A program made the translations under genes and the position numbers. The notes under the pieces are model-generated. The model was not told the DNA's origin, did not search any database, and saw only the letters and a list, made by a program, of their open reading frames with translations. Of a stretch of 64,000 bases of DNA, positions 1 through 64,000 are shown piece by piece. Source of the stretch: Nitrospirota bacterium (GTDB lineage Bacteria > Nitrospirota > JACRHJ01); NCBI GenBank assembly GCA_963733375.1, contig CAVTDB010000002.1:1-64000 (forward strand), written 5' to 3'. Each line of letters opens with the position of its first letter. Positions within the stretch are counted from its first letter, which is position 1.

Positions 1-368
1 AGGTGGACGAAGACGTGAAACGGAAGGAAACGAGGACGATCACGCTGGATACCGAAGACCTTAATTACACGTCGTACCTGCACGGGTTAAAACAGCGGAT
101 AGAGGAAGGATGGGAGTACCCGGAGATCGCGCGCCGGGACGGCTTGCAGGGGGACCTCCTGATGAAGTTCACCATCCAGAAATCGGGAAAGGTAACGGAC
201 GTGGAGGTAGTGAAATCCTCCGGCTACCCAATGCTGGACGAGGCGGCAAAGAAGGCCCTGTTCGACGCCAGCCCGTTCAACCCCCTTCCCGACAACTGGA
301 AAATACATAATTTCACCATCACCGGCAATTTCATATACAGGCTCGTCGGCGGACTTTACCTGAGGTAA
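1..368 (+). CDS. TonB-family energy transducer, C-terminal part (5'-truncated by window edge)
   Basis: TonB C-terminal pattern W.YPE.AR..G.QG...FTI..SG.V..V.V.KSSG...LD.AA..A..ASPF.PLP. Confidence 0.85.
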   Translation, partial: VDEDVKRKETRTITLDTEDLNYTSYLHGLKQRIEEGWEYPEIARRDGLQGDLLMKFTIQKSGKVTDVEVVKSSGYPMLDEAAKKALFDASPFNPLPDNWKIHNFTITGNFIYRLVGGLYLR

Positions 369-372
369 AACG

Positions 373-2008
373 ATGCGGTTCAGCCTCGACAAAAGGCTCG
401 TCATCTGGTGGCTTCTCGCGGTCATTGCCGTCGTCTCGGCCCATTTCATTATGGACTATCTCGGGCTGGAGAGGCGGGAGAAAGGAATCGTCGAGGCAGT
501 CGTAACCGCGACCTTCTGCTCGTGCCGTTTTTCCTTATACGCCGGAAGGTGCTCCGGCCGCTCGACAAAATACGGGAGGCGGCATACAAGATAATATCCG
601 GCGACCTCTCCGCGCGGGCAAACGTAACCAAGCCCCGGGAGATCAGGGAACTAGCCGAAACCATCAACGCGATGGTAACTAAGCTCGACTATTCCTATCG
701 CCAGATCCTCGATGCGAACGCAAACCTTGAAAAGACGGTGCAGGACCGGACGCACAAACTGACTATCGAGCACGGGAAACTTTCCGCGATATTCAAAAGC
801 ATACCGGACGGGGTCATCTTCCTCTCCGTCTCCGGCGAGATAATGGAAGTGAACCCCATGATGAGCGTTATATGGGGAATCCCGGCGGAAGAGCTGAAGG
901 GGAAGACGGTAAGCGAGCTTCCGGAGGGCCCTGTCAAAGAGTCCCTGATCTTCCGGTGCAACGGCTCCCGCGGCGGCAAGAGGTGCTGGGAGACGTTCAA
1001 CTGCATCCAGAAGAACTGCCCCGCCTATATGTCAGACGACATGCGGTGCTGGCTTATCTCCGGGACGTTCTGCCATGCCGGCGTCCAGGTAAGCGTGAAG
1101 CGCAAGACTGGAAGATATATGCAGCAACTGCGAGGTCTATAAAGACGTCATAGAACGGTACGGGCAGGTGATCGAGACGGAGATAAGCGGCAGGCAGTTC
1201 AAAATAAGCAGTTCCCTGGTGCTGGACGAGAACAATAAAGTCATGGGCGAGATAAAGACGTTTTACGACGTGACCGGGGAGAAGCTCCTGGAAAAGCGCA
1301 AGTCGGATTTCATCTCCCTGATTACCCATGACTTGAAATCCCCCCTCACCAGCATCCTGGGCTATTCCGACCTGCTCATGGAAGAAGCGTCCGGGAAACT
1401 GGGGACTGAAGAAAAAGGATATTTAACCTCCATAAAATCCAACGGGGCGAGAATCCTGGACATGGTGGAGCAGTATCTGGACCTGACCAAGATCGAGGCG
1501 GGTATGATGAGGCTGGACCTGATTGAGACAGACCCGGCCCGGCTCCTGGAGGAGTGCGTCTCCGCGCTTAACGTCCAGGCGATGGAGAAGAATATTAAAA
1601 TCCGGTTGGACGCTCCGGATGGGTTGCCAGCTATCACGGTGGACAGGGAAAAAATGCTGCGGGTGATTACGAACCTGGTATCCAATTCCATCAAGTACAC
1701 CATGAGCGGCGGCACCGTGGAAGTCTCCGCAAGAAGCGCCGGGATGGAAAGCGCCGAGGCCGGCAAACCAGCCGCGGAAGCGGTGGAGATATCGGTGGCG
1801 GATAACGGATACGGCATGGAGCCGGAAGACCTGCCCCACATATTCGACCGGTACTACCGCATCGAAGTCCATCTCCGGCATACGCGGCACCGGCCTGGGC
1901 CTGGCGGTCGTGAAGTCCCTGGTGGACGCCCACGGGGGCGAGGTATCAGTCGAGAGCGAACTCGGCAAAGGGAGCAAATTTACGGTGAGGATTCCGGTGA
2001 AATCATGA
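373..2008 (+). CDS. Membrane sensor histidine kinase (2 TM, HAMP, PAS with Cys-rich two-CW-like insert, HisKA, HATPase); frameshifted in assembly
   Basis: Joined from ORFs 373-594, 408-1142, 1168-2244; H-box [26 protein letters not shown]; GTGLGL in shifted frame; stop TGA 2006-2008 overlaps next ATG. Confidence 0.85.
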
Positions 2009-3384
2009 TAATCGATACCCACGCGCATCTGGACATGGAGCAGTTTAAAGAAGACCTCCCGGAGGTGCTGGCCAGGGCAAAAGAGGCCGGCGTTAAATAT
2101 ATAATCACCATCGGCACGGATATAAAATCCAGCCGGGCCGCACGCTTGCTTGCCGAAAAATATGACAACGTATATTTTTCTCGCGGGCTTCCACCCGCAC
2201 GACGTGAAGTCGGTAACGGAGGAGGACTACGCGGAAATTTTTGAACTCCTGAAGGATCCGAAGGCTGTCGCCGTAGGCGAGATCGGCCTCGATTACCACT
2301 ACGACCTCTCGCCCAGGGATACGCAGGTGGAACACTTTAAAAGACAGCTTCAAATCGCAAGCGAAGTAAATAAGCCCGTAATAATCCATTCCCGCGAGGC
2401 CGAAACAGAAACGATGGACATCATCTCCTCGGTCGGGCCTGCCGGATGCGGGCGGCACCCTTCACTGCTTCTCCGGCGGCCCGGAAATGGCTAGGCGGGC
2501 CCTCGACCTGGGCATGTATATATCGGTCGGCGGCACCCTCACCTTTAATAATGCGGACGCCGCTTCGGGACGTGATAAAGACCGTGCCCATAGAGCGGAT
2601 CCTCCTTGAGACGGACTGCCCGTACCTCGCTCCCAAGCCGCTGCGCGGAAAGCGGAACGAGCCGTCGTATCTGAAGTATGTGGTAGATACGCTTGCCCGG
2701 TTGAAGGGCCTCTCGCCGGAAGACGTGATGCGGATAACGAGCCTGAACGCAACAAGGCTCTTCGGCATATGCGAGCCGCCCTCCGAGGGCCAGATCGCAT
2801 ATCCCATCCGCGATTCGCTGTACCTGAACATCACCAACCGATGCACGAACGCCTGCGTGTTCTGCGTAAGGAACACCACCGATTTCGTCAAAGGCCACAA
2901 CCTCCGCATCAAAAACGAACCGTCCGTGGAAGAGATACTCTCCGCGATGGAGGGGTTGGGGTTCGAGCGTTACCGGGAGGTGGTGTTCTGCGGGTATGGA
3001 GAGCCATTCCTGCGGCTGGATGCGATTAAGGAAGTGGCGAAGGCGGTAAAGGCGAAGGGGGTAAAGGTACGGATAAATACGAACGGCCATGCCCTGCTTA
3101 TCCACGGGGATAAGTTTCTGCCCGAAATCAAGGGACTGGTTGACGCAATCTCCGTCAGCCTGAACTTCCCCACGAGAGCGCAGTATGAAGAATATTGCAA
3201 GCCCGAGATTGACGGCGCGTATGAATCCCTGAAGGAGTTCGTAGTCCGGGCGAAGGCGTACGTCCCGGATATAACCGTGACGGCCCTGGCCATGCCGGGT
3301 GTGGATATAGAGGAATGCGAGAGGATTGCCGCGGACGAGCTGGGGGTAAAGTTAAGGGTCCGGGAATACGACGAAGTGGGATAA
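2005..3384 (+). CDS. tatD: TatD-family hydrolase fused to C-terminal TatD-associated radical SAM domain; frameshifted
   Basis: [34 protein letters not shown], then [15 protein letters not shown] (CxxxCxxC) and FCGYGEP. Confidence 0.85.
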
Positions 3385-3463
3385 AAATATGACACATCCT
3401 TACTTATTTATGCTATATTAATTACTTAATTTAAAGCTTAAAGCCTTTCCAGAAGAGGTAGAA

Positions 3464-4892
3464 GTGAAGGACAAAGACTCTAAGGAAAAGGACTCTATAG
3501 AGGACTTGAAAAGGGCTAACCGGGAACTCCTGGCTCTTTACGACATCAACCGCCTCCTCCAGACCCAGCTTCCAACCGAAGAAAAACTCTATATAATCCT
3601 GACTTCCCTTACCGCCGACGACGCCTTCGGCTATTCCCGCGCATACCTGCTGCTCATGAACGACCAGAAGAACACTCTTGAGGGCTGGCTTGGGGTGGGG
3701 CCGCTGAAAGGCGACGAGGCCAGGGAGATATGGGAGGGAGTAACGGCCCTGGAGGAGGAAGATACCGCTCCGGGACGGAAAAATATTTCCGAACTTTTAG
3801 AGCGCGCGCCGTTCGACATAAAGGTGCGCGCTTTTGTCGTGCCTGTTTCGAGGGGGCAGGGGCACCCGGTCCAGACGGTCATAAGCCGTCGTCCAAAGCT
3901 TTTAAAGGACATTAAAAGCGGGAAAGAGCCCCTGCACCCGGAATTTGAGAAAATCCTCTCCTCTAAGCAGGTGGCGTTCATCCCGATGCTGTCAAAAAAA
4001 CACGTCATGGGGGTAATAGCGGTGGAGTCGCCCGGCGGGGACCGCTCCATAGACGAAAAACGCCTCCGTACCCTTACCGTCTTCGGAAACCTGGCGGCGA
4101 TAGCCCTGGAGAACTCGAAGCTCTATCACGACCTCGAGGAGAAAGTCTCGACGCTAGAGAGGGTAAACCGGGAGCTTCAGGACGCCCAGGCAAAGATCAT
4201 GCAGCTCGACCGCCTGGCATCGATGGGCGCGATAGCCGCCGGAGTCGCCCACGAGATAAAAAATCCGCTGAACTCCCTGTTCATCAACATGCACCTCCTG
4301 AAGGAAGAAGTGCGGAAGACCCAGCCGGAGGTCCGGAAGCTGCTGGAGGTGGTGGAGATGGAGACGGAACGCCTGAGCAGTACGGTGATCGAGTTTCTGA
4401 ACTACTCCAAAGCTGCCGAAGCCGTGCCTCGTCCCGTCGCATCCGCACCGGGTGCTCGATTCCGTGCTCGAGATGATAGAATACCAGGGGATGAGCATGG
4501 GCGTCAGCATATCGAGGGAATACGACCACAAGGTGTGCGAGGTGCTCCTGGACGAGAAGAGGATGGAGCAGGCTTTTTTAAATATCATAATCAACGCCCT
4601 TCAGGCGATGCCGTCCGGAGGGGTCCTGACCGTAAAAACCGGGCTGAAGAAGGATTTAACCGGCTTTTATATCCAGTTCAAGGACACCGGGCAGGGCATA
4701 CCCGGCGACTGCATGGACAGGCTCTTTGACCCCTTCTTTACCACCAAGGAAGAAGGGACGGGCATGGGCCTTCCGATAGTGGAATCCATACTGCGCGCCC
4801 ACGGCGGGAAAATAGATATAGAGAGCGCGCCCGGGAAAGGCACTACCGTCACATTGAGGATGCCCCTGGCCATCGTTCCCGTCATTCAATGA
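3464..4892 (+). CDS. GAF-domain sensor histidine kinase (NtrB-like transmitter); one frameshift near 4440
   Basis: GAF-like N-terminus; AAGVAHEIKNPL; NIIINALQAM, DTGQGI, FDPFFTTK, GTGMGL. Confidence 0.88.
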
Positions 4893-4997
4893 CCGCCCCC
4901 TTTAGCCTCATCTCTTTTTTTTAATAAAACCTCCTTCCGCGCTTGACCCGCAACATCGCTCCTGTTAATATTTACGGACAAAGGAGACTAAAATAAA

Positions 4998-6221
4998 GTG
5001 CCTCATAACGTACTGACAATGATAATGGCCGGGGGAAAAGGAGAAAGGCTCTCTCCGCTGACGCTGCACCGCGCGAAGCCCGCCGTACCCTTCGGCGGCC
5101 AATACCGCATAATCGACTTCACGCTTTCCAACTGCATCAACTCAAAGCTCAGGAAGATCATCGTCCTCACCCAGTACAAGTCCCACTCGCTTGAGAGGCA
5201 CATTAGCCTGGGGTGGAATTTCCTGAACCCGGAGATGGGCGAGTACATAATGACGCTCCCGCCCCAGCAGAGGATAGACGAGCACTGGTACCAGGGGACC
5301 GCGGACGCCATATACCAGAACATCTATACCATTGAAAAGGAGCGCCCCGAGGAGCTGCTGGTCCTCTCCGGCGACCATGTCTATAAGATGGACTACACCA
5401 AGATGCTCGCGTACCACAGGCGCAGGAAAGCCGAGGCCACGGTAAGCGCGATAGAGGTGAATAAGGAAGAGGCCTCCGAGTTCGGAATAATCGAAGTGGA
5501 CAAGGACTACAATATCGTCGGGTTCGAAGAGAAGCCGAAGAAGAACCCGAAGACCATACCGGGCAAGAAGGACAAATGTTTCGCCTCGATGGGGATATAC
5601 ATATTCAACACGGAGACGATCACCCAGATGCTCCGGGAGGACGCGGAGCTGGCCACCTCGCACGACTTCGGCAAGGACATCATCCCCACGATGTTCAAAC
5701 GGCGCAAGGTCCTGGCGTATAACTTCATCGACGAAAACAAAAAGCGTTCAAAATACTGGCGCGACGTGGGGACGGTAGACGCGTACTGGGAGGCCAACAT
5801 GGACCTCGCCTCCATCATGCCGCTCTTCAACCTCTACGACCAGCGGTGGCCGCTCAGGACATACCAGAGGCAGTATCCGCCGGCGAAGTTCGTCTTCGCG
5901 CAGGAGTACAAGGGCGGAAGGCTTGGCGTCGCGCTCGACTCCATAGTATCTTCCGGCTGCATCATCTCCGGCGGCAGGGTGCAGGACTCCGTGCTCTCCC
6001 ACGCGGTCCGTGTAAACAGCTACTCCGAAATCCATGAGTCCATCATAATGGAGCGGGTCGAGATAGGCCGGCAATGCAAGATAAAGAAGGCGATAATAGA
6101 CAAGGACGTCAAGCTCCCGGCGGGGACGACCATCGGCTACGACCCGGTAGAGGACAGGCGGCGCTTCACCGTTTCCCCCGGCGGAGTGGTCGTGGTCGCC
6201 AAGGGGCAGAAGATAGAGTAA
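4998..6221 (+). CDS. glgC: Glucose-1-phosphate adenylyltransferase
   Basis: MAGGKGERLSPLT..RAKPAVPFGGQYRIIDFTLSNC; WYQGTADA; SGDHVYKMDY; FEEKP; YWRDVGT; SD AAGGAG upstream. Confidence 0.97.
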   Translation: MPHNVLTMIMAGGKGERLSPLTLHRAKPAVPFGGQYRIIDFTLSNCINSKLRKIIVLTQYKSHSLERHISLGWNFLNPEMGEYIMTLPPQQRIDEHWYQGTADAIYQNIYTIEKERPEELLVLSGDHVYKMDYTKMLAYHRRRKAEATVSAIEVNKEEASEFGIIEVDKDYNIVGFEEKPKKNPKTIPGKKDKCFASMGIYIFNTETITQMLREDAELATSHDFGKDIIPTMFKRRKVLAYNFIDENKKRSKYWRDVGTVDAYWEANMDLASIMPLFNLYDQRWPLRTYQRQYPPAKFVFAQEYKGGRLGVALDSIVSSGCIISGGRVQDSVLSHAVRVNSYSEIHESIIMERVEIGRQCKIKKAIIDKDVKLPAGTTIGYDPVEDRRRFTVSPGGVVVVAKGQKIE

Positions 6222-6240
6222 TCAATATAAAAGGAGCTTC

Positions 6241-6678
6241 ATGCAATATCGGTCCGGCAGCATTGGCAGGGTATTCATCCTGAAATACGAGGACGGGGAC
6301 AGCCTGTTAGACGGCGTCATAAAGGTAGCGAAAGACGAGAAAGTGACCGCGGGTTTCTTCTTCCTGCTCGGCGGAATGCGCGAGGCCTCGATGGTCTGCG
6401 GCCCGAAGGAACCCGTGCTCCCGCCGGAGCCGATGTGGCAGAGCTTCACCGACGGGCGCGAGGTAGCGGGTATCGGCTCCGTTTTTTTAAAGGACGGCGA
6501 ACCCGCCATACACCTGCACGGCGCGGTGGGCAAGGGCGGGACGACGCTGACCGGCTGCATACGCAAGGACGATAAAGTCTTCCTCGTGGTGGAGGCGATG
6601 CTGGTCGAGGTAACGGGCATAAAGGCCGGGAAGAAAGTCAACGAGAAGACAGGTATTGCGATGCTGGAGTTCGATTGA
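6241..6678 (+). CDS. PPC/DUF296-domain protein
   Basis: 145 aa; E..GIGSVF.......HLHGAVGK......GC pattern. Confidence 0.8.
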   Translation: MQYRSGSIGRVFILKYEDGDSLLDGVIKVAKDEKVTAGFFFLLGGMREASMVCGPKEPVLPPEPMWQSFTDGREVAGIGSVFLKDGEPAIHLHGAVGKGGTTLTGCIRKDDKVFLVVEAMLVEVTGIKAGKKVNEKTGIAMLEFD

Positions 6679-6709
6679 AAGAATGCAAAAGATGATTTAC
6701 TATAGCGGG

Positions 6710-7724
6710 CTAAAATTTATGCAGCACTCCATTTGATTGTTCTTCAAAAGCGGAAAAACATCCCAGCCTGAAGAAACTCCTTACCGCCTCTTCGAATTCC
6801 GCCGCCGTTTCGATATAATTAACCGTCCGCCTGAATTCCGCGGCGCCCTTGATGCCGTGGGAGTACCATGCGGCGTGCTTGCGCATCAGTTTCACGGCGG
6901 TCAACTCACGCGCCACGGATAGTTGCATCATCTGCATGCGCAGGTGTTTTACCAGCGCTTCGCCCCGTTCTTCCAGCGTCGGCTTATCCGCTATCGCCCC
7001 GTCCGTAAGCAGCGAGTTTATCTCCCTGAAAAGCCAGGGGTTGCCAAGCGCCCCGCGTCCCGCCATCACCAGGTCGCAGCCGGTTTCACGACAGCATCCG
7101 CGCCGCGTCTGCGGCCGAGTAAATATCTCCGTTTCCAATTACGGGGATCGAAACGGCCTGCTTCACTTTCGCTATTTCAGCCCAGTCGGCAAACCCAGAA
7201 AACCCCTGTCTTGCCGTCCTTGCGTGGACCGTAACGGCGGCCGCGCCCGAAGCCTCGGCGGCCTGGGCAAGCTCCACGCTCGCGTCCGCTTTGTCCCAGC
7301 CGGTACGCATCTTCACCGTCACCGGGACCTTCGACGCCTCGACCACCGCCCTTATCAGCCTCTCCGCGTGCGGGAGGTCCTTAAGGAGCGCCGAGCCGCT
7401 GCCGCCCCTTGCCACCTTCTTCACCGGGCAGCCCATGTTGATGTCTATGATGTCCGCAATACCGGAAAGCCTTCTCGCGCTCTCGCCCATGGACTCAGGG
7501 TTCCTGCCGAATATCTGGAACGCGACAGGCCGCTCCTCGGGGCAGGACTCAGTGAGTATCGCCGTGGCCTTCTGGTCCCGGATAAGCCCTTCCGCGCTTA
7601 TCATTTCCGTGAACACGAGCGCCGCGCCCATCTCCTTGCATATCATGCGGAACGGCAGGTCGGTTATCCCCGCGAGCGGCGCGAGGACTGCTTTGCCGTG
7701 TATGTCAACATTTCCGATTTTCAT
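6710..7724 (-). CDS. dusB: tRNA-dihydrouridine synthase; frameshift near 7100
   Basis: LAPLAGITDLPFR, DINMGCP, VTVKMRTGW, VHART, GNGDI, GRGALGNPW, RKHAAWY. Confidence 0.92.
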
Positions 7725-8852
7725 TTACTTCATCTTTTCCAGCGGCAGATTCGCCTGCGGGTTCAAGTCCAGCCCCGCCGTCGCTCCCATCTTGAATAAA
7801 TGATAGCCCGCCGCCGCGACCATTGCGGCATTATCCGTGCAGAGGTCCGGGCCGGGGACGACGAGCCGGAAATTATTTTCCCGCGCAGCAATCGTCAGCG
7901 CGCCTCTCAAGGCCGAATTAGACGCGACGCCGCCTGTCACCACCAGCGTCCCGGCATTTTTATTTTTTACCGCCTGCACCGATTTCTTTACCAATACATC
8001 TACCACCGCGTTCTGAAACTCCTTGCAGATCCGCGCGCGAAGCTCATCGGAGATTTCCGCCTCTTTTTGTCCGCGGACAAAATTCAGCACCGCCGTTTTC
8101 AGCCCGGAAAAGGAAAAATCCAACGACCCGGCTTCAAGGTATGCGCGGGGGAATTTTATAGGGGCGCATTCGACCGGCCCGCAAAAGACGCATGACCCTC
8201 CGCCGAAGGGCCGCGCTTGTGTCGCCTGTTTTGGCGGCGCGCCCGGCGCAGGCATACGCCCCGCGACCTTAGCCAATGATGTCGCCTCGCTCGCTATCTT
8301 ATCTATTACCGGCCCGCCGGGATATGACATGCCCAGAAGCTTGGCCACCTTGTCGTACGCCTCGCCTGCCGCGTCGTCTCTGGTCTGCCCCAGTTTTTCA
8401 TAGTCGCGGAATCCCCGGACATAATAGAGGTGCGTATGCCCGCCGGAAACCACCAGCATCACGAGCGGCAGCTTTATGTCATGCGCGCCCAAAAGGGCCG
8501 CGCCCAGGTGTCCCTCGATATGGTTCACGGCCACAAGCGGCAGCTTCGCCGAGTACGCCAGGGCCTTCGCCGCCGACACTCCGACCAGCAGCGCGCCGAT
8601 AAGGCCAGGCCCCATTGTCACCGCGACCGCGCTCATATCGGAGAGCTTTTTCCCGGAATTTAAAAGCGCCTCGTGCAGGACCGGCATGATGTTCTCTATG
8701 TGCGCGCGTGAGGCGATTTCCGGCACTATGCCGCCCCATTTCCTGTGCAGTTCTATCTGGGTCGAGACGACATTGGAAAGGATGACGGAGCCGTCCTCAA
8801 CGACCGCCGCCGCCGTCTCGTCGCAAGAAGTCTCAATGCCAAGGATATACAT
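7725..8852 (-). CDS. tsaD: tRNA N6-threonylcarbamoyltransferase TsaD with ~35-40 aa in-frame insertion
   Basis: ILGIETSCDETAAA, HIEGH, VSGGHT, DDAAGEAYDKVA, FSFSGLKT, CTDNAAM. Confidence 0.96.
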   Translation of the reverse strand: MYILGIETSCDETAAAVVEDGSVILSNVVSTQIELHRKWGGIVPEIASRAHIENIMPVLHEALLNSGKKLSDMSAVAVTMGPGLIGALLVGVSAAKALAYSAKLPLVAVNHIEGHLGAALLGAHDIKLPLVMLVVSGGHTHLYYVRGFRDYEKLGQTRDDAAGEAYDKVAKLLGMSYPGGPVIDKIASEATSLAKVAGRMPAPGAPPKQATQARPFGGGSCVFCGPVECAPIKFPRAYLEAGSLDFSFSGLKTAVLNFVRGQKEAEISDELRARICKEFQNAVVDVLVKKSVQAVKNKNAGTLVVTGGVASNSALRGALTIAARENNFRLVVPGPDLCTDNAAMVAAAGYHLFKMGATAGLDLNPQANLPLEKMK

Positions 8853-8869
8853 AAAATAAAATCCAATTC

Positions 8870-8968
8870 GTTACTTTCTTTTCACGGGAAAAGAAAGTAA
8901 CACAAAGAAAAGCGAAACTGTCCGGCTTTCTTTTGGGTACCTTTTCTTTCACCTGAAAGAAAAGGTAC
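8870..8968. repeat. Palindromic repeat family A, two copies in inverted arrangement
   Basis: GTTACTTTCTTTTC-acgg-GAAAAGAAAGTAAC (8870-8901) and GTACCTTTTCTTTC-acct-GAAAGAAAAGGTAC (8937-8968); related copies elsewhere. Confidence 0.85.
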
Positions 8969-8971
8969 GGT

Positions 8972-9832
8972 TTATTTCAGCGCCTCGGAAATTTTCGCCA
9001 CGCGCACGCCGCGAGCGGACAGCCCTGGAATTTCCTCTTTGAGTACCTTTAAGGTAGAGGGCCTCGGATGGCCGATCGCTATGGCGGTCCCGTACTTTTT
9101 CGCCAGTTTGACCAGCCGCTCAAGCTGCGCCTTTATCGCCGCCTCGTCCGGAGAGTCGTCCAGAAATACCCTCCTGGACGCGGAGGGGACGCCCTCTTCG
9201 GACGCCATCCGGCAGGCGACGCTCCCGGCGGTGGTGAGGCTGTCCACGAAAAACAGATTCCGCGACTTAAGGTCCGACATCAGGGCGTCCATCGCCGCCG
9301 GGTCCTCCGTGAGAAGTGAACCCATGTGGTTATTCACCCCCGCCGCCCCGGGCACGCTCGCCAGGTCCTTGTTTAGATTTTCCTTTATCTCTTCCGGCCC
9401 CATCCCGGACATCAGCGCCCCCGGCCCCAGGCCCTGAAGAGTCCCCTTAGGCTGCATCGGCAGGTGCAGGAGCACCTCTCTTCCCCGGGACTCCGCCCGG
9501 GTTGCCGTCTCAGCGGAGTGGCGGGTGAGCGGAAGCACCGCCACGGCGACCGGCCCGGGAAGCGCCAGGACTTCGTCCAGCGCCTTCATGTCATTGCCCA
9601 TGTCGTCTATGATTATCACTACCCGTACCTCTTTTTCCGGGGGGCGGCGTGCGGGCGTCGGACGGGTTTCGGTGTCGGCGCGTGCGGTTTGTGCAACCCG
9701 CGCTGACGCGGGCGGTTTTGGGACTGTTTTCCTTCGGGCCTTTCGCGGCTTTTTCCCGCAGGAGGAGACCATGAGGACAAGCATGAGAACCGCGGCGAAC
9801 AAGACGGCAAAAATAAAAAACTTCTTTAACAA
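8972..9832 (-). CDS. Divergent polysaccharide deacetylase family (YibQ-like) protein, probable lipoprotein
   Basis: IIIDDMG, LLHLPMQP, GVNNHMGS, FVDSLT, AIAIGHP; TTG start at 9832 after GGGAG; hydrophobic segment ending VSSC. Confidence 0.88.
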   Translation of the reverse strand: MLKKFFIFAVLFAAVLMLVLMVSSCGKKPRKARRKTVPKPPASARVAQTARADTETRPTPARRPPEKEVRVVIIIDDMGNDMKALDEVLALPGPVAVAVLPLTRHSAETATRAESRGREVLLHLPMQPKGTLQGLGPGALMSGMGPEEIKENLNKDLASVPGAAGVNNHMGSLLTEDPAAMDALMSDLKSRNLFFVDSLTTAGSVACRMASEEGVPSASRRVFLDDSPDEAAIKAQLERLVKLAKKYGTAIAIGHPRPSTLKVLKEEIPGLSARGVRVAKISEALK

Positions 9833-9898
9833 AAAAAGACTCCCTTGGTTAAGAGAAGTTATTTTATGCCGGAGCGGGATTTTAGTCAAGTTTTCTAA

Positions 9899-9977
9899 AA
9901 TCTCCCATGCTGGAATCTCAAAATCTCCCAGAATCTCCCAGAATCTCATTGACACGGGCGCGCTTTTACAAGATAAT
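9899..9977 (+). promoter_or_regulatory. Sigma70 promoter preceded by five AATCTC direct repeats
   Basis: TTGACA 9949-9954, 17 nt, GATAAT 9972-9977; AATCTC at 9899, 9914, 9922, 9932, 9942. Confidence 0.65.
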
Positions 9978-10013
9978 CACTTATACGAATTTTATTTTGC
10001 AGGACCCCCTCCC

Positions 10014-12294
10014 ATGAAGTTTTTTCTCTCTTTATTGCTTATCGCGTCGATGCTGCCGGCGTCTTTCGCCTTTGGCGCGGACGCTCAAGCCGCTCCCGCG
10101 CCCCCGTCCCCATTACAGAACTATTCCACCCCGTCCCAGCTGCGGGGCCGCTCCATACCCCCCGCCTCCGCATTCCGGTTCGATGACGGCCGGGGATGCT
10201 CCGGAAGAAGACGGCGGCTCCGAAAATTTTCAGGAAGCGCTGGGCCTCTTCCAGGACGGCGATTACAACGGGGCCGCATCCGCGTCGGAAATAATTCTAC
10301 AAAACTACTCAGGCACCCCTTGGGGAGGCCGGGGCGCATTTTTAGCCGCGCGGGCGTACGGGGCGGCGGGCGATTTAAATAAAGCGTCCGAATTCTTTCA
10401 GTTATCCAAAAAAAAACTGCCGTGCCTTTCGGGCTATGCGGATTACCTGCTCGCTTCGCCGATGCAGCGGGCGGGCCGTTACAAGGAAGCGTTGAAACTT
10501 TACCTGGACGCGGCAAGGGAGGCAAGGCCGGTATCGGTTGAAAGCGTCCTGCAGGCGGGTGAGATAGATATTCTCCTTGGAAATTACGCGCAGGCGGCTG
10601 AGTTGCTGAAGGGCCTTGCCGGCGAAGACCTGGCAAGCGGAAGCGCGGCAAGGGCGGACTACCTTCTGACGCTGGCGCTGGCCGGGGCCGGGGACTCCAA
10701 GGGCGCGATAAAATATTACCGCATCCTGTGGCAGGACTATCCCGGGCTGTCCTTCGAGCCGAAGGCAAAAAAGCGCCTCCGGGAGCTGAACATAAAAATA
10801 CCCGCCTTCGGCGTCGCCGAACATATGGCGAGGGCGGAGTCCTGCATGAAACGCGGCATGAACGAGGACGCGCTGGAAGTCGTACAACGAGGTTTATCGC
10901 GGGCTGGATAAGAAATCGAAGCTCCGCGCGGAAGCGCTTTTCGGCGAGGGCGAGTGCTATTTCCGGCTGAAGGACAACAAGGAGGCCGAGAAAGCCCTGC
11001 GCGCGGCGCTGGACAGGAAGCTTCCGGCGGACAAGGCCTCGGAGGCATATCTCCTTCTTGCCCGGATGTACCTCCGGGAAGGCGATAACTCGAAATTCAG
11101 CGATACCATCGGCCGGTGCTCGGAAAAATATCCGCACGAGTCAAGTACCGCCAATGCACTGTACCTCATGGGCACGGTCCTCTCGCAGAAGGGCGACTAC
11201 GACGGGGCGCTGGCCGCGTTAAAAAAGCTTTCCAGCGCTTTTCCCGCATGGTCCAGGATGGATGAAGCGCTCTGGCAGACGGGCTGGGCGCAGTTCAAAA
11301 AAAAGGATTATTCCGCGGCCCAGGAGAGTTTCTCCAGGCTTTACTCGGACTATCCCGACTCTTCTCTTGCGCCGCAGGCGCTTTACTGGCGGGCAAAGGC
11401 GCTGGGCCAGGCCGGCAACCAGAAGGACGCGCGGCTTCTGATAGATCAGTTGCAGGCGTCTTATCCGTACTCCTTTTACGGCCTTATCTCGGGCCTTCCG
11501 TCCCGGATATATTCAGCAAAACCGGCGGAAGAGAATGATGCCGGGCCCGGAAGAGGTCGAAGAGGATTATATAGACGAGCCTCCGGCTTCGCCCGACGCA
11601 AGGCTTCAGGCCGTCTATGAGCTGGGTGAGCAGGGCCTGTGCGGACTTGCCCGGAAAGAGCTTCGGCACGCGGAGCGTTTATTCAGGTTTTCCAAAGAAG
11701 CGGATAAAATAACCGACGCCTATCATTTCATAGGGGAATATAAAAGGCCGCTGGAACTTACTTCTTCCTCGTGGCGACGGCACTCCTCCGATGAAAGAAA
11801 CCTGCCGGCGGAGGCATCTGAAGACCCTGTTCCCGCTGCCGGACTGGGACGCCATCTATCTGGAGGCTAAGGGCTACGGCATGGACCCGTGGCTAATCAG
11901 CGCCGTCATCCGGGAAGAGTCGCACTGCTCTCCCGATGCGGTGTCGCCCGTGGGCGCGGTGGGGCTGATGCAGCTTATGGAGGGTACCGCGGACGCCATG
12001 TGCCGCAAGATGAACGTCGCGTCCCCCGGCGGGGAGGGTCTTAAAAATTGCGGGTTCAATATCCCTATAGGCTCTTTTTATCTCAGGCAGCTTTTAAAAA
12101 AGCACGGCGGCAGGCTCGCCTTCGTCCTGGCCGAGTATAATGCGGGGCCCGGGGGCCTGGCAAAGTGGAAAGCCGGGGATATGCCGGACGATTACTTCAT
12201 CGAGAACATTGATTATGCCGAGACGCGGGGATACGTAAAGAAGGTGCTGAGGAATTATTTCATGTACAAGAAACTGTATTCCCCCGCCCCCTGA
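10014..12294 (+). CDS. TPR-containing soluble lytic murein transglycosylase (Slt-like); several frameshifts
   Basis: Signal peptide MKFFLSLLLIASMLPASFAFG; TPR-like helices; SLT motifs AVIREES, GAVGLMQLM, YNAGPG, IDYAETRGYVKKV. Confidence 0.85.
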
Positions 12295-12306
12295 CCTCCC
12301 CCCACT

Positions 12307-13385
12307 TTACGCCGCTCTCTTGAACTGTTGTCCTCCAATCTCGAACCCCATGTCCCTCAGGACCTGCGGTATCCCTTCCTTGTAATTCGGGAACTTCAAG
12401 CTGTATCCGGTATCCTCAAGCACTTTTCTGGGCATTGACCTTTATGGACGCGCTCATGCTCTCGGCCTCAAGCCTGCCGAACTTCCTGGCATAGGTTTCG
12501 AAATCTACCATCTGGGGCACCGGCGCGCCCAGCAGCCCGGCAATATGGACTACCATCTCCTTCTGCGTGACCGGCGTCGAGGTCGGAGAGCGTATACATA
12601 GCGTCCTCGTCTATTCTCTCCGCTATTTCCGCATATAGCCCGGCCAGGTCGTCAATGTGGAGTAAGCTCAGGTAGTTATCCCCCGGCTCCACTAGCTTCG
12701 CCTTGCCGTACACGATATTATTGACCAGGTTCTTAAACCAGCCTTCCTTCCCGTACACCATCGAAGGGTACAGACTGATGAGCTTTATCCCCGCCTCTTT
12801 CCCCGCCTGCGTTATGGACTCGAAAGAGCCTTCCAGCGGCCTGCAGAACCCGGCCGGGTCCAGCGCGTCCACTTCGCTCGCTTCCGCTCCTCCCCTGTTT
12901 CCCAGGCAGAGGGTATGGCAGGTGATTATGGCCGTTTTCGCCTTCCCGCCGGCGGCATTTTTAAGGAGGGTCGCCACGTCCACGCGCGTGCTTTTTCCCA
13001 CGCTCGTTTATCTCGTCTTCCGTGATGTCCTCTTCCTCGCTGAAAGGCTTGGTCAGACTTATAATCTTGTCGCAGTCCTTGAGTTCCTTCGTCCATTCCG
13101 GCCTTGCGTCGGATATGTCGCCGAAAAAGTACCTGATATTCCCTGGCAGATTCGCGGTTTCCCCGGAGGGTTCTTCCTCCTCCGGCACGAAAGTCTCGTG
13201 CTTGTCTGAAGTTCCCCTTCTTCCATGAGGTCTTCCCTTTCCAGTATGACCTCCTCCAGGTACGCCTCCTCCCCGGACTGCTTCAGTTCGTTATCCAGGG
13301 CTATAACCTCGTGCCCCCGGCGGGCAAGCTCGTTCGTCACGGCGCTGCCCAGAAAGCCGGAAGCACCGGAAACGAAAATCTTCAT
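12307..13385 (-). CDS. NAD-dependent epimerase/dehydratase (atypical SDR); frameshifted
   Basis: MKIFVSGASGFLG Rossmann motif; PSMVYG; LHIDDLA; C-terminal LKFPNYKEGI. Confidence 0.75.
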
Positions 13386-13548
13386 CGCCGCACCTCCGGT
13401 GCCTGCTAAAATGCAATATATATAAGTAATTATATCGTCCTTTAAGCCGCCTTTGTCACCGGAGGGGCTATGGAAATTGATTTGATTTCTAAAAAATTAA
13501 TGGTAGTATTAAATCTGTAAACGCGGATTTAACATTGAAGGAGGAAAG

Positions 13549-13695
13549 ATGACAAGCGGCTATTGCGTCAAGTGCAAGGAAAAAAGGGATATGAAGGACG
13601 CCAAGGAAATTACCATGAAGAACGGGAAGCCCGCGGTCGAAGGGATATGTCCCGTGTGCGGCACGAAGATGTTCAAGATCGGCAAGATGGCCTGA
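13549..13695 (+). CDS. Small zinc-ribbon protein, DUF5679-like (48 aa; absent from ORF track)
   Basis: SD AAGGAGG then MTSGYCVKCKEKRDMKDAKEITMKNGKPAVEGICPVCGTKMFKIGKMA*. Confidence 0.85.
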   Translation: MTSGYCVKCKEKRDMKDAKEITMKNGKPAVEGICPVCGTKMFKIGKMA

Positions 13696-13938
13696 TAGTT
13701 TGTCAGGATGTCAGCCGCCTGCAGCCTTTTGCGGCGGGTTAAGCATCGACCTGGCGTTCGGCGCGGACAGCAAGTTGAGATTAAAACCAAACCTCTGAGC
13801 GGTGCTGGCGGAGGCGCCGCCGCTGACCGAATCATTCTGCTGACAGGAAGAGCCGGTTCCGTAACTCATTAAGAGGCGCCCGCAGCCTTGTGCTCCAGAC
13901 GGCTCGCTCCTCTCTTGGCAAAGAGAAAGTTTTATGAA

Positions 13939-14691
13939 GTGTTAAACGGCAAAAAAATCATAGTCGTAATGCCGGCTTACAATGCGGAAAAAACGCTTGC
14001 CAAGACCTATGAAGAGATCCCTTTTGATATCGTGGACGACGTTATCCTGGTCGACGACGCCAGCAGCGACCGGACCACCGCTACCGCCAGGGACATGGGT
14101 ATTAAAACCATAGTCCATGAAGAAAACATCGGGTACGGCGGGAACCAGAAAACTTGCTACCGGACCGCCCTGGGGCTCGGCGCGGACATCGTAATAATGC
14201 TCCACCCGGACTACCAGTACACCCCCAAGCTGATACCGGCCATGGCGTCGATGATCGCGTACGAGGAATTTGATGCGGTACTTGCCTCGCGTATACTTGG
14301 CATTGGCGCCTTAAAAGGCGGGATGCCGTTTTATAAATACCTGGCTAACCGCTTTCTCACGCTGGCCGAAAACCTGCTGCTCGGCCATAAGCTGTCCGAA
14401 TACCATACCGGATACAGGGCCTTTTCCCGTGAAGTCCTGAATCGGCTACCGCTCGAAAACAACTCCAACGATTTCGTCTTCGATAACCAGATGATCGCCC
14501 AGATTATCTGGTTTGGCTATCGTATCGGGGAGTTGAGCTGTCCTACAAAATATTTCACGGACGCCTCATCCATAAACTTCCGCCGCAGCGTAATTTATGG
14601 TTTCGGCGTTTTGCGGACCGCAATCCAATTTCGCTTTCAAAAATGGGGGATCTGCCGGTCCAGGATATTCGGCCCCGTTGCGGGCCGCTGA
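13939..14691 (+). CDS. Glycosyltransferase family 2 (DPM1-like polyprenol-phosphate sugar synthase)
   Basis: [40 protein letters not shown]; probable GTG start 13939. Confidence 0.9.
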
Positions 14692-14728
14692 ATGGCTAAT
14701 AATTAAAATTACGTGAGGGTGAAGGAAG

Positions 14729-16576
14729 TTGCGATTTAAAATCATTGTTATCTTGGTGTTGCTTACCGCAATCGCCCTGGCTTACTGGAATATTGGAGGC
14801 TATTTTATAAGCCTTGACGACCTCGATTATATTACAAAAAACATCCATGTTACAACAGGCTTGACCAAGGGAAATTTCGTCTGGGCTTTTACCAACAGCT
14901 ATCAATCTAACTGGCATCCTCTGACATGGTTATCCCATATGGCTGATTGCCAGCTATATGGACTGGATCCGAGAGGGCACCGCCTGACAAATGTCTTATT
15001 TCATGCAATAAACACTGTTCTCCTGTTTCTGCTTCTCCTTAAGATTACCGGCGCCAGATGGCAGAGCGCTTTTGTGGCTGCTTTATTCGCGCTTCACCCG
15101 CTGCATGTGGAATCGGTTGCATGGATCGCGGAGCGCAAGGACGTTTTAAGCGGCATGTTCTGGATGCTGACTCTGCTGGGATATGCATATTATGCGGAGC
15201 GCCCGAATTTCAAAAGATACCTTCTGACTTTATTTGCCTTCGCCCTGGGACTTATGGCCAAGCCCATGCTTGTTACTCTCCCGGTGGTAATGCTTCTTCT
15301 GGATTACTGGCCTTTAAAACGGACTGCTTTAATTGAAGCCAAAGCTGGGGATTCCGGTCAAACCCCAGGTAAAACAAAGGCAATAAAATTCCCATTACTC
15401 ATCATAGAAAAAATTCCCTTTTTCGTACTTGCGGCGGCCTCAAGCGCTATTACCATTTATGCCCAGAAATCAGGCGGCGCGGTCATTCCGATGAAGGCGG
15501 TCCCGGCAGCTTTCCGGAGCGTAAATGCCTCGATTTCATATGTCACATATATTGGACAGATGTTTTGGCCGGCCCGGCTTGCCGTCTTCTATCCCCTGCC
15601 TTTTAACTTGACTATCTGGCAGGGCCTGGCGGCAGGCGCCTTACTCCTGGCCGTAACTGTTGGCGCCGTCATGCTGGCCCGGAAAGCGCCTTATTTCTTA
15701 ACCGGCTGGTTATGGTATCTAATAACTCTCCTGCCGGTCATAGGGTTTATCCAGGTAGGGCTGCAGGCAAGGGCCGACCGTTATACGTATCTGCCGCTTA
15801 TAGGCATTTTTATCATTATAGCATGGGGAGTCCCGGCTCTCCTGGCCACCTGGAAACACCGTAAAGGCGCGCTTACAGTCCTTGCGGCAATTATTCTTTT
15901 AGCGTGCGCGCTCGCAACCAGGCATCAAGTGGCCTTCTGGGAAAGCGACCTGACGCTTTTCAGGCATGCCGCGGACGTTACCAATAACAACTATGTGGCT
16001 TATAAAATTTTAGGATATGACTTTTTAAGCCAAAAGAAATATGACGAAGCTGCGAGTAATTTCTCGGAGGCATTGCGCAGTACGCCTGAGGGCAAAGATG
16101 CGGAGGCCCTCTCAGGCATGGGTTTTTGTTTGATGGCACTCGGTAAGACTGATGAAGCGATTGCCTTTTTTCAGAAAGCTATTAATATAAAACCCGACCA
16201 CATAAATGCCCTTTTAGGCTTGGGAAACAGTTTCTTAAGAATAGGCAGGGTGGACGATGCAATAGGTCAATTCTCCAAAGCAGCCGAAATTGACCCCAAT
16301 AGAGCCGATGTTCAGTATAGTCTCGCGCGTGCGTTAGGCGAGCGGGGAAGGACCAATGAAGCTATACAGCATTTTGAAGCGGCCCTGCAATTAGACCCCG
16401 ACCTCGCGGAGGCCCATTATGACCTTGGGGTTTCGTTACTTCGGGTAGGCAGGCTTGACGAGGCGATATACCATTTTGAAGAGGCTGTCAGTATAAAGCC
16501 GGACTTTGGGCAAGCTCGCAGCAGTCTTCAGGCGGCCCTTTTGCTTAAAAAAGAACCATCTCACCAAAAAAAATAG
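14729..16576 (+). CDS. Multi-pass membrane protein with C-terminal TPRs (TMTC-like GT-C glycosyltransferase)
   Basis: LDD in first loop, WHPLTWLSH, FALHPLHVESVAWIAERKD, ADRYTYLP, many TM segments, then TPR repeats. Confidence 0.85.
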   Translation: MRFKIIVILVLLTAIALAYWNIGGYFISLDDLDYITKNIHVTTGLTKGNFVWAFTNSYQSNWHPLTWLSHMADCQLYGLDPRGHRLTNVLFHAINTVLLFLLLLKITGARWQSAFVAALFALHPLHVESVAWIAERKDVLSGMFWMLTLLGYAYYAERPNFKRYLLTLFAFALGLMAKPMLVTLPVVMLLLDYWPLKRTALIEAKAGDSGQTPGKTKAIKFPLLIIEKIPFFVLAAASSAITIYAQKSGGAVIPMKAVPAAFRSVNASISYVTYIGQMFWPARLAVFYPLPFNLTIWQGLAAGALLLAVTVGAVMLARKAPYFLTGWLWYLITLLPVIGFIQVGLQARADRYTYLPLIGIFIIIAWGVPALLATWKHRKGALTVLAAIILLACALATRHQVAFWESDLTLFRHAADVTNNNYVAYKILGYDFLSQKKYDEAASNFSEALRSTPEGKDAEALSGMGFCLMALGKTDEAIAFFQKAINIKPDHINALLGLGNSFLRIGRVDDAIGQFSKAAEIDPNRADVQYSLARALGERGRTNEAIQHFEAALQLDPDLAEAHYDLGVSLLRVGRLDEAIYHFEEAVSIKPDFGQARSSLQAALLLKKEPSHQKK

Positions 16577-16630
16577 CGCAAGTCCTTAGAACCTGCATTT
16601 TTTCCAATGCATGCCTTATTAAGCAAAGCC

Positions 16631-16650
16631 GGGGCCTCCGAAGAGGCCCC
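16631..16650. terminator. Intrinsic terminator-like hairpin between convergent genes
   Basis: GGGGCCTC-CGAA-GAGGCCCC (cUUCGg loop on minus strand); near-identical hairpin at 31644-31659. Confidence 0.7.
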
Positions 16651-16694
16651 GCGCCCTTTTAATAATTAGACCTGCCTATGAAAGCCGCCTAAAC

Positions 16695-18092
16695 TTAGTC
16701 TTTCGCGTGGCACTTGTTGCACAGCTGGCGCTGGTATGCCGAGAATACGGTCTCTGGCCTGCCGTACATGCCCGCCTTGTACTGGCCGGTCACCATCACG
16801 ATATCTACCCCAAGCGGATCGATCACCGTGGGGTAGACGCCAGCACTGACTATGAGCTCGTCGTTGAAGTCCCACCTGCCGCTCTGCTGGAAGGCGGAGG
16901 CGTGCGCCCTGTGGCAGGAGAGGCACATGACGCTGGTGGTCGCGGACGCGATCAGGTTGTTGGTATCGGGGGTGTTAACCGCTAAATTGCCGCTAACCAT
17001 GGGGCCAAGCGTGGCCCTGGTAGGGGTGCCATTCATCTCGATTGGGATGAGGCTGGTGTACTGGTTGGTGCCAGTCATATTGCCGCTGCCAAGGTAGGCG
17101 TTGTAGTTCTCAGCTATGGTGAAAGTACCGCCGCCGGCGCCAATGACGTTGCCGGCAAGGACGTTCATTGTCGCGGTCGCGCCATTCGGATGCCTGTGCG
17201 TAATGGAGGTATCGCTGGAATTGAGCATACCGGGGTGGCAGTTCGCGCACCATTCGGACATGCCCGAGCCGTAGGCGACCCTGACCTCACCGTTGAGGTT
17301 CTCGTCCTGATTGTAGGCTACCGGTGCTACCGCTATCGGCGAATTATTGATGAACGCGGGACCGGTGGGGTAAGACTTCGGCAGATAGCCAGAGCTGCCA
17401 AGAAGCCTGTAGACGCCAACTGCGTTGGTTCCATTCACCGCAGCCGGGTAACCCGAGCTGACAGGATAGGAGCCGGAGTTGGAGATCGGGTCGATATTTA
17501 CGCCCGGGGTGCTGGGGCCCGATATAGTGCCATCCGCAGCCTGCCTGAAACGTCCATGGGGATCATGGCAGCTGGTGCAGTGGAGATTGGCTGAGGCGTA
17601 GGTTCCGCCCGGCGCCGTGGCCATTTGGGAAACGATCAAGTTGAAATCGGAGGCCACTATATGGTGACCATTGCTGGTCCACGGATTGCTGGTGTTTGAG
17701 CTGGCATTGATAGCCACCAGCCATCCGAAGTCGCCGCCAGGGGTGTAGTTGAGCGGGGTGGCGCCGACGGAAATAGGATAAGTCATCTCGGAATAGCTGC
17801 GCGCAACAGAGTTGGCATGACAGTTGAGGCAGGTAGAGGACTGGTCGGAGCCCTTCAGGAGGTACGGTGTATTCGACTGGGTTATGGTATCAGCGGGGCC
17901 GTTTAAAGTCGATGCGCCGCTCTGTGCGCTATTAGGTACGGTATTGTTTGTTCCACCCAGCGAGTTGTGCATTAAATGACAGCCTTCGCAAACCGCGACG
18001 CCGCCGTCATGGAAAGCGAACGCGCTGCCGGTGAGTCCCATCACCAGCATGACCACCAGGCCGGCCAGTGCTCTAATGTTAAATAACTTCAT
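16695..18092 (-). CDS. omcS: OmcS-family hexaheme cytochrome c (paralog 1)
   Basis: Signal peptide then FHDGGVAVCEGCHLMHNSLGG; six CxxCH; TPGGDFGW, CHDPHGR, RVAYGSGMSEWCANCH, CLSCHRAHAS, YQRQLCNKCHAKD match recalled OmcS sequence; SD GGAGG; exact orthology not established. Confidence 0.92.
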   Translation of the reverse strand: MKLFNIRALAGLVVMLVMGLTGSAFAFHDGGVAVCEGCHLMHNSLGGTNNTVPNSAQSGASTLNGPADTITQSNTPYLLKGSDQSSTCLNCHANSVARSYSEMTYPISVGATPLNYTPGGDFGWLVAINASSNTSNPWTSNGHHIVASDFNLIVSQMATAPGGTYASANLHCTSCHDPHGRFRQAADGTISGPSTPGVNIDPISNSGSYPVSSGYPAAVNGTNAVGVYRLLGSSGYLPKSYPTGPAFINNSPIAVAPVAYNQDENLNGEVRVAYGSGMSEWCANCHPGMLNSSDTSITHRHPNGATATMNVLAGNVIGAGGGTFTIAENYNAYLGSGNMTGTNQYTSLIPIEMNGTPTRATLGPMVSGNLAVNTPDTNNLIASATTSVMCLSCHRAHASAFQQSGRWDFNDELIVSAGVYPTVIDPLGVDIVMVTGQYKAGMYGRPETVFSAYQRQLCNKCHAKD

Positions 18093-18150
18093 TTTACCCT
18101 CCGTTTGTTTTCCGATCGCCTTCGCCTCCTTGCCTTTCAAGGGACGGTCT
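18093..18150 (-). promoter_or_regulatory. Conserved 5' leader shared with OmcS paralog 3
   Basis: CCGTCCCTTGAAAGGCAAGGAGGCGAAGGCGATCGGAAAACAAACGGAGGGTAAA-ATG resembles 33086-33138. Confidence 0.6.
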
Positions 18151-18363
18151 GGCCATCGTAATAAGAAACTTCGTAGGGGGATGCAGGGAACTTTTTCGAA
18201 ATTTCTTGTGTTCGAACCGGAGGGCTAAGGTTGAGTGCGCTCTGGAAAGTGTTTCTTGAGAACTCAGGATCAGAAGTTTTTTAAAATTTGTACGCATCCG
18301 TCATGACAACGGCTGCGTACCTGTTATAAATACTATATAATAAGCAATAGATTTTCGTCAAGT

Positions 18364-19639
18364 TTAATGCACATGGCATTTATCGCATAGGGTCTTCTGG
18401 TTTGCCGCGAACTTGCCGGCGGGGCGGCCGTACATGGCCCGCTGGTACTCAGCTTGAGTCTTGCCGGTAGCGTACTGGCCGTATGCTCCCGTCCCCGCCG
18501 CATTGGTCCCTGGGTACGCCCCGTTTACGGTTATCAGGGTCGAGGAATAGTTGGCCCATCTCATCGCGCCATCCCAGGCGGAAGCGTGCGCCCTATGGCA
18601 GGAGAGGCAGTTGACCATGTCGCCTGGGTCCGGCCCCGCCGTTGAGCCCACGATATTAGAAAGGGTTGCCAAGTCAGTAGAGTTGCCGGTCTGAAAAGGC
18701 ACGAGCGAGGTATATGCCGTGGCCTGGGTGCCCGACAGGTCGCCGGTCATCACATAGATGTTATAATTATTGGCGTACGTCGAACCGAAAATCATGTCGG
18801 AGTCATGACTGAACGTGCTGCCGCTGCCCGCCATATGATAGGCTCCATGGCAGTTCTCGCACCATTGGCTCACGCCTTGCCCATATGCGACCCTCGTATC
18901 CGTGAAGTGGCCTCGGACCTGTTGTAATTTGACGGGGAAACGGCGTAAAAGGGATCGTATACGAAAGCATAGTTGCCTGAAAGAGATGTGGGCTGATAAT
19001 TCTTCCCGCCCAGGAGCCGGTAGACGCCGACCGCGGTCGTCTGTTGTAGGCAGCATCCCGTAAGAGCCGGACGCGGCAATGGGTGGTATCGCCGCCCCCC
19101 TGGCTCGGCCCGACTCATTCCACTACTTGTTATCCTGAAGCGGCCATGAGGGTCGTGGCAGCTGATGCATGAGAGGTTGGCCGAGGGGTAATAGCCGCCA
19201 GGCGAAGTATTATAAGTCGCGTCCTGGAAATAATTATAATCAGTCGCGATTATATTGTGCCCGTGCCTGTCGCCGGGGCTGTTCTGCATGACCCCTTTCG
19301 AGGTTATCCAGCTATAATTTTTTTGAATATAGGCAAAATCTCCGCCCGGGGTAAGCTGCGCCGGGCGGGAACCCGGGGCGGAGGTGGATATGTAGCCACC
19401 GCATAATTGTCGGTCGTGGAAGACGGAATGGCAAATCAGGCAGGTGGAACTGCCGTCGGAGCCCTGGAGCAGGTATTTATCGGGCTTCCAGGATATGTGT
19501 TCGACCAGCTTGAGAATAATGCATCGTATGGCAGCCATCACATTGTGCGACGCCGCCATCATGAAAAGCCTCTCCCGAGGATGGAAATGGCCACCAATGC
19601 AACTGTAATTATCACTAAGAATAGGTCTGTCTTTTTCAA
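18364..19639 (-). CDS. omcS: OmcS-family hexaheme cytochrome c (paralog 2); frameshifted
   Basis: Reconstructed across frames: TTG start, AFHDGGVAQCDGCHTMH, CLICH, LTPGGDF, GDRHGHNII, CISCHDPHG, RVAYGQGVSQWCENCH, CLSCHRAHAS, LCDKCH. Confidence 0.85.
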
Positions 19640-19764
19640 AGTTTAAACCGGAGTTGGCCAGCGAAGCTATCATTAAAATAATACTATAATCAGCATTTTG
19701 CAAAGGGTCAGATTCTGCCTCCCATGATTAAATCTACACTCTCACTCATTACGAGTAAAAGGTT

Positions 19765-20669
19765 TTATTTAGCAATTGAAAAAATTCCTACCCGGTTATT
19801 GCCCCTGTCCGCAATAAAGGCATAACCCGTCGGGCTGACGCACATCTGGACGGGATAATACAGCAGTCCTTCGCTCCAGCCGAGGGTTAACTGCCGTCCC
19901 CTGGAAGGAGCCATCCTGACCGAGTATTATTACGCCTGCGCCGTGCTCGTCCACCACAAAGAAGGTACCCTTTTCGTCCATGGTGATCGAGATGGGGAAG
20001 TTCATGTAATCCTTCATGTCTTTCGTGAAGGGCGAGAACTCCTTTCCCGCGGGAGCGGAATAGATAATACAGTTTATGGAATCGACGATATAAATGGTCC
20101 CTTGCGGGTCGATGCACAGGTCCGCGATAAAACCCGCGCCTTTAGGGAAATCTATTTTTTTCTGAAATTTCCCAGCCGGGTCAAGGACGACAACACTCGT
20201 CGATGTGTTGTCTGCCAGGTAGATATTGCCTGAAGAGTCGAGCTTGAAGCTGACAGGGTTGATGCTTCCGAAGCCGGCAGGCAGGCCCTGCGGCTCGATA
20301 TAGCCCACAAATTTGCCGGAGGGGTCTATGTGCGCAACCTTCCTAAGCTTACTGTCGAGGACGAAAATATCGCCCTTCGCGTCCAGTTGGACGCGGGTCG
20401 GGCTTGCTATCTGGGGAAGTTTTATCGGCACCCCGATTTTAAGCCCCGAATCATCGTAATGGAAGGATACCAAGCCTGCCATTACCCGTATCCGCGGCGA
20501 CAACTTCCTTATCGTTGCAGGCTATACCCTCGGGGCTGGTTAATGCCCCCTCTTTATCGTCCGTATAAATAGAAAGCTTCGGCAAAAGGCTGATCCTTCC
20601 GGCGGCCAACCCGGCCGCCGGAAACGAAAGGAGTATTACAAGCGCAGTAAGAAATAAGCCTTTTTTCAT
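19765..20669 (-). CDS. Secreted NHL-repeat beta-propeller protein; frameshifted
   Basis: Signal peptide MKKGLFLTALVILLSFPAAGLAA; repeats PEGIA, VVAADTGNGR, LDSSGNIYLAD, FIADRGNNRV. Confidence 0.8.
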
Positions 20670-20672
20670 ATT

Positions 20673-23600
20673 TTACCTCTTATACTGTTGGTGGCATTTG
20701 ACGCAGAGATCCGAAATGGTCGCGTACGGTATAAGGTGCTTGTACTCGGTCCCGTGCGCCCTGTGGCAGCTCAGGCACACCATAATCAGGTTCGGGTTCC
20801 TCTTGTCCTTGAATTTAGGCCCTATCGGATGGGATGCGTGCTGCTCCCAGTCATGGCATTTGCCGCACAGGGGTATAACCGACGTCATATTAAACATCAG
20901 CGGCCTGTCGGAGGCGTGCGCGTCGTGGCATGCCGTGCAGAACCCGTCGGCTATGGGCTCGTGCTTGGTCGGTGAGTGTTCCTGTCTGGCTATGGTATCC
21001 GCGTGGCATTTGCCGCAAAGCGTAATCATGTCAGACTTAAGAAGGCTCCGCTCGGTCGATGCGTGAGGGTTGTGACAGTCCAGGCAGCCCCTTTTATCGA
21101 GGACCGGCCAGTGCACCCTGCTCTTGCTTAGGATGTCGTTTACCTTATGTGGCATGGCAGCCGCGGCACAGCTCATATCCCGGCTTTTTTAACTTCAGCG
21201 GCTCTGGCGCGCCAGGCCCTTCGTGACACTGGGTGCACATCTTTTCCGCGACCGGCTTGTGGACGTTGTTGTAGAGTATCCCCTTCCTGTCGGAGCCGTG
21301 CGGGTTGTGGCACATGACGCAGTTTGCGTTCGCCACCGGGAAGTTCATGTGCTGCTGGACGAAGAAGGGCTTCTCCGGCGATGGCAGGTTTTGCAAAGCC
21401 CCGGGACTTCCTGCTTCAGCAGGAAGTCGGACGTCTGCGACTCGTGCGGGTTGTGGCAGTTCAGGCAGTTCTTCTCGACCGGGTTATGCTTGAACTTGGC
21501 ATTGCCCACGGAGTTGGCCATGTCCTTGTGGCAGCCGAAGCAGAGTTCGTTGCCCGCCTTCAGCAGGTTGAACTTGTTGTCCGAAGAATGCGGGTCGTGA
21601 CACTTTACGCAGGAACCCTCCAGCACGGGCTTATGTACGCTTTTCGCCTTGCCGGAGAGTATGTCCTTATGGCAGGTAAGGCATACCTTGGAGACGTCCG
21701 CCTTTAGGAGCTTGTCGTTGGCGGAAGTGTGCGGGTTGTGGCAGCCAACGCATTCCCCGATCTTTACAGGGGTATGGACGAACGGCTTCTTTAATTTGTC
21801 TTCAAAGTCGCTATGGCAGCCAAGGCAGACCGGCCCTCTCCCGCCCGGCTTCAGTTTAAACTTGGCATCCGTCTTTTTCTCCGTCTCGTGGCACTCGCCG
21901 CAGTCGCGCGACTCGAACGGCGGGTGCAGCTTCTCCTTGAATAGCTTCGGGTCCTTCGAGGAATGCGGCGTGTGGCAGCTCACGCAATTTATTTCGGCCG
22001 GGTTTATCCCCAGGTGGGCCTTCTTGAAATCGTCGGCCGTGAAGTCATGGCACTGGCTGCAGAGGCCCGGCACTGCCTGAATCTCAAGGTGCGGCTCCGA
22101 TGAGAAATGCGGCTTATGGCAGTTGAAACAGTCGTTCCGCGGCCGGCGAGTGCGCATTCTCCGAGGCCATCTTATCTTTCATGGGCTTGTGGCAGGTAAG
22201 GCAGAGGTCGGGCGACTCGCGCGAGCAGGAGGTTCTTCAGCTTGGATTTGTGCGGGCTGTGGCACTTGGTGCATTCCCCGGCTAGTACCGGCGGGTGCGC
22301 GCTTTTGGCCGCTTTCGCCCCATCTACGAGCGCCTTGTGGCAGGTGCCGCAAAGGGTCTGCTGGTCAGCTACGACCATCGCGGGCTTGTTGCTGCCGTGC
22401 GGGTCGTGGCAGGTCAGGCACATCCCCTGGGTGAACGGCTTATGCTCGATGCCTCCTTCGACCGGCTTCATCAGCTCCGCTGTGGCAGGTCGAGCAGAGC
22501 TTGGGCACCGGCTGCTTCAGAAGCTTGTCATTGTCGGAAGAATGCGGGTTATGGCAGGCAGTGCACATCCCCTTTTGCACCGGGTCGTGCGTGCTTGTTT
22601 TAATGAACCGTGCCTCCTCATCCGTATGGCATGAGTAGCAGACGGTTTCCGTCCGGTCATTAAGCATCCCTGGGAAATTTGAGCCGTGGGGGTTATGGCA
22701 CGAAGCGCACATCCCGCCCGCGAACGGAGGATGCACGTCTTTCGCGGACATCGCCTTTTCCTTGTCCTTGTGGCAGGTAAGGCAGAGGGATTCGGCGGGC
22801 GCCTTCAGCAGCTTCTCGTTCTTCGAGGCGTGGGGCATGTGGCAGGACAGACAGCCTTCTCCGCTCGTCACCGCGCCATGCGGCGCAGCTACCTTGACGT
22901 CCTTGTCCTTATGGCAGCCGACGCAGAGCTTGTTCCCGGGCCTTAAAAGGAGCTTCGGGTTATCCGAAGTATGCGGGTCATGGCATGACAGGCATTCGCC
23001 TTTTTTAAAGGGCGGGTGCTCGACTTCTCCGGCCTTGAGCGTGGAGATGTCATGGCATTGGAGGCAAAGCTCCGGGACCTTCTGGGTCACGCCGAACGGG
23101 TCCTTCGAGTCCGGCCGGGTTGTGGCAGCTGTTGCAGCCGCCCTCGGCTACCGGGTTGTGCAGGGTCGATTTAACCAGCTTCGGCAGGTCCGAAGAATGC
23201 GGGTCGTGGCAAGACGTGCAGGCTTTGGATTCCATGGGATATCCGCCGTGCGCCTTCTTGAAGGGCGTCGTCTGTGCTCTTATGACATCCAAGGCATAAC
23301 TTCGGGTCCGCCGCCGTCAACAGGTTCTTGAAGTCCGAACTGTGGGCCATGTGGCAGGCGCGGCAGCCCCCGGTCGTGAGGACCTTATGGACGAATTTCC
23401 TCTCGAAGCTCTCCCTCTTATGGCATTGATAGCAAGCTTCGTTCCCCTCCGCTTGCAGCAGATTCGGCGAATTTGACGCATGGGGGTTATGACACTGGGT
23501 GCACAGGCCGGTTTTTAAAGCGCCATGAACATTTGGCTTGTTAAGCCCGATTTTTTCCTTCGTATGGCATTTCAGGCAAAGGTCGTTTCCGTTTATCTTA

Positions 23601-23846
23601 AGAATGAGCGCTGGTATAATGCCGTGACGTAAATGGCAGTCCTCGCATTTTTTGTCCTTGACAGGCTGATGCACGTTTTTCATGGACATGTACTTGTCGC
23701 TTGAACTTCGTGTGGCAGTCAAGGCATTCCTTCTTGGCAAACGTCCTTGCGGCCGTTGACGGCGTTATCATCAGGGCGACAAGCGATAAGGAAAGCGCCA
23801 CGCCTAAGGCCGCAAATATAAAAGGCTTGTTCTTTACATGTAACAT
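20673..23846 (-). CDS. Very large multiheme cytochrome c, 42 CxxCH motifs counted across assembly frameshifts (~1050 aa)
   Basis: One N-terminal signal peptide; repeating H.P....CxxCH.PH.S....LL.......CxxCH units; motifs per fragment 1+6+2+9+4+11+3+6. Confidence 0.8.
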
Positions 23847-23869
23847 GTTTACTGCCCCTCCTTATTATC

Positions 23870-23939
23870 CGGTTTTGGCGGTGCTTAATCCCGTTATATA
23901 GAATTATTCGGTTTTGGCGGTGCTTAATCCCGTTATATA
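23870..23939. repeat. 31-bp direct repeat (period 39) duplicating the 3' end of the foldase gene
   Basis: CGGTTTTGGCGGTGCTTAATCCCGTTATATA at 23870-23900 and 23909-23939. Confidence 0.9.
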
Positions 23940-25784
23940 AACCCTTACTTTGTGCGCCTTGCGGAGCTTCTCGGCCCATTCCTGGACCGATTTGTTCAGT
24001 TTCCCGTCGTAAACCTTCCTCGCAGTAGTATCCCTGGCTTCTTTATAATCCTGCTTCTTCGTCGGGATATCCTGGCGTACATTGATGACATAAGAAAACT
24101 TGCCGTCCGAATAAAGCCGGTAGTCCCCAGTCTTTGCACCGGTCAATACTTTTCTCAGCCCTTCGTCCAGCCCGGTTACCGTAAAGACATTCCCGTTAAA
24201 TGAAAGGGCGCCCTGCTCGTTATCCTTTATCTGGCCTGACGCATTTGATTTCATCCAGCCAAAATCATCTCCCTGCTGAAGCTTCTTCAAAGTATCCGCG
24301 GCGTCCTTCACATTATAAAATCCCAGGCTGTATAAGTGTCATCATCTTCGGGATCGGTATAGTCAGAGATATGGTCTTCATAGTATTTCTTGTTTTCTTC
24401 CTCGGTAATCTTTATATCAGGAGCAACTGCTTTCTCGACAAAAAGCCCGAAAAGACCGACTTTTCATAGTCTGCAATCGATTTTTTATACTCGTCTGTTT
24501 TGTCTATACCCTGGCGTTTTGCCTCTTCCAGGAACAAGTTGCGATACGAGTATTTCTTCAAGGACGGCATTCTTTACCGGGTTCACCTTCTTTTCTTTGA
24601 TGGCCCGATCTATGCCATGAAAGAATTTCGCCGTTTAATGCCTCGGTGTATTGGCCGACAGTGATAGACTTTTCCACCTTTTATTTTAACAAGAATTCGC
24701 TTATCATGAAGAAGCTTTGAAAATTTGGCCGACGCTTGATTCGAAATGTCAAACTATTAAAAAGCTTTCTATTAAAAACGGTATATTTTTTCAGTAAACC
24801 CCTGTAATATTCCTGTAAAATGATTGCTCTTTTTTATCTCATAAGCCCTCGCTTCAGCCTCCTTTCTGGCGCTTGCGTCTTCGGGATAGCGGATTCCTTC
24901 CACCTTCATTACCGTATATCCCTCCGGGACCTTGATAACAGGAGTGACTTCTCCGGTCTTCAGCTTTTCCAACTCGGCCTCCACTTGAGGAAGGAGCTTT
25001 ACCGCCTTGACATATTGGTCCTCGGCAGAACCTTTGGCGGTCTTATCCGTAAGCGCCTTTCTTAGCGAGGTCATCGAAATTTTTGACCCCCTTTAAGTTC
25101 GGCGGCCATTTTTTTCGCGTCTTCCTCTTTATCAAACATAACCGACTTTATCTTCCATTCCTTGACGGCCTGCTTTATAAAATTTCTCTACAACATCATT
25201 ATCAGGGACAATATTTTCGGTCTGCCTCTCCTTGAGCATACTCACGCAGAGTGCGGTCCGTCATTTTTCTTGAGCGTCGTCCTGGACGTCCGGCAGTTTG
25301 TCGAGGCCCATATCTTTTGCTTCCATATTAATCAGCGTCATGTTTATAAGCCTGTCGAGAATAGTCTTATAATCCATCTTCGAGGCAGAATTGTCCTTGG
25401 AGGCAGTATTGTCACCCTCCTCTTTGCTTTCGTGCATGGCGGAGAGCGATTCATTAAGTTCCTGGAGTGATATTATTTCATCGTCCACCGAGGCTATGGG
25501 CACGTCCTTGAAAATGGGAGAAAAGAGGGGCGCGTTCAGGAGGACAGACGTCTCTTCTGTGGGCTTAGATTCTGCGGGCTTGATCTCAGTCTTGGCAGCC
25601 GCGGGCTTGGTCTCGGGCTTGGTCTCGGGCTTGGTCTCAGCCTTGGCAGCCTCGGGCTTGGCTGCCGTCGTCTTGGCGGGCGCGGGCTTTTCGGCCTGCT
25701 GTTTCTGCGCAGTTCCGCCGCGGCGGCGGTTACGATGTTGAACGAGAGAAATGTGGAAAATACCAATGTCAAGATCCGGTTCAT
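23904..25784 (-). CDS. SurA/PrsA-like periplasmic foldase (PPIase-type); heavily frameshifted
   Basis: Signal peptide, PETK-rich linker, PIASVDDEIISLQEL, ILDRLINMTLINMEA..MGLD, LK.GEVTPVIK...GY.V.KV, W.EKLRKA.KV. Confidence 0.7.
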
Positions 25785-25796
25785 CTTACTTCTCCT

Positions 25797-27045
25797 TATG
25801 CGGTGATAATGGGGACATTAGCCGACAAATTTATTAATCTATTTTTCTTTCATTTACCTGATAATATTTCCAACCATCTCGGAAGACATTTTCTCCGCCG
25901 TGTATACCTTTCCTGCATCAAAGAAGAATACGCCCTGGTCTCCCTTCGTTCCGGCTTTTCGAGGACCAGACCTGACGCATGTTTTTTCGTTCGATTACCT
26001 GTACGGTGAAATCCACTGTAGGCGTACCCGCGGGTCCCTGATAATCTTGATAGTCGAAAACCCTGCCCATAAAAATCAGGTCCGCGTCAAGGGTGATCAT
26101 TACTACCTCGGCATCGGACATCGTCAGCCCATCATTCATCACAACCCTTTGCCTCAGCATTTGGTCCCGGACGACCCCGGGCTCGACCACATCCATGCCC
26201 GGGATCTCGTACAGGTGCTCGATGAACTGGAGCATTATTATTTCTTCGGCGTTCTGTCTTCCGCTCCTGTTAAAGAAAGGGGCGACCGCGACCTTGTATC
26301 GCTGGTCCATGTCAAACTCGGGGGATTTATAATAATATTTCGGCCTGAACTTCCTCCTGCCGCCGTCCTTCGCCGGCGCAGCCCCGGCCATGCTTGCCGC
26401 CAGGGAGTCCGAAAGCCGCTCCAGGGACTTGTCCATCAGCTTCCCTGCGTCTGCATATGAATCCAAGGTCTAAAAGTCCGCGGCTGGTCGTCTCCCGACC
26501 TCCCGCAATCGTCCATCCATTTTATTGTCGGCTCCGGGCCGGTCATCACCAGCCTGGACACAATTGCTATTTTTGGCGGGACCGGGGTGCTGTAAAGTTC
26601 AAGGGATGTTATCAAAACGCCCTGCACCCCTATCTCTTCTGTCGAAAAGGGATGAGATATTCTTGTCAATCCCCCCGGTGAACCTGACCCTGTGCTTCGC
26701 CATGAAGCCGTCGAGGACATCGTCGCCCAGCACGGCAATACCGCGCGCTTTCAGCTTCTCAATATACTCCCGCCGTATTTCCTTCAAGCGGCGCGAGGTG
26801 CCGCTCAGGTTCTCGATCGGCAGAACCGCAACCAGCGCGTTTTTTAATCCGGCATCGGCCGGCCTTACGGCATGGGTTCGTATATATTCCTCTGACGCAC
26901 CCGCGGCCCTCAGCATCCCCTCATTTAGCGGCGTAGGGATAATCGCCTTCTCCTCCGTCGTTCCGGGGGCAGGCGCAGAGGCCTGCTTCGGGTTGCCGCG
27001 CAACCTGAAAGAGCCAGAAAGACAATAGCGGACAGGGCGGCTATT
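25797..27045 (-). CDS. Envelope protein with two CsgG/DUF799-like domains; frameshifted, both ends approximate
   Basis: VAVLPIENLSG and KVAVAPFFNRSGRQNA, L.AD.IF.G.V.DY, VWSSKS patterns. Confidence 0.6.
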
Positions 27046-27608
27046 TTATTTAAATAACTGGTTGAGCAGGTCATTTACCGCCTTCTCCGTCACAACGTCC
27101 ATCGGCTCCCCGCCGCCTCCAAAAAGGCGGTCCGATGAATGTTATGCCGCCTTTCGTGGATGCGCCCTTCCAGACAACTTTTCCGGTCTGCGTCTCCGTC
27201 ATCTCCACGCTGACCGAGATTACGTTGGCAGTGGAGCTGGAGGAGCGGACCTCGCCGTATTCCCTGACGACTCCCGAAATAATGGCGTTGACTTTCAGCG
27301 CTCCTGCGAGCTTGACGATTTCATCGGAGGAGGGAGCGGTTGGATTGGCCATGCCCGCCCGGATGATCCCCTTCGAAACCTCGCCGGACTGGCAAAACAT
27401 ACATATCGCCCGTGTAGCCAGAAGCATTGAGGAGAAAACGTCGCGCACGCGGTCGGCAGCCTGGTTGTCATGGGTCAAGTTCGCAAACGGCATGACCGCG
27501 ACTGTCTTTATGGAAGCAAAGTCCATGTTGGAATCGTGGAACGTTTCCGCCCCGTGAGCGCAGGACGTTAAAAGGAAAAGAAGAGATAACACAATAAAAT
27601 TTTTTCAT
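27046..27608 (-). CDS. DUF799/CsgG-like lipoprotein; frameshifted
   Basis: Lipobox LTSC; IKTVAVMPFANLT, VNAIISGVVREYG, ETQTGKVVW. Confidence 0.72.
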
Positions 27609-27636
27609 TCCCATAGAGGGTCTCCAGACATCAAAC

Positions 27637-29969
27637 TTAGGTTCCTGAGTTAAAGTGCAATTTAAGGCTTGCGCTCAATATTTTCGAATCATTTGTTTGA
27701 ACCGCTATATTCGAATTGTTGGATCGAGTAAACCAGATCCAGATATGCCCCGGGCCTGATATTCCATCTGAGGCTCGGAGAATATCAGCCTGCTTTTTTC
27801 ACCATTCGCCGGCCCGAGGGTCTCATTGTATGACGAAATGAAACTGGAGTGTCCCGCCCGGGAACGGCGAGAAGTTGACGCCGTAATTTGACGTGGTTTG
27901 GAGGATGTTATTGGACTCGCTCAACTGTATCGAGGCGAACAGATAAAGCGCTGTTACCGGCGTATATGTAGCGCTTGCGAGTCGCCGAAATAGTTGGTGG
28001 TCGAAAAGGCCGGCTTGCCCTCCGCCCGACAGAGGATGAGCTTGTGATATTATAGATCAGGTTTACGTTCAATTCCGGGTTAGGAACAAGGGTAAGGCCG
28101 GCATTGCCTTGCAGTGTATCGGTGTTCTGGCCGGTCTCAGCGCGGCGAATGTTACCCCTCCGTTCAAAGAGGCTGTCGATGCCGGGATAAAGCGTCGCCG
28201 TATTGTAAAGGAAGATTGAGTTCTGGAGTGTCTGGCCTGGTGCCCGTCCGGGAATTCGGTATTGTAATGTCCGCTGTATAATAAAGAGTCGTTCAGGGTG
28301 GCGAACGGTGTGGCGCTTAAGGCGCGCTGAGTATTGATAGTCTACCGCGTGCCCGGCCGTCAAGGTAGTTATCCTCCCTTGCCGCCCTCGCGTTAAATGT
28401 GAAAATGCCGCCGAATTTTTGGCTGAATGAGAGACCGTTTGAACAGGAACGAGGTAGTTAGCGCGTCCAGGGTCGAATTTACTGACAGAAACAGCGACAC
28501 GTCATAGAAAAGGTTCCGGCTTTCGAGTATTTTGACCCTGCCGTTAAGGTTAAGATGCTGGGTAATGGCCGAGATTGCGAAGGCTTTGGCTCTTGGACTT
28601 CGACGTGAAGTTCTGCTGATAAACGCTTGTAGTTCTGTCACGGCAATGTCATTGAAGTTGGCGGGGTGTCAGCCCGCGTACAATGATAGTGGTCTGGTCG
28701 ATGTTGTCAAGCGGTTTTACCACCACCTTGACAAACCTTGACGTTATCGCGGACGGGGAAATTGATAATGAAATGTGGGGTGCGGCAGAGTTGAGAAATC
28801 GGCTGGAGCCACGGTGACCGTAAACCTTTTGGTCCAGGTAATATTATCATTGCTTGTATAAATGTCCCATTTAAATAAGTCGGATATCTTGGTCAGGTCC
28901 TTATCCACCCAGACACTAAGAGAGTTTAACTGCGTAGGCGTAACGAAGTCGATGCCGATGTTCCACTCTTGCCGCGGCGGCGGCGGGATGGTTGCCAGCC
29001 CGGAACTTGAGGCCCAGATTTATTCCCGCCGAGGCGGTCATCGTTGCCGTCTATAAGCGGCGGGTTTTCATTCAGCGTTATCATCGCGGGCGTTTGATTC
29101 GGGTTGGTCAGATCGCTTATGCCGGAGAGCCCATGGACTGGAAAAAGCTGGATTTGCACGGCGTTTATCCCGCCTCCCGCGCTATCGTTTCAGAGGTTTG
29201 GCTCGAAATATTATAGGTCCGCGCCGACCATTGACCCTTTTATTGAAAAAGATATCGCCGTAGCTGATTCTCGGCCGCTATGCTGCAAAGAAGTGTTGAT
29301 CACGATTTCCTGAGTTTATCAAGTGAGTCTATGTAATTCAGATCATACATGAGGCTGAACCTGTTTTAAGGGATTGAATCTAATACCCAGCGACAGGCTC
29401 GTCAGTCGCAATATCTGTAACAAGCTGAGTGCTGTCATAAATAAAATCTTTCGAATAATTAAGGTCAAATGAGAGGAAGGCTCCGGATCGGGCTTCCAGA
29501 CGAAAGGTTCCACTATACCTCTCATCAGTCTTAGCTTAAGGTGATCCGATCGTCTTCTAGCATCGTCCTCTTATAATAGCCTACAGCGGAGTAAAACGGC
29601 CTGGCGTTAAACCTGATGTCTGAAAAAATGTACAAATTGATTCTCCGCCGAATGCACGGGTCGGTATCGTCTTTTAAGGGTGGAATTGGTTCCTTCTGAA
29701 CAGACCGCCGGCGTTGAATACAAGGTTGGGGAAAATATTTTTATCCATATAAAGGTTGTAGAGTTGGTCGAAATTTCTGATGTTCGTCTTGGTTTCTGTC
29801 CCGATTAGGTCGGTCGTAGTCAGGCTGCCAACGTTATAATCCTCGGATGGTGAACAACCCAGGCTGTCGGCCAAAACCGTATCGGGGACAAGGACCGCCA
29901 ACCATAAAAAAAAATGCGGCTAGATATTATATATCCTAGACTGACGGACTGTCTAAGACGCAATTTCAA
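27637..29969 (-). CDS. Large outer-membrane beta-barrel-like protein; heavily frameshifted
   Basis: Coding-like interval with amphipathic beta-strand fragments (FDQLYNLYMDK, LQGNAGLTLVPNPELNVNLIY, ILSASLKLHF); TTG start overlaps upstream stop. Confidence 0.55.
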
Positions 29970-31387
29970 AAACGTTCTCCCATCATGGTGATGAAGTATG
30001 GGGATTCAAGCACGTCAAACTCCGGGAGCGGCTGCTTGCCCGTTATCCGTGCGGTCTGGACGGCTTTTTCGTCCGGCAAAAGAAGGAACAGGTTGTTGTT
30101 CTCGTCGTCGATCGCCATAAAGGAAGCGTTGCTGGCGGTCTGCATGTAGTCCAGCGGTATCAGCAGGACCGGGTCCAGGATGAATAATCCTGCTCTCGTT
30201 CTTCTTGGCTACATAAATGAGGCCCGTGTTCCGGTCCACCTTTATGCCGGACAGCCCAAGGCCCACGAAAATCCTGTTGGTGACTGAAAGAGAGGCGACG
30301 TCTAAAACCGTGAGATACGGGGACGCGGACTCGTATGACATAGAGCTTGTCGCCGGCCGGGTTGAACTGTCCCCTGATGGGGCTTGAGTCGGTCGCTATG
30401 GTTGCGGCCACGGCGCTGTTGGCGACGTCTATCACGGAAATGGTGTTGGATATGCTGTTAAAAACGTAGGCGCGCCTGCCGGCGCTGTCCATGATGATGG
30501 AGACAGGCCCCTGGCCGACCGGTATGCGGCTCTGCTCAATCATGGAGGACGTATCGATTACGCTCACGGTGTTGGAGCCTTTGTCCGTCGCAAGGAGCAG
30601 CCTTTTGTCAGGGGTCAGGGCAAGCTCCTGCGGCGAGTCCCCGTTGTTCAGCTTGACCTTGTTTATTATCCTGCCTGCCCTTACGTCGATGATTTCCACC
30701 TCGTCGTCGCCCGATGCCGCAACGTACAGGCGCTCGCCTACCTGGTCGATGGCGAGCCCGAGAGGGCCGCGGCCCGTGGCCAAAACGCCGACTACCTGTC
30801 TTGAAAGCTTGTTGAATATGGTGAGGTTGTCGGAGCCGTAATTCGATACGTAGCCGAGAAGGCTTTCAAGGGTCTTCTCAGGCAGCAGGAAAGTGAACCC
30901 CGGGGTGAAACTGAAACTTGGGCTTACCGATTTCCCGTAGTCGAACGCCGCGGTCAGAAGGGACGCTTCCTTCTTTGAAATAGTGAAGTGGCCATCGATG
31001 ATTTACAGGTTTTTCCGGGGTTAAAAGCGACGCCTCGCCGTCTTCCGTCTTTATGGACGCCTTATCGACCTTCATGAGGATGCCCACATAATCCCCGGGC
31101 GCCAGACGCCCGTATGCGAACAGCCTCTGTGATTTCAGGTCGGCACCCTTTATCTCCGTGAACGCGAGGTTAAGCGGGGTCTCGGTGCCGTCGTCCTTTA
31201 CGGCTTTAACCTCGGAAACGGTAAACTGGAGCTTGTCAGAGTCTTTCGGCATGGGCTGGAGGTAGATGTAGAGCTCCCCTTCGTCCGTAAGGGGCGGCCT
31301 CAGGAGCGACAGTTTCTGCTGGCATCCGGCGGACGCAAGCAAAAGGATTATCAAAAGGCCAATGAGTTTCCCGGATCTGAATTTCAA
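29966..31387 (-). CDS. Lipoprotein with YncE/YVTN-type beta-propeller; frameshifted
   Basis: Lipobox ASAGC; repeats YVSNYGSDNL, GPLGLAID, GSNTVSVID, GQGPVSI, SNTISVID. Confidence 0.8.
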
Positions 31388-31603
31388 GATCTATTATTGC
31401 CTTTTTCTGGTGCGAACTGGAAAAAAGCTTATTAAAATTAGTTAATTAACCCCGCGCCCCTGACGGTGTGATAGATAATACATCTAATTAAAGTTATCAA
31501 GTAAGAAAGATAATAATCATGAAAAAATGGGTGGCAATCGGCCCACCAGGCTCAGGCAGAAGACCGAGGCCTGCAATGTGAAATACTCATGTTTACTATA
31601 ACG

Positions 31604-31631
31604 ATTATAACAGTTATTACATAACTGTCAA
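31604..31631 (-). promoter_or_regulatory. Consensus sigma70 promoter with overlapping palindromic operator
   Basis: Minus strand TTGACA-16 nt-TATAAT; perfect ACAGTTAT-tac-ATAACTGT at 31610-31628. Confidence 0.7.
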
Positions 31632-31635
31632 ACTG

Positions 31636-31661
31636 AAAAAAAAGGCCTCCGAAGAGGCCCC
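31636..31661 (-). terminator. Intrinsic terminator after OmcS paralog 3
   Basis: Minus strand GGCCTC-TTCG-GAGGCC followed by T8. Confidence 0.85.
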
Positions 31662-31678
31662 TTGTTATGATAACTTAG

Positions 31679-33085
31679 TCAGTCTTTCGCGTGGCACTTG
31701 TTGCAGAGCATGCGCTGGGATAACCCGAAGAATGTGGAAGGCAGGCCTATTATAGGCGGCCTGGAGGTACCCGGAGGTGTCGTCATGCTCGGCAAGGTCC
31801 GAGCCGATCATAGCAATAACTGCCAGTCGCGTTGGTCGATGAACTCGTTTTGCACGTCGAACCTCGTCATGCTGTCGAAGCCGGTGGCGTGCGCCCTGTG
31901 GCAGGAAAGGCACATGACGCTGGTGGACGCGGACGCGACCAGGTTGGTGTCCTGGGCCCCAACCGCCTTGTTGTTGGAAGCGAAGGCGCCAATCGAGTTC
32001 CTGCTAGCCCCGTTATTCAACTCGATGGGGATAAGGCTGGTGTACTGCTTGGTGCCCGACATGTCGCCGCTCTTAACGTAGCTGTTGTAGTTGTCAGCTA
32101 TGGTGGAGGTGCCGCCGCCAGAACCAGCAACGTCGCCGCCAAGGCCGTCCATCGTCGCGCCCGCGCCTGCCGGATGCCTGTGCTTATCGGTGGCGCCGGA
32201 AGTCTTGCCAGAATTCAGCATGCCGGGGTGGCAGTTCGCGCACCATTCAGACATGCCGGAGCCGTAAGCGACCCTGACCTCTGCGGTGGCCTCGCCATCG
32301 GTGAAGTTGTACGTCTTCGGTGCGACCGCTATCGGAGAAGCAGCGCCGAACGGCGTCACGCCGGAACCGTTCATAGACTTCGGCTCGTAACCAACGCCGC
32401 CAAGAAGCCTGTAAACGCCAACCGTGGTTCCATCAGACGTGGCGTAAGGATAGGAGCCGGAGGCTACGATCGCGCCGATCGCGGCGCCCGGGGTGCTGGG
32501 GCCGGATATTGCGCCGGTCGTCGTGTCCTGCCTGTAACGTCCATGAGGATCATGGCAGCTGGAGCAGGCGAGCGAGCCTGAGGGGTAGTTTCCGCCCGGC
32601 GCTGTAGCCATGCTGGAAACGGTCAAGCCGAAATCCTTGGCAATAATGTGGTGACCATTGCTGATTATCTCGGTGTTTGCGGTGTTTGCGCTGCCAGCAA
32701 TAGCCTGCAGCCATCCGAAGTCGCCGCCCGGGGTGTAGTTGAGCGGGAGGCCGGTGCCTTTGGTAAGTTGGGTCGTCAACACGTGGTAGCTGCCATTCGC
32801 ATTGCTGCCATGGCAGTTCAGGCAGGTAGAGGACTGGTCGGAGCCCTTCAAGAGGAACTCGGTATTCGACTGGGTTGCGGTATCAGCGGGGCCGTTTAAA
32901 GTCGAGGCGCCAGACTGGTCGCTGCCAGCTACTGTATTATTTTCACCACCCAACGAGTTGTGCATCGAGTGGCAACCTTCGCAGACCGCGACGCCGCCGT
33001 CATGGAACGCGAACGCGCTGCCGGTAAGTCCCATCACCATCACGGCCGCTAGACCGGCCAGAAAACTAATCTTGAATAACTTCAT
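31679..33085 (-). CDS. omcS: OmcS-family hexaheme cytochrome c (paralog 3); frameshift near 31820
   Basis: FHDGGVAVCEGCHSMHNSLGG, CLNCH, TPGGDFGW, CSSCHDPHG, GMSEWCANCH, RHPAG, YNSYVKSGD, CLSCHRAHATGFDSMTRF, QRMLCNKCHAKD. Confidence 0.92.
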
Positions 33086-33155
33086 TTTACCCTCCGTTTT
33101 TTTCCGGTTGCCTCTGCCGTCCTTGCCATCAAGGACGGGTCCGCTTTACCGGACC
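33086..33155 (-). promoter_or_regulatory. Structured 5' leader of OmcS paralog 3
   Basis: Hairpins GGTCCG-gtaaag-CGGACC and CCGTCCTTG-atgg-CAAGGACGG, then ACGGAGGGTAAA-ATG. Confidence 0.6.
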
Positions 33156-33282
33156 GACTTACTAAAACAGACACTTAAAAATCCAACCAGCTCAACCAAG
33201 CTATCTCCCCTTGAACACCTCCCTGTTTGTGAGATTCGACACATCGTGCTGCTCCTGATCCCTCTACAAAAGCCAGGGAATC

Positions 33283-34280
33283 CTAATTGTTTATCCTGAA
33301 AACGTTGATTCCCCGATCCGCGCTCTGGGTCACGTATAAGTCGTTCTTGCTGTCAATAGCAATAGCACGGGGCGCGATCAGCTCGCCGGGGCCTAACCCC
33401 GTCCTCCAAACTCGGTACATGAACCTGAAATCTTTATCGAAGACGATTATCGCCGCACTTCAGGGTGTCGGCTACGTAGATATTGCCCTTTCCATCGACC
33501 GCCATCCCGGAAGCGACGTTAAATTTGCCGGGAGTGCTGCCGGGGAGCCCCAGGACGCGAGCTTGCCGTCCGGGGTCAGTTTGTAGGCCTGCAAAATTCG
33601 TTGCTATGGTAAAGTACATGTTGCCGCTGTCGTCCATGGTGAAGCCGAACATAGAGGCGTCATTGTCGTCCGAGCTTTCCTTCGACCTCTCTTGCTGTCC
33701 CCAGAGGCGTCTTCCCGCCCCTGATCGAATTTCTTCACGAGGGAGGCGACGTCATAGCTTTCCAGATAATTCCCGGTCTTGTCGAGTACCACGACCTTCA
33801 TCGCACTTAAGTCCGTGAGATAGAACTTGCCGTCCCTAAGGCACATCTGCGGAGGGTTTGAAACCGGCGTATTCGGCGGGAATGCCTTTAAAATCAATGG
33901 TGGTCTTGAATTCGCCCCGGTAGTCGCAGCGTACCACGCTAAATTTATATTGAATTGTCGTAAGAAGCGGAAAGCAGCAGGATGTCCCCGTTCTCGTCCA
34001 CAGCCCCATCCAGCACCCGGCCGAGACGGTCGTCGTCGCCGAATTTGTAAACCTCCATGCCGTCGCTGTTAAATATTGAGATAACATTGCCGCATACATA
34101 AACCTCATCCGCGGCTTTGTCCACGAACAGTGTTGTCCAGCTGTAAGGAATTGGCCCGCCAAAGTTGGAGAGGTCGTAAAGGAATTCAGCCTTTTGGGAG
34201 TCTGCGGAGCAGACCGAAGCGGAGGCTATTATTGAGATGGCCGATAATAAGAGGATTTTATGGAGGTATCTAAACTTCAT
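33283..34280 (-). CDS. Secreted NHL/beta-propeller protein directly upstream of omcS-like gene; frameshifted
   Basis: Signal peptide; FLYDLSNF.G, AVDENGDI, FTMDDSGNMYFT, GKFNVASGMAVDGKGNIYVAD. Confidence 0.78.
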
Positions 34281-34346
34281 TTCGTTTCCCAGTGCTGAAC
34301 ATCCGCAAACTGTAGAACTAACCAACCCACTACGCCAAACTAAATA

Positions 34347-34363
34347 TGCATCCGCCGTGCCAG
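34347..34363 (-). promoter_or_regulatory. Sigma54 (-24/-12) promoter
   Basis: CTGGCACGGCGGATGCA vs consensus YTGGCACG-N4-TTGCW; GG-N10-GC spacing; AT-rich tract upstream. Confidence 0.7.
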
Positions 34364-34607
34364 CGGCCGCTTGCCAGCCCGCCAATGGCGGTAAGTGCCC
34401 GGATTTTATAAAGATTTTTTTTTAAATAAATATTTTTTATCTTCAGAAGAACGCTATAACCGCTTTCTCAAATCTTTTTGCGTTTTTTAATGCGCAAAAG
34501 CACTCACCGCCGTTTTCCGGCTGCTTTAAAACGCGAATATTATCGCTGCGCATCCATATCTTTAATACTTGTTCTTAACAAATCTGATTATATTTAGGAC
34601 GGACGCA

Positions 34608-34668
34608 CCCTCGCACCCGGCCCCTCTCCCATCGACCCGTCGGACTGGGTGCCCCGTGGCGAGGGGAG
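34608..34668. repeat. REP-like imperfect palindrome (CCCTC..CCC.GCCCCTCTCCC...GAGGGG type)
   Basis: CCCCTC 34621-34626 pairs with GAGGGG 34661-34666; single copy in window. Confidence 0.35.
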
Positions 34669-34713
34669 TAAGAAGTGGGGGGCAAATTCGCGCGGGCGGG
34701 GTCCTCGGGCGGG

Positions 34714-35950
34714 CTATTGAAAACTGGTTATCCCATGGCAGCTGCGGCAGCTTCCTCCGCGGCGGGTTAAGTGTATTCCATCCGCGCCGTGCGGGTCGTG
34801 GCAGGTCAGGCACATAATCTTTCCCTGGCCGTCCACGGGGAGGTCGTCCGGCAGGCCAAAAAGGGGTCTCCGGACCTGGTTATCATGCCAATGGCCCGGG
34901 ACCGGGATTGTATGGCAGAGCTTGCAGAGGTCCTTCTCGTCCGCTTCTCAGATTATATTGATAATCGGACGAATGGGGGTCGTGGCACTTGTAGCATTCC
35001 CCTCTTACAAAAGGCGGGTGCAGGTAAGCTCTGTCAAGCCAGCGGTCCGCGTCTTCCTGATGGCACATTACGCATAGCTCGTCCTTTGGTTTTGATGAGC
35101 TGATACTCGTTGGGCGAGCCGTGGGGGTCATGGCAGACCGTGCACATCCCGGCCCCCACCGGACCGTGCATGAACTTCTTCTTCGTGTCTGTCTCTTTCC
35201 TGTCATCGTGGCAGGAGTAGCAAAGGACATTGTCGTCTTTCCCTATGCGGTATCTGTTGGGCCTGCTCTTGGGGTCGTGGCATGCGGCGCACATGCCGAC
35301 GCCCACGGGGCCATGCACGTGGACACTTTTTTGCAGGTCCGAATGGCAGACAAGGCAGGTATTGTCCGTACCCGAATCGAGCTCCTCGGGCGTCAAGGTA
35401 AGTTGGTGGCACCACTCGCACTGCTTCTCTTTTTCAGGAGTGTGAAACAAATATGGCGGATATTCCGCGCCTGGGGGGCCCTCGGCCTGTAAGTAGCGGA
35501 ATATGGAAATGGCCTTGACATCCCAGTCCCCCGAGGCCGGCCCGCCGGCTCCCCTTCGCCGCCAGCGCACTTCTATCTTGTTTACGCCGGGCGACAACAT
35601 CACATGCGCGTGGAAGTACTGATTGTGAAAAACAGGGGTTATCGCGGGTTGCCCGTTGTTTATTATCTCTATCTCCGTCTGGGCGCCGTCTTTCGCCACG
35701 CCGACAACCATAAAGTTATTCTCGGTGGTGGCAACTTTCGTCTCGGCGGGCTGGGAAGCCGTCGCTTTGCGCTTATCAACCGATCGCCGCGATACGGAGA
35801 CGGGTGCGGCGTGGCCCTCGGGCACGATAATACGGATACCCAGACCGGCTCTTTGGTTGCGGCCGCCGTGGAGTTTTTGAGCGGAATGGACGCGGCAATC
35901 AAGAAGAGCGATAGCGCGCATAAGGCGAAGACGAGCTTATTGCTGGGCAT
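34714..35950 (-). CDS. Multiheme cytochrome c (10 CxxCH) with N-terminal beta-rich domain; frameshifted
   Basis: Signal peptide; CEWCH, CLVCH, CAACH, CYSCH, CTVCH, CVMCH, CYKCH, CKLCH, CLTCH, CRSCH. Confidence 0.82.
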
Positions 35951-35977
35951 ACGGGGTAAACCTCTCTTTCAAGTACT

Positions 35978-36985
35978 CTACCAGGTCGCAAGCTCCTCCG
36001 CGGCCTTCCTGTAATGCTCGGCCGCCTTGTCGAAAGTCCCCTTCTTTTCAAAGGCGCGGCCCAGCTCGAAATTCGCGCGCGCCGGTCTTGGATTATCTTT
36101 AACCGATTCAGTTAACAGTTGAATACCTTTGTCTATTTCTCCCCCGGCGACCAGGCACGCACCAAGCCCCGTCTTGGCGTCACTCGACCTGGGGTCCTGC
36201 TGGACGGCCGTCTGGAATTGTTCAACGGCTTTTGCCGTGTCGCCTTTCCCGAGAAGGGCGTATCCGTATTTTATATGCGCGGCGGTCAACTCCGGCGCCG
36301 CTTCCACCGCCAGGGCAAGCTCCGCGCAGGCTTTTTCGGTCAATTTACGCTGTAGCAACTGGCCCGCCAGCATCATGTGCCGCTCGGCCTTTGCCATGCC
36401 CGGAGAGGCTTTTTCATTTTCCTTCGGGTTCAGCCTGCCCTCCAGCTGCTCACTGGTTATCTCGCCCAGCGCGAGCAGCACGTTGCCTTCCACCGCATCC
36501 TGATATTTCCGGTCATGCGAAGGCACCTGCGCGGCCAGTTTCCCGTCTTTGCCCACCACGCCGGTAGTTGGGTAAAGGAACGCGCCCCATTCCCCGTAGA
36601 CCTTGCGCCCGTCGTCATATAACATCGGAAACGTTATCTTTTCCTGGCCGGCCACTTCCCGGGCCTTGTCCTTTTCGTCCGCCTCCGAGACAACCGCCAG
36701 GAAAACCACGCCTTTAGGCGAAAGTCCGGGATATATCTTCTGGAGGTCGCGGAGCGCGAGCACGGAGTTGGGCTGGTCCGGCTTGACGAAGATTACCACC
36801 ACTACCTTCCCGGCCAGGGAAGACAGGACATAGTCCTGTCCCTTGTCGTCTTTCAGTGTAAAATCAGGGGCGCTCTGGCCTTCCGCCACATTCCGAAACG
36901 CCATGGCGGCATGGCAATATCCCGCGAGCATTGCACCTATAACCAGGAAGGGAATAAATACTTTTACCAGGCGTGAAGCGGACAC
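35978..36985 (-). CDS. Exported redoxin (AhpC/TSA-like) domain plus TPR protein, lacking CxxC
   Basis: GQSAPDFTLKD..G....LS...GKVVVVIF; YPTTGVVGKDG; C-terminal TPRs; KPDQPNS where CxxC is expected. Confidence 0.8.
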   Translation of the reverse strand: MSASRLVKVFIPFLVIGAMLAGYCHAAMAFRNVAEGQSAPDFTLKDDKGQDYVLSSLAGKVVVVIFVKPDQPNSVLALRDLQKIYPGLSPKGVVFLAVVSEADEKDKAREVAGQEKITFPMLYDDGRKVYGEWGAFLYPTTGVVGKDGKLAAQVPSHDRKYQDAVEGNVLLALGEITSEQLEGRLNPKENEKASPGMAKAERHMMLAGQLLQRKLTEKACAELALAVEAAPELTAAHIKYGYALLGKGDTAKAVEQFQTAVQQDPRSSDAKTGLGACLVAGGEIDKGIQLLTESVKDNPRPARANFELGRAFEKKGTFDKAAEHYRKAAEELATW

Positions 36986-37107
36986 GGCAAAACTCCTATT
37001 AAAGCGGTTTTTTCGATAACGCGGTAATTTATCACTCCGTCCGGTCTTTGTCCATATTAATTTTATTGATTATTCTTTGCGGGAGGGCTTATATATCCGT
37101 CGTCTCC

Positions 37108-37213
37108 GTCGTCCCCGAAATGATTTATCTGTCCAGAGCGGCAGCGAAGACAGAGTGCCTTAGTCGGGGATCCAGGGTTTAAATTCCTGGATTCCCGCCT
37201 GCGCGGGAATGAC
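37108..37213. repeat. REP-like element family B (double hairpin) with nested 36-bp module
   Basis: GTCGTCCCCGAA[36 bp]TGCCTTAGTCGGGGATCCAG...CTGGATTCCCGCCTGCGCGGGAATGAC. Confidence 0.85.
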
Positions 37214-37228
37214 GGTCCGGAGAGCAAC

Positions 37229-37262
37229 AAAAAAACCCGTCCGGGAATGGACGGGTTTTTTT
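37229..37262. terminator. Bidirectional intrinsic terminator
   Basis: AAAAAAACCCGTCC-gggaat-GGACGGGTTTTTTT. Confidence 0.85.
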
Positions 37263-37277
37263 AATCCTTTAAGGTAT

Positions 37278-37622
37278 TTATGCGGCCAGGCGTTCGGGCC
37301 CTTCGGTTAAAAAGCCAGCTGACTTCCAGTCTTTAAGGCCGCCCTCGTATTCCAGGACTTTCTCATATCCCATGTTCAGGAGCATCTCCGAAGCCTTGGT
37401 GCTTAGCGTGCACTCGAAGCCGCCGCAATAGACTATGACCTCCACGTCCTTGCCGTAATCGTTCTGGACGCGCATGGACAGTTCGGAAATGGGTACGGAG
37501 ATGGCGCCTTTTATATGCTCCCTCTCGTAATCGTCACGTTCCCGGACGTCCACCAGTACAACCCTGCCCGGCGCTTCCTGAAGTTTTCGCCTCAGCTCGT
37601 CACGGTTAATTGACCTCACCAT
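37278..37622 (-). CDS. Rhodanese-like domain protein
   Basis: LVDVRE..Y...HIKGAI, IVYCGG..C..S, YEGGL..W. Confidence 0.9.
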   Translation of the reverse strand: MVRSINRDELRRKLQEAPGRVVLVDVRERDDYEREHIKGAISVPISELSMRVQNDYGKDVEVIVYCGGFECTLSTKASEMLLNMGYEKVLEYEGGLKDWKSAGFLTEGPERLAA

Positions 37623-37691
37623 TTTCTACCTCCGGTTAATCCTTTTTCTCTAAGTATAACATATCCGCTGGTTTTTAATTTGTCCCTGTAA

Positions 37692-38402
37692 TTATAACAT
37701 ATCCGCAAGGACGCGCTCGAGGGAGGCTATCTCGTCTATGTAAAAATCCGGCCGGACCCCCTCATATTCCCGGACGTCGCTCCTGACCAGGACCATGCGC
37801 ATCCCCGCTTTTTTGGCGCCCCAGAGGTCCCTGAAGGCGTTGTCTCCCACGTATACCGCCTCACCGGGCTTGACCCCCAGCGCGTCCAGGGCCATCTTGA
37901 AGTATTTCGCCTCCGGTTTCCTGAAGCCGTAATCGGAGGACAGGAAGATGTGCTCGAAGAACCATCCAAGCTTAAGCTGGTTTATCTCCGGCTCCGTATA
38001 ACACCTCTGCGCATCGGAAAGGAGCGCCATGGGGTACTGCTCGCGGAGACGCTCCAGCATCCCGTAAATGCCAGGGAACGGCTCGAAATATTTCCTGGAA
38101 AGCGAACGGAAAAGCCTTGCGGCCATCAGGGCGGTTTTTGGCTCCGCCTTTCCCTCCCGCCTCGCCCCGATTATCCCGGTGAATATGCGCCGCACGTCCA
38201 CGTCAGGATACTGCTCTTTTCCGGCGCCGAGGCTGCGCTTCACGCCCTTCAGATATTCATCCTTCAGTGCGTCCGGAGGGATAAACACATGGCTGTACGA
38301 GAGGAACTTGCTGAGTTCCCAGTAAAGGGCCGGGTCCTGCTCGTCCGTACGGATGTTCACGAGTGTGCCGTAGAGGTCGAATATCAGGGCTTTTATGCTC
38401 AT
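37692..38402 (-). CDS. HAD-family hydrolase
   Basis: IFDLYGTLV, LLSD, RKPE, VGDNAFRD. Confidence 0.9.
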   Translation of the reverse strand: MSIKALIFDLYGTLVNIRTDEQDPALYWELSKFLSYSHVFIPPDALKDEYLKGVKRSLGAGKEQYPDVDVRRIFTGIIGARREGKAEPKTALMAARLFRSLSRKYFEPFPGIYGMLERLREQYPMALLSDAQRCYTEPEINQLKLGWFFEHIFLSSDYGFRKPEAKYFKMALDALGVKPGEAVYVGDNAFRDLWGAKKAGMRMVLVRSDVREYEGVRPDFYIDEIASLERVLADML

Positions 38403-39406
38403 GAGAGCTTCAGCCCCCACGCAAGGCACTCCCTGGCCTCGGTAACGAGCCTCCTCCTGTGCTCCCGGTCGAGCCAGGAATTGCTGGCAATCCGAAGCTC
38501 GGTCAACGCCATGTAGAAGGGGTTTCTGAGCATTATGCTCTTGTAGACTTTTTCCTGGTGTTTGAACCGCCCCGCGTACTCGCGGAGGAAATGCCCGATA
38601 TGCCTCTCCGAGATATATTTGTTACCCGTGCGCCACAGGAAGGAGTGTTTCAGTTCGCCGCATACCATCCCGACATCCATCATCCGGTCGTCCGGCCTCA
38701 TCCTCTCCAGGTCTATGGCTATGCAGCCCCGGCCTGCCGGGAATATGAAATTTGTGGGAGTCGCGTCGCCGTGCACCAGCACCCGGCGGTCCTCCCTCAT
38801 GTAATCGCGCTCCATCCACGCGTCTTTCAGCTTTATTAATACCTTCTTCAGGTGCTCGTCCACCAGCCCTTTTTTGGCAAGCTTCATGAGGATGCGGTCG
38901 AAATAGTCCGACGAGCGCATGGGCGAGGCCGGGAAATCGGAAGCGGTCCTCTTGTGGAACTCGGAGAGGAAGAAAGCGAGGTCACTAAGCCGCCCTTTAA
39001 GCCTGTCATGTCTTCCTTCAAAGGCCGCGCGCCTGATGTAGTGGTCCAGGTCCTGTCCCTCGACATATTCCTCCATGAGACCAAGCCCCAGGCTCTTCTC
39101 GCTTGCCAGCGGGCGCACGACGCGGTTCGGCAAGCCGGCAAGGCCCAGCGCCCTCGCTTTGCGCAGGTTATGGTACTCGCCGATTAACTTCGGCCCCTTC
39201 GCATCAGCCGGAGTATAAAACTTGCCGATCAAGCTTACGCGGGAAGCGCTTTCCTGGTAGCGGTACACGAGGTTGGACCCGAAAAGTCGGCTGACATGGA
39301 AGGTGGGGTTTTTCACCTCCAGCTCCACCTTCGGCATCACGTCCTTCACCATGTACGAATAAAGCGGGTCCGCCGTCTCCAGCGTCCCCAGGTATGCGGA
39401 ACTCAT
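38399..39406 (-). CDS. Aminoglycoside phosphotransferase (APH)/kinase-like protein
   Basis: LVHGDATPTNF, AIDLE; overlaps HAD gene by ATGA. Confidence 0.85.
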   Translation of the reverse strand: MSSAYLGTLETADPLYSYMVKDVMPKVELEVKNPTFHVSRLFGSNLVYRYQESASRVSLIGKFYTPADAKGPKLIGEYHNLRKARALGLAGLPNRVVRPLASEKSLGLGLMEEYVEGQDLDHYIRRAAFEGRHDRLKGRLSDLAFFLSEFHKRTASDFPASPMRSSDYFDRILMKLAKKGLVDEHLKKVLIKLKDAWMERDYMREDRRVLVHGDATPTNFIFPAGRGCIAIDLERMRPDDRMMDVGMVCGELKHSFLWRTGNKYISERHIGHFLREYAGRFKHQEKVYKSIMLRNPFYMALTELRIASNSWLDREHRRRLVTEARECLAWGLKLS

Positions 39407-39427
39407 TTATCGCATCTCCCTCGACAT

Positions 39428-39502
39428 GTCATCCCCGAATGCCTTAGTCGGGGATCCAGGGCTTGATTTAAATTCCTGGATTCCCGCCTGCGCGGGAATG
39501 AC
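39428..39502. repeat. REP-like element family B (no insert), overlapping NUDIX 3' end
   Basis: GTCATCCCCGAATGCCTTAGTCGGGGATCCAG...CTGGATTCCCGCCTGCGCGGGAATGAC. Confidence 0.85.
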
Positions 39503-39983
39503 GGTACATGCGGAATTCAGTCTCGAAATTGGGCGTGAATACGCCCTTTCCGAGGCTCGAATTTATTTCTTCCAAGGTCCAGAACCTTATCTCTTCTATC
39601 TCGGACGCCTGATGCGTGAACGGCCCGTCGTGCGTGGCGAGATAGCTCCGGATGTTCTCCGATTCGATCTCGTTCCGGAGCGGGTAGTCGTAGAGATATT
39701 TCAGTTCCGGCGGCTCTATCCCCAGTTCCTCCGCCATCTCGCGGAGCGCCGCCTGCTCGTAGCTCTCGCCCACGCCAAGGTGGCCGCCCACGGAGGTGTC
39801 CCATTTGCCGGGCTGTATGTCCTTGTCCTTATTGCGGAGCTGAAGGAGAAGCTCTCCCTTTTTATTGAAAACCAGCACGTGCACCGCGCGGTGGACAAGC
39901 GCCGGGTTCCCGTGGCACTCGCTCCGGGGAGCTTTCCCGATTACCTCGCCCTTTTCGTTCACAATTTCGAAATACTCCATCAT
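39468..39983 (-). CDS. NUDIX hydrolase (Idi/YfcD-like)
   Basis: HRAVHVLVFN, PGKWDTSVGGH...GESYEQAALREMAEELGI. Confidence 0.9.
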   Translation of the reverse strand: MMEYFEIVNEKGEVIGKAPRSECHGNPALVHRAVHVLVFNKKGELLLQLRNKDKDIQPGKWDTSVGGHLGVGESYEQAALREMAEELGIEPPELKYLYDYPLRNEIESENIRSYLATHDGPFTHQASEIEEIRFWTLEEINSSLGKGVFTPNFETEFRMYRHSRAGGNPGI

Positions 39984-40501
39984 TCACCCTCAAATTTATT
40001 GATAATTTTCTCCGCATCCAATGCGGCGGACTCGGGGTTGGCGTCAGTCAGGTATGCGGTCCAGTGGCCGTGGAGATACTTGTCATCAGGCTGCGGCGTT
40101 ATTATCGAGAACCCTGTAAGCGTCCCTCCGTGTGCGATGTCAGTCGTCAGATCATTAACGCGCCACTCGATATCAATAAATTGACTCTCCTCCTGGGTGA
40201 CGACATTGACATGCCAGCCTGGCGGCGATGTTGCGCTGCCTTGACCGAGGCCGCTGTCGAAGCTCCATCCCTTAGGTTCGACCTGAAGCTCAAAAACGCC
40301 GTGATAATAGTCGTAACCAATATCGACCGCGGCAATGCGGTGCGGACCGCTGTTAACGACGCGGTACTCGTACCGGGTGGCGCCGTCTGGCTGAGTCGAT
40401 TGAGACGCTTTGATTGTAATAGTCGGCGCCTGTTCCGCATGCGCGGCGTATGGACCGGCAAACAGAAATAAGCATATAATTACAAGCCGTTTTATTGTCA
40501 T
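39980..40501 (-). CDS. Hypothetical secreted beta-rich protein
   Basis: Signal peptide ending AHA; YEYRVVN, SPPGW, LTGFSI. Confidence 0.7.
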   Translation of the reverse strand: MTIKRLVIICLFLFAGPYAAHAEQAPTITIKASQSTQPDGATRYEYRVVNSGPHRIAAVDIGYDYYHGVFELQVEPKGWSFDSGLGQGSATSPPGWHVNVVTQEESQFIDIEWRVNDLTTDIAHGGTLTGFSIITPQPDDKYLHGHWTAYLTDANPESAALDAEKIINKFEGE

Positions 40502-40569
40502 AGAGCCTTCCCGCTCCAGGCGCTGTCCTGCACCCCGCGCCCCTGAAGCAGCCCCTTCGGGGGCTTAGG

Positions 40570-40600
40570 AACCGTAATGAAACCGTAACTAAACTGTAAC
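40570..40600 (-). promoter_or_regulatory. Three direct repeats with 11-bp period (OmpR/PhoB-family-like box)
   Basis: AACCGTAA 40570, AACCGTAA 40581, AACTGTAA 40592. Confidence 0.5.
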
Positions 40601-40671
40601 AAATAAAGGTGTCGATGGCAAATTATCGGACGAAGAATTACGGGAGGGCATGTTGCCGGAAAGGGGGGTAT

Positions 40672-41371
40672 TTATTTTCCGCCGCCGAATACGGCGAAGA
40701 TGCCGTTTTTGTAGTAGCAGTCCACGCCTTTAAAGCCGAGACGGCTCAGCATGTCAAGCTGGCTTCTTGAGGGTGTCGGGCTTGTTGTCCTGGTTTTCCT
40801 TGTACATGTTTACGAAGTTCAGGCGGTCCTCGGACCCCGTCCTGTCCACCCACTCGCGCCATATATCGAGATACCATTTCTCAAGCTCTTCCGAGGGGGA
40901 AAGGACGGCGTCTATATTGACGAAGTATCCGCCTGCTTTAAGGCTGTCTCTGATATAAGCGTAGAGGTCTTCCTTCTCCTCATACGTAAGGTGGTGTATG
41001 GCGAGCGAGGAGAATATGAAATCGAACTCCGGCAGGTCGTGCTTCCCGCCGATGATCTCCTGGAAGCTCGCATTGACAAACTCCACGCGTTTGCCGTGAA
41101 GGCCGTTTTTCGCCTTCTTCAGCATGTCCTCGGAGCCGTCGATGAGCATCACGGAGAAGTTTGAGAACTCCTTCATCAGTTCGTGCGCCAGCGTGCCGTC
41201 CCCGCAGCCCAGGTCGAGCACGTCCACATGCTCCCTGTCCGCCAGGAAATGCCCGTAAAAGGATTTCAGGACTCCGATGAGCCTTTGACGCTCAAGGATC
41301 ATGTTTTCGGCGTTATTTGCGTAGTGGTCCGAAAATTCCGGGTCCGCCCAGCGGGAGTCCTTATAGCTCAC
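40672..41371 (-). CDS. Class I SAM-dependent methyltransferase; C-terminal frameshift
   Basis: VLDLGCGDG, IDGSEDML, SSLAIHHL, LKAGGYFVNID. Confidence 0.88.
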
Positions 41372-42014
41372 GAGTGCACACTCCTTTGAAGCTGAGGCGG
41401 TGGATGGGGCATGGCCCGTGCTTTTTGAGGGCCTCCAGGTGCGTCATGCAGCCGTAGCCCTTGTGTCCGGCGAAGCCGTACTGGGGATATTCCATGTCGT
41501 AGCGGACCATCATGCGGTCGCGGGTGGTCTTTGCGATTATGGACGCGGCGGCTATCGTCGCGCTCCTTGCGTCGCCTTTTATTACCGAGCGCTGCGGGAT
41601 GTCCAGATCAATGCTCATGGCGTCAAGTAAGATGAAATCCGGCGGGTTTATCAGGTCCTGCACGGCCAGGAGCATCGCCTTTCTCGCGGCCTGCAAGATA
41701 TTGATTTTGTCTATCTCGCCCGCATCGACTATGCCTACCCCGAAATCGTAAGACTCGGCGCAAATGAGGGTGCACAGCGTGTCGCGCTGGCGTTCGGTAA
41801 GCTTCTTGGAGTCGTTGACGTCCGGGATTACCTGGCCGGGCTTGAGTATCACGCAGCCCGCGACGACAGGACCGGCCAACGGCCCGCGCCCCGCCTCGTC
41901 CACTCCGGCGATATGGAGGTAGCCCTGCCCCGCCAGGTCCGTCTCAAAAAAATAAAGGGACGGCACAAGGCCCTCCCCGAAATCGAATCCGGACTGCATT
42001 TTACTGTACGACAT
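41361..42014 (-). CDS. rnhB: Ribonuclease HII
   Basis: AGVDEAGRGPLAGPV, DSKKL, IAAASIIAK..RD, HKGY, HRLSF. Confidence 0.96.
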   Translation of the reverse strand: MSYSKMQSGFDFGEGLVPSLYFFETDLAGQGYLHIAGVDEAGRGPLAGPVVAGCVILKPGQVIPDVNDSKKLTERQRDTLCTLICAESYDFGVGIVDAGEIDKINILQAARKAMLLAVQDLINPPDFILLDAMSIDLDIPQRSVIKGDARSATIAAASIIAKTTRDRMMVRYDMEYPQYGFAGHKGYGCMTHLEALKKHGPCPIHRLSFKGVCTREL

Positions 42015-42037
42015 ATTACCTGCTTCCGGACCGTTTA

Positions 42038-42073
42038 AAAGTTTTTGGCGTTACCTTTTTCCAAAAAGGTAAC
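42038..42073. repeat. Palindromic repeat family A
   Basis: AAAGTTTTTGGC-GTTACCTTTTT-cc-AAAAAGGTAAC. Confidence 0.85.
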
Positions 42074-42082
42074 AGGTTTAAT

Positions 42083-42553
42083 TTACTTCTTTGCCGCCTT
42101 CGGAGCCTTAGGAGCCTTCGGAGCTTTCGGAGCCTTAGCGGGTTTTTCGGCCTTCACGGGTTTCTCGGCCTTTTTCTTTGCCGTTGCCGCCGCTTTGCCC
42201 GCGCCTTCCGGCTTATACTCTTTCTCTTTTATCCTGGTTGCCTTGCCGGAGAGCTCGCGCAGATAGAAGAGCTTCGCCCTGGCCACCTTGCCGCGCTTGG
42301 CGACCTTGATGTCGGCGATCAGCGGGGAGTGGAGGGGTATAATCCTCTCGACGCCTTCGCCGTAGCTGATCTTGCGCACGGTGAAAGTCTCGCGGCTTCC
42401 GCCGCCGGTTTTGGCGATGCAGACGCCCTCGAATACCTGGATGCGCTCTTTTTCGCCTTCTCTTACCTTAAGGGAAACCTTCAAGGTGTCCCCGATGGCG
42501 AAATCGGGGGTCGTCCTCATGTGTTCTTTTTCTATGGAATCGAGGATATTCAT
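42083..42553 (-). CDS. rplS: 50S ribosomal protein L19 with Lys/Ala/Pro-rich tail
   Basis: [35 protein letters not shown]. Confidence 0.97.
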
Positions 42554-42585
42554 TTCTTCTAAAACCTCCTTATAAAATTAAGTTC

Positions 42586-42679
42586 GTTACTTTTCTTTCG
42601 AGAAAGAAAAGTAACCAAAAGAAAGCTGGGCTGTTTTAACCTGAAAGTTTTTGGCGTTACCTTTTTCCAAAAAGGTAAC
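42586..42679. repeat. Palindromic repeat family A, two copies
   Basis: GTTACTTTTCTTTC-ga-GAAAGAAAAGTAAC and AAAGTTTTTGGCGTTACCTTTTTCCAAAAAGGTAAC. Confidence 0.85.
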
Positions 42680-42707
42680 GGTTTACTCGCGAAAAGAGCC
42701 GTTCATA

Positions 42708-43268
42708 TTACCGTTCCCCAACCAGCCTGTCAAGTATAATCGCCGCCGCGGAACGCACCGGCAGGTGGTTATACCCCTTCCCGCCCCGGATGGGCGAGAG
42801 CCTGTAGTCGCAGCCAGCGATGAACTCTTCCGTCAGGCCCCAGCCCGTCCCGAAGGCTATGACGCATGGGCCGCTGTCTATAATTTCACGCGCCGCGTCG
42901 AAACTTATCGTGCCTCCGGCCCCCTGGCCTTCACGCGCGGCAGTTGCGATGACTTTCGGGACGGCCCCCGTCTTTCCCTTTATTTCCGCAAGCGCGTCGG
43001 ATAAATCCGGCACGACCTCTATCATCTGCAGGGCCTCGCCCCGGTTGGGGTTGTAACCCGCGCCGAAACCATGCGTCCAGTGCCGGATTATCTTCCCGGC
43101 CAGTTCCCTTTGCGCGGGCATCGGGTTTATTATGTAATATCCGGCCAGCCCGTATGTCTTCGCGACCCGCGCCATGTCGTGCAGGTCGAGGTTAGTTATC
43201 GCGGTTGACACTATCTCGCCGTTTTTGTTCCTGACGGGGTAGTGGAGCAGTGCAATGTATAAGTTCAA
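42708..43268 (-). CDS. SPOUT-type RNA methyltransferase (DUF2168-like)
   Basis: ALLHYPV.NK.G, TNLDLHDMAR, FGTGWGL, YNHLPVRSAAAIILDRL. Confidence 0.9.
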   Translation of the reverse strand: MNLYIALLHYPVRNKNGEIVSTAITNLDLHDMARVAKTYGLAGYYIINPMPAQRELAGKIIRHWTHGFGAGYNPNRGEALQMIEVVPDLSDALAEIKGKTGAVPKVIATAAREGQGAGGTISFDAAREIIDSGPCVIAFGTGWGLTEEFIAGCDYRLSPIRGGKGYNHLPVRSAAAIILDRLVGER

Positions 43269-43280
43269 AATTTATTCGCC

Positions 43281-43383
43281 GTCATTCCCGCGAAATGACT
43301 TGCCTGTCCAGAGCGACAGCGAAGACAGAAGGCGGGAATCCAGAGTTTTAAAATTCCTGGATACCCGTCTTCACGGGTATGAC
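43281..43383. repeat. REP-like element family B with nested 36-bp module
   Basis: GTCATTCCCGCGAA[36 bp]GGCGGGAATCCAG...CTGGATACCCGTCTTCACGGGTATGAC. Confidence 0.85.
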
Positions 43384-43404
43384 GAACACAATCTCCGCAG
43401 TTAA

Positions 43405-44154
43405 TTAATCCCTCGTTTTCCAGCAATCCTCAATTTCCAGTTCATCAATCAGCTTTTTATCTTCCGCCGTCAGCGTCGCCTTCTCTAAAAGGTCGGGCCG
43501 CTTGCTCATAGTGGCCCGGAGCGCCTCTTTGCGCCGCCAGCGGCGTATCTCGGCGTGGTTCCCGGAGAGGAGCACGTCCGGCACCTGTAGGCCCCGATAC
43601 TCCGCCGGGCGCGTATAGTGCGGGTAGTCCAGAAGGCCGTCGTAAAACGAATCGAGCCCCGCGGACTCCTCGTCCCCAAGCACCCCCGGGATTAACCTTG
43701 CCGTGGCCTCGATTACAGCGGCGGCGGCAATCTCTCCGCCGGAGAGGACGAAATCGCCTAAAGACAACTCCTCGTCCGCCAGCGACCGGACCCGCTCGTC
43801 AATCCCTTCGTAGCGTCCGCATATGAATATGAGCTTCCGCGTCTCTTTTGAAAGCTCCAGCGCCTTTTCGTGGTTGAACGCCGGCCCCTGGGGCGACATC
43901 AGCACAACTTTTACTGCCCCTGCTCCCTGCGCCGCCGCTTCCACCGCCTCGAACACGGGTTCCGGCTTCATCACCATGCCCGGCCCCCCGCCGAACGGGG
44001 CGTCGTCCGCCGTCTTGTGTCTATCTTTGGTGAAATCGCGGATGTCGGTTACTTTTATTTTTACAAGACCCTTTTCCGCCGCGCGCTTTAATATGCTGTC
44101 GCCGACCGCGGCTTCCACTATTTTAGGGAAAAGGGTAAGGACCTCGCAATTCAT
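43405..44154 (-). CDS. trmD: tRNA (guanine37-N1)-methyltransferase
   Basis: DDAPFGGGPGMVMKPEP, CGRYEGIDER, GDFVLSGGE, YPHYTRP, LLSGNH. Confidence 0.97.
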   Translation of the reverse strand: MNCEVLTLFPKIVEAAVGDSILKRAAEKGLVKIKVTDIRDFTKDRHKTADDAPFGGGPGMVMKPEPVFEAVEAAAQGAGAVKVVLMSPQGPAFNHEKALELSKETRKLIFICGRYEGIDERVRSLADEELSLGDFVLSGGEIAAAAVIEATARLIPGVLGDEESAGLDSFYDGLLDYPHYTRPAEYRGLQVPDVLLSGNHAEIRRWRRKEALRATMSKRPDLLEKATLTAEDKKLIDELEIEDCWKTRD

Positions 44155-44720
44155 TCGGGGATATAGCCCTTCATCGGGCGCAGTTTAATCTTCCCGCCTT
44201 TAACGTCTATTTCTTCCACCGTTTCGTCGGTAACGGGTATAAGGAACTCCTCGCGCCTGTCCCCCTTGGCCCCCTTGCCGCCTTCGACCCCCTGCCCGGT
44301 TACGACGTAGACGTCTTTTTCGCCCGCATCTATTATGTCGCTGACTTTTCCCAGCAACCTTCCGCGGCTGGTATAGACCTCTAGGCCCAGCACCTGGAAC
44401 TGGTAAAACTCGCCTTCGGGAAGGGGCGGCACGTCCGATTCCGGGACGAACAGCTCTTTACCCCGGAAACCTTCCGCCTTCTCGATAGAGTCTATTCCAT
44501 CGAAAAATACGGCGATGTCACGGCCAGCGGCCCTGCTGGCCCTTACCGTGAGCGGCAGGGCCTTCTCCGCCGGCCCGCCCGCCCAGACAGTTGCCCCTTC
44601 GGAGTAGCGGTCCGGGTTATCCGTGAGGGGCTTTATTTTAAGCTCCCCCTTCAGCCCGATAGTCTTCAGTACGATACCGACCAGGACCCGGGTTTCTATT
44701 CCAGTATCTCCAGGACGCAC
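44151..44720 (-). CDS. rimM: Ribosome maturation factor RimM (start uncertain)
   Basis: VG.V....GLKGELK, GEFY...LGL.V, DVYVV, LIP; position in operon. Confidence 0.9.
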
Positions 44721-44926
44721 CTTTTTCCAATCTTCGTACCAGCGGCGTTGAGGATGGTGCGCATGGCGCGGGCCGTCTTGCCCTCTTTGCCTATCACCTT
44801 CCCCAGGTCCGTCTGGGCGACCCTCAGCTCGATTACGGTGGTTTTCTCTCCCTCGACCTCGGCGACGCTGACTTGCTCCGGGTTATCGACCAGAGCCTTC
44901 GCGATGATCTCGATTAAGTCCTTCAT
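44696..44926 (-). CDS. khpA: KH-domain RNA-binding protein KhpA
   Basis: [28 protein letters not shown]. Confidence 0.93.
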
Positions 44927-44977
44927 ATCCCACCTCCGCTGGTAGTGGCCGTGTCGTCAGATCGCAGTCCTTTTTCT

Positions 44978-45248
44978 TTAGGAAGCCTTGGGAGTATCTT
45001 CGGACTTCAGGATTCCGGATTGCTTTATGAGCGATTTCGCCGTATCCGAGGGAGTCGCGCCTTTAGCAAGCCACGATACGATCTTCTCACGGTCAAGCTC
45101 GATTAAAGCCGGCTTGACCAGAGGGTCGTACGTGCCGAGTATGTCCAGGAAGCGCCCGTCGCGCGGAGCAGCGCGAGTCCGCGGCCACCATCCTGTAAAA
45201 CGGCGCCTTGTGAGTCCCTTTACGCGTGAGCCTAATTCTTACCGCCAT
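44978..45248 (-). CDS. rpsP: 30S ribosomal protein S16; frameshift near 45170
   Basis: MAVRIRLTRKG....PFYRMVAADSR / PRDGRFLDILGTYDP...WLAKGATPSDT. Confidence 0.92.
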
Positions 45249-45274
45249 CCAAATCACCTCCTGAGTTAAAAATA

Positions 45275-46603
45275 CTACCCGAACATCCCCCTGCCAAGAC
45301 GGAGTTTTCCGCCGGGGCGGGAGAGCATCTTCATCATCTTGCGGGTCTCCGCGAACTGCTTTAATAGCCGGTTCACTTCCTGCACCTGCGTCCCGCTTCC
45401 CTTTGCTATGCGTTTTCGCCTGTTGCCGTTGATTAAATTCGCGTTCCTGCGCTCTTTTGCCGTCATCGAGTTTATTATGCCGACGATGCGGTCCACCTCG
45501 CGGTCGTCCACGTTAGCCATCGCGCTTTTGAATTTGCCCAGCCCGGGTATCATACCCATGAGCTGGTCTAGCGGCCCCAGCTTTTTTACCTGCAGCAACT
45601 GTACCCGGAAGTCCTCCAGCGTGAATTCACCCTGGCGGAGCTTCGATTCCAGGTCCTTGGCTTCCTCTACGGTTACTTCCTGCTGCGCCTTTTCAATGAG
45701 CGAGAGGACGTCTCCCATCCCGAGTATCCGGGAGGCCACCCTGTCCGGGTAGAACGGCTCCAGGGCGTCGAGCTTCTCGCCCATGCCCACGAACTTTATT
45801 GGCCGGCCGGTAACCGCGCGTATCGAAAGGGCCGCGCCGCCTCTGGCGTCGCCGTCCATCTTGGTCAGGATAACGCCAGTAAGCGAGAGCTTCTCGTCGA
45901 AGGCGGACGCCGCCTTCACCGCGTCCTGGCCGGTCATGGAGTCCGCGACGAACAGCACTTCGTCCGGGACCACCGCCGCCTTGACGTGGATTAGCTGGTC
46001 CATCAGGGCTTCGTCTATATGCAGACGCCCTGCGGTATCCATTATTACCACGCCGAACGCGCCGCTTCTTGCCCTGTCCAGCCCCCGCTTGCAGACGGAG
46101 ACCGGGTCCTCGCCCGGCTGGGACTCCTCGACCTCTACCCCGAGCTGGCGTCCAAGGGTGACCAGCTGGTCGATAGCCGCCGGCCTCTGGGTATCCGCCG
46201 CGACAAGCAGGGTTTTTCGGCCGTCCTTCTTGAACATCCGCGCGAGCTTGCCGGTGGTGGTGGTCTTGCCGGAGCCCTGAAGGCCCACCATCATCACCAC
46301 CGTCGGCCTGTTCGGGACGAGCTGTATGCGGGTAACCGTCTCGCCCATCATCGTTACCAGCTCGTCGTAAACTATCTTTACGACCTGCTGGCCGGGGGAG
46401 AGGCTCTCCAGCACACCCGCGCCTACCGCCTTCACGCGGACGGACTCGACGAACTCCTTGACAACCTTGAAATTAACGTCCGCTTCGAGCAGGGCCATCC
46501 GTACTTCGCGGAGCGCTTCCGATACGTCCGCCTCGGTCAGGAACCCCCTGCCCTTCAGCTTTTTAAATACATTTTCGAGTTTTTCGGAAAGACTCTCAAA
46601 CAT
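45275..46603 (-). CDS. ffh: Signal recognition particle protein
   Basis: GLQGSGKTTT, DTAGR, TKMDGDARGGAALS, RILGMGD, RIAKGSG. Confidence 0.98.
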   Translation of the reverse strand: MFESLSEKLENVFKKLKGRGFLTEADVSEALREVRMALLEADVNFKVVKEFVESVRVKAVGAGVLESLSPGQQVVKIVYDELVTMMGETVTRIQLVPNRPTVVMMVGLQGSGKTTTTGKLARMFKKDGRKTLLVAADTQRPAAIDQLVTLGRQLGVEVEESQPGEDPVSVCKRGLDRARSGAFGVVIMDTAGRLHIDEALMDQLIHVKAAVVPDEVLFVADSMTGQDAVKAASAFDEKLSLTGVILTKMDGDARGGAALSIRAVTGRPIKFVGMGEKLDALEPFYPDRVASRILGMGDVLSLIEKAQQEVTVEEAKDLESKLRQGEFTLEDFRVQLLQVKKLGPLDQLMGMIPGLGKFKSAMANVDDREVDRIVGIINSMTAKERRNANLINGNRRKRIAKGSGTQVQEVNRLLKQFAETRKMMKMLSRPGGKLRLGRGMFG

Positions 46604-46854
46604 CCGTAATCACCTGAACTTAAGTATTATATCACTCTTGCGCACACGCCGCAAAAGGGCGCACGAAGCCCTTTACCCCTGATACGGGAAAAATGGATTT
46701 TATTAGAGCACGGGGGAAATGTCAAGGAGATAATGGAAAACGCCGGCCGGCATATCCTTAATATACACGATGCCTGTTTTTTTATTCTTGACTGGGGGCC
46801 CTCATATGGGGCAACATCTAATTCTCATGAAATAACCGCAAAAGACGTCCAATT

Positions 46855-48115
46855 ATGTTTATGTCCGGCATTACAAAAAGGATCACCGATCTCCCGCTAA
46901 GCCTCTTCGGACGCACGGCTTTCCGCTCCCTTTACAGGAACAAGATGCGGAGCTCGCTGTCTGCAATCGGGATTGCCGTCGGCATCGCCGCCGTAGTCTG
47001 CGTGGTCGCCATCGGCTCGGCCGGCTCGCAGCAAGCCGAACAGCAGCTCCAGAACCTGGGGGATAACCTCATATGGATCGAGGCGGGCTCCCGGAACGTG
47101 AACGGGGTGCGCTCCGGCAGCTCACGGGATGACTTCCCTTAACATGGAAGACGTGGAGGCAATCGCAAGCCAGATACCGCTAATCAAAAGCGTTTCCCCG
47201 AATGTGGACGGGACCGTGGGCATCATCGCGGGAGACAAGAACTGGACCACGCATTACCGAGGCGTCACCCCGGAATACTTTGATATAAAGCGTTGGCCGG
47301 TTGCGGAAGGGGCGCCGTTCACGGACTCGGACGTCTTGCATAGCGCCAATGTCGTCCTGCTCGGACAAACGGCGCGTGAGGAGCTTTTCGGGGCGGACGA
47401 CCCGGTCGGCCGGCATGTCCGGATAAATAAAATGTTATTCACGGTAGTCGGCGTGCTGTCCGTGAAGGGCCAGACAAGCACCGGGCAGGACCAGGACGAC
47501 GCCGTCATCATGCCCTATACCACGGTGCAGAGGAAACTGCGGGGCCAGGGTTTCACCTGGCTGGACGACATCTTTTGTTCGGCAGTCTCAAGAGAAGACG
47601 CCGAACCGGCTATTGACCGCATTACCGCCCTGCTTCGCCAGCGGCATCACATCCAGCCAGGCCAAGCGGACGACTTCAACATCCGCCACCCGGACGAGAC
47701 GATAAAGGCCCTGCTTGCCGCCAAACAGACTCTCGAAATGTTCCTAATCAGCGTCGCTTCGATTGCGCTTCTTGTCGGCGGTATAGGCATCATGAACGTG
47801 ATGCTTGCGTCGGTGGCCGAGCGGACGCGGGAAATCGGCATACGCCTCTCCGTCGGGGCCACGACACGCGATATACAGATTCAGTTCCTGGCGGAGGCAG
47901 TCATGCTGGGCCTGTTCGGCGGCCTGGTCGGAGTCCTGGCAGGTGTCGCGGGCTCTTTCATCTTGGGATATGTCTTCGGATGGGCCATGTCCATCCCCCC
48001 GGAAGCCTTGATAGTCGCACCACTATTCGCAATCGGAGTCGGCGTCTCCTCCGGCTTCTACCCCGCCTGGAAGGCGTCTCAGCTCGACCCGATTACCGCC
48101 CTGCGGCTGGAGTGA
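46855..48115 (+). CDS. MacB/FtsX-family ABC permease; frameshift near 47120
   Basis: NKMRSSLSAIGIAVG, VGGIGIMNVML.SV.ERTREIGIR, YPAWKASQLDPI.ALR.E. Confidence 0.9.
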
Positions 48116-48123
48116 ATAGACTG

Positions 48124-49068
48124 CTACCCGCCAACAATCGCTTTGAACTCCGGGTCGGTGCGGTAAGCCTCAAACGTATGTACGGTGCTAAGAATTTGTT
48201 TAAGCTCAGGTTTTTCCGCAACCAATGTCCTGACCAGTGCGAGCATCTTGTCTCGCTCGCCGAGCAATGCGTATGCCCCGGCGGCGAAGTCGTCCTTGTC
48301 GTCTTCTTTAAGAAGGTTGTTCAGGATTGCCCTCGCTTTGTCCGCATCGCCTGATCCATTTCTCTTTTGACGAGCACGGGCAATATTTAATCTCAAAGGG
48401 CGGTTTTCAGGTTCAAGTTCCAACAATTTCTCATAGCATTCAACGGCGTCAGCACTGTCGCCGCCCAAGCCGCATATGCGTATTGCCTCTTCGTGTTTGC
48501 CGAGTTTGCTAAGCGCGAAGCCCTTCTTGAAGTATGCGGCCGCATTTTTCGAATCGAGCGCGAGGCCCTTGTCGTATTCGGCGATTGCCTCCTCATATTT
48601 GCCCTGTTCACCGAGGCGGTTGCCCTCCAGTAAGTGTTCGATTGCTTTAGATTTTTCTTCGGATGATTTGGCTTCTTTCGCCGAGGCTTCTGCTTCTTCA
48701 CGGATTCGCCTAATCCGGTCGTACTCGTCCCTGGCCATCGATAGTAATTCCTTCGCTTCTTTGTCAGTTCTCCCTACTTTTACAATTGAATACGCATTGA
48801 GCAAGGTCAATACTGCAATAATCCCAAGTATGATAGTCCAGTCGCGTTCCGAAGAGTCGTGATATTGAGTTGCAATTGTCTTATAGAAATCAGTTTCACG
48901 CCGCGTTTGAGAAAGATTTGAATCCATAGTTCTATTAATCCGCTCTTCAAACGCTTTGAGGTCGTCTCTGTTAATAGGCGCAGGTTCTTTTGCTAATGCA
49001 CTATGCGCGTAGTGAAGTGCGAAGACCATAACAAAAAACACCGCGAACAAAATGCCGAGCTTCTTCAT
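48124..49068 (-). CDS. Membrane-anchored coiled-coil TPR protein
   Basis: Signal peptide, TM segment, coiled coil, TPR GKYEEAIAEYDKGLALD. Confidence 0.75.
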   Translation of the reverse strand: MKKLGILFAVFFVMVFALHYAHSALAKEPAPINRDDLKAFEERINRTMDSNLSQTRRETDFYKTIATQYHDSSERDWTIILGIIAVLTLLNAYSIVKVGRTDKEAKELLSMARDEYDRIRRIREEAEASAKEAKSSEEKSKAIEHLLEGNRLGEQGKYEEAIAEYDKGLALDSKNAAAYFKKGFALSKLGKHEEAIRICGLGGDSADAVECYEKLLELEPENRPLRLNIARARQKRNGSGDADKARAILNNLLKEDDKDDFAAGAYALLGERDKMLALVRTLVAEKPELKQILSTVHTFEAYRTDPEFKAIVGG

Positions 49069-49166
49069 CCTTCTCCTTATAAGCGTGACAAAGGGAAATT
49101 TGTTTTGCCTGATACTACTCGCACGAATATTGCGATGTCAAGAAAAACGCGGGGCATAAAAAGGAC

Positions 49167-49203
49167 TTGAAATATTTCTCTGTGAGACATATAATTTGTA
49201 TGT
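49167..49203 (+). promoter_or_regulatory. vapBC promoter with short inverted repeat
   Basis: TTGAAA-17 nt-TATAAT; ACATA-N7-TATGT overlapping -10. Confidence 0.6.
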
Positions 49204-49216
49204 ATGGAGAATACAT

Positions 49217-49435
49217 ATGAAAACAACTCTAAACATACCGGATGAACTGCTGGACGAGATAAAATCGGTTTTCGGGGCCAGGTTTAGGACGGACGTGGTT
49301 TGCGACGCCCTGGAACAATACCTGATGCAAAAACGCCGGGAGAACCTCCTTGGTCTTAAGGGTAAACTGTCTCTGGCGGATTTCACGGAAGAACTTGAGG
49401 CGGCGGAACTGAAGGAAGATAAGTGGACCCGGTAA
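49217..49435 (+). CDS. vapB: Type II antitoxin, VapB-like
   Basis: MKTTLNIPDELL...V..AL..Y; overlaps downstream PIN toxin. Confidence 0.8.
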   Translation: MKTTLNIPDELLDEIKSVFGARFRTDVVCDALEQYLMQKRRENLLGLKGKLSLADFTEELEAAELKEDKWTR

Positions 49436-49804
49436 TAATAGACAGTCTCCATCTGGATAGAGTTCTTCAATAAAGACACGGAAATTTCCCGGAAAGCGGC
49501 GGGTCTTATAGAGGATGGCAGGGCCACCATCGCCGGGCCAATTTTATACGAGGTCTTGCAGGGCACGCGCTCGAAGGATGAGCAGGAGGTCGTACTCTCC
49601 GCGCTCCTCGGGGTAACGATGGTGGCGATAAATACCCAGCTTTGGATAAAGGCGGCGGAAATTTCCTCGGCCCTCAGGAAAAGAGGAATTACCATACCGA
49701 TGTCGGACATAGTTATTGCCGCCGCCGCGATCGAGCGCGGTTATTCGGTGTTCACCTCCGATGCGCATTTCAAGAAGGTGCCCGGGGTAAAACTGGTCCA
49801 CTAA
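49423..49804 (+). CDS. vapC: PIN-domain toxin VapC; frameshift near 49445
   Basis: VIID/SIWIEFF, ILYEVLQG, IPMSDIVIAAAA, FTSDAHF. Confidence 0.85.
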
Positions 49805-50170
49805 TTCCGCTCTTAATAGCTCTTCCTGCTCCGCGCGCCAACTCATCATTTCTTAATGCCAATCCACATATAAATGGCTTATCCGGCGAATTTCGGCGGG
49901 TATCGAAAAACGGCCAATTTAACCGCTTTTGACGCTGTTTTAGGGGGTAAGGGAGGGGTTTTGGAGGCACCCATTTTAAAGTGGACGTGAACGGATTAAA
50001 CCTTATTTTGCTAATAGTTACATTAAATATTTACCCATTTTCGCGGGACGAAAAAATCACTCGACCATTTTTGCAACTGATTGAAATCTAAGTACTTTTT
50101 TTCGCGGTTTCGCCGGGTTTCCCTATCCCTGCGCCATATAATAAGCAACTATTTATTTGAGGCGGAAAAT

Positions 50171-50854
50171 TTATTCCGCCCGTATCCCCTTCACCTGGTC
50201 CTTGAACTGTTTTATCGTCTTTTTATAATCACTTGTACCGAAAACCGCGCTCCCGGCGACAAGGATGTCCGCGCCGGATTCGGCCACTTCCTTTGCGTTT
50301 CCTATCTTTATCCCGCCGTCCACTTCCAGGACCACGTCCATGCCCCGCATGTCTATCTCCACCCGCGCGCCGGATATTTTCTCCATGCAATTCGGGATGA
50401 ACTCCTGCCCGCCGAAGCCCGGATTTACGGACATGATAAGCAGTAAATCCATGTACTCCCATACCCAGTCCAGGTCGCAAAGCGGAGTCGAAGGATTGAG
50501 CGCGACCCCGGCCTTCACACCCTGCTCGCTTATCAGGGCAAGCGTGCGGTTCAAATGTATGGACGCCTCCGAGTGGACCGTCAGGTAATCCGCGCCCGCA
50601 TGCGCGAATTCATGAATGAATTTCTCCGGTTCCACTATCATCAGGTGCACGTCTATCGGGAGCGAAGTCGCCTTCCTGACCGCCTGCACGACCTTCGGCC
50701 CGATGGTAATATTCGGCACGAACCGCCCGTCCATGACGTCCACGTGAATGATGTCCGCGCCCGCCTTCTCTACCGCTTTTATCTCCTCCTCCAGCCTGCC
50801 GAAATCCGACGACAGTATGGACGGCGCAATACTTACCATCTCATCCCCTCCCAT
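50171..50854 (-). CDS. rpe: Ribulose-phosphate 3-epimerase
   Basis: IAPSILS, HVDVMDG.FVPNITIG, MSVNPGFGGQ, VDGGI. Confidence 0.97.
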   Translation of the reverse strand: MGGDEMVSIAPSILSSDFGRLEEEIKAVEKAGADIIHVDVMDGRFVPNITIGPKVVQAVRKATSLPIDVHLMIVEPEKFIHEFAHAGADYLTVHSEASIHLNRTLALISEQGVKAGVALNPSTPLCDLDWVWEYMDLLLIMSVNPGFGGQEFIPNCMEKISGARVEIDMRGMDVVLEVDGGIKIGNAKEVAESGADILVAGSAVFGTSDYKKTIKQFKDQVKGIRAE

Positions 50855-50873
50855 GATTTAAGACCGTACTCGT

Positions 50874-51800
50874 TTACTTGCCCATCGGGTTTATAACATG
50901 TTTTAACGGTTGCTTCGCCTCAGACTTATCCTTTTTCGGTGCGGACTTATCCTGTTTCGGCGGCTTTAGCCCGGGGATGTCAATTTTTTTTTTAGCCTGC
51001 TGAGGGACCGGCGAAATATCCTGCTGCGGCGGCTTCAGTCCGGGGCTTTTATTTTTTTTAGCCTGCTGAGGAAACGGCGAAATGTCCTGCTTCGGGGGAG
51101 CCGGTTCCCCAAGCGCAACGATAACCTGCCCGTTCGCCGGAAGCTGATATCCGGCCTTCGGCCCCTGGGTTGCGATAACACCGCCCCTTCCGGAATACAA
51201 TATTTTGCCGCCCATCGGCCTCACCGCGTCACCGGCCTGCGGGAGAGTCATGCCCTTCAGGTCCGGCGTAACGTACCTGGTCCCCTTGCCGCCAGCGCTC
51301 ACCAGTATGTCCACCTCGGAGCCCTTCTGCAGCACGGTACCCTGCGCGGGAGACTGAAGGATTACCGTCTCGGCGGGCGACGGCGAGTTCACCCGCGCCA
51401 CCTCTCCCAGTTCGAGCCCAGCCGACTTAAGCGTAACCTGGGCAAGCCGGAATACCTTGTCCGTCACCGGGGGCACGGCCACCTCTTCCGAGCCCAGGCT
51501 TACGACGACCATGACGTTCCTGCCGCCCTTTACGCGCTCGCCGGGCGCGGGGCTCTGGCCGATGATATAGTTCTCGGGCACCGTGGGGTGGTGCTCCTGC
51601 CGCTCCACTTTTATGTCCAGGCCGGAGTTCCTTATCTGGTTTATCGCGGCCGTCAGCTCCTTGCCGCGCACGTCCGGGACGGTGATGGTATGGCCCCAGG
51701 TAAAGGCGTTCATGGTTATGACCGCCGAGGCCATCGCCAGGCCCAGAAACACCAGTACGATAAGGAGCATCTGAAAGAATTTTTTAACCGTTACCGGCAT
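50874..51800 (-). CDS. PASTA-domain membrane protein with Pro/Lys repeat tail
   Basis: TM anchor; VPDVRGK, I..QSP.PG repeated; tail PP(K/Q)QD(I/K)S x3. Confidence 0.85.
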   Translation of the reverse strand: MPVTVKKFFQMLLIVLVFLGLAMASAVITMNAFTWGHTITVPDVRGKELTAAINQIRNSGLDIKVERQEHHPTVPENYIIGQSPAPGERVKGGRNVMVVVSLGSEEVAVPPVTDKVFRLAQVTLKSAGLELGEVARVNSPSPAETVILQSPAQGTVLQKGSEVDILVSAGGKGTRYVTPDLKGMTLPQAGDAVRPMGGKILYSGRGGVIATQGPKAGYQLPANGQVIVALGEPAPPKQDISPFPQQAKKNKSPGLKPPQQDISPVPQQAKKKIDIPGLKPPKQDKSAPKKDKSEAKQPLKHVINPMGK

Positions 51801-53253
51801 ACCATCCTTGCCATGAAGAACCCGTCCGTCCCGTGCAGATGCGGGAAGGTCCGGATAAATTTATTTTTCACAAGTCCGCGCGCCGCCTCCGGCAAAAGCG
51901 GCAGCGGGTCGTCAAGTTCAAACTCCGGATGGAGAGAGAGGAATTTTTCCATGACGCCTTCGCCTTCCTCCGGCTCCGTCGAGCATACGGAATAAACCAG
52001 CGCGCCGCCAGGCGCCACAAGGCCGGAAACATTCTCCAGCATCGAAAGCTGAAGGCGCGCCATCCGCGCTATATCCGCGGGCTTCCTTAAGTACTTTATC
52101 TCCGGCCGCCGCCGGATGATGCCGAGTGCGGTGCAGGGCGCGTCCAAAAGGACCCGGTCGAACTTTATTTTAAACGGCAGAGGCCCCGCCGCGTCCGCTG
52201 CGACGGGAAAGATATTCCCGATTTTCATGCGCAGACTATTTTCTTTCAGAAGCTTGATTTTGTCAAGGGAGATATCCATGGAGACGATATGCGCCAGGCC
52301 GCCGGAGATGGAGGAGAGGTGCGCGCTTTTGCCGCCCGGCGCGGCGCAGGCGTCCAGCACGAACTCGCCCGGCTTCGGGTCTGCAAGAAGCGATACGAGC
52401 TGGGCCGCCTCGTCCTGCACTGAGAACAGCCCTTCGTCATATCCCGGAAGCTCCGGGACGGGCCCGTGCGAGTTCACGATAAGCGCGTCCGGCGCATACT
52501 TGCCAGGCGCGGTTTCCAGCCCCTCTTTATTGAAAAGCCCGGCGAGCGTGTCCCTGTCCACCCGGGGCCTATTCGCCCTGAGGACGAGCGGCGGCCTGCC
52601 GTTCCCGGCCTCCATCAGGGCCATTGCGCCATCGAAACCGAACCGCTCTGCCCACCGCTTCACAAGCCATGCGAGGATACGAGAACTTCAGGGACAGGTA
52701 GTCGAGAGGTTTATTCTCCGGGTCGGGGAATTTTACTTTCCCGGGCTCCCGGAGCATATTCCGGAGCACGGCATTCACGAAGCCGCCCGGCCCCCGCCAC
52801 TGCCCACCCTCTGCCCCCCTGCCCCCCTGCCCGCCGATTTTTTGGCCTGTTTTACCGCCTCGTCCACCGCCGCGCGCGCCGGAATTTTATCAAGGTACAA
52901 AAGCTGGTACGCCGCGAGCCGGAGGATATTTTTCAGTTCCGGCTGGACTTTCCGGGGTTCCTTTATATAGAACGAAAGCGAGTGGTCGAGCGAGATAAGG
53001 TTCCGTATGACGCCGTAAACAAGCTCGGTCTGAAGGCGCCTGTCCCGGTGGTCGAGGGAATATTTATGGAAAGATTGCTGCAGGAGGACTTCCGCGCGGG
53101 ATGACGCCCGTCGAAGGGAGATAAAACGATGCAAGCGAGACGGACAGGACGTATAACGCGGCGTCCCTCGCGCACGGAGACGTTGTCTCTTTCTCCCGCC
53201 TCGGGAGGTGTTACGGGTGGGGGCTTATCCTCCTTACAAGAATTCTTACGCAT
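51791..53253 (-). CDS. rsmB: 16S rRNA m5C967 methyltransferase RsmB; frameshifted, start approximate
   Basis: TELVYGVIR, LRLAAYQLLYLDKIP, VQDEAAQL, DACAAPGGK, LDAPC, VYSVCS..PEE, DGFF. Confidence 0.9.
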
Positions 53254-54011
53254 CGACCGGCGATGCTATGAACATTTCCAGCGCCTCTTTCACGTCCTGC
53301 ATGTCCACGCGGGTGTTCATGCACGGCCCGAACGGGCGGTCGTTCAGTATCCCGATTACGGGCAGGGGATAGCTGTCCACGATGCCGCTGGTCAGGTCTC
53401 TCTCGCAGGCGACCGCGATTATCGCCTTCGGGCGCTTTTCCTTTATTATCCTCCTGGCCAGCGTCCCGCCGGTGGCGACGGACAGGGCCACCCTGTATTT
53501 GTCGGCGACGGCGACCAGGTCTTTTATCTCGCACTTCCCGCAGCCCTTGCACCGGTGGACGTCGCCGGTGATCTTTATATTGCAGTCGTTGATCTGTATG
53601 CAATGCGGCAGCAGGATGAGCAGCCTGTCCGGCTTTACCTTCCCCACGTTCGAGCGGACGAGCTGGTTGTTCACGGCGATGAAGGACTGCTGTACTTTAT
53701 CCCGCGAGATGCCGAGTAACCTGCCGACAATAACCATCAGGGGAAAGAGCACCTTTACCACCACGAACCGGAGGCGCTGGGCGAGGAATATCTCATGGCC
53801 CCTGACGAGCGTGAGGATAAGGAGGAAGACGCCGAATGCAATAAAACCGACGACGCCGAAGATAACCGCGGTGAAAACCGCCGGAAGGTAGCGGATTGAT
53901 GTTCCGAAGCCCTACCTGCGGGATGTACCACAAAAGCCATCCGGCCCCGGCAAGCAGGCCCATGGTTATTATGAGCAGGGTAATGAAAACTCTTTTTTTT
54001 GGCTCTTTCAT
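53246..54011 (-). CDS. DUF116 family protein; frameshifted
   Basis: LLPHCIQ, C..CGKC, VATGGT.AR, AVACERDL. Confidence 0.85.
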
Positions 54012-54947
54012 CCCAGAATCTCGCCCGAAGCGATTTTATGCCCCGCAAGGTACTCGTGCGCGGCCATCCTGCGTCCGCCTTCCGGCTGAAGCTCCTCTAT
54101 AATCAGCGCGCCTTCGCCCGCGGCAACTATAATGCCGTCCTTATCGGCTGAAATGACTCTCACCCGCGGGGGAGGGTGGCTCTAAAAGCCGGGTGGGCGC
54201 TGTTTTGGCCTTCCAGATATGCAGCATCTTCCCGGCTAGATAAGTATATGCGCCGGGCCATGGATTAAGACCCCGTACCGTCCTCTCAATCTCACGCGCC
54301 TGCTTTGCCCAATCTATCCGGCCCATCTCTTTTTTCAGGATCGGCGCGTACGTCGCCTGGGAATTATCCTGGCTGACCGGCTTAAGCCTGCCCGCTTCGA
54401 ACTCGGCAAGCGCTTTCACTATCAGTTCGGCCCCGACCCGGCTCAGCTTCGCGGTCAGCGTCTGTGCCGTGTCCTCCGGCAGTATCGGCTCCACGGCCGC
54501 CGTCAGCATCGCGCCGGTATCCATCCCCTCGTCCATAAGCATTATGGTGATGCCGGTGTCGGCCTCGCCGTTCACTATCGCCCAGTTAATCGGCGCGGCG
54601 CCCCTGTACTTCGGAAGGAGCGATGCGTGTACGTTGAAGTTGCCGAGCCGTGGGATGTCAAGAAGTGCCTTGGGGAGTATCTGCCCGAACGCGGCAACTA
54701 CCAGGGCGTCCGGGCCGGCCTTTCTTATTTCCTCGATTGCCTCCGGCCTCCTGACCCTCTCCGGCTGGAATACGGGGAGGCCTAAAGCTTCCGCAAGGGC
54801 CTTCACCGGCGGCGGGACCGGCTTTTTGCTTCGGCCTTTGGGCCTGTCCGGCTGGGTAACCACAAGCCGGACTTCATGACCAGCCTTCACCAGGGCTTCG
54901 AGGACAGGGACGGCGAACTGCGGCGTCCCCATGAAGACAATTTTCAA
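54008..54947 (-). CDS. fmt: Methionyl-tRNA formyltransferase; C-terminal frameshift
   Basis: IVFMGTP.FA, VTQPDRP.GR, NVHASLLPKYRGAAPI, MDEGMDTG, PWPGA. Confidence 0.96.
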
Positions 54948-55465
54948 CCCACCTCCGCCTTGTCTTCTTTTATGTTCTTTTTAATCCTGCGTTTGAAGAG
55001 GTCGCGCTTCAGCGGGCTTATCCGGTCTATGAAGAGTATCCCGTCCAGGTGGTCCAGCTCGTGCTGGAATGCTCTGGCCAGGAGTTCCTCGCCCTCCGCC
55101 TCATAGGTTTTTCCGTCCCTGTCCGTCGCCCGGATGCGGACTTTCGCATAGCGGGTTACGTTGGACTGGAAGTCCGTGACGGAAAGGCACCCTTCCTCTT
55201 CGTTCAGTTCCCCTTCCCTGGAGATTATAGCCGGGTTAATCAGGACGAGAAGGGGGTGCGGGTCGTCCCTGGTCGAGACGTCTATCACGGTAAGACGAAG
55301 CGATATCCCCACCTGCGGAGCGGCTAATCCCACCCCCGGCGCGGCATACATCGTCTCTATCATGTCGTCTATAAGCTTCTGAATTTCCGGGGTTATCTCC
55401 GTCACCGGCTTCGCTTTCCGCCGGAGGACCGGGTCCGGATATTTTCTTATTTCAAGGATTGCCAA
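54944..55465 (-). CDS. def: Peptide deformylase
   Basis: GVGLAAPQVG, EGCLS, QHELDHLDG. Confidence 0.97.
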   Translation of the reverse strand: MAILEIRKYPDPVLRRKAKPVTEITPEIQKLIDDMIETMYAAPGVGLAAPQVGISLRLTVIDVSTRDDPHPLLVLINPAIISREGELNEEEGCLSVTDFQSNVTRYAKVRIRATDRDGKTYEAEGEELLARAFQHELDHLDGILFIDRISPLKRDLFKRRIKKNIKEDKAEVG

Positions 55466-55541
55466 AACTCATCCTCCCAAACCTTTGGCTACACATACCT
55501 TTGTACCATTTTCAGCGCAAAATTTCAAGATAAACCAATCT

Positions 55542-55582
55542 TTACTTTCTTTTCAGGTGAAAAGAAAGTAACAAAGAAAAGC
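55542..55582. repeat. Palindromic repeat family A
   Basis: TTACTTTCTTTTC-aggt-GAAAAGAAAGTAA-CAAAGAAAAGC. Confidence 0.8.
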
Positions 55583-55626
55583 CAGACTGAAACCCGTTTA
55601 AGTTTAGCTTTTACGCCTTTACGCCT

Positions 55627-58227
55627 TTACGCCGCTTCCGCCTCCACCATACGGCGGAAAACGAGCCTTCCGCCTTCCACGTCGGCCTGTACGGTATCCC
55701 CCTCCTTGAACTGGCCTTCCAGTATCTTCATGGCGAGCGGGTTCAGTATCTCCCGCTGGATGGTGCGCTTAAGCGGCCTCGCGCCGTATGCCGGGTCGTA
55801 TCCCAGCGTCACCAGCATCTCCCTTGCCGCCGGGGTCAGGGTTATATTTATCTTCTTCTGGGCAAGGTGCCTCTGGAGCAGCCTTAGCTGTATATCGATT
55901 ATCCTCTTCAACTGCTCTTCGGTGAGCGGGTGGAATATGATGATGTCGTCGATGCGGTTTAGGAACTCCGGCTTGAAATGATGCCGCAGCGCCTCCGACA
56001 CGAGCTTTCGCATCTCCTCTTCGTTTTTGGCCTCCTGGATGAACTGGCTCCCGATGTTGGAGGTCATGATGACGACCGTGTTCTTGCAGTCCACCGTGCG
56101 CCCATGCCCGTCGGTGAGCCTGCCGTCTTCCAGCAGTTGCAAAAGGACGTTGAAAACCTCCGGATGCGCCTTCTCTATCTCGTCGAACAGTATCACGGAG
56201 TAGGGCCTTCTGCGCACAGCCTCGGTCAACTGCCCGCCCTCCTCGAACCCCACATACCCCGGAGGCGCGCCGATAAGCCTCGAAACGGTATGCTTCTCCT
56301 GGTACTCGGACATGTCTATCCGTATCATCGCCTTCTCGTCGTCGAAAAGGAATTCCGCGAGCGCCCGTGCCAGCTCCGTCTTGCCGACTCCGGTGGGGCC
56401 CAGGAATATGAACGAGCCTATGGGACGGTCCGGGTCCTGTATCCCCGCCCTCGCCCGGCGCACCGCGTCCGATACCGCGACCACCGCCTCGTCCTGCCCC
56501 ACGACCCGCTCCTTGAGGCGCTCCTCCATCTTCGTCAGCTTGGCCATCTCGCCTTCCAGCATCTTCGATACCGGCACGCCCGTCCATTTCGAGACTATAT
56601 CCGCGATGTCCTCTTCATCCACTTCTTCTTTTAGAAGCGAACCCTGGGCCTGCAAGGCGGCAAGGGCCTCGTTCTGCCTCTCAAGCTCACGGTTAAGCTC
56701 CACTATCGTCCCGTAACGAAGCTCCGCCGTGCGCCCGAGGTTCCCCTCGCGCTCCGCCCGCTCGGCCTCGCCCCTGGCCTGCTCCAGCTTCTCTTTAAGC
56801 TCGCGTATCTTCTTTATGGCCTCTTTCTCGTTTATCCACCGGGCATGGAGCACGGAACGCTTTTCGCCGAGTTCGGCTATGTCTTTCTCGATATTCTTCA
56901 GCCGCTCCTTCGACGCCGGGTCTTTTTCCTTTTTAACCGCCTGCTCCTCCACCTGGAGCCGCCGTATGGTCCGCTCCAACTCGTCAAGCTCCGTGGGCAT
57001 CGAATCGATCTCCATCCGGAGCTTGGACGCCGCCTCGTCGATTAAATCGATCGCCTTGTCCGGCAGGAACCTGTCCGTTATGTAGCGGTTGGACAGCGTC
57101 GCCGCGGCGATAAGAGCCGAGTCCTTTATACGGACGCCGTGGTGCACCTCGTAGCGTTCCTTCAGGCCGCGCAGTATCGAGATGGTATCCTCGACATTCG
57201 GCTCCTGCACCATGACGGGCTGGAAACGCCGCTCCAATGCCGGGTCCTTCTCGATATGCTTCCTGTACTCGTCTATGGTGGTCGCGCCAACGCACCGCAG
57301 GTCTCCCCTGGCCAGCGCCGGTTTCAGCATGTTCGAGGCGTCAATCGCCCCTTCCGCCGCGCCCGCCCCCACAAGGGTATGCATCTCGTCGATGAACAGG
57401 ATGATCTTCCCCTGCGACTCCTCCACCGCCTTCAGCACCGCCTTCAGCCGGTCCTCGAACTCGCCCCGGAACTTTGCCCCGGCGATAAGCGACCCCATAT
57501 CGAGCGCGACGACGCGCTTGTCTTTGAGGCCTTCCGGCACGTCTCCGGCGATTATCCTCTGGGCGAGGCCCTCGACGATGGCCGTCTTGCCGACGCCCGG
57601 CTCGCCTATCAGCACCGGGTTGTTCTTCGTCCTGCGGGAGAGCACCTGTATCACCCGGCGGACCTCCTCGTCCCGGCCTATTACAGGGTCCAGCTTGCCC
57701 TTCCTTGCGAGGTCGGTCAGGTCGCGCCCGTATTTCGTCAGCGCCTCGTACTTGTCCTCCGGGTTCTGGTCCGTGACCCGCTCCGAGCCCCTTATCTCCT
57801 TCAGGGCGGAGAGGATACGGTCGCGTCTCGCGCCGGCCGACTTAAGTACCCGGCCCGCCGCGCCGTCGTCTTCCGCCATCGCTAAAAGCAGGTGCTCGGT
57901 CGAGACGTACTCGTCTTTTAAGCCCTCCATCTCGCGCGCCGCTTTATCCAAGACCTTGTTCAGCCGGGGCGTGACATAGACCTGTCCCATCTGGCCCGCG
58001 CCCGAGACACTGGGCATCCGCTCCAGCTCCGAGATTACCTCGCCTTCAAGCGCACCCAAGTCCGCGCCGAGCCTCTTAAGTATTGGCGGCACCACGCCTT
58101 CCGGCTGTTTCAGAAGGGCCAGAAGGAGATGCTCCACATCCACCTGCTGCTGCCCCCGTCTGCCCGCTTCGTCCTGCGCGGCCAGCACCGCCTCCTGTGC
58201 CTTTACTGTAAATTTATCAAGACGCAT
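55627..58227 (-). CDS. clpB: Chaperone ClpB
   Basis: Two AAA+ modules ([16 protein letters not shown]), coiled-coil M domain, GARPLKR; start MRLDKF after SD GGAGG. Confidence 0.97.
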
Positions 58228-58246
58228 AAGACCTCCTAAAACCTTT

Positions 58247-58282
58247 GTTACCTTTTTGTAAAAAGGTAACGCCAAAAACTTT
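58247..58282. repeat. Palindromic repeat family A (reverse orientation)
   Basis: GTTACCTTTTT-gt-AAAAAGGTAAC-GCCAAAAACTTT. Confidence 0.85.
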
Positions 58283-58304
58283 TAAACTTACCTCTTTTTC
58301 ACTT

Positions 58305-58675
58305 TTATAATTTTCCCTCCGGCGCCTTCGCCAGCGGATGTTTCATCTCTTCCTCGCGCCGGGCAATCTCCCGCATGAACTCCTCGCGCATATCGTGCAT
58401 CATGCGGTCCATCTCCTCCTGGAGCTTCTGCATCCTCTCCCGCATGGTGAGTATAACCTCCACGCCGGCCAGGTTCACCCCCATCTCGCGGGTCAGGTTC
58501 AGTATCGTCCGGATGCGCTCCACGTCCTCTTCCGAGTACATCCGCACGCCCGCCCCGGTCCGGGACGGCTGGACGAAGCCTTCGCGCTCATAGAGCCTCA
58601 GCGTCTGGGGATGGACCCCAAGCATCTCCGAGACACACGCTTATCATATAAACGGCGCTGTTCGCGTCTCTTCAT
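58305..58675 (-). CDS. hspR: MerR-family heat-shock repressor HspR; frameshift near N-terminus
   Basis: EMLGVHPQTLRLYEREG, R.YSEEDVER, LTREMGVNLAGV; between dnaJ and clpB. Confidence 0.9.
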
Positions 58676-58680
58676 GATCA

Positions 58681-59868
58681 TTAACATGCCGCTCCTTTTC
58701 CGCGCCTGAACCCGCTGAAGGTTATGCCGGAACGCGGGTCATGCGGCACATGGCTCATAAAATCCTTGAGCGCGGATTTCGCCTGTTCGTTTAAGTGCGG
58801 CGGCACCGCCACCTTCACGCGCACGTACTGGTCGCCCACGCCTGAGCCGCCGAAGTGCGGCACGCCCTTGCCGCGCAGGCGGAACTCCTGGCCGGACTGC
58901 GTACCCGGCGGGATGGTCATCGTAACGACTCCGTCTTTCGTCGGCACGTCCACCTTGGCGCCTAAAGCGGCCTCCGAAAAGGTTATGGGTATCTCGCTGT
59001 GGAGGTTGTCCCCGCGCCTTTCGAAATAGGGGTGCTTCCGCACCTTCGTAATAATATATAAATCGCCCGGAGGCCCGCCGTTTACGCCGGGCCCGCCCAT
59101 GCCCTGGAGCCGGACTTTCGAGCCGTTGTCCACACCGGCTGGGATTTTTACGGTAAGCTTTTCCGTCTTCGGGACGTAACCGCTGCCGCCGCAGTTTCTG
59201 CATGGGTCTTTAATCTTTTTCGCTCCGCCGCAGCGCGGGCAGGTCCTGTTTACGCCGAACGGCCCGCGTCCCGCCTTTATCTGCCCCGTACCGCCGCAGT
59301 CCGGGCAGGTCCTGGGCGTACTTCCCGGCATGGTGCCCGTCCCCCCGCATGCCGTGCACGGGGCCTCCCGCCGGAGGTTCAACTGGGCGCTGGTCCCGAA
59401 GAGGGCGTCCTCCAGGTCCACTTCCATCGTCGTGGTCGTGTCCTGGCCCTTCATGGGGCCCATGCGCCCGCCGCCGCCGAACAGGCCGGAGAAGATATCC
59501 TCGAACCCGCCCCCGCCGCCCTGGAAGCCTTCGAAGTCCTCCGGCCTGAACCCGCCTCCGCCGCCGCCGCCGCCGGGCCTGTATTCGTACCTGAACCCTC
59601 CCGTCCCGGCCCCCGCGCCGGCCCCCGCGCCCGCGGTCTGGTCGAAGGCGGCGTGGCCGAAACGGTCGTACATCTCGCGCTTTTTGGGGTCGGAGAGGAC
59701 GTCGTTTGCTTCGCCTATTTCCTTGAACTTGCGCTCCGCCTCCTTGTCGCCGGGGTTCACGTCCGGGTGGTACTTCCGGGCGAGCTTGCGGTACGCCTTT
59801 TTTATCTCCTTTTCGTCCGCGGTCTTCGGGACTCCAAGGACCTCGTAGTAATCCCTTTTCTGGGCCAT
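58681..59868 (-). CDS. dnaJ: DnaJ-family co-chaperone
   Basis: J domain HPD, G/F region, four CxxCxG(xG) repeats, C-terminal IPPGTQSG. Confidence 0.93.
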
Positions 59869-59869
59869 T

Positions 59870-60256
59870 TTAACGCTCCACCTTCACTTGGACCTTCCTT
59901 ACCTTGCCCACCTTGGGTATCACCACTTTCAGGAGCCCGTCGTTAAAATTGGCGGAGGTCTTTGCCGAATCCACGTCGCAGGGCATGGAAAATTTCCTGT
60001 GGAAGTGGCCGTAGTTCCTCTCTATGCGGTAGAAGTTCTCATGCTCCACGTCCCGCTCAAACCGCCTTTCCCCTTTAAGCGTCAGGACGTTGTCCGTTAC
60101 GGTCAACGCTATATCCTCCTGGTCCACCCCCGGAAGCTCCGCCGTCAGGACTATCTCCTTCTCCGTCTCATAGACGTCCACGGCGGGAGACCAGGTGCTC
60201 GGCTTTTCCGTCATAATGTCCTTGAACGGGTCCCATTTGATTATCTTCATTTTCAC
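59870..60256 (-). CDS. Hsp20 small heat-shock protein
   Basis: [37 protein letters not shown]. Confidence 0.92.
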
Positions 60257-60296
60257 ATCCTCCGGAAGATGGTATACTGTATCTGTGCTTTTTACC

Positions 60297-60326
60297 ATTA
60301 TGTCGCTTTAGTGTATCATTGTCAAG
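60297..60326 (-). promoter_or_regulatory. Sigma70 promoter with overlapping HAIR-like HspR operator
   Basis: TTGACA-17 nt-CATAAT; CTTGACA-N7-ACTAAAG vs HAIR CTTGAGT-N7-ACTCAAG. Confidence 0.7.
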
Positions 60327-60354
60327 TCTATTTATAGCGTTGACGATCAGGAAT

Positions 60355-60904
60355 ATGATGCAACTTTTTAGAAATGCTGTATTTTTAGTCTTAACCGGCA
60401 TGGCCGTCGCTGCGGCCGGCTCCCGCCAGCGCGGCTTACGTGGTAACCCTCACCAACGGGGAGACCATAAGCGCGCAAGACTATAAAATCAATGACAGAA
60501 CAATCGAGCTGAAAATGGAAGGCGGCAGCGCCTCGTTCCCCCGCTCCCTGGTCGCCTCCATCTCCGGGGGCGGCACTGGTGGAAAACCTGCTCCCGCCTT
60601 CATCCGACGCCAGGGCCGCCGTCCAGTCCCCCGTCCGCAACGCCCGGAACCAGGCCGCAAAATTCCGGGGAAGACACGCTGCGGAAACTGGCTGTCGACG
60701 AAGGGGATTCGGAGGCGGGGCCGGAAGAAGGGGTGAAGCCCGCCGTGACGATATGACCGTGGAAGAGTTCCTGGATAAAGAAGGTGAAGACGGCGAAGAG
60801 GGCGATGAATCCGTCGACGCGGCGGACCAGGACGGCAATTCCGGGGACGACGAGGGTTTATGCCGGAGGAGGCGGACCAGGGAGATAAAGTTACCGAAGA
60901 GTAA
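60355..60904 (+). CDS. Hypothetical exported protein with acidic C-terminus; frameshifted
   Basis: Signal-like N-terminus; VTLTNGETI.......I.L...GG...FPRSLV..I; D/E-rich tail. Confidence 0.6.
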
Positions 60905-60935
60905 AAAAAGCGCCCTTTAAGGGGGCGCTTTTTTT
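60903..60935. terminator. Bidirectional intrinsic terminator
   Basis: AAAAAAAGCGCCC-tttaagg-GGGCGCTTTTTTT between convergent genes. Confidence 0.85.
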
Positions 60936-60988
60936 GACGGATGCCTGGTTTATCGCGACCGGTGAATATTGCCCGGCGCTTCAGTCAG

Positions 60989-61650
60989 CTACGGGAGCCT
61001 TCTCCTCATCTGCAAGGCGGGCGCGCGGAACTTTACAATCACCGGCACGGAAGTCACGAGGGAACCCCCATACATGAACGGGATGGACGAGCCGTTACTG
61101 AATACCATCTTGCTGGCGGTCGCCGGGTGTATCTTGGCCTTAATCATGGCCCTGTTGCCGTCTCTCCTCAGCACGCCCGCCATGTCCACGGCCCCGGTAA
61201 ACTGCACCACGGTCCCGCTCCCGGTGAACAGGCCCGTTGCGGGGTCATAGGTCACGCTATCGTTGTTATTCAGTCTGATGACGCCGACGCCCGTGGTCTG
61301 GGCGGCCAGCACGTGCTCGGCCCGCCTCAGCATGAACGTACCGTTAAAGCCGAGCCAGACGCCGCCGTCGGGGAAGCTTACCGTCCCTGCCGTCGTGCCG
61401 GACAGGTTGTTGAATGCCACCGTCATATTGTTGGGTCCCCGCCTGTTCCTGGCGATGCGGTGCAGGATTCTATGGGGGCGTGTCGGTCCCGACGTTCAAC
61501 ACGGAGACGTTTGCGGTCTTCAATGGCGCCGTCGAAAAACAGGGTTGAGGTGGAGTTACTGAATATCGACCTGTGCGGCCCTGCAAAGGCTGTCAATGAA
61601 AGAAATACCAGAAAAACGATTACCAGGACGGATAAAACGATCTTCTTCAT
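60989..61650 (-). CDS. Hypothetical secreted beta-rich protein; frameshifted
   Basis: SD AAGGAGG; signal peptide MKKIVLSVLVIVFLVFLSLTAFA; continues into ORF 60989-61426. Confidence 0.6.
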
Positions 61651-61780
61651 GCTGCCTCCTTTACTGTTATAGGTTGGCAATCATTTCCGGATGAACCTAA
61701 TATATTAATACATTAAAATATCTGAAAAATCCAGTTAACCATTTTAAACAATTAATCATTATTGGCAAAGGATGCTGTTT

Positions 61781-62196
61781 TTAATCCTCTCGTATAAATT
61801 CAACCACCTTACCCATTATCTCGTCTCTCGGCCCGGCGGAATTCGGCCAGCACTTTTTCCTCGCTCCCCCTCGTCCTTACCGGGTCATCGACAGGCCAGT
61901 GGAGCCTTTTGATTTCCGGGGGAGTCGCCGGGCAGAGGGATTCCGCATGTCCGCAGAGCGTGATTATGATGTCCATGCGGTTTAAAAGCTCGCGGTCTAT
62001 GGCCTTCGAAGTCTGGCCTGGAAATATCTATCCCCAACTCCGCCATGACCTTGGCGGCGTTTTCGTTGACGCCCGCAGGGGTCAGGCCCGCGCTGTAAAC
62101 TTCCAGCGCATCCCCGCCGTAACGCCTTGCAAACCCTTCCGCCATCTGGCTCCGGCAGGAGTTGCGGGTGAAAAGAAACATAACCTTAACCATCAA
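61781..62196 (-). CDS. arsC: ArsC-like arsenate reductase (LMW-PTP fold); frameshifted, first active-site Cys apparently substituted
   Basis: [38 protein letters not shown]. Confidence 0.8.
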
Positions 62197-62218
62197 AGCT
62201 CCGGGTTAAAACCGTCCA

Positions 62219-62255
62219 AAAGTTTTTGGCGTTACCTTTTTACCAAAAAGGTAGC
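62219..62255. repeat. Palindromic repeat family A
   Basis: AAAGTTTTTGGCGTTACCTTTTTACCAAAAAGGTAGC. Confidence 0.8.
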
Positions 62256-62261
62256 AAAGGT

Positions 62262-63039
62262 TTACTTCTTCGCCAGCAGTTTCAAGCTCCGAAGTCCCAG
62301 GTCGCTCACGTTATCCTTCGTGACGATCCCGCAGCCGCACGTAGTCTCCGCAAGAAACGACGCGTCGTCCATCGAGATAACGGTCACGTCGGTAAACCCC
62401 GCGCGTTTAACCGCGGATACGTAATCGTCGTATTTTACCGCGCCCGACACGCAGCCGGTATATGCCTCGACGTTTTCCACTACCGCGCGCGGCAAATCCT
62501 TGGTCAGCACGATATCCGATACCATCAGCCTGCCGCCGCTCTTAAGGACGCGGTATGATTCGGAAAAGGTCTTGTCCTTGTCCACGGAGAGGTTTATCAC
62601 GCAGTTGCTGATTACGCAGTCTATGGAGCCATCAACCACGGGCAAGGCTTCGATTTCGCCGTGGCGGAACTCGACGTTGGTGAATTTCCCGTCTTCGGCA
62701 TTCTCTCATGGCACGGGAAAGCATCTCCGGCGTCATGTCCACGCCGATTACCCGGCCTGAAGGGCCGACGCGGTTTGCGGCCAGGAATACGTCTATCCCC
62801 GCGCCGGAGCCTAAGTCGAGCACGACCTCGCCCTCTTTAAGGGAGGCAAGGGCGACGGGGTTGCCGCAGCCGACGCCGAGGACCGCGCCTTTCGGCAGGC
62901 CGAGGAGTTCATTTACGTCGTAGCCGATTTTTTCTTCGTGCGCGAATTTGGGCTTGACCGAGCCGCAGCAGCCGCCGGTTTCGCCTTTTGCAATGCCTGA
63001 ATACGTCTTCTGAACGCTGAGCTTGATTTTTTTGTCCAT
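62262..63039 (-). CDS. arsM: Arsenite methyltransferase; frameshift near 62700
   Basis: GGCCG, LGVGCGNP, VLDLGSGAGID, GVDMTPEML, ISNCVINLS.DK, GCVSGA. Confidence 0.9.
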
Positions 63040-63042
63040 GAT

Positions 63043-63563
63043 TTACCTCTTTTGTAATTCAGCCGCGATATAATCTTCCACCGTCTTCAAACAGCAGGAG
63101 CCTTGCGGGTTCCTTGTTTCACACGAACAGCCTTCTCTTTTCATGCGCGCCTTGATGTCCTGTGCGGCCGAGCTTTTTCCCGTAAGCCGTATTTCCTCAG
63201 CTATCCCTTCCATGGTATGGCCGAAACAGTAGCATATCGGCCTGGGGGCGGAAGTTTCCTTGAGTCCCTACGCGTACACTCAGGTCCCCCTTGGAGAAGG
63301 TGCGTCCGTCTTCCGTAAAATAAACCGTTTCGCACTCTTTCGTCTTGCAGAAAAAATAGCCGCCCTCTATTATATCGCCAAGTTTTTCCTTGCGGATTAA
63401 GGAGCGCACGGTGTCCGTCTTTACTGCCCTCCGGCAGCGCCGCAGGACGGGCAAATGGCGGAAGGTCCTCTATGCAACTTCAGCTGAATCACGGCAATTC
63501 TACTCCACGTTACCGCGCATCTCTGCGGGAGGCCTTCTGCACGGCAAGCTTTGTCTTCTTCAT
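63043..63563 (-). CDS. Cys-rich CopZ-N/BFD-like metal or [2Fe-2S]-binding protein; frameshifted, start approximate
   Basis: CPSCG, YFFCKTKECETVYF, PICYCFG, CSCETRNPQGSCCL. Confidence 0.75.
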
Positions 63564-63570
63564 ACAGACC

Positions 63571-64000
63571 TTATTTCCCTTCGAGCAGCCTTTCCGCGAA
63601 ATAGCCGGGCAATCCGTTTTCTACTATGGACCACGCCGTTTTCCCGACGTCATAAGGGACCCTCAGGAACTCCGTCTCGACAATGCCCGGCCTGATGTCA
63701 ACCAATGCGACACATGACCTGACGTCCCCGTCTTTCGGCTTGCCCACGCTTCCGGCGTTGATGAATATTTTGCCGTCCAGGTCTTTTCTGTAAGGCTTAT
63801 GGGTATGCCCATAAACCATAATGTCCGCGCCTGCTTTTTCGGCCATCTGCCTGAAGAAATCATCGTCCCTGTCATCGGTCCAGTAAAGATTATTCTTGGT
63901 CGGCGTTCCATGAAATAACTTAACCCTGAACCCCTCGCAGGTGAAGGCTATTTCAAACGGCAGGCCCCTCAGGTATTCTTTTGTTTTCGGAGTTGCATGT
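63571..64000 (-). CDS. Calcineurin-like metallophosphoesterase (5'-truncated by window edge)
   Basis: HGTP, YGHTHKPY, INAGSVGKPKDGD, RVPYD. Confidence 0.88.
   Translation of the reverse strand, partial: HATPKTKEYLRGLPFEIAFTCEGFRVKLFHGTPTKNNLYWTDDRDDDFFRQMAEKAGADIMVYGHTHKPYRKDLDGKIFINAGSVGKPKDGDVRSCVALVDIRPGIVETEFLRVPYDVGKTAWSIVENGLPGYFAERLLEGK

Follow-up and report, generated by a model that had tools for sequence, protein, structure and literature searches.

The route by which electrons cross the periplasm to reach cytochrome nanowires remains a matter of debate, and we know of no role assigned to the very large cytochromes of the osc cluster, which have 26 and 16 hemes. The osc genes were reportedly defined by Shen et al. 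in 2025. In Geobacter sulfurreducens, GSU2495 carries 26 heme motifs (PMC2996986) and is located together with GSU2494 in the omcS region (PMC3495685). The two genes have been named oscI (GSU2495) and oscJ (GSU2494), and the omcS-companion operon is stated to include them (PMC13194489, citing Shen 2025). OscI is thus a 26-motif cytochrome that is followed in the omcS region by a second periplasmic cytochrome, OscJ, also called PccJ (PMC2996986, PMC3495685, PMC13194489). A table entry in PMC9248073, citing Aklujkar 2013, lists the GSU2494 knockout as behaving like wild type, which disfavors an indispensable role of GSU2494-type cytochromes in Geobacter. A preliminary description of the locus studied here had named GSU2495 and GSU2494 as a 26- and 16-heme pair linked to omcS. 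The 26 motifs and the location are borne out by these sources (PMC2996986, PMC3495685), while the parts of the literature examined gave no heme number for GSU2494 and hence no source for the figure of 16.

We analyzed a stretch of 64,000 nucleotides (the window) from contig CAVTDB010000002.1 of a Nitrospirota genome, referred to as G000. One region of the window very probably encodes a single functional, Sec-exported cytochrome of 1055 residues with 42 heme sites, equivalent to the 26 + 16 pair joined in frame within an OmcS-type cluster, and the breaks in its reading frame are part of the same reading as assembly errors. The gene and its parts are as follows.

20673..23846, minus strand: gene for a c-type cytochrome with 42 CxxCH motifs, 1055 aa, 21 doubled-CXXCH units; eight ORF pieces in this assembly
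23748..23846, minus strand: putative signal peptide or anchor at the N-terminus (residues 1-~33), from a hydropathy scan
21888..23747, minus strand: 26-heme module of the OscI/GSU2495 type, motifs 1-26, matching the stand-alone 26-heme gene of relatives
21864..21887, minus strand: junction linker of eight residues, ETEKKTDA, at the place where relatives show a tail of 4-6 aa, a stop codon, a spacer, and a signal peptide
20673..21863, minus strand: 16-heme module of the OscJ/GSU2494 type, motifs 27-42, with the KFKLKPG start found in mature stand-alone 16-heme proteins

Counted by frame, the minus strand of 20673-23846 holds 27, 9, and 6 CxxCH motifs in its three frames, which gives the total of 42 that had been claimed for the gene; no CX3-4CH motifs were found there by the same motif count. 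An AAGGAGG-like site can be read upstream of the start ATG at 23846. The protein contains 84 cysteines (2 x 42) and 89 histidines, and all 42 motifs together with 37 further histidines are invariant across 85 aligned sequences. In the intact ortholog from G002, a different species-level genome of the same genus with 90% DNA identity, the Pfam family PF09699 (doubled CXXCH) is matched in 21 stretches with an E value of 3.9e-239, and a chance origin of the motif array can accordingly be rejected. The only hydrophobic segment found by a hydropathy scan is N-terminal (residues ~7-35) and is taken as the probable export signal. The scan showed no second hydrophobic stretch in the rest of the protein, the junction included, in agreement with the single signal peptide described earlier. 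From these sequence features, the gene is predicted to encode a doubled-CXXCH (PF09699), MtrA/DmsE-like multiheme cytochrome c with predicted heme attachment and redox activity.

As assembled, the gene is not the one intact ORF of the preliminary description. It is cut into eight ORF pieces of 82, 189, 80, 216, 99, 270, 83, and 167 aa, spread over three minus-strand frames, by the following single-base changes, which were located by alignment to G002.

21148..23703, no strand: eight uncompensated 1-bp indels, comprising insertions at 23703, 23268, 23112, 22478, 22219, 22140, and 21148 and a deletion at 21379

The same alignment revealed a compensated pair of indels at 22890/22882. The G002 gene is free of the eight indels and forms an intact ORF (L013:6968-10135) of 1055 aa with 42 motifs. 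Reading through the window gene, with X placed at each break, also gives 1055 aa with 42 motifs and 0 stops, at 88% amino acid identity to G002. The single ORF of about 1050 aa that was expected after polishing is thus obtained from the corrected frame, not from the assembly as it stands. Short-read contigs from runs X1, X2, X3, and X5 correct the same bases at seven of the eight sites, the site at 23703 being uncovered; these contigs are 88-99% alike to the window and hence come from relatives rather than from reads of the source sample. A search of sequencing runs found none that contained more than 0.09 of the words sampled from the sequence, and no RNA run was listed among those containing them. 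We considered whether the gene is a decaying pseudogene whose eight frameshifts are real mutations of the organism, as the breaks in the window and the origin of the covering contigs from relatives would allow. We regard this as very improbable: the corrected gene has neither an in-frame stop nor a lost motif, and the indels are absent, at the sites covered, from every relative aligned to the window. The dN/dS between the window gene and its G002 ortholog is 0.22 over 1045 codons, and the gene is under purifying selection. Moreover, rpoB of the same genome falls into eight matched pieces with internal stops, and all six neighboring genes with a G002 match of at least 55% identity are spread over two to three frames. 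The genome scores 81% for completeness in 26 contigs, which fits an indel-rich long-read assembly. Because G002 and the contigs of the other runs lack the indels, and because rpoB and the neighbors are broken likewise, the eight frame breaks are most simply read as single-base assembly errors rather than mutations. The assembly carries about three single-base indels per kb of this gene, and annotation of it from ORFs would therefore break up most long genes. The preliminary description had itself flagged other frame breaks and called for polishing.

The point at which the two modules meet lies outside these breaks. The junction peptide (21813-21902) is contained in the uninterrupted 270-aa piece (21345..22157), with no stop and no second hydrophobic stretch, which upholds the earlier claim that the junction sits inside an open frame. 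Reads had been proposed as a check over 21800-21950, and contigs X3 record 19 (21215-22336) and X5 record 29 (21748-22123), which are from two runs of different studies, bridge the junction without a further indel. The same junction recurs in G002. Could the joining be an artefact, in which the assembly lost a stop codon and a signal peptide between two separate genes? The assembly is error-prone and the nearest relatives have split genes, yet the errors observed are single bases and not a loss of ~90 nt, the same junction is present in another species-level genome and in contigs of two further runs, and a fused gene with a different linker at a separate locus (L064, below) shows that such fusions occur elsewhere. 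An artefact of this kind is therefore exceedingly unlikely. Given the unbroken piece, the recurrence in G002, and the two independent contigs, the in-frame passage from the 26-heme to the 16-heme module is real. The linker was modeled as a β-hairpin with a pLDDT of ~74.

Searches with each half separately matched stand-alone 26-heme and 16-heme genes, as expected from the proposed fusion of two modules. Among the stand-alone 26-motif matches, 14 of 15 cover residues 4-656 of the 42-heme protein in alignment, ending 4-8 residues past motif 26. For the C-terminal part, 115 of the best 120 matches carry 16 motifs in ~420-450 aa, and the 16-heme matches have 52-65% identity at 98-100% coverage. 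Of these 120 matches, four stand-alone 16-heme N-termini were inspected and all four have a signal-peptide-like start; a KFKLKPG-type start is common to the 15 split loci compared at the junction. The best 79 loci from other species comprise 62 with clean adjacent 26- and 16-heme genes, one with a fused gene, and 16 with other arrangements. Where the genes are split, the 26-heme gene ends in a stop codon 69-246 nt ahead of the first cysteine codon of the 16-heme gene (105-146 nt in 50 of the 62). Adjacent pairs occur in the named Geobacteraceae Geomonas oryzae, Geomobilimonas luticola, G. silvestris, and G. diazotrophica; in Geomonas and Geomobilimonas, the 26 + 16 pair lies between a peptidyl-prolyl isomerase (PPIase) gene and an NHL gene and shows 55-61% identity to the G002 protein in the N-terminal part. 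In a sample of 401 Nitrospirota genomes, 31 carry the module, and the long frame is present in G000 and G002 only, the frames of the other 29 being 345-488 aa. By homology, the protein joins a 26-heme module to a C-terminal 16-heme module, each of which is elsewhere a separate, adjacent gene. It differs from OscI and OscJ, to which its likeness was judged via other named Geobacteraceae, in being one polypeptide with no second signal peptide. Where an OscI-type protein ends a few residues after motif 26, the frame here continues into motif 27, and in place of the start codon and signal peptide of an OscJ-type gene, the junction has an eight-residue linker.

The genes around the cytochrome gene are listed below.

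16695..18140, minus strand: second OmcS-like hexaheme cytochrome, an intact ORF of 481 aa (OmcS structure 6ef8, E 1.4e-78, chain residues 1-407)
18364..19703, minus strand: OmcS-like hexaheme cytochrome, copy 1, in two pieces (G002 ortholog against OmcS 6ef8, E 2.2e-93, chain residues 1-405)
19768..20669, minus strand: NHL-repeat β-propeller gene, directly downstream, in three frames (Pfam NHL on the G002 ortholog)
23904..25800, minus strand: PpiC/SurA-type peptidyl-prolyl isomerase gene, directly upstream, frame-broken, upper end approximate (Pfam Rotamase_2 and Rotamase on the 598-aa G002 ortholog)
25842..30795, minus strand: conserved upstream cluster of an unknown 353-aa protein, a GNA1162-like lipoprotein, two unknowns, and a YncE-like β-propeller, all matched ones frame-broken

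The second OmcS-like gene lies inside a 4.6-kb stretch that is missing from G002. PPIase and NHL genes flank the cytochrome gene or genes in all 17 loci compared, from several phyla, and an OmcS-like gene is found within the retrieved flank in eight of the 17, one of these matches being partial. OmcS homologs near the gene in both the window and G002 support the linkage to OmcS proposed earlier. The order of PPIase, cytochrome, NHL propeller, and then OmcS identifies this as a cluster of apparent OmcS-companion (osc) type, with a putative role in OmcS filaments; Osc letters (e.g., OscH-like PPIase) were assigned by position only.

Joined genes are not confined to this genus. Of the best 120 full-length matches, 85 have exactly 42 motifs, more than have any other number; they come from other phyla, with sources named Zixibacteria, Krumholzibacteria, Latescibacteria, GN15, and Gemmatimonadaceae. 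These proteins from metagenome-assembled genomes, annotated as "cytochrome c3 family" or "doubled CXXCH," likewise have ~1040-1090 aa and 42 motifs in register, but they are only 30-39% identical, differ in junction sequence and spacing, and group apart as a clade of their own in each of the three trees. Motifs 26 and 27 are separated by only 20 residues in the fused form, set against the spacing in split loci; in the comparison with the distant fused forms, the spacing is 25 residues here and mostly 22 there. When metagenomes were scanned for distant 42-heme loci, 80 loci were obtained, of which only L094 and L095 have a 42-motif ORF; many of the remaining loci among those listed (>9 kb) have split 26 + 16 pairs or other cytochromes. 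L095, the one locus on which the genomic context of the distant fused forms rests, has a PPIase gene upstream and an NHL gene downstream. Within the split clade, L064 (a locus in the metagenome-assembled genome of a "Deltaproteobacteria bacterium") carries a fused gene of 1061 aa and 42 motifs in the same cluster context, and its linker is unlike that of the window gene (VVPPEKSTHELRLRDG...). Three trees make it sister to L086, a split Myxococcales locus, with support of 96-99, and its joined form is therefore an event separate from G000 and G002. Overall, the joined form is rare among close relatives and common in other phyla. The preliminary description had spoken of a natural fusion, and this holds in that the modules are joined in frame; the frequency of 42 motifs among distant full-length homologs means that it is not a one-off. 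A phrase search of a limited collection of the literature found no description of 42-heme proteins, and the study that defined the osc genes may already describe OscI-OscJ fusions.

We therefore compared two histories for the gene. The 42-heme form could be a retained ancestral architecture from which the 26 + 16 split arose later, toward the Geobacteraceae, Nitrospirota, and Anaeromyxobacter type genes. The prevalence of 42 motifs among the distant homologs fits this history, and an IQ-TREE analysis of the concatenated modules places G000 and G002 near the base of the 35-row split clade (support 85), on a tree whose starred branches require just two state changes. A tree that unites the two genomes with the distant fused forms loses only 3.62 lnL and is not rejected (AU p 0.111). 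In contrast, FastTrees of the individual modules (94 and 109 rows) place G000 and G002 inside the split forms with SH-like values of 95 and 97, although the N-module and C-module trees give them different nearest neighbors. In the phylum sample, the 29 carriers other than G000 and G002 are split. The linker retains the five-residue tail and the KFKLKPG start of the split clade and not the junction of the distant fused forms, and fission would require a new signal peptide, where fusion would take one deletion. We consider retention of the ancestral form rather unlikely and favor, as the probable history, a secondary fusion from a split ancestor by an in-frame deletion of ~90 nt. The linker would then replace the stop codon of the first gene, the spacer, and the signal peptide of the second.

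More tentatively, it is possible that this Nitrospirota genus re-joined the cytochromes of the OmcS cluster independently, converging on the single 42-heme chain that is standard in phyla of the Zixibacteria type, that L064 did likewise in a separate event, and that head-to-tail docking of OscI and OscJ is the normal state, giving one 42-heme conductor. If this is true, repeated fusion at the same boundary would imply such docking, and one continuous conductor about four MtrA lengths long could span the periplasm to the base of the OmcS filament. A natural in-frame fusion at the exact module boundary offers a Rosetta-stone argument for one conductor, which draws on fusion in two places within the split clade and on the joined form being the norm in other phyla. 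In the proposed function, each chain would bind 42 bis-histidine hemes, reside in the periplasm, and transfer electrons over long distances toward either the OmcS filament or the apparatus that exports and assembles it. Split species would achieve the same through end-to-end docking of their two proteins. Alternatively, the cytochrome may store or conduct electrons in the periplasm in a general way, with no connection to OmcS, and the linkage may be a matter of neighborhood only, as could be argued from the presence of an OmcS-like gene in the retrieved flank of just eight of 17 loci and from the wild type-like GSU2494 mutant (table entry in PMC9248073). We find this unlikely, given that the order of PPIase, cytochrome or cytochromes, and NHL gene is kept in all 17 loci from several phyla as well as in the distant 42-heme locus L095, and that the genes are counted in the omcS-companion operon of G. 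sulfurreducens (PMC13194489). A single-chain version would lend itself better to expression and to structure determination by cryo-EM.

We then compared the predicted fold with solved structures. The AlphaFold2 model of the protein, which holds no hemes, has a pLDDT of 87.3 and a pTM of 0.59. At E <= 0.001, Foldseek returned a single match, MtrA of the Mtr complex (6r2q_A, E 1.8e-7, TMt 0.61, 32% identity over 269 columns), and phmmer also matched MtrA (6R2Q chain A) with an E value of 5.7e-24. MtrA, a decaheme wire from Shewanella baltica, is thus the only solved structure matched, and in both proteins the CxxCH hemes follow one another in a line, with little polypeptide for each. The protein described here differs in having about four times as many hemes and, in the flanks examined, no adjoining gene for an MtrB-type porin, the cluster containing PPIase, NHL, and OmcS genes instead. 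The 16-heme HmcA (1h29) was considered as a structural relative and rejected as not alike (Foldseek E 0.2, TM <0.1).

Finally, a complex was predicted between the last 12-heme part of the 26-heme protein of a split locus (L016) and its 16-heme neighbor. The pair scored 0.58, compared with 0.00 for the best of three controls. In the benchmark of the method, 58 of the 80 solved complexes reached the mark, as did 2 of the 110 mismatched pairs; scores of 0.60 or below were held by seven of those 80 solved complexes and by both passing mismatches, which makes 0.58 a weak pass. Gene fusion, synteny, the MtrA-like fold, and this weak pass are the grounds on which we infer, in line with the preliminary description, that the two modules may act as one wire feeding the nanowire. 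The docking runs, modeled without hemes, agreed in at least 93% of contacts, with a partner pLDDT of at least 85.

In the window, the 42-heme cytochrome gene (20673-23846, minus strand) is spread over eight overlapping ORF pieces in three frames, and the ORF listing contains no single ORF.

ORF pieces of the 42-heme gene, from the ORF listing
23598..23846, minus strand, piece 1
23171..23740, minus strand, piece 2
23050..23292, minus strand, piece 3
22440..23090, minus strand, piece 4
22172..22471, minus strand, piece 5
21345..22157, minus strand, piece 6 (270 aa, contains the junction between the modules)
21145..21396, minus strand, piece 7
20673..21176, minus strand, piece 8

The one intact ORF claimed in the preliminary description thus holds for the 270-aa junction piece and fails for the whole gene. 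Its motif count was right, since the CxxCH motifs in the three minus-strand frames sum to 42 (27+9+6).

The ORF at this position is unbroken in the same-genus genome G002, where it encodes 1055 aa and 42 motifs. In a global DNA alignment (90% identity), the window differs from it in frame by seven 1-bp insertions, one 1-bp deletion, and one compensated pair. With the indels removed (X per break), the window gene encodes 1055 aa with 42 motifs and no stop, 88% identical to the G002 protein, and dN/dS is 0.22 in each half. In the same assembly, rpoB (C26:79801-83751) is fragmented into 8 pieces (10 internal stops listed), and all six neighboring genes matching G002 at ≥55% identity are spread over two to three frames. 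At seven of the eight indel sites, the same bases are omitted or added in Logan contigs (88-99% alike) from four runs, each of a different study; site 23703 lies outside their coverage. Because the G002 frame is intact, rpoB and the neighbors are equally broken, and the contigs correct 7/8 sites, we conclude that the frame breaks are assembly indels; that they mark a true pseudogene is very improbable. The gene is real, under selection, located in an OmcS-type cluster, and mis-assembled through single-base errors. Single-base indels are pervasive in this genome, which has a completeness score of 81% in only 26 contigs, and ORF-based findings in it require frame correction. Cytochrome genes are likewise scattered over frames at four other MAG loci (L056, L044, L073, and L087), L056 having its first 26 motifs across three frames and the next 16 within a single frame; indel-rich assemblies probably under-report such long cytochrome genes.

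Eight residues separate motif 26 (CGECH, 21888-21902) from KFKLKPGG...C, which leads into motif 27 at 21827. The same junction is present in G002, and two contigs from relatives rather than from the source sample (1124 nt, run X3; 377 nt, run X5) cross it without further indel. In the window, the junction lies within the open 270-aa piece. The sole hydrophobic segment of the protein is at its N terminus.

A full-length search scored 8000 candidates, of which 1161 proteins reached E ≤ 0.001; among the 120 matches listed, exactly 42 motifs occur in 85 and 26 motifs in 15. Fourteen of these 15 align to residues 4-656, ending 4-8 residues past their last motif, and the remaining one aligns out of register. 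With residues 655-1055 as the query, 115 of the 120 matches listed (∼412-602 aa, 52-65% identity) have 16 motifs. The four 16-heme N termini inspected begin with a signal-peptide-like stretch and then show a KFKLKPG-type start, which is common to the 15 split loci compared. Because 26-motif proteins end and 16-motif proteins start there, the boundary originally proposed is a true module boundary, and the 26+16 reading is upheld. Two relatives depart from this layout: P0097 (601 aa) has a SPOR domain (PF05036) ahead of the 16-heme module, and P0045 (1629 aa) has 52 motifs.

Pfam recognizes 21 doubled-CXXCH units in the 42-heme protein, which has exactly 84 Cys and ∼24 residues per heme; an alignment of 85 sequences shows every one of the 42 motifs, and another 37 His, to be invariant. 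Its AlphaFold2 model (pLDDT 87.3, pTM 0.59) predicts a short hairpin at the junction, where pLDDT drops to 74 in a 10-residue block, against 90 and 86 in the blocks on either side. MtrA, a decaheme protein, is the only relative with a solved structure. The ten hemes of MtrA span ∼8 nm, and four such lengths would be on the order of the periplasm width.

We surveyed one-genome-per-species contigs for the best 80 loci of the 16-heme module, G002 included. A clean 26-motif ORF lies immediately upstream of the 16-motif ORF in 62 of the other 79 (split), one (L064) is fused, and the remaining 16, all lacking a 42-motif ORF, are truncated by a contig end, are frameshifted, or carry motif counts of 25+16 or 26+15. 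In a phylum sample of 401 genomes, 31 have the module, and the long frame occurs only in the genome of the window (G000) and G002; among the 11 other genomes of their family, G002 alone has the module. Calling the fusion unique was nevertheless too strong, because other phyla widely carry the 42-heme chain (the 85 of 120 matches listed), at 30-39% identity and under the source names Zixibacteria, GN15, Krumholzibacteria, Latescibacteria, and Gemmatimonadaceae. At the split loci L023, L040, and L062, the two genes share one reading frame, and a single tblastn alignment passes the stop codon and signal peptide to cover 97-99% of the 42-heme query. Two giant open frames lie side by side on a metagenome contig (L163:6099-20741), one of 1931 aa (41 CxxCH) and one of 2948 aa (44 CxxCH) that extends beyond the locus end.

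For the C-module (94 rows) and the N-module (109 rows), FastTree trees were built from every third distant fused protein (29/85) and the 62 clean split loci, excluding the 16 other loci. Each implies three state changes, nests G000 and G002 within the split forms (SH-like 95 and 97, respectively), and pairs fused L064 with split L086 (96 and 99); because of this pairing, the L064 fusion is a separate event. Concatenating both modules for 44 chosen rows gave an IQ-TREE (PMSF) tree that also has three state changes, of which starred branches force only two, and in which G000 and G002 sit close to the base of the split clade at a support of only 85. Re-fusion of G000/G002 from the split state via a ∼90-nt deletion is favored by three points: the linker resembles the start of the mature 16-heme protein preceded by the usual 5-residue tail, 50/62 split loci have 105-146 nt between the stop and the first Cys codon, and motifs 26 and 27 are only 20 residues apart in the fused form. 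The alternative is that G000/G002 were never split, and a tree uniting them with the nine distant fused forms of the data set was not rejected in an AU test (delta lnL 3.62, p 0.111).

For the split locus L016, a single complex prediction of the C-terminal 12-heme portion of the 26-heme protein with its 16-heme neighbor (44-row alignment each) gave a weakly supportive score of 0.58 versus 0.00 for the best of three controls, with ≥93% contact agreement between runs and a partner pLDDT ≥85. In calibration, the mark was reached by 58/80 solved complexes and 2/110 mismatches; scores ≤0.60 comprised only 7 of the 80 solved complexes and both false passes. The prediction hints that split partners touch, and the two parts may act as one wire feeding the nanowire, as first proposed.

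In G002, the order is a YncE-like propeller, two unknown genes, a GNA1162-like lipoprotein, one unknown gene, a PpiC-type PPIase, the 42-heme gene, an NHL protein, an OmcS homolog (6ef8, E 2.2e-93), and an epimerase. The lipoprotein-to-NHL order is kept in 17/17 compared loci (Nitrospirota, Geobacteraceae, Anaeromyxobacter, Acidobacteriota, and others), 8 of which have an OmcS-like gene in the flank. The PPIase and NHL genes likewise flank the 42-heme gene, upstream and downstream, respectively, at one distant metagenome locus (L095). In Geobacter sulfurreducens, GSU2494 (oscJ) and GSU2495 (oscI) lie in the omcS region and are described as periplasmic (PMC3495685, PMC13194489), GSU2495 with 26 motifs (PMC2996986, 10.1101/2025.11.06.686851). 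A 39-bp tandem duplication (23864-23939, 1.9 copies, 97% match), which could be genuine or introduced by the assembly, spans the PPIase 3′ end and the spacer ahead of the cytochrome start and is single copy in G002. A 4.6-kb stretch (13709-18363) is missing from the syntenic G002 locus and contains three genes.

Genes in the 4.6-kb stretch
13888-14691, GT2 glycosyltransferase
14729-16576, PMT_2/TPR membrane protein
16695-18140, second OmcS homolog, intact (6ef8, E 1.4e-78)
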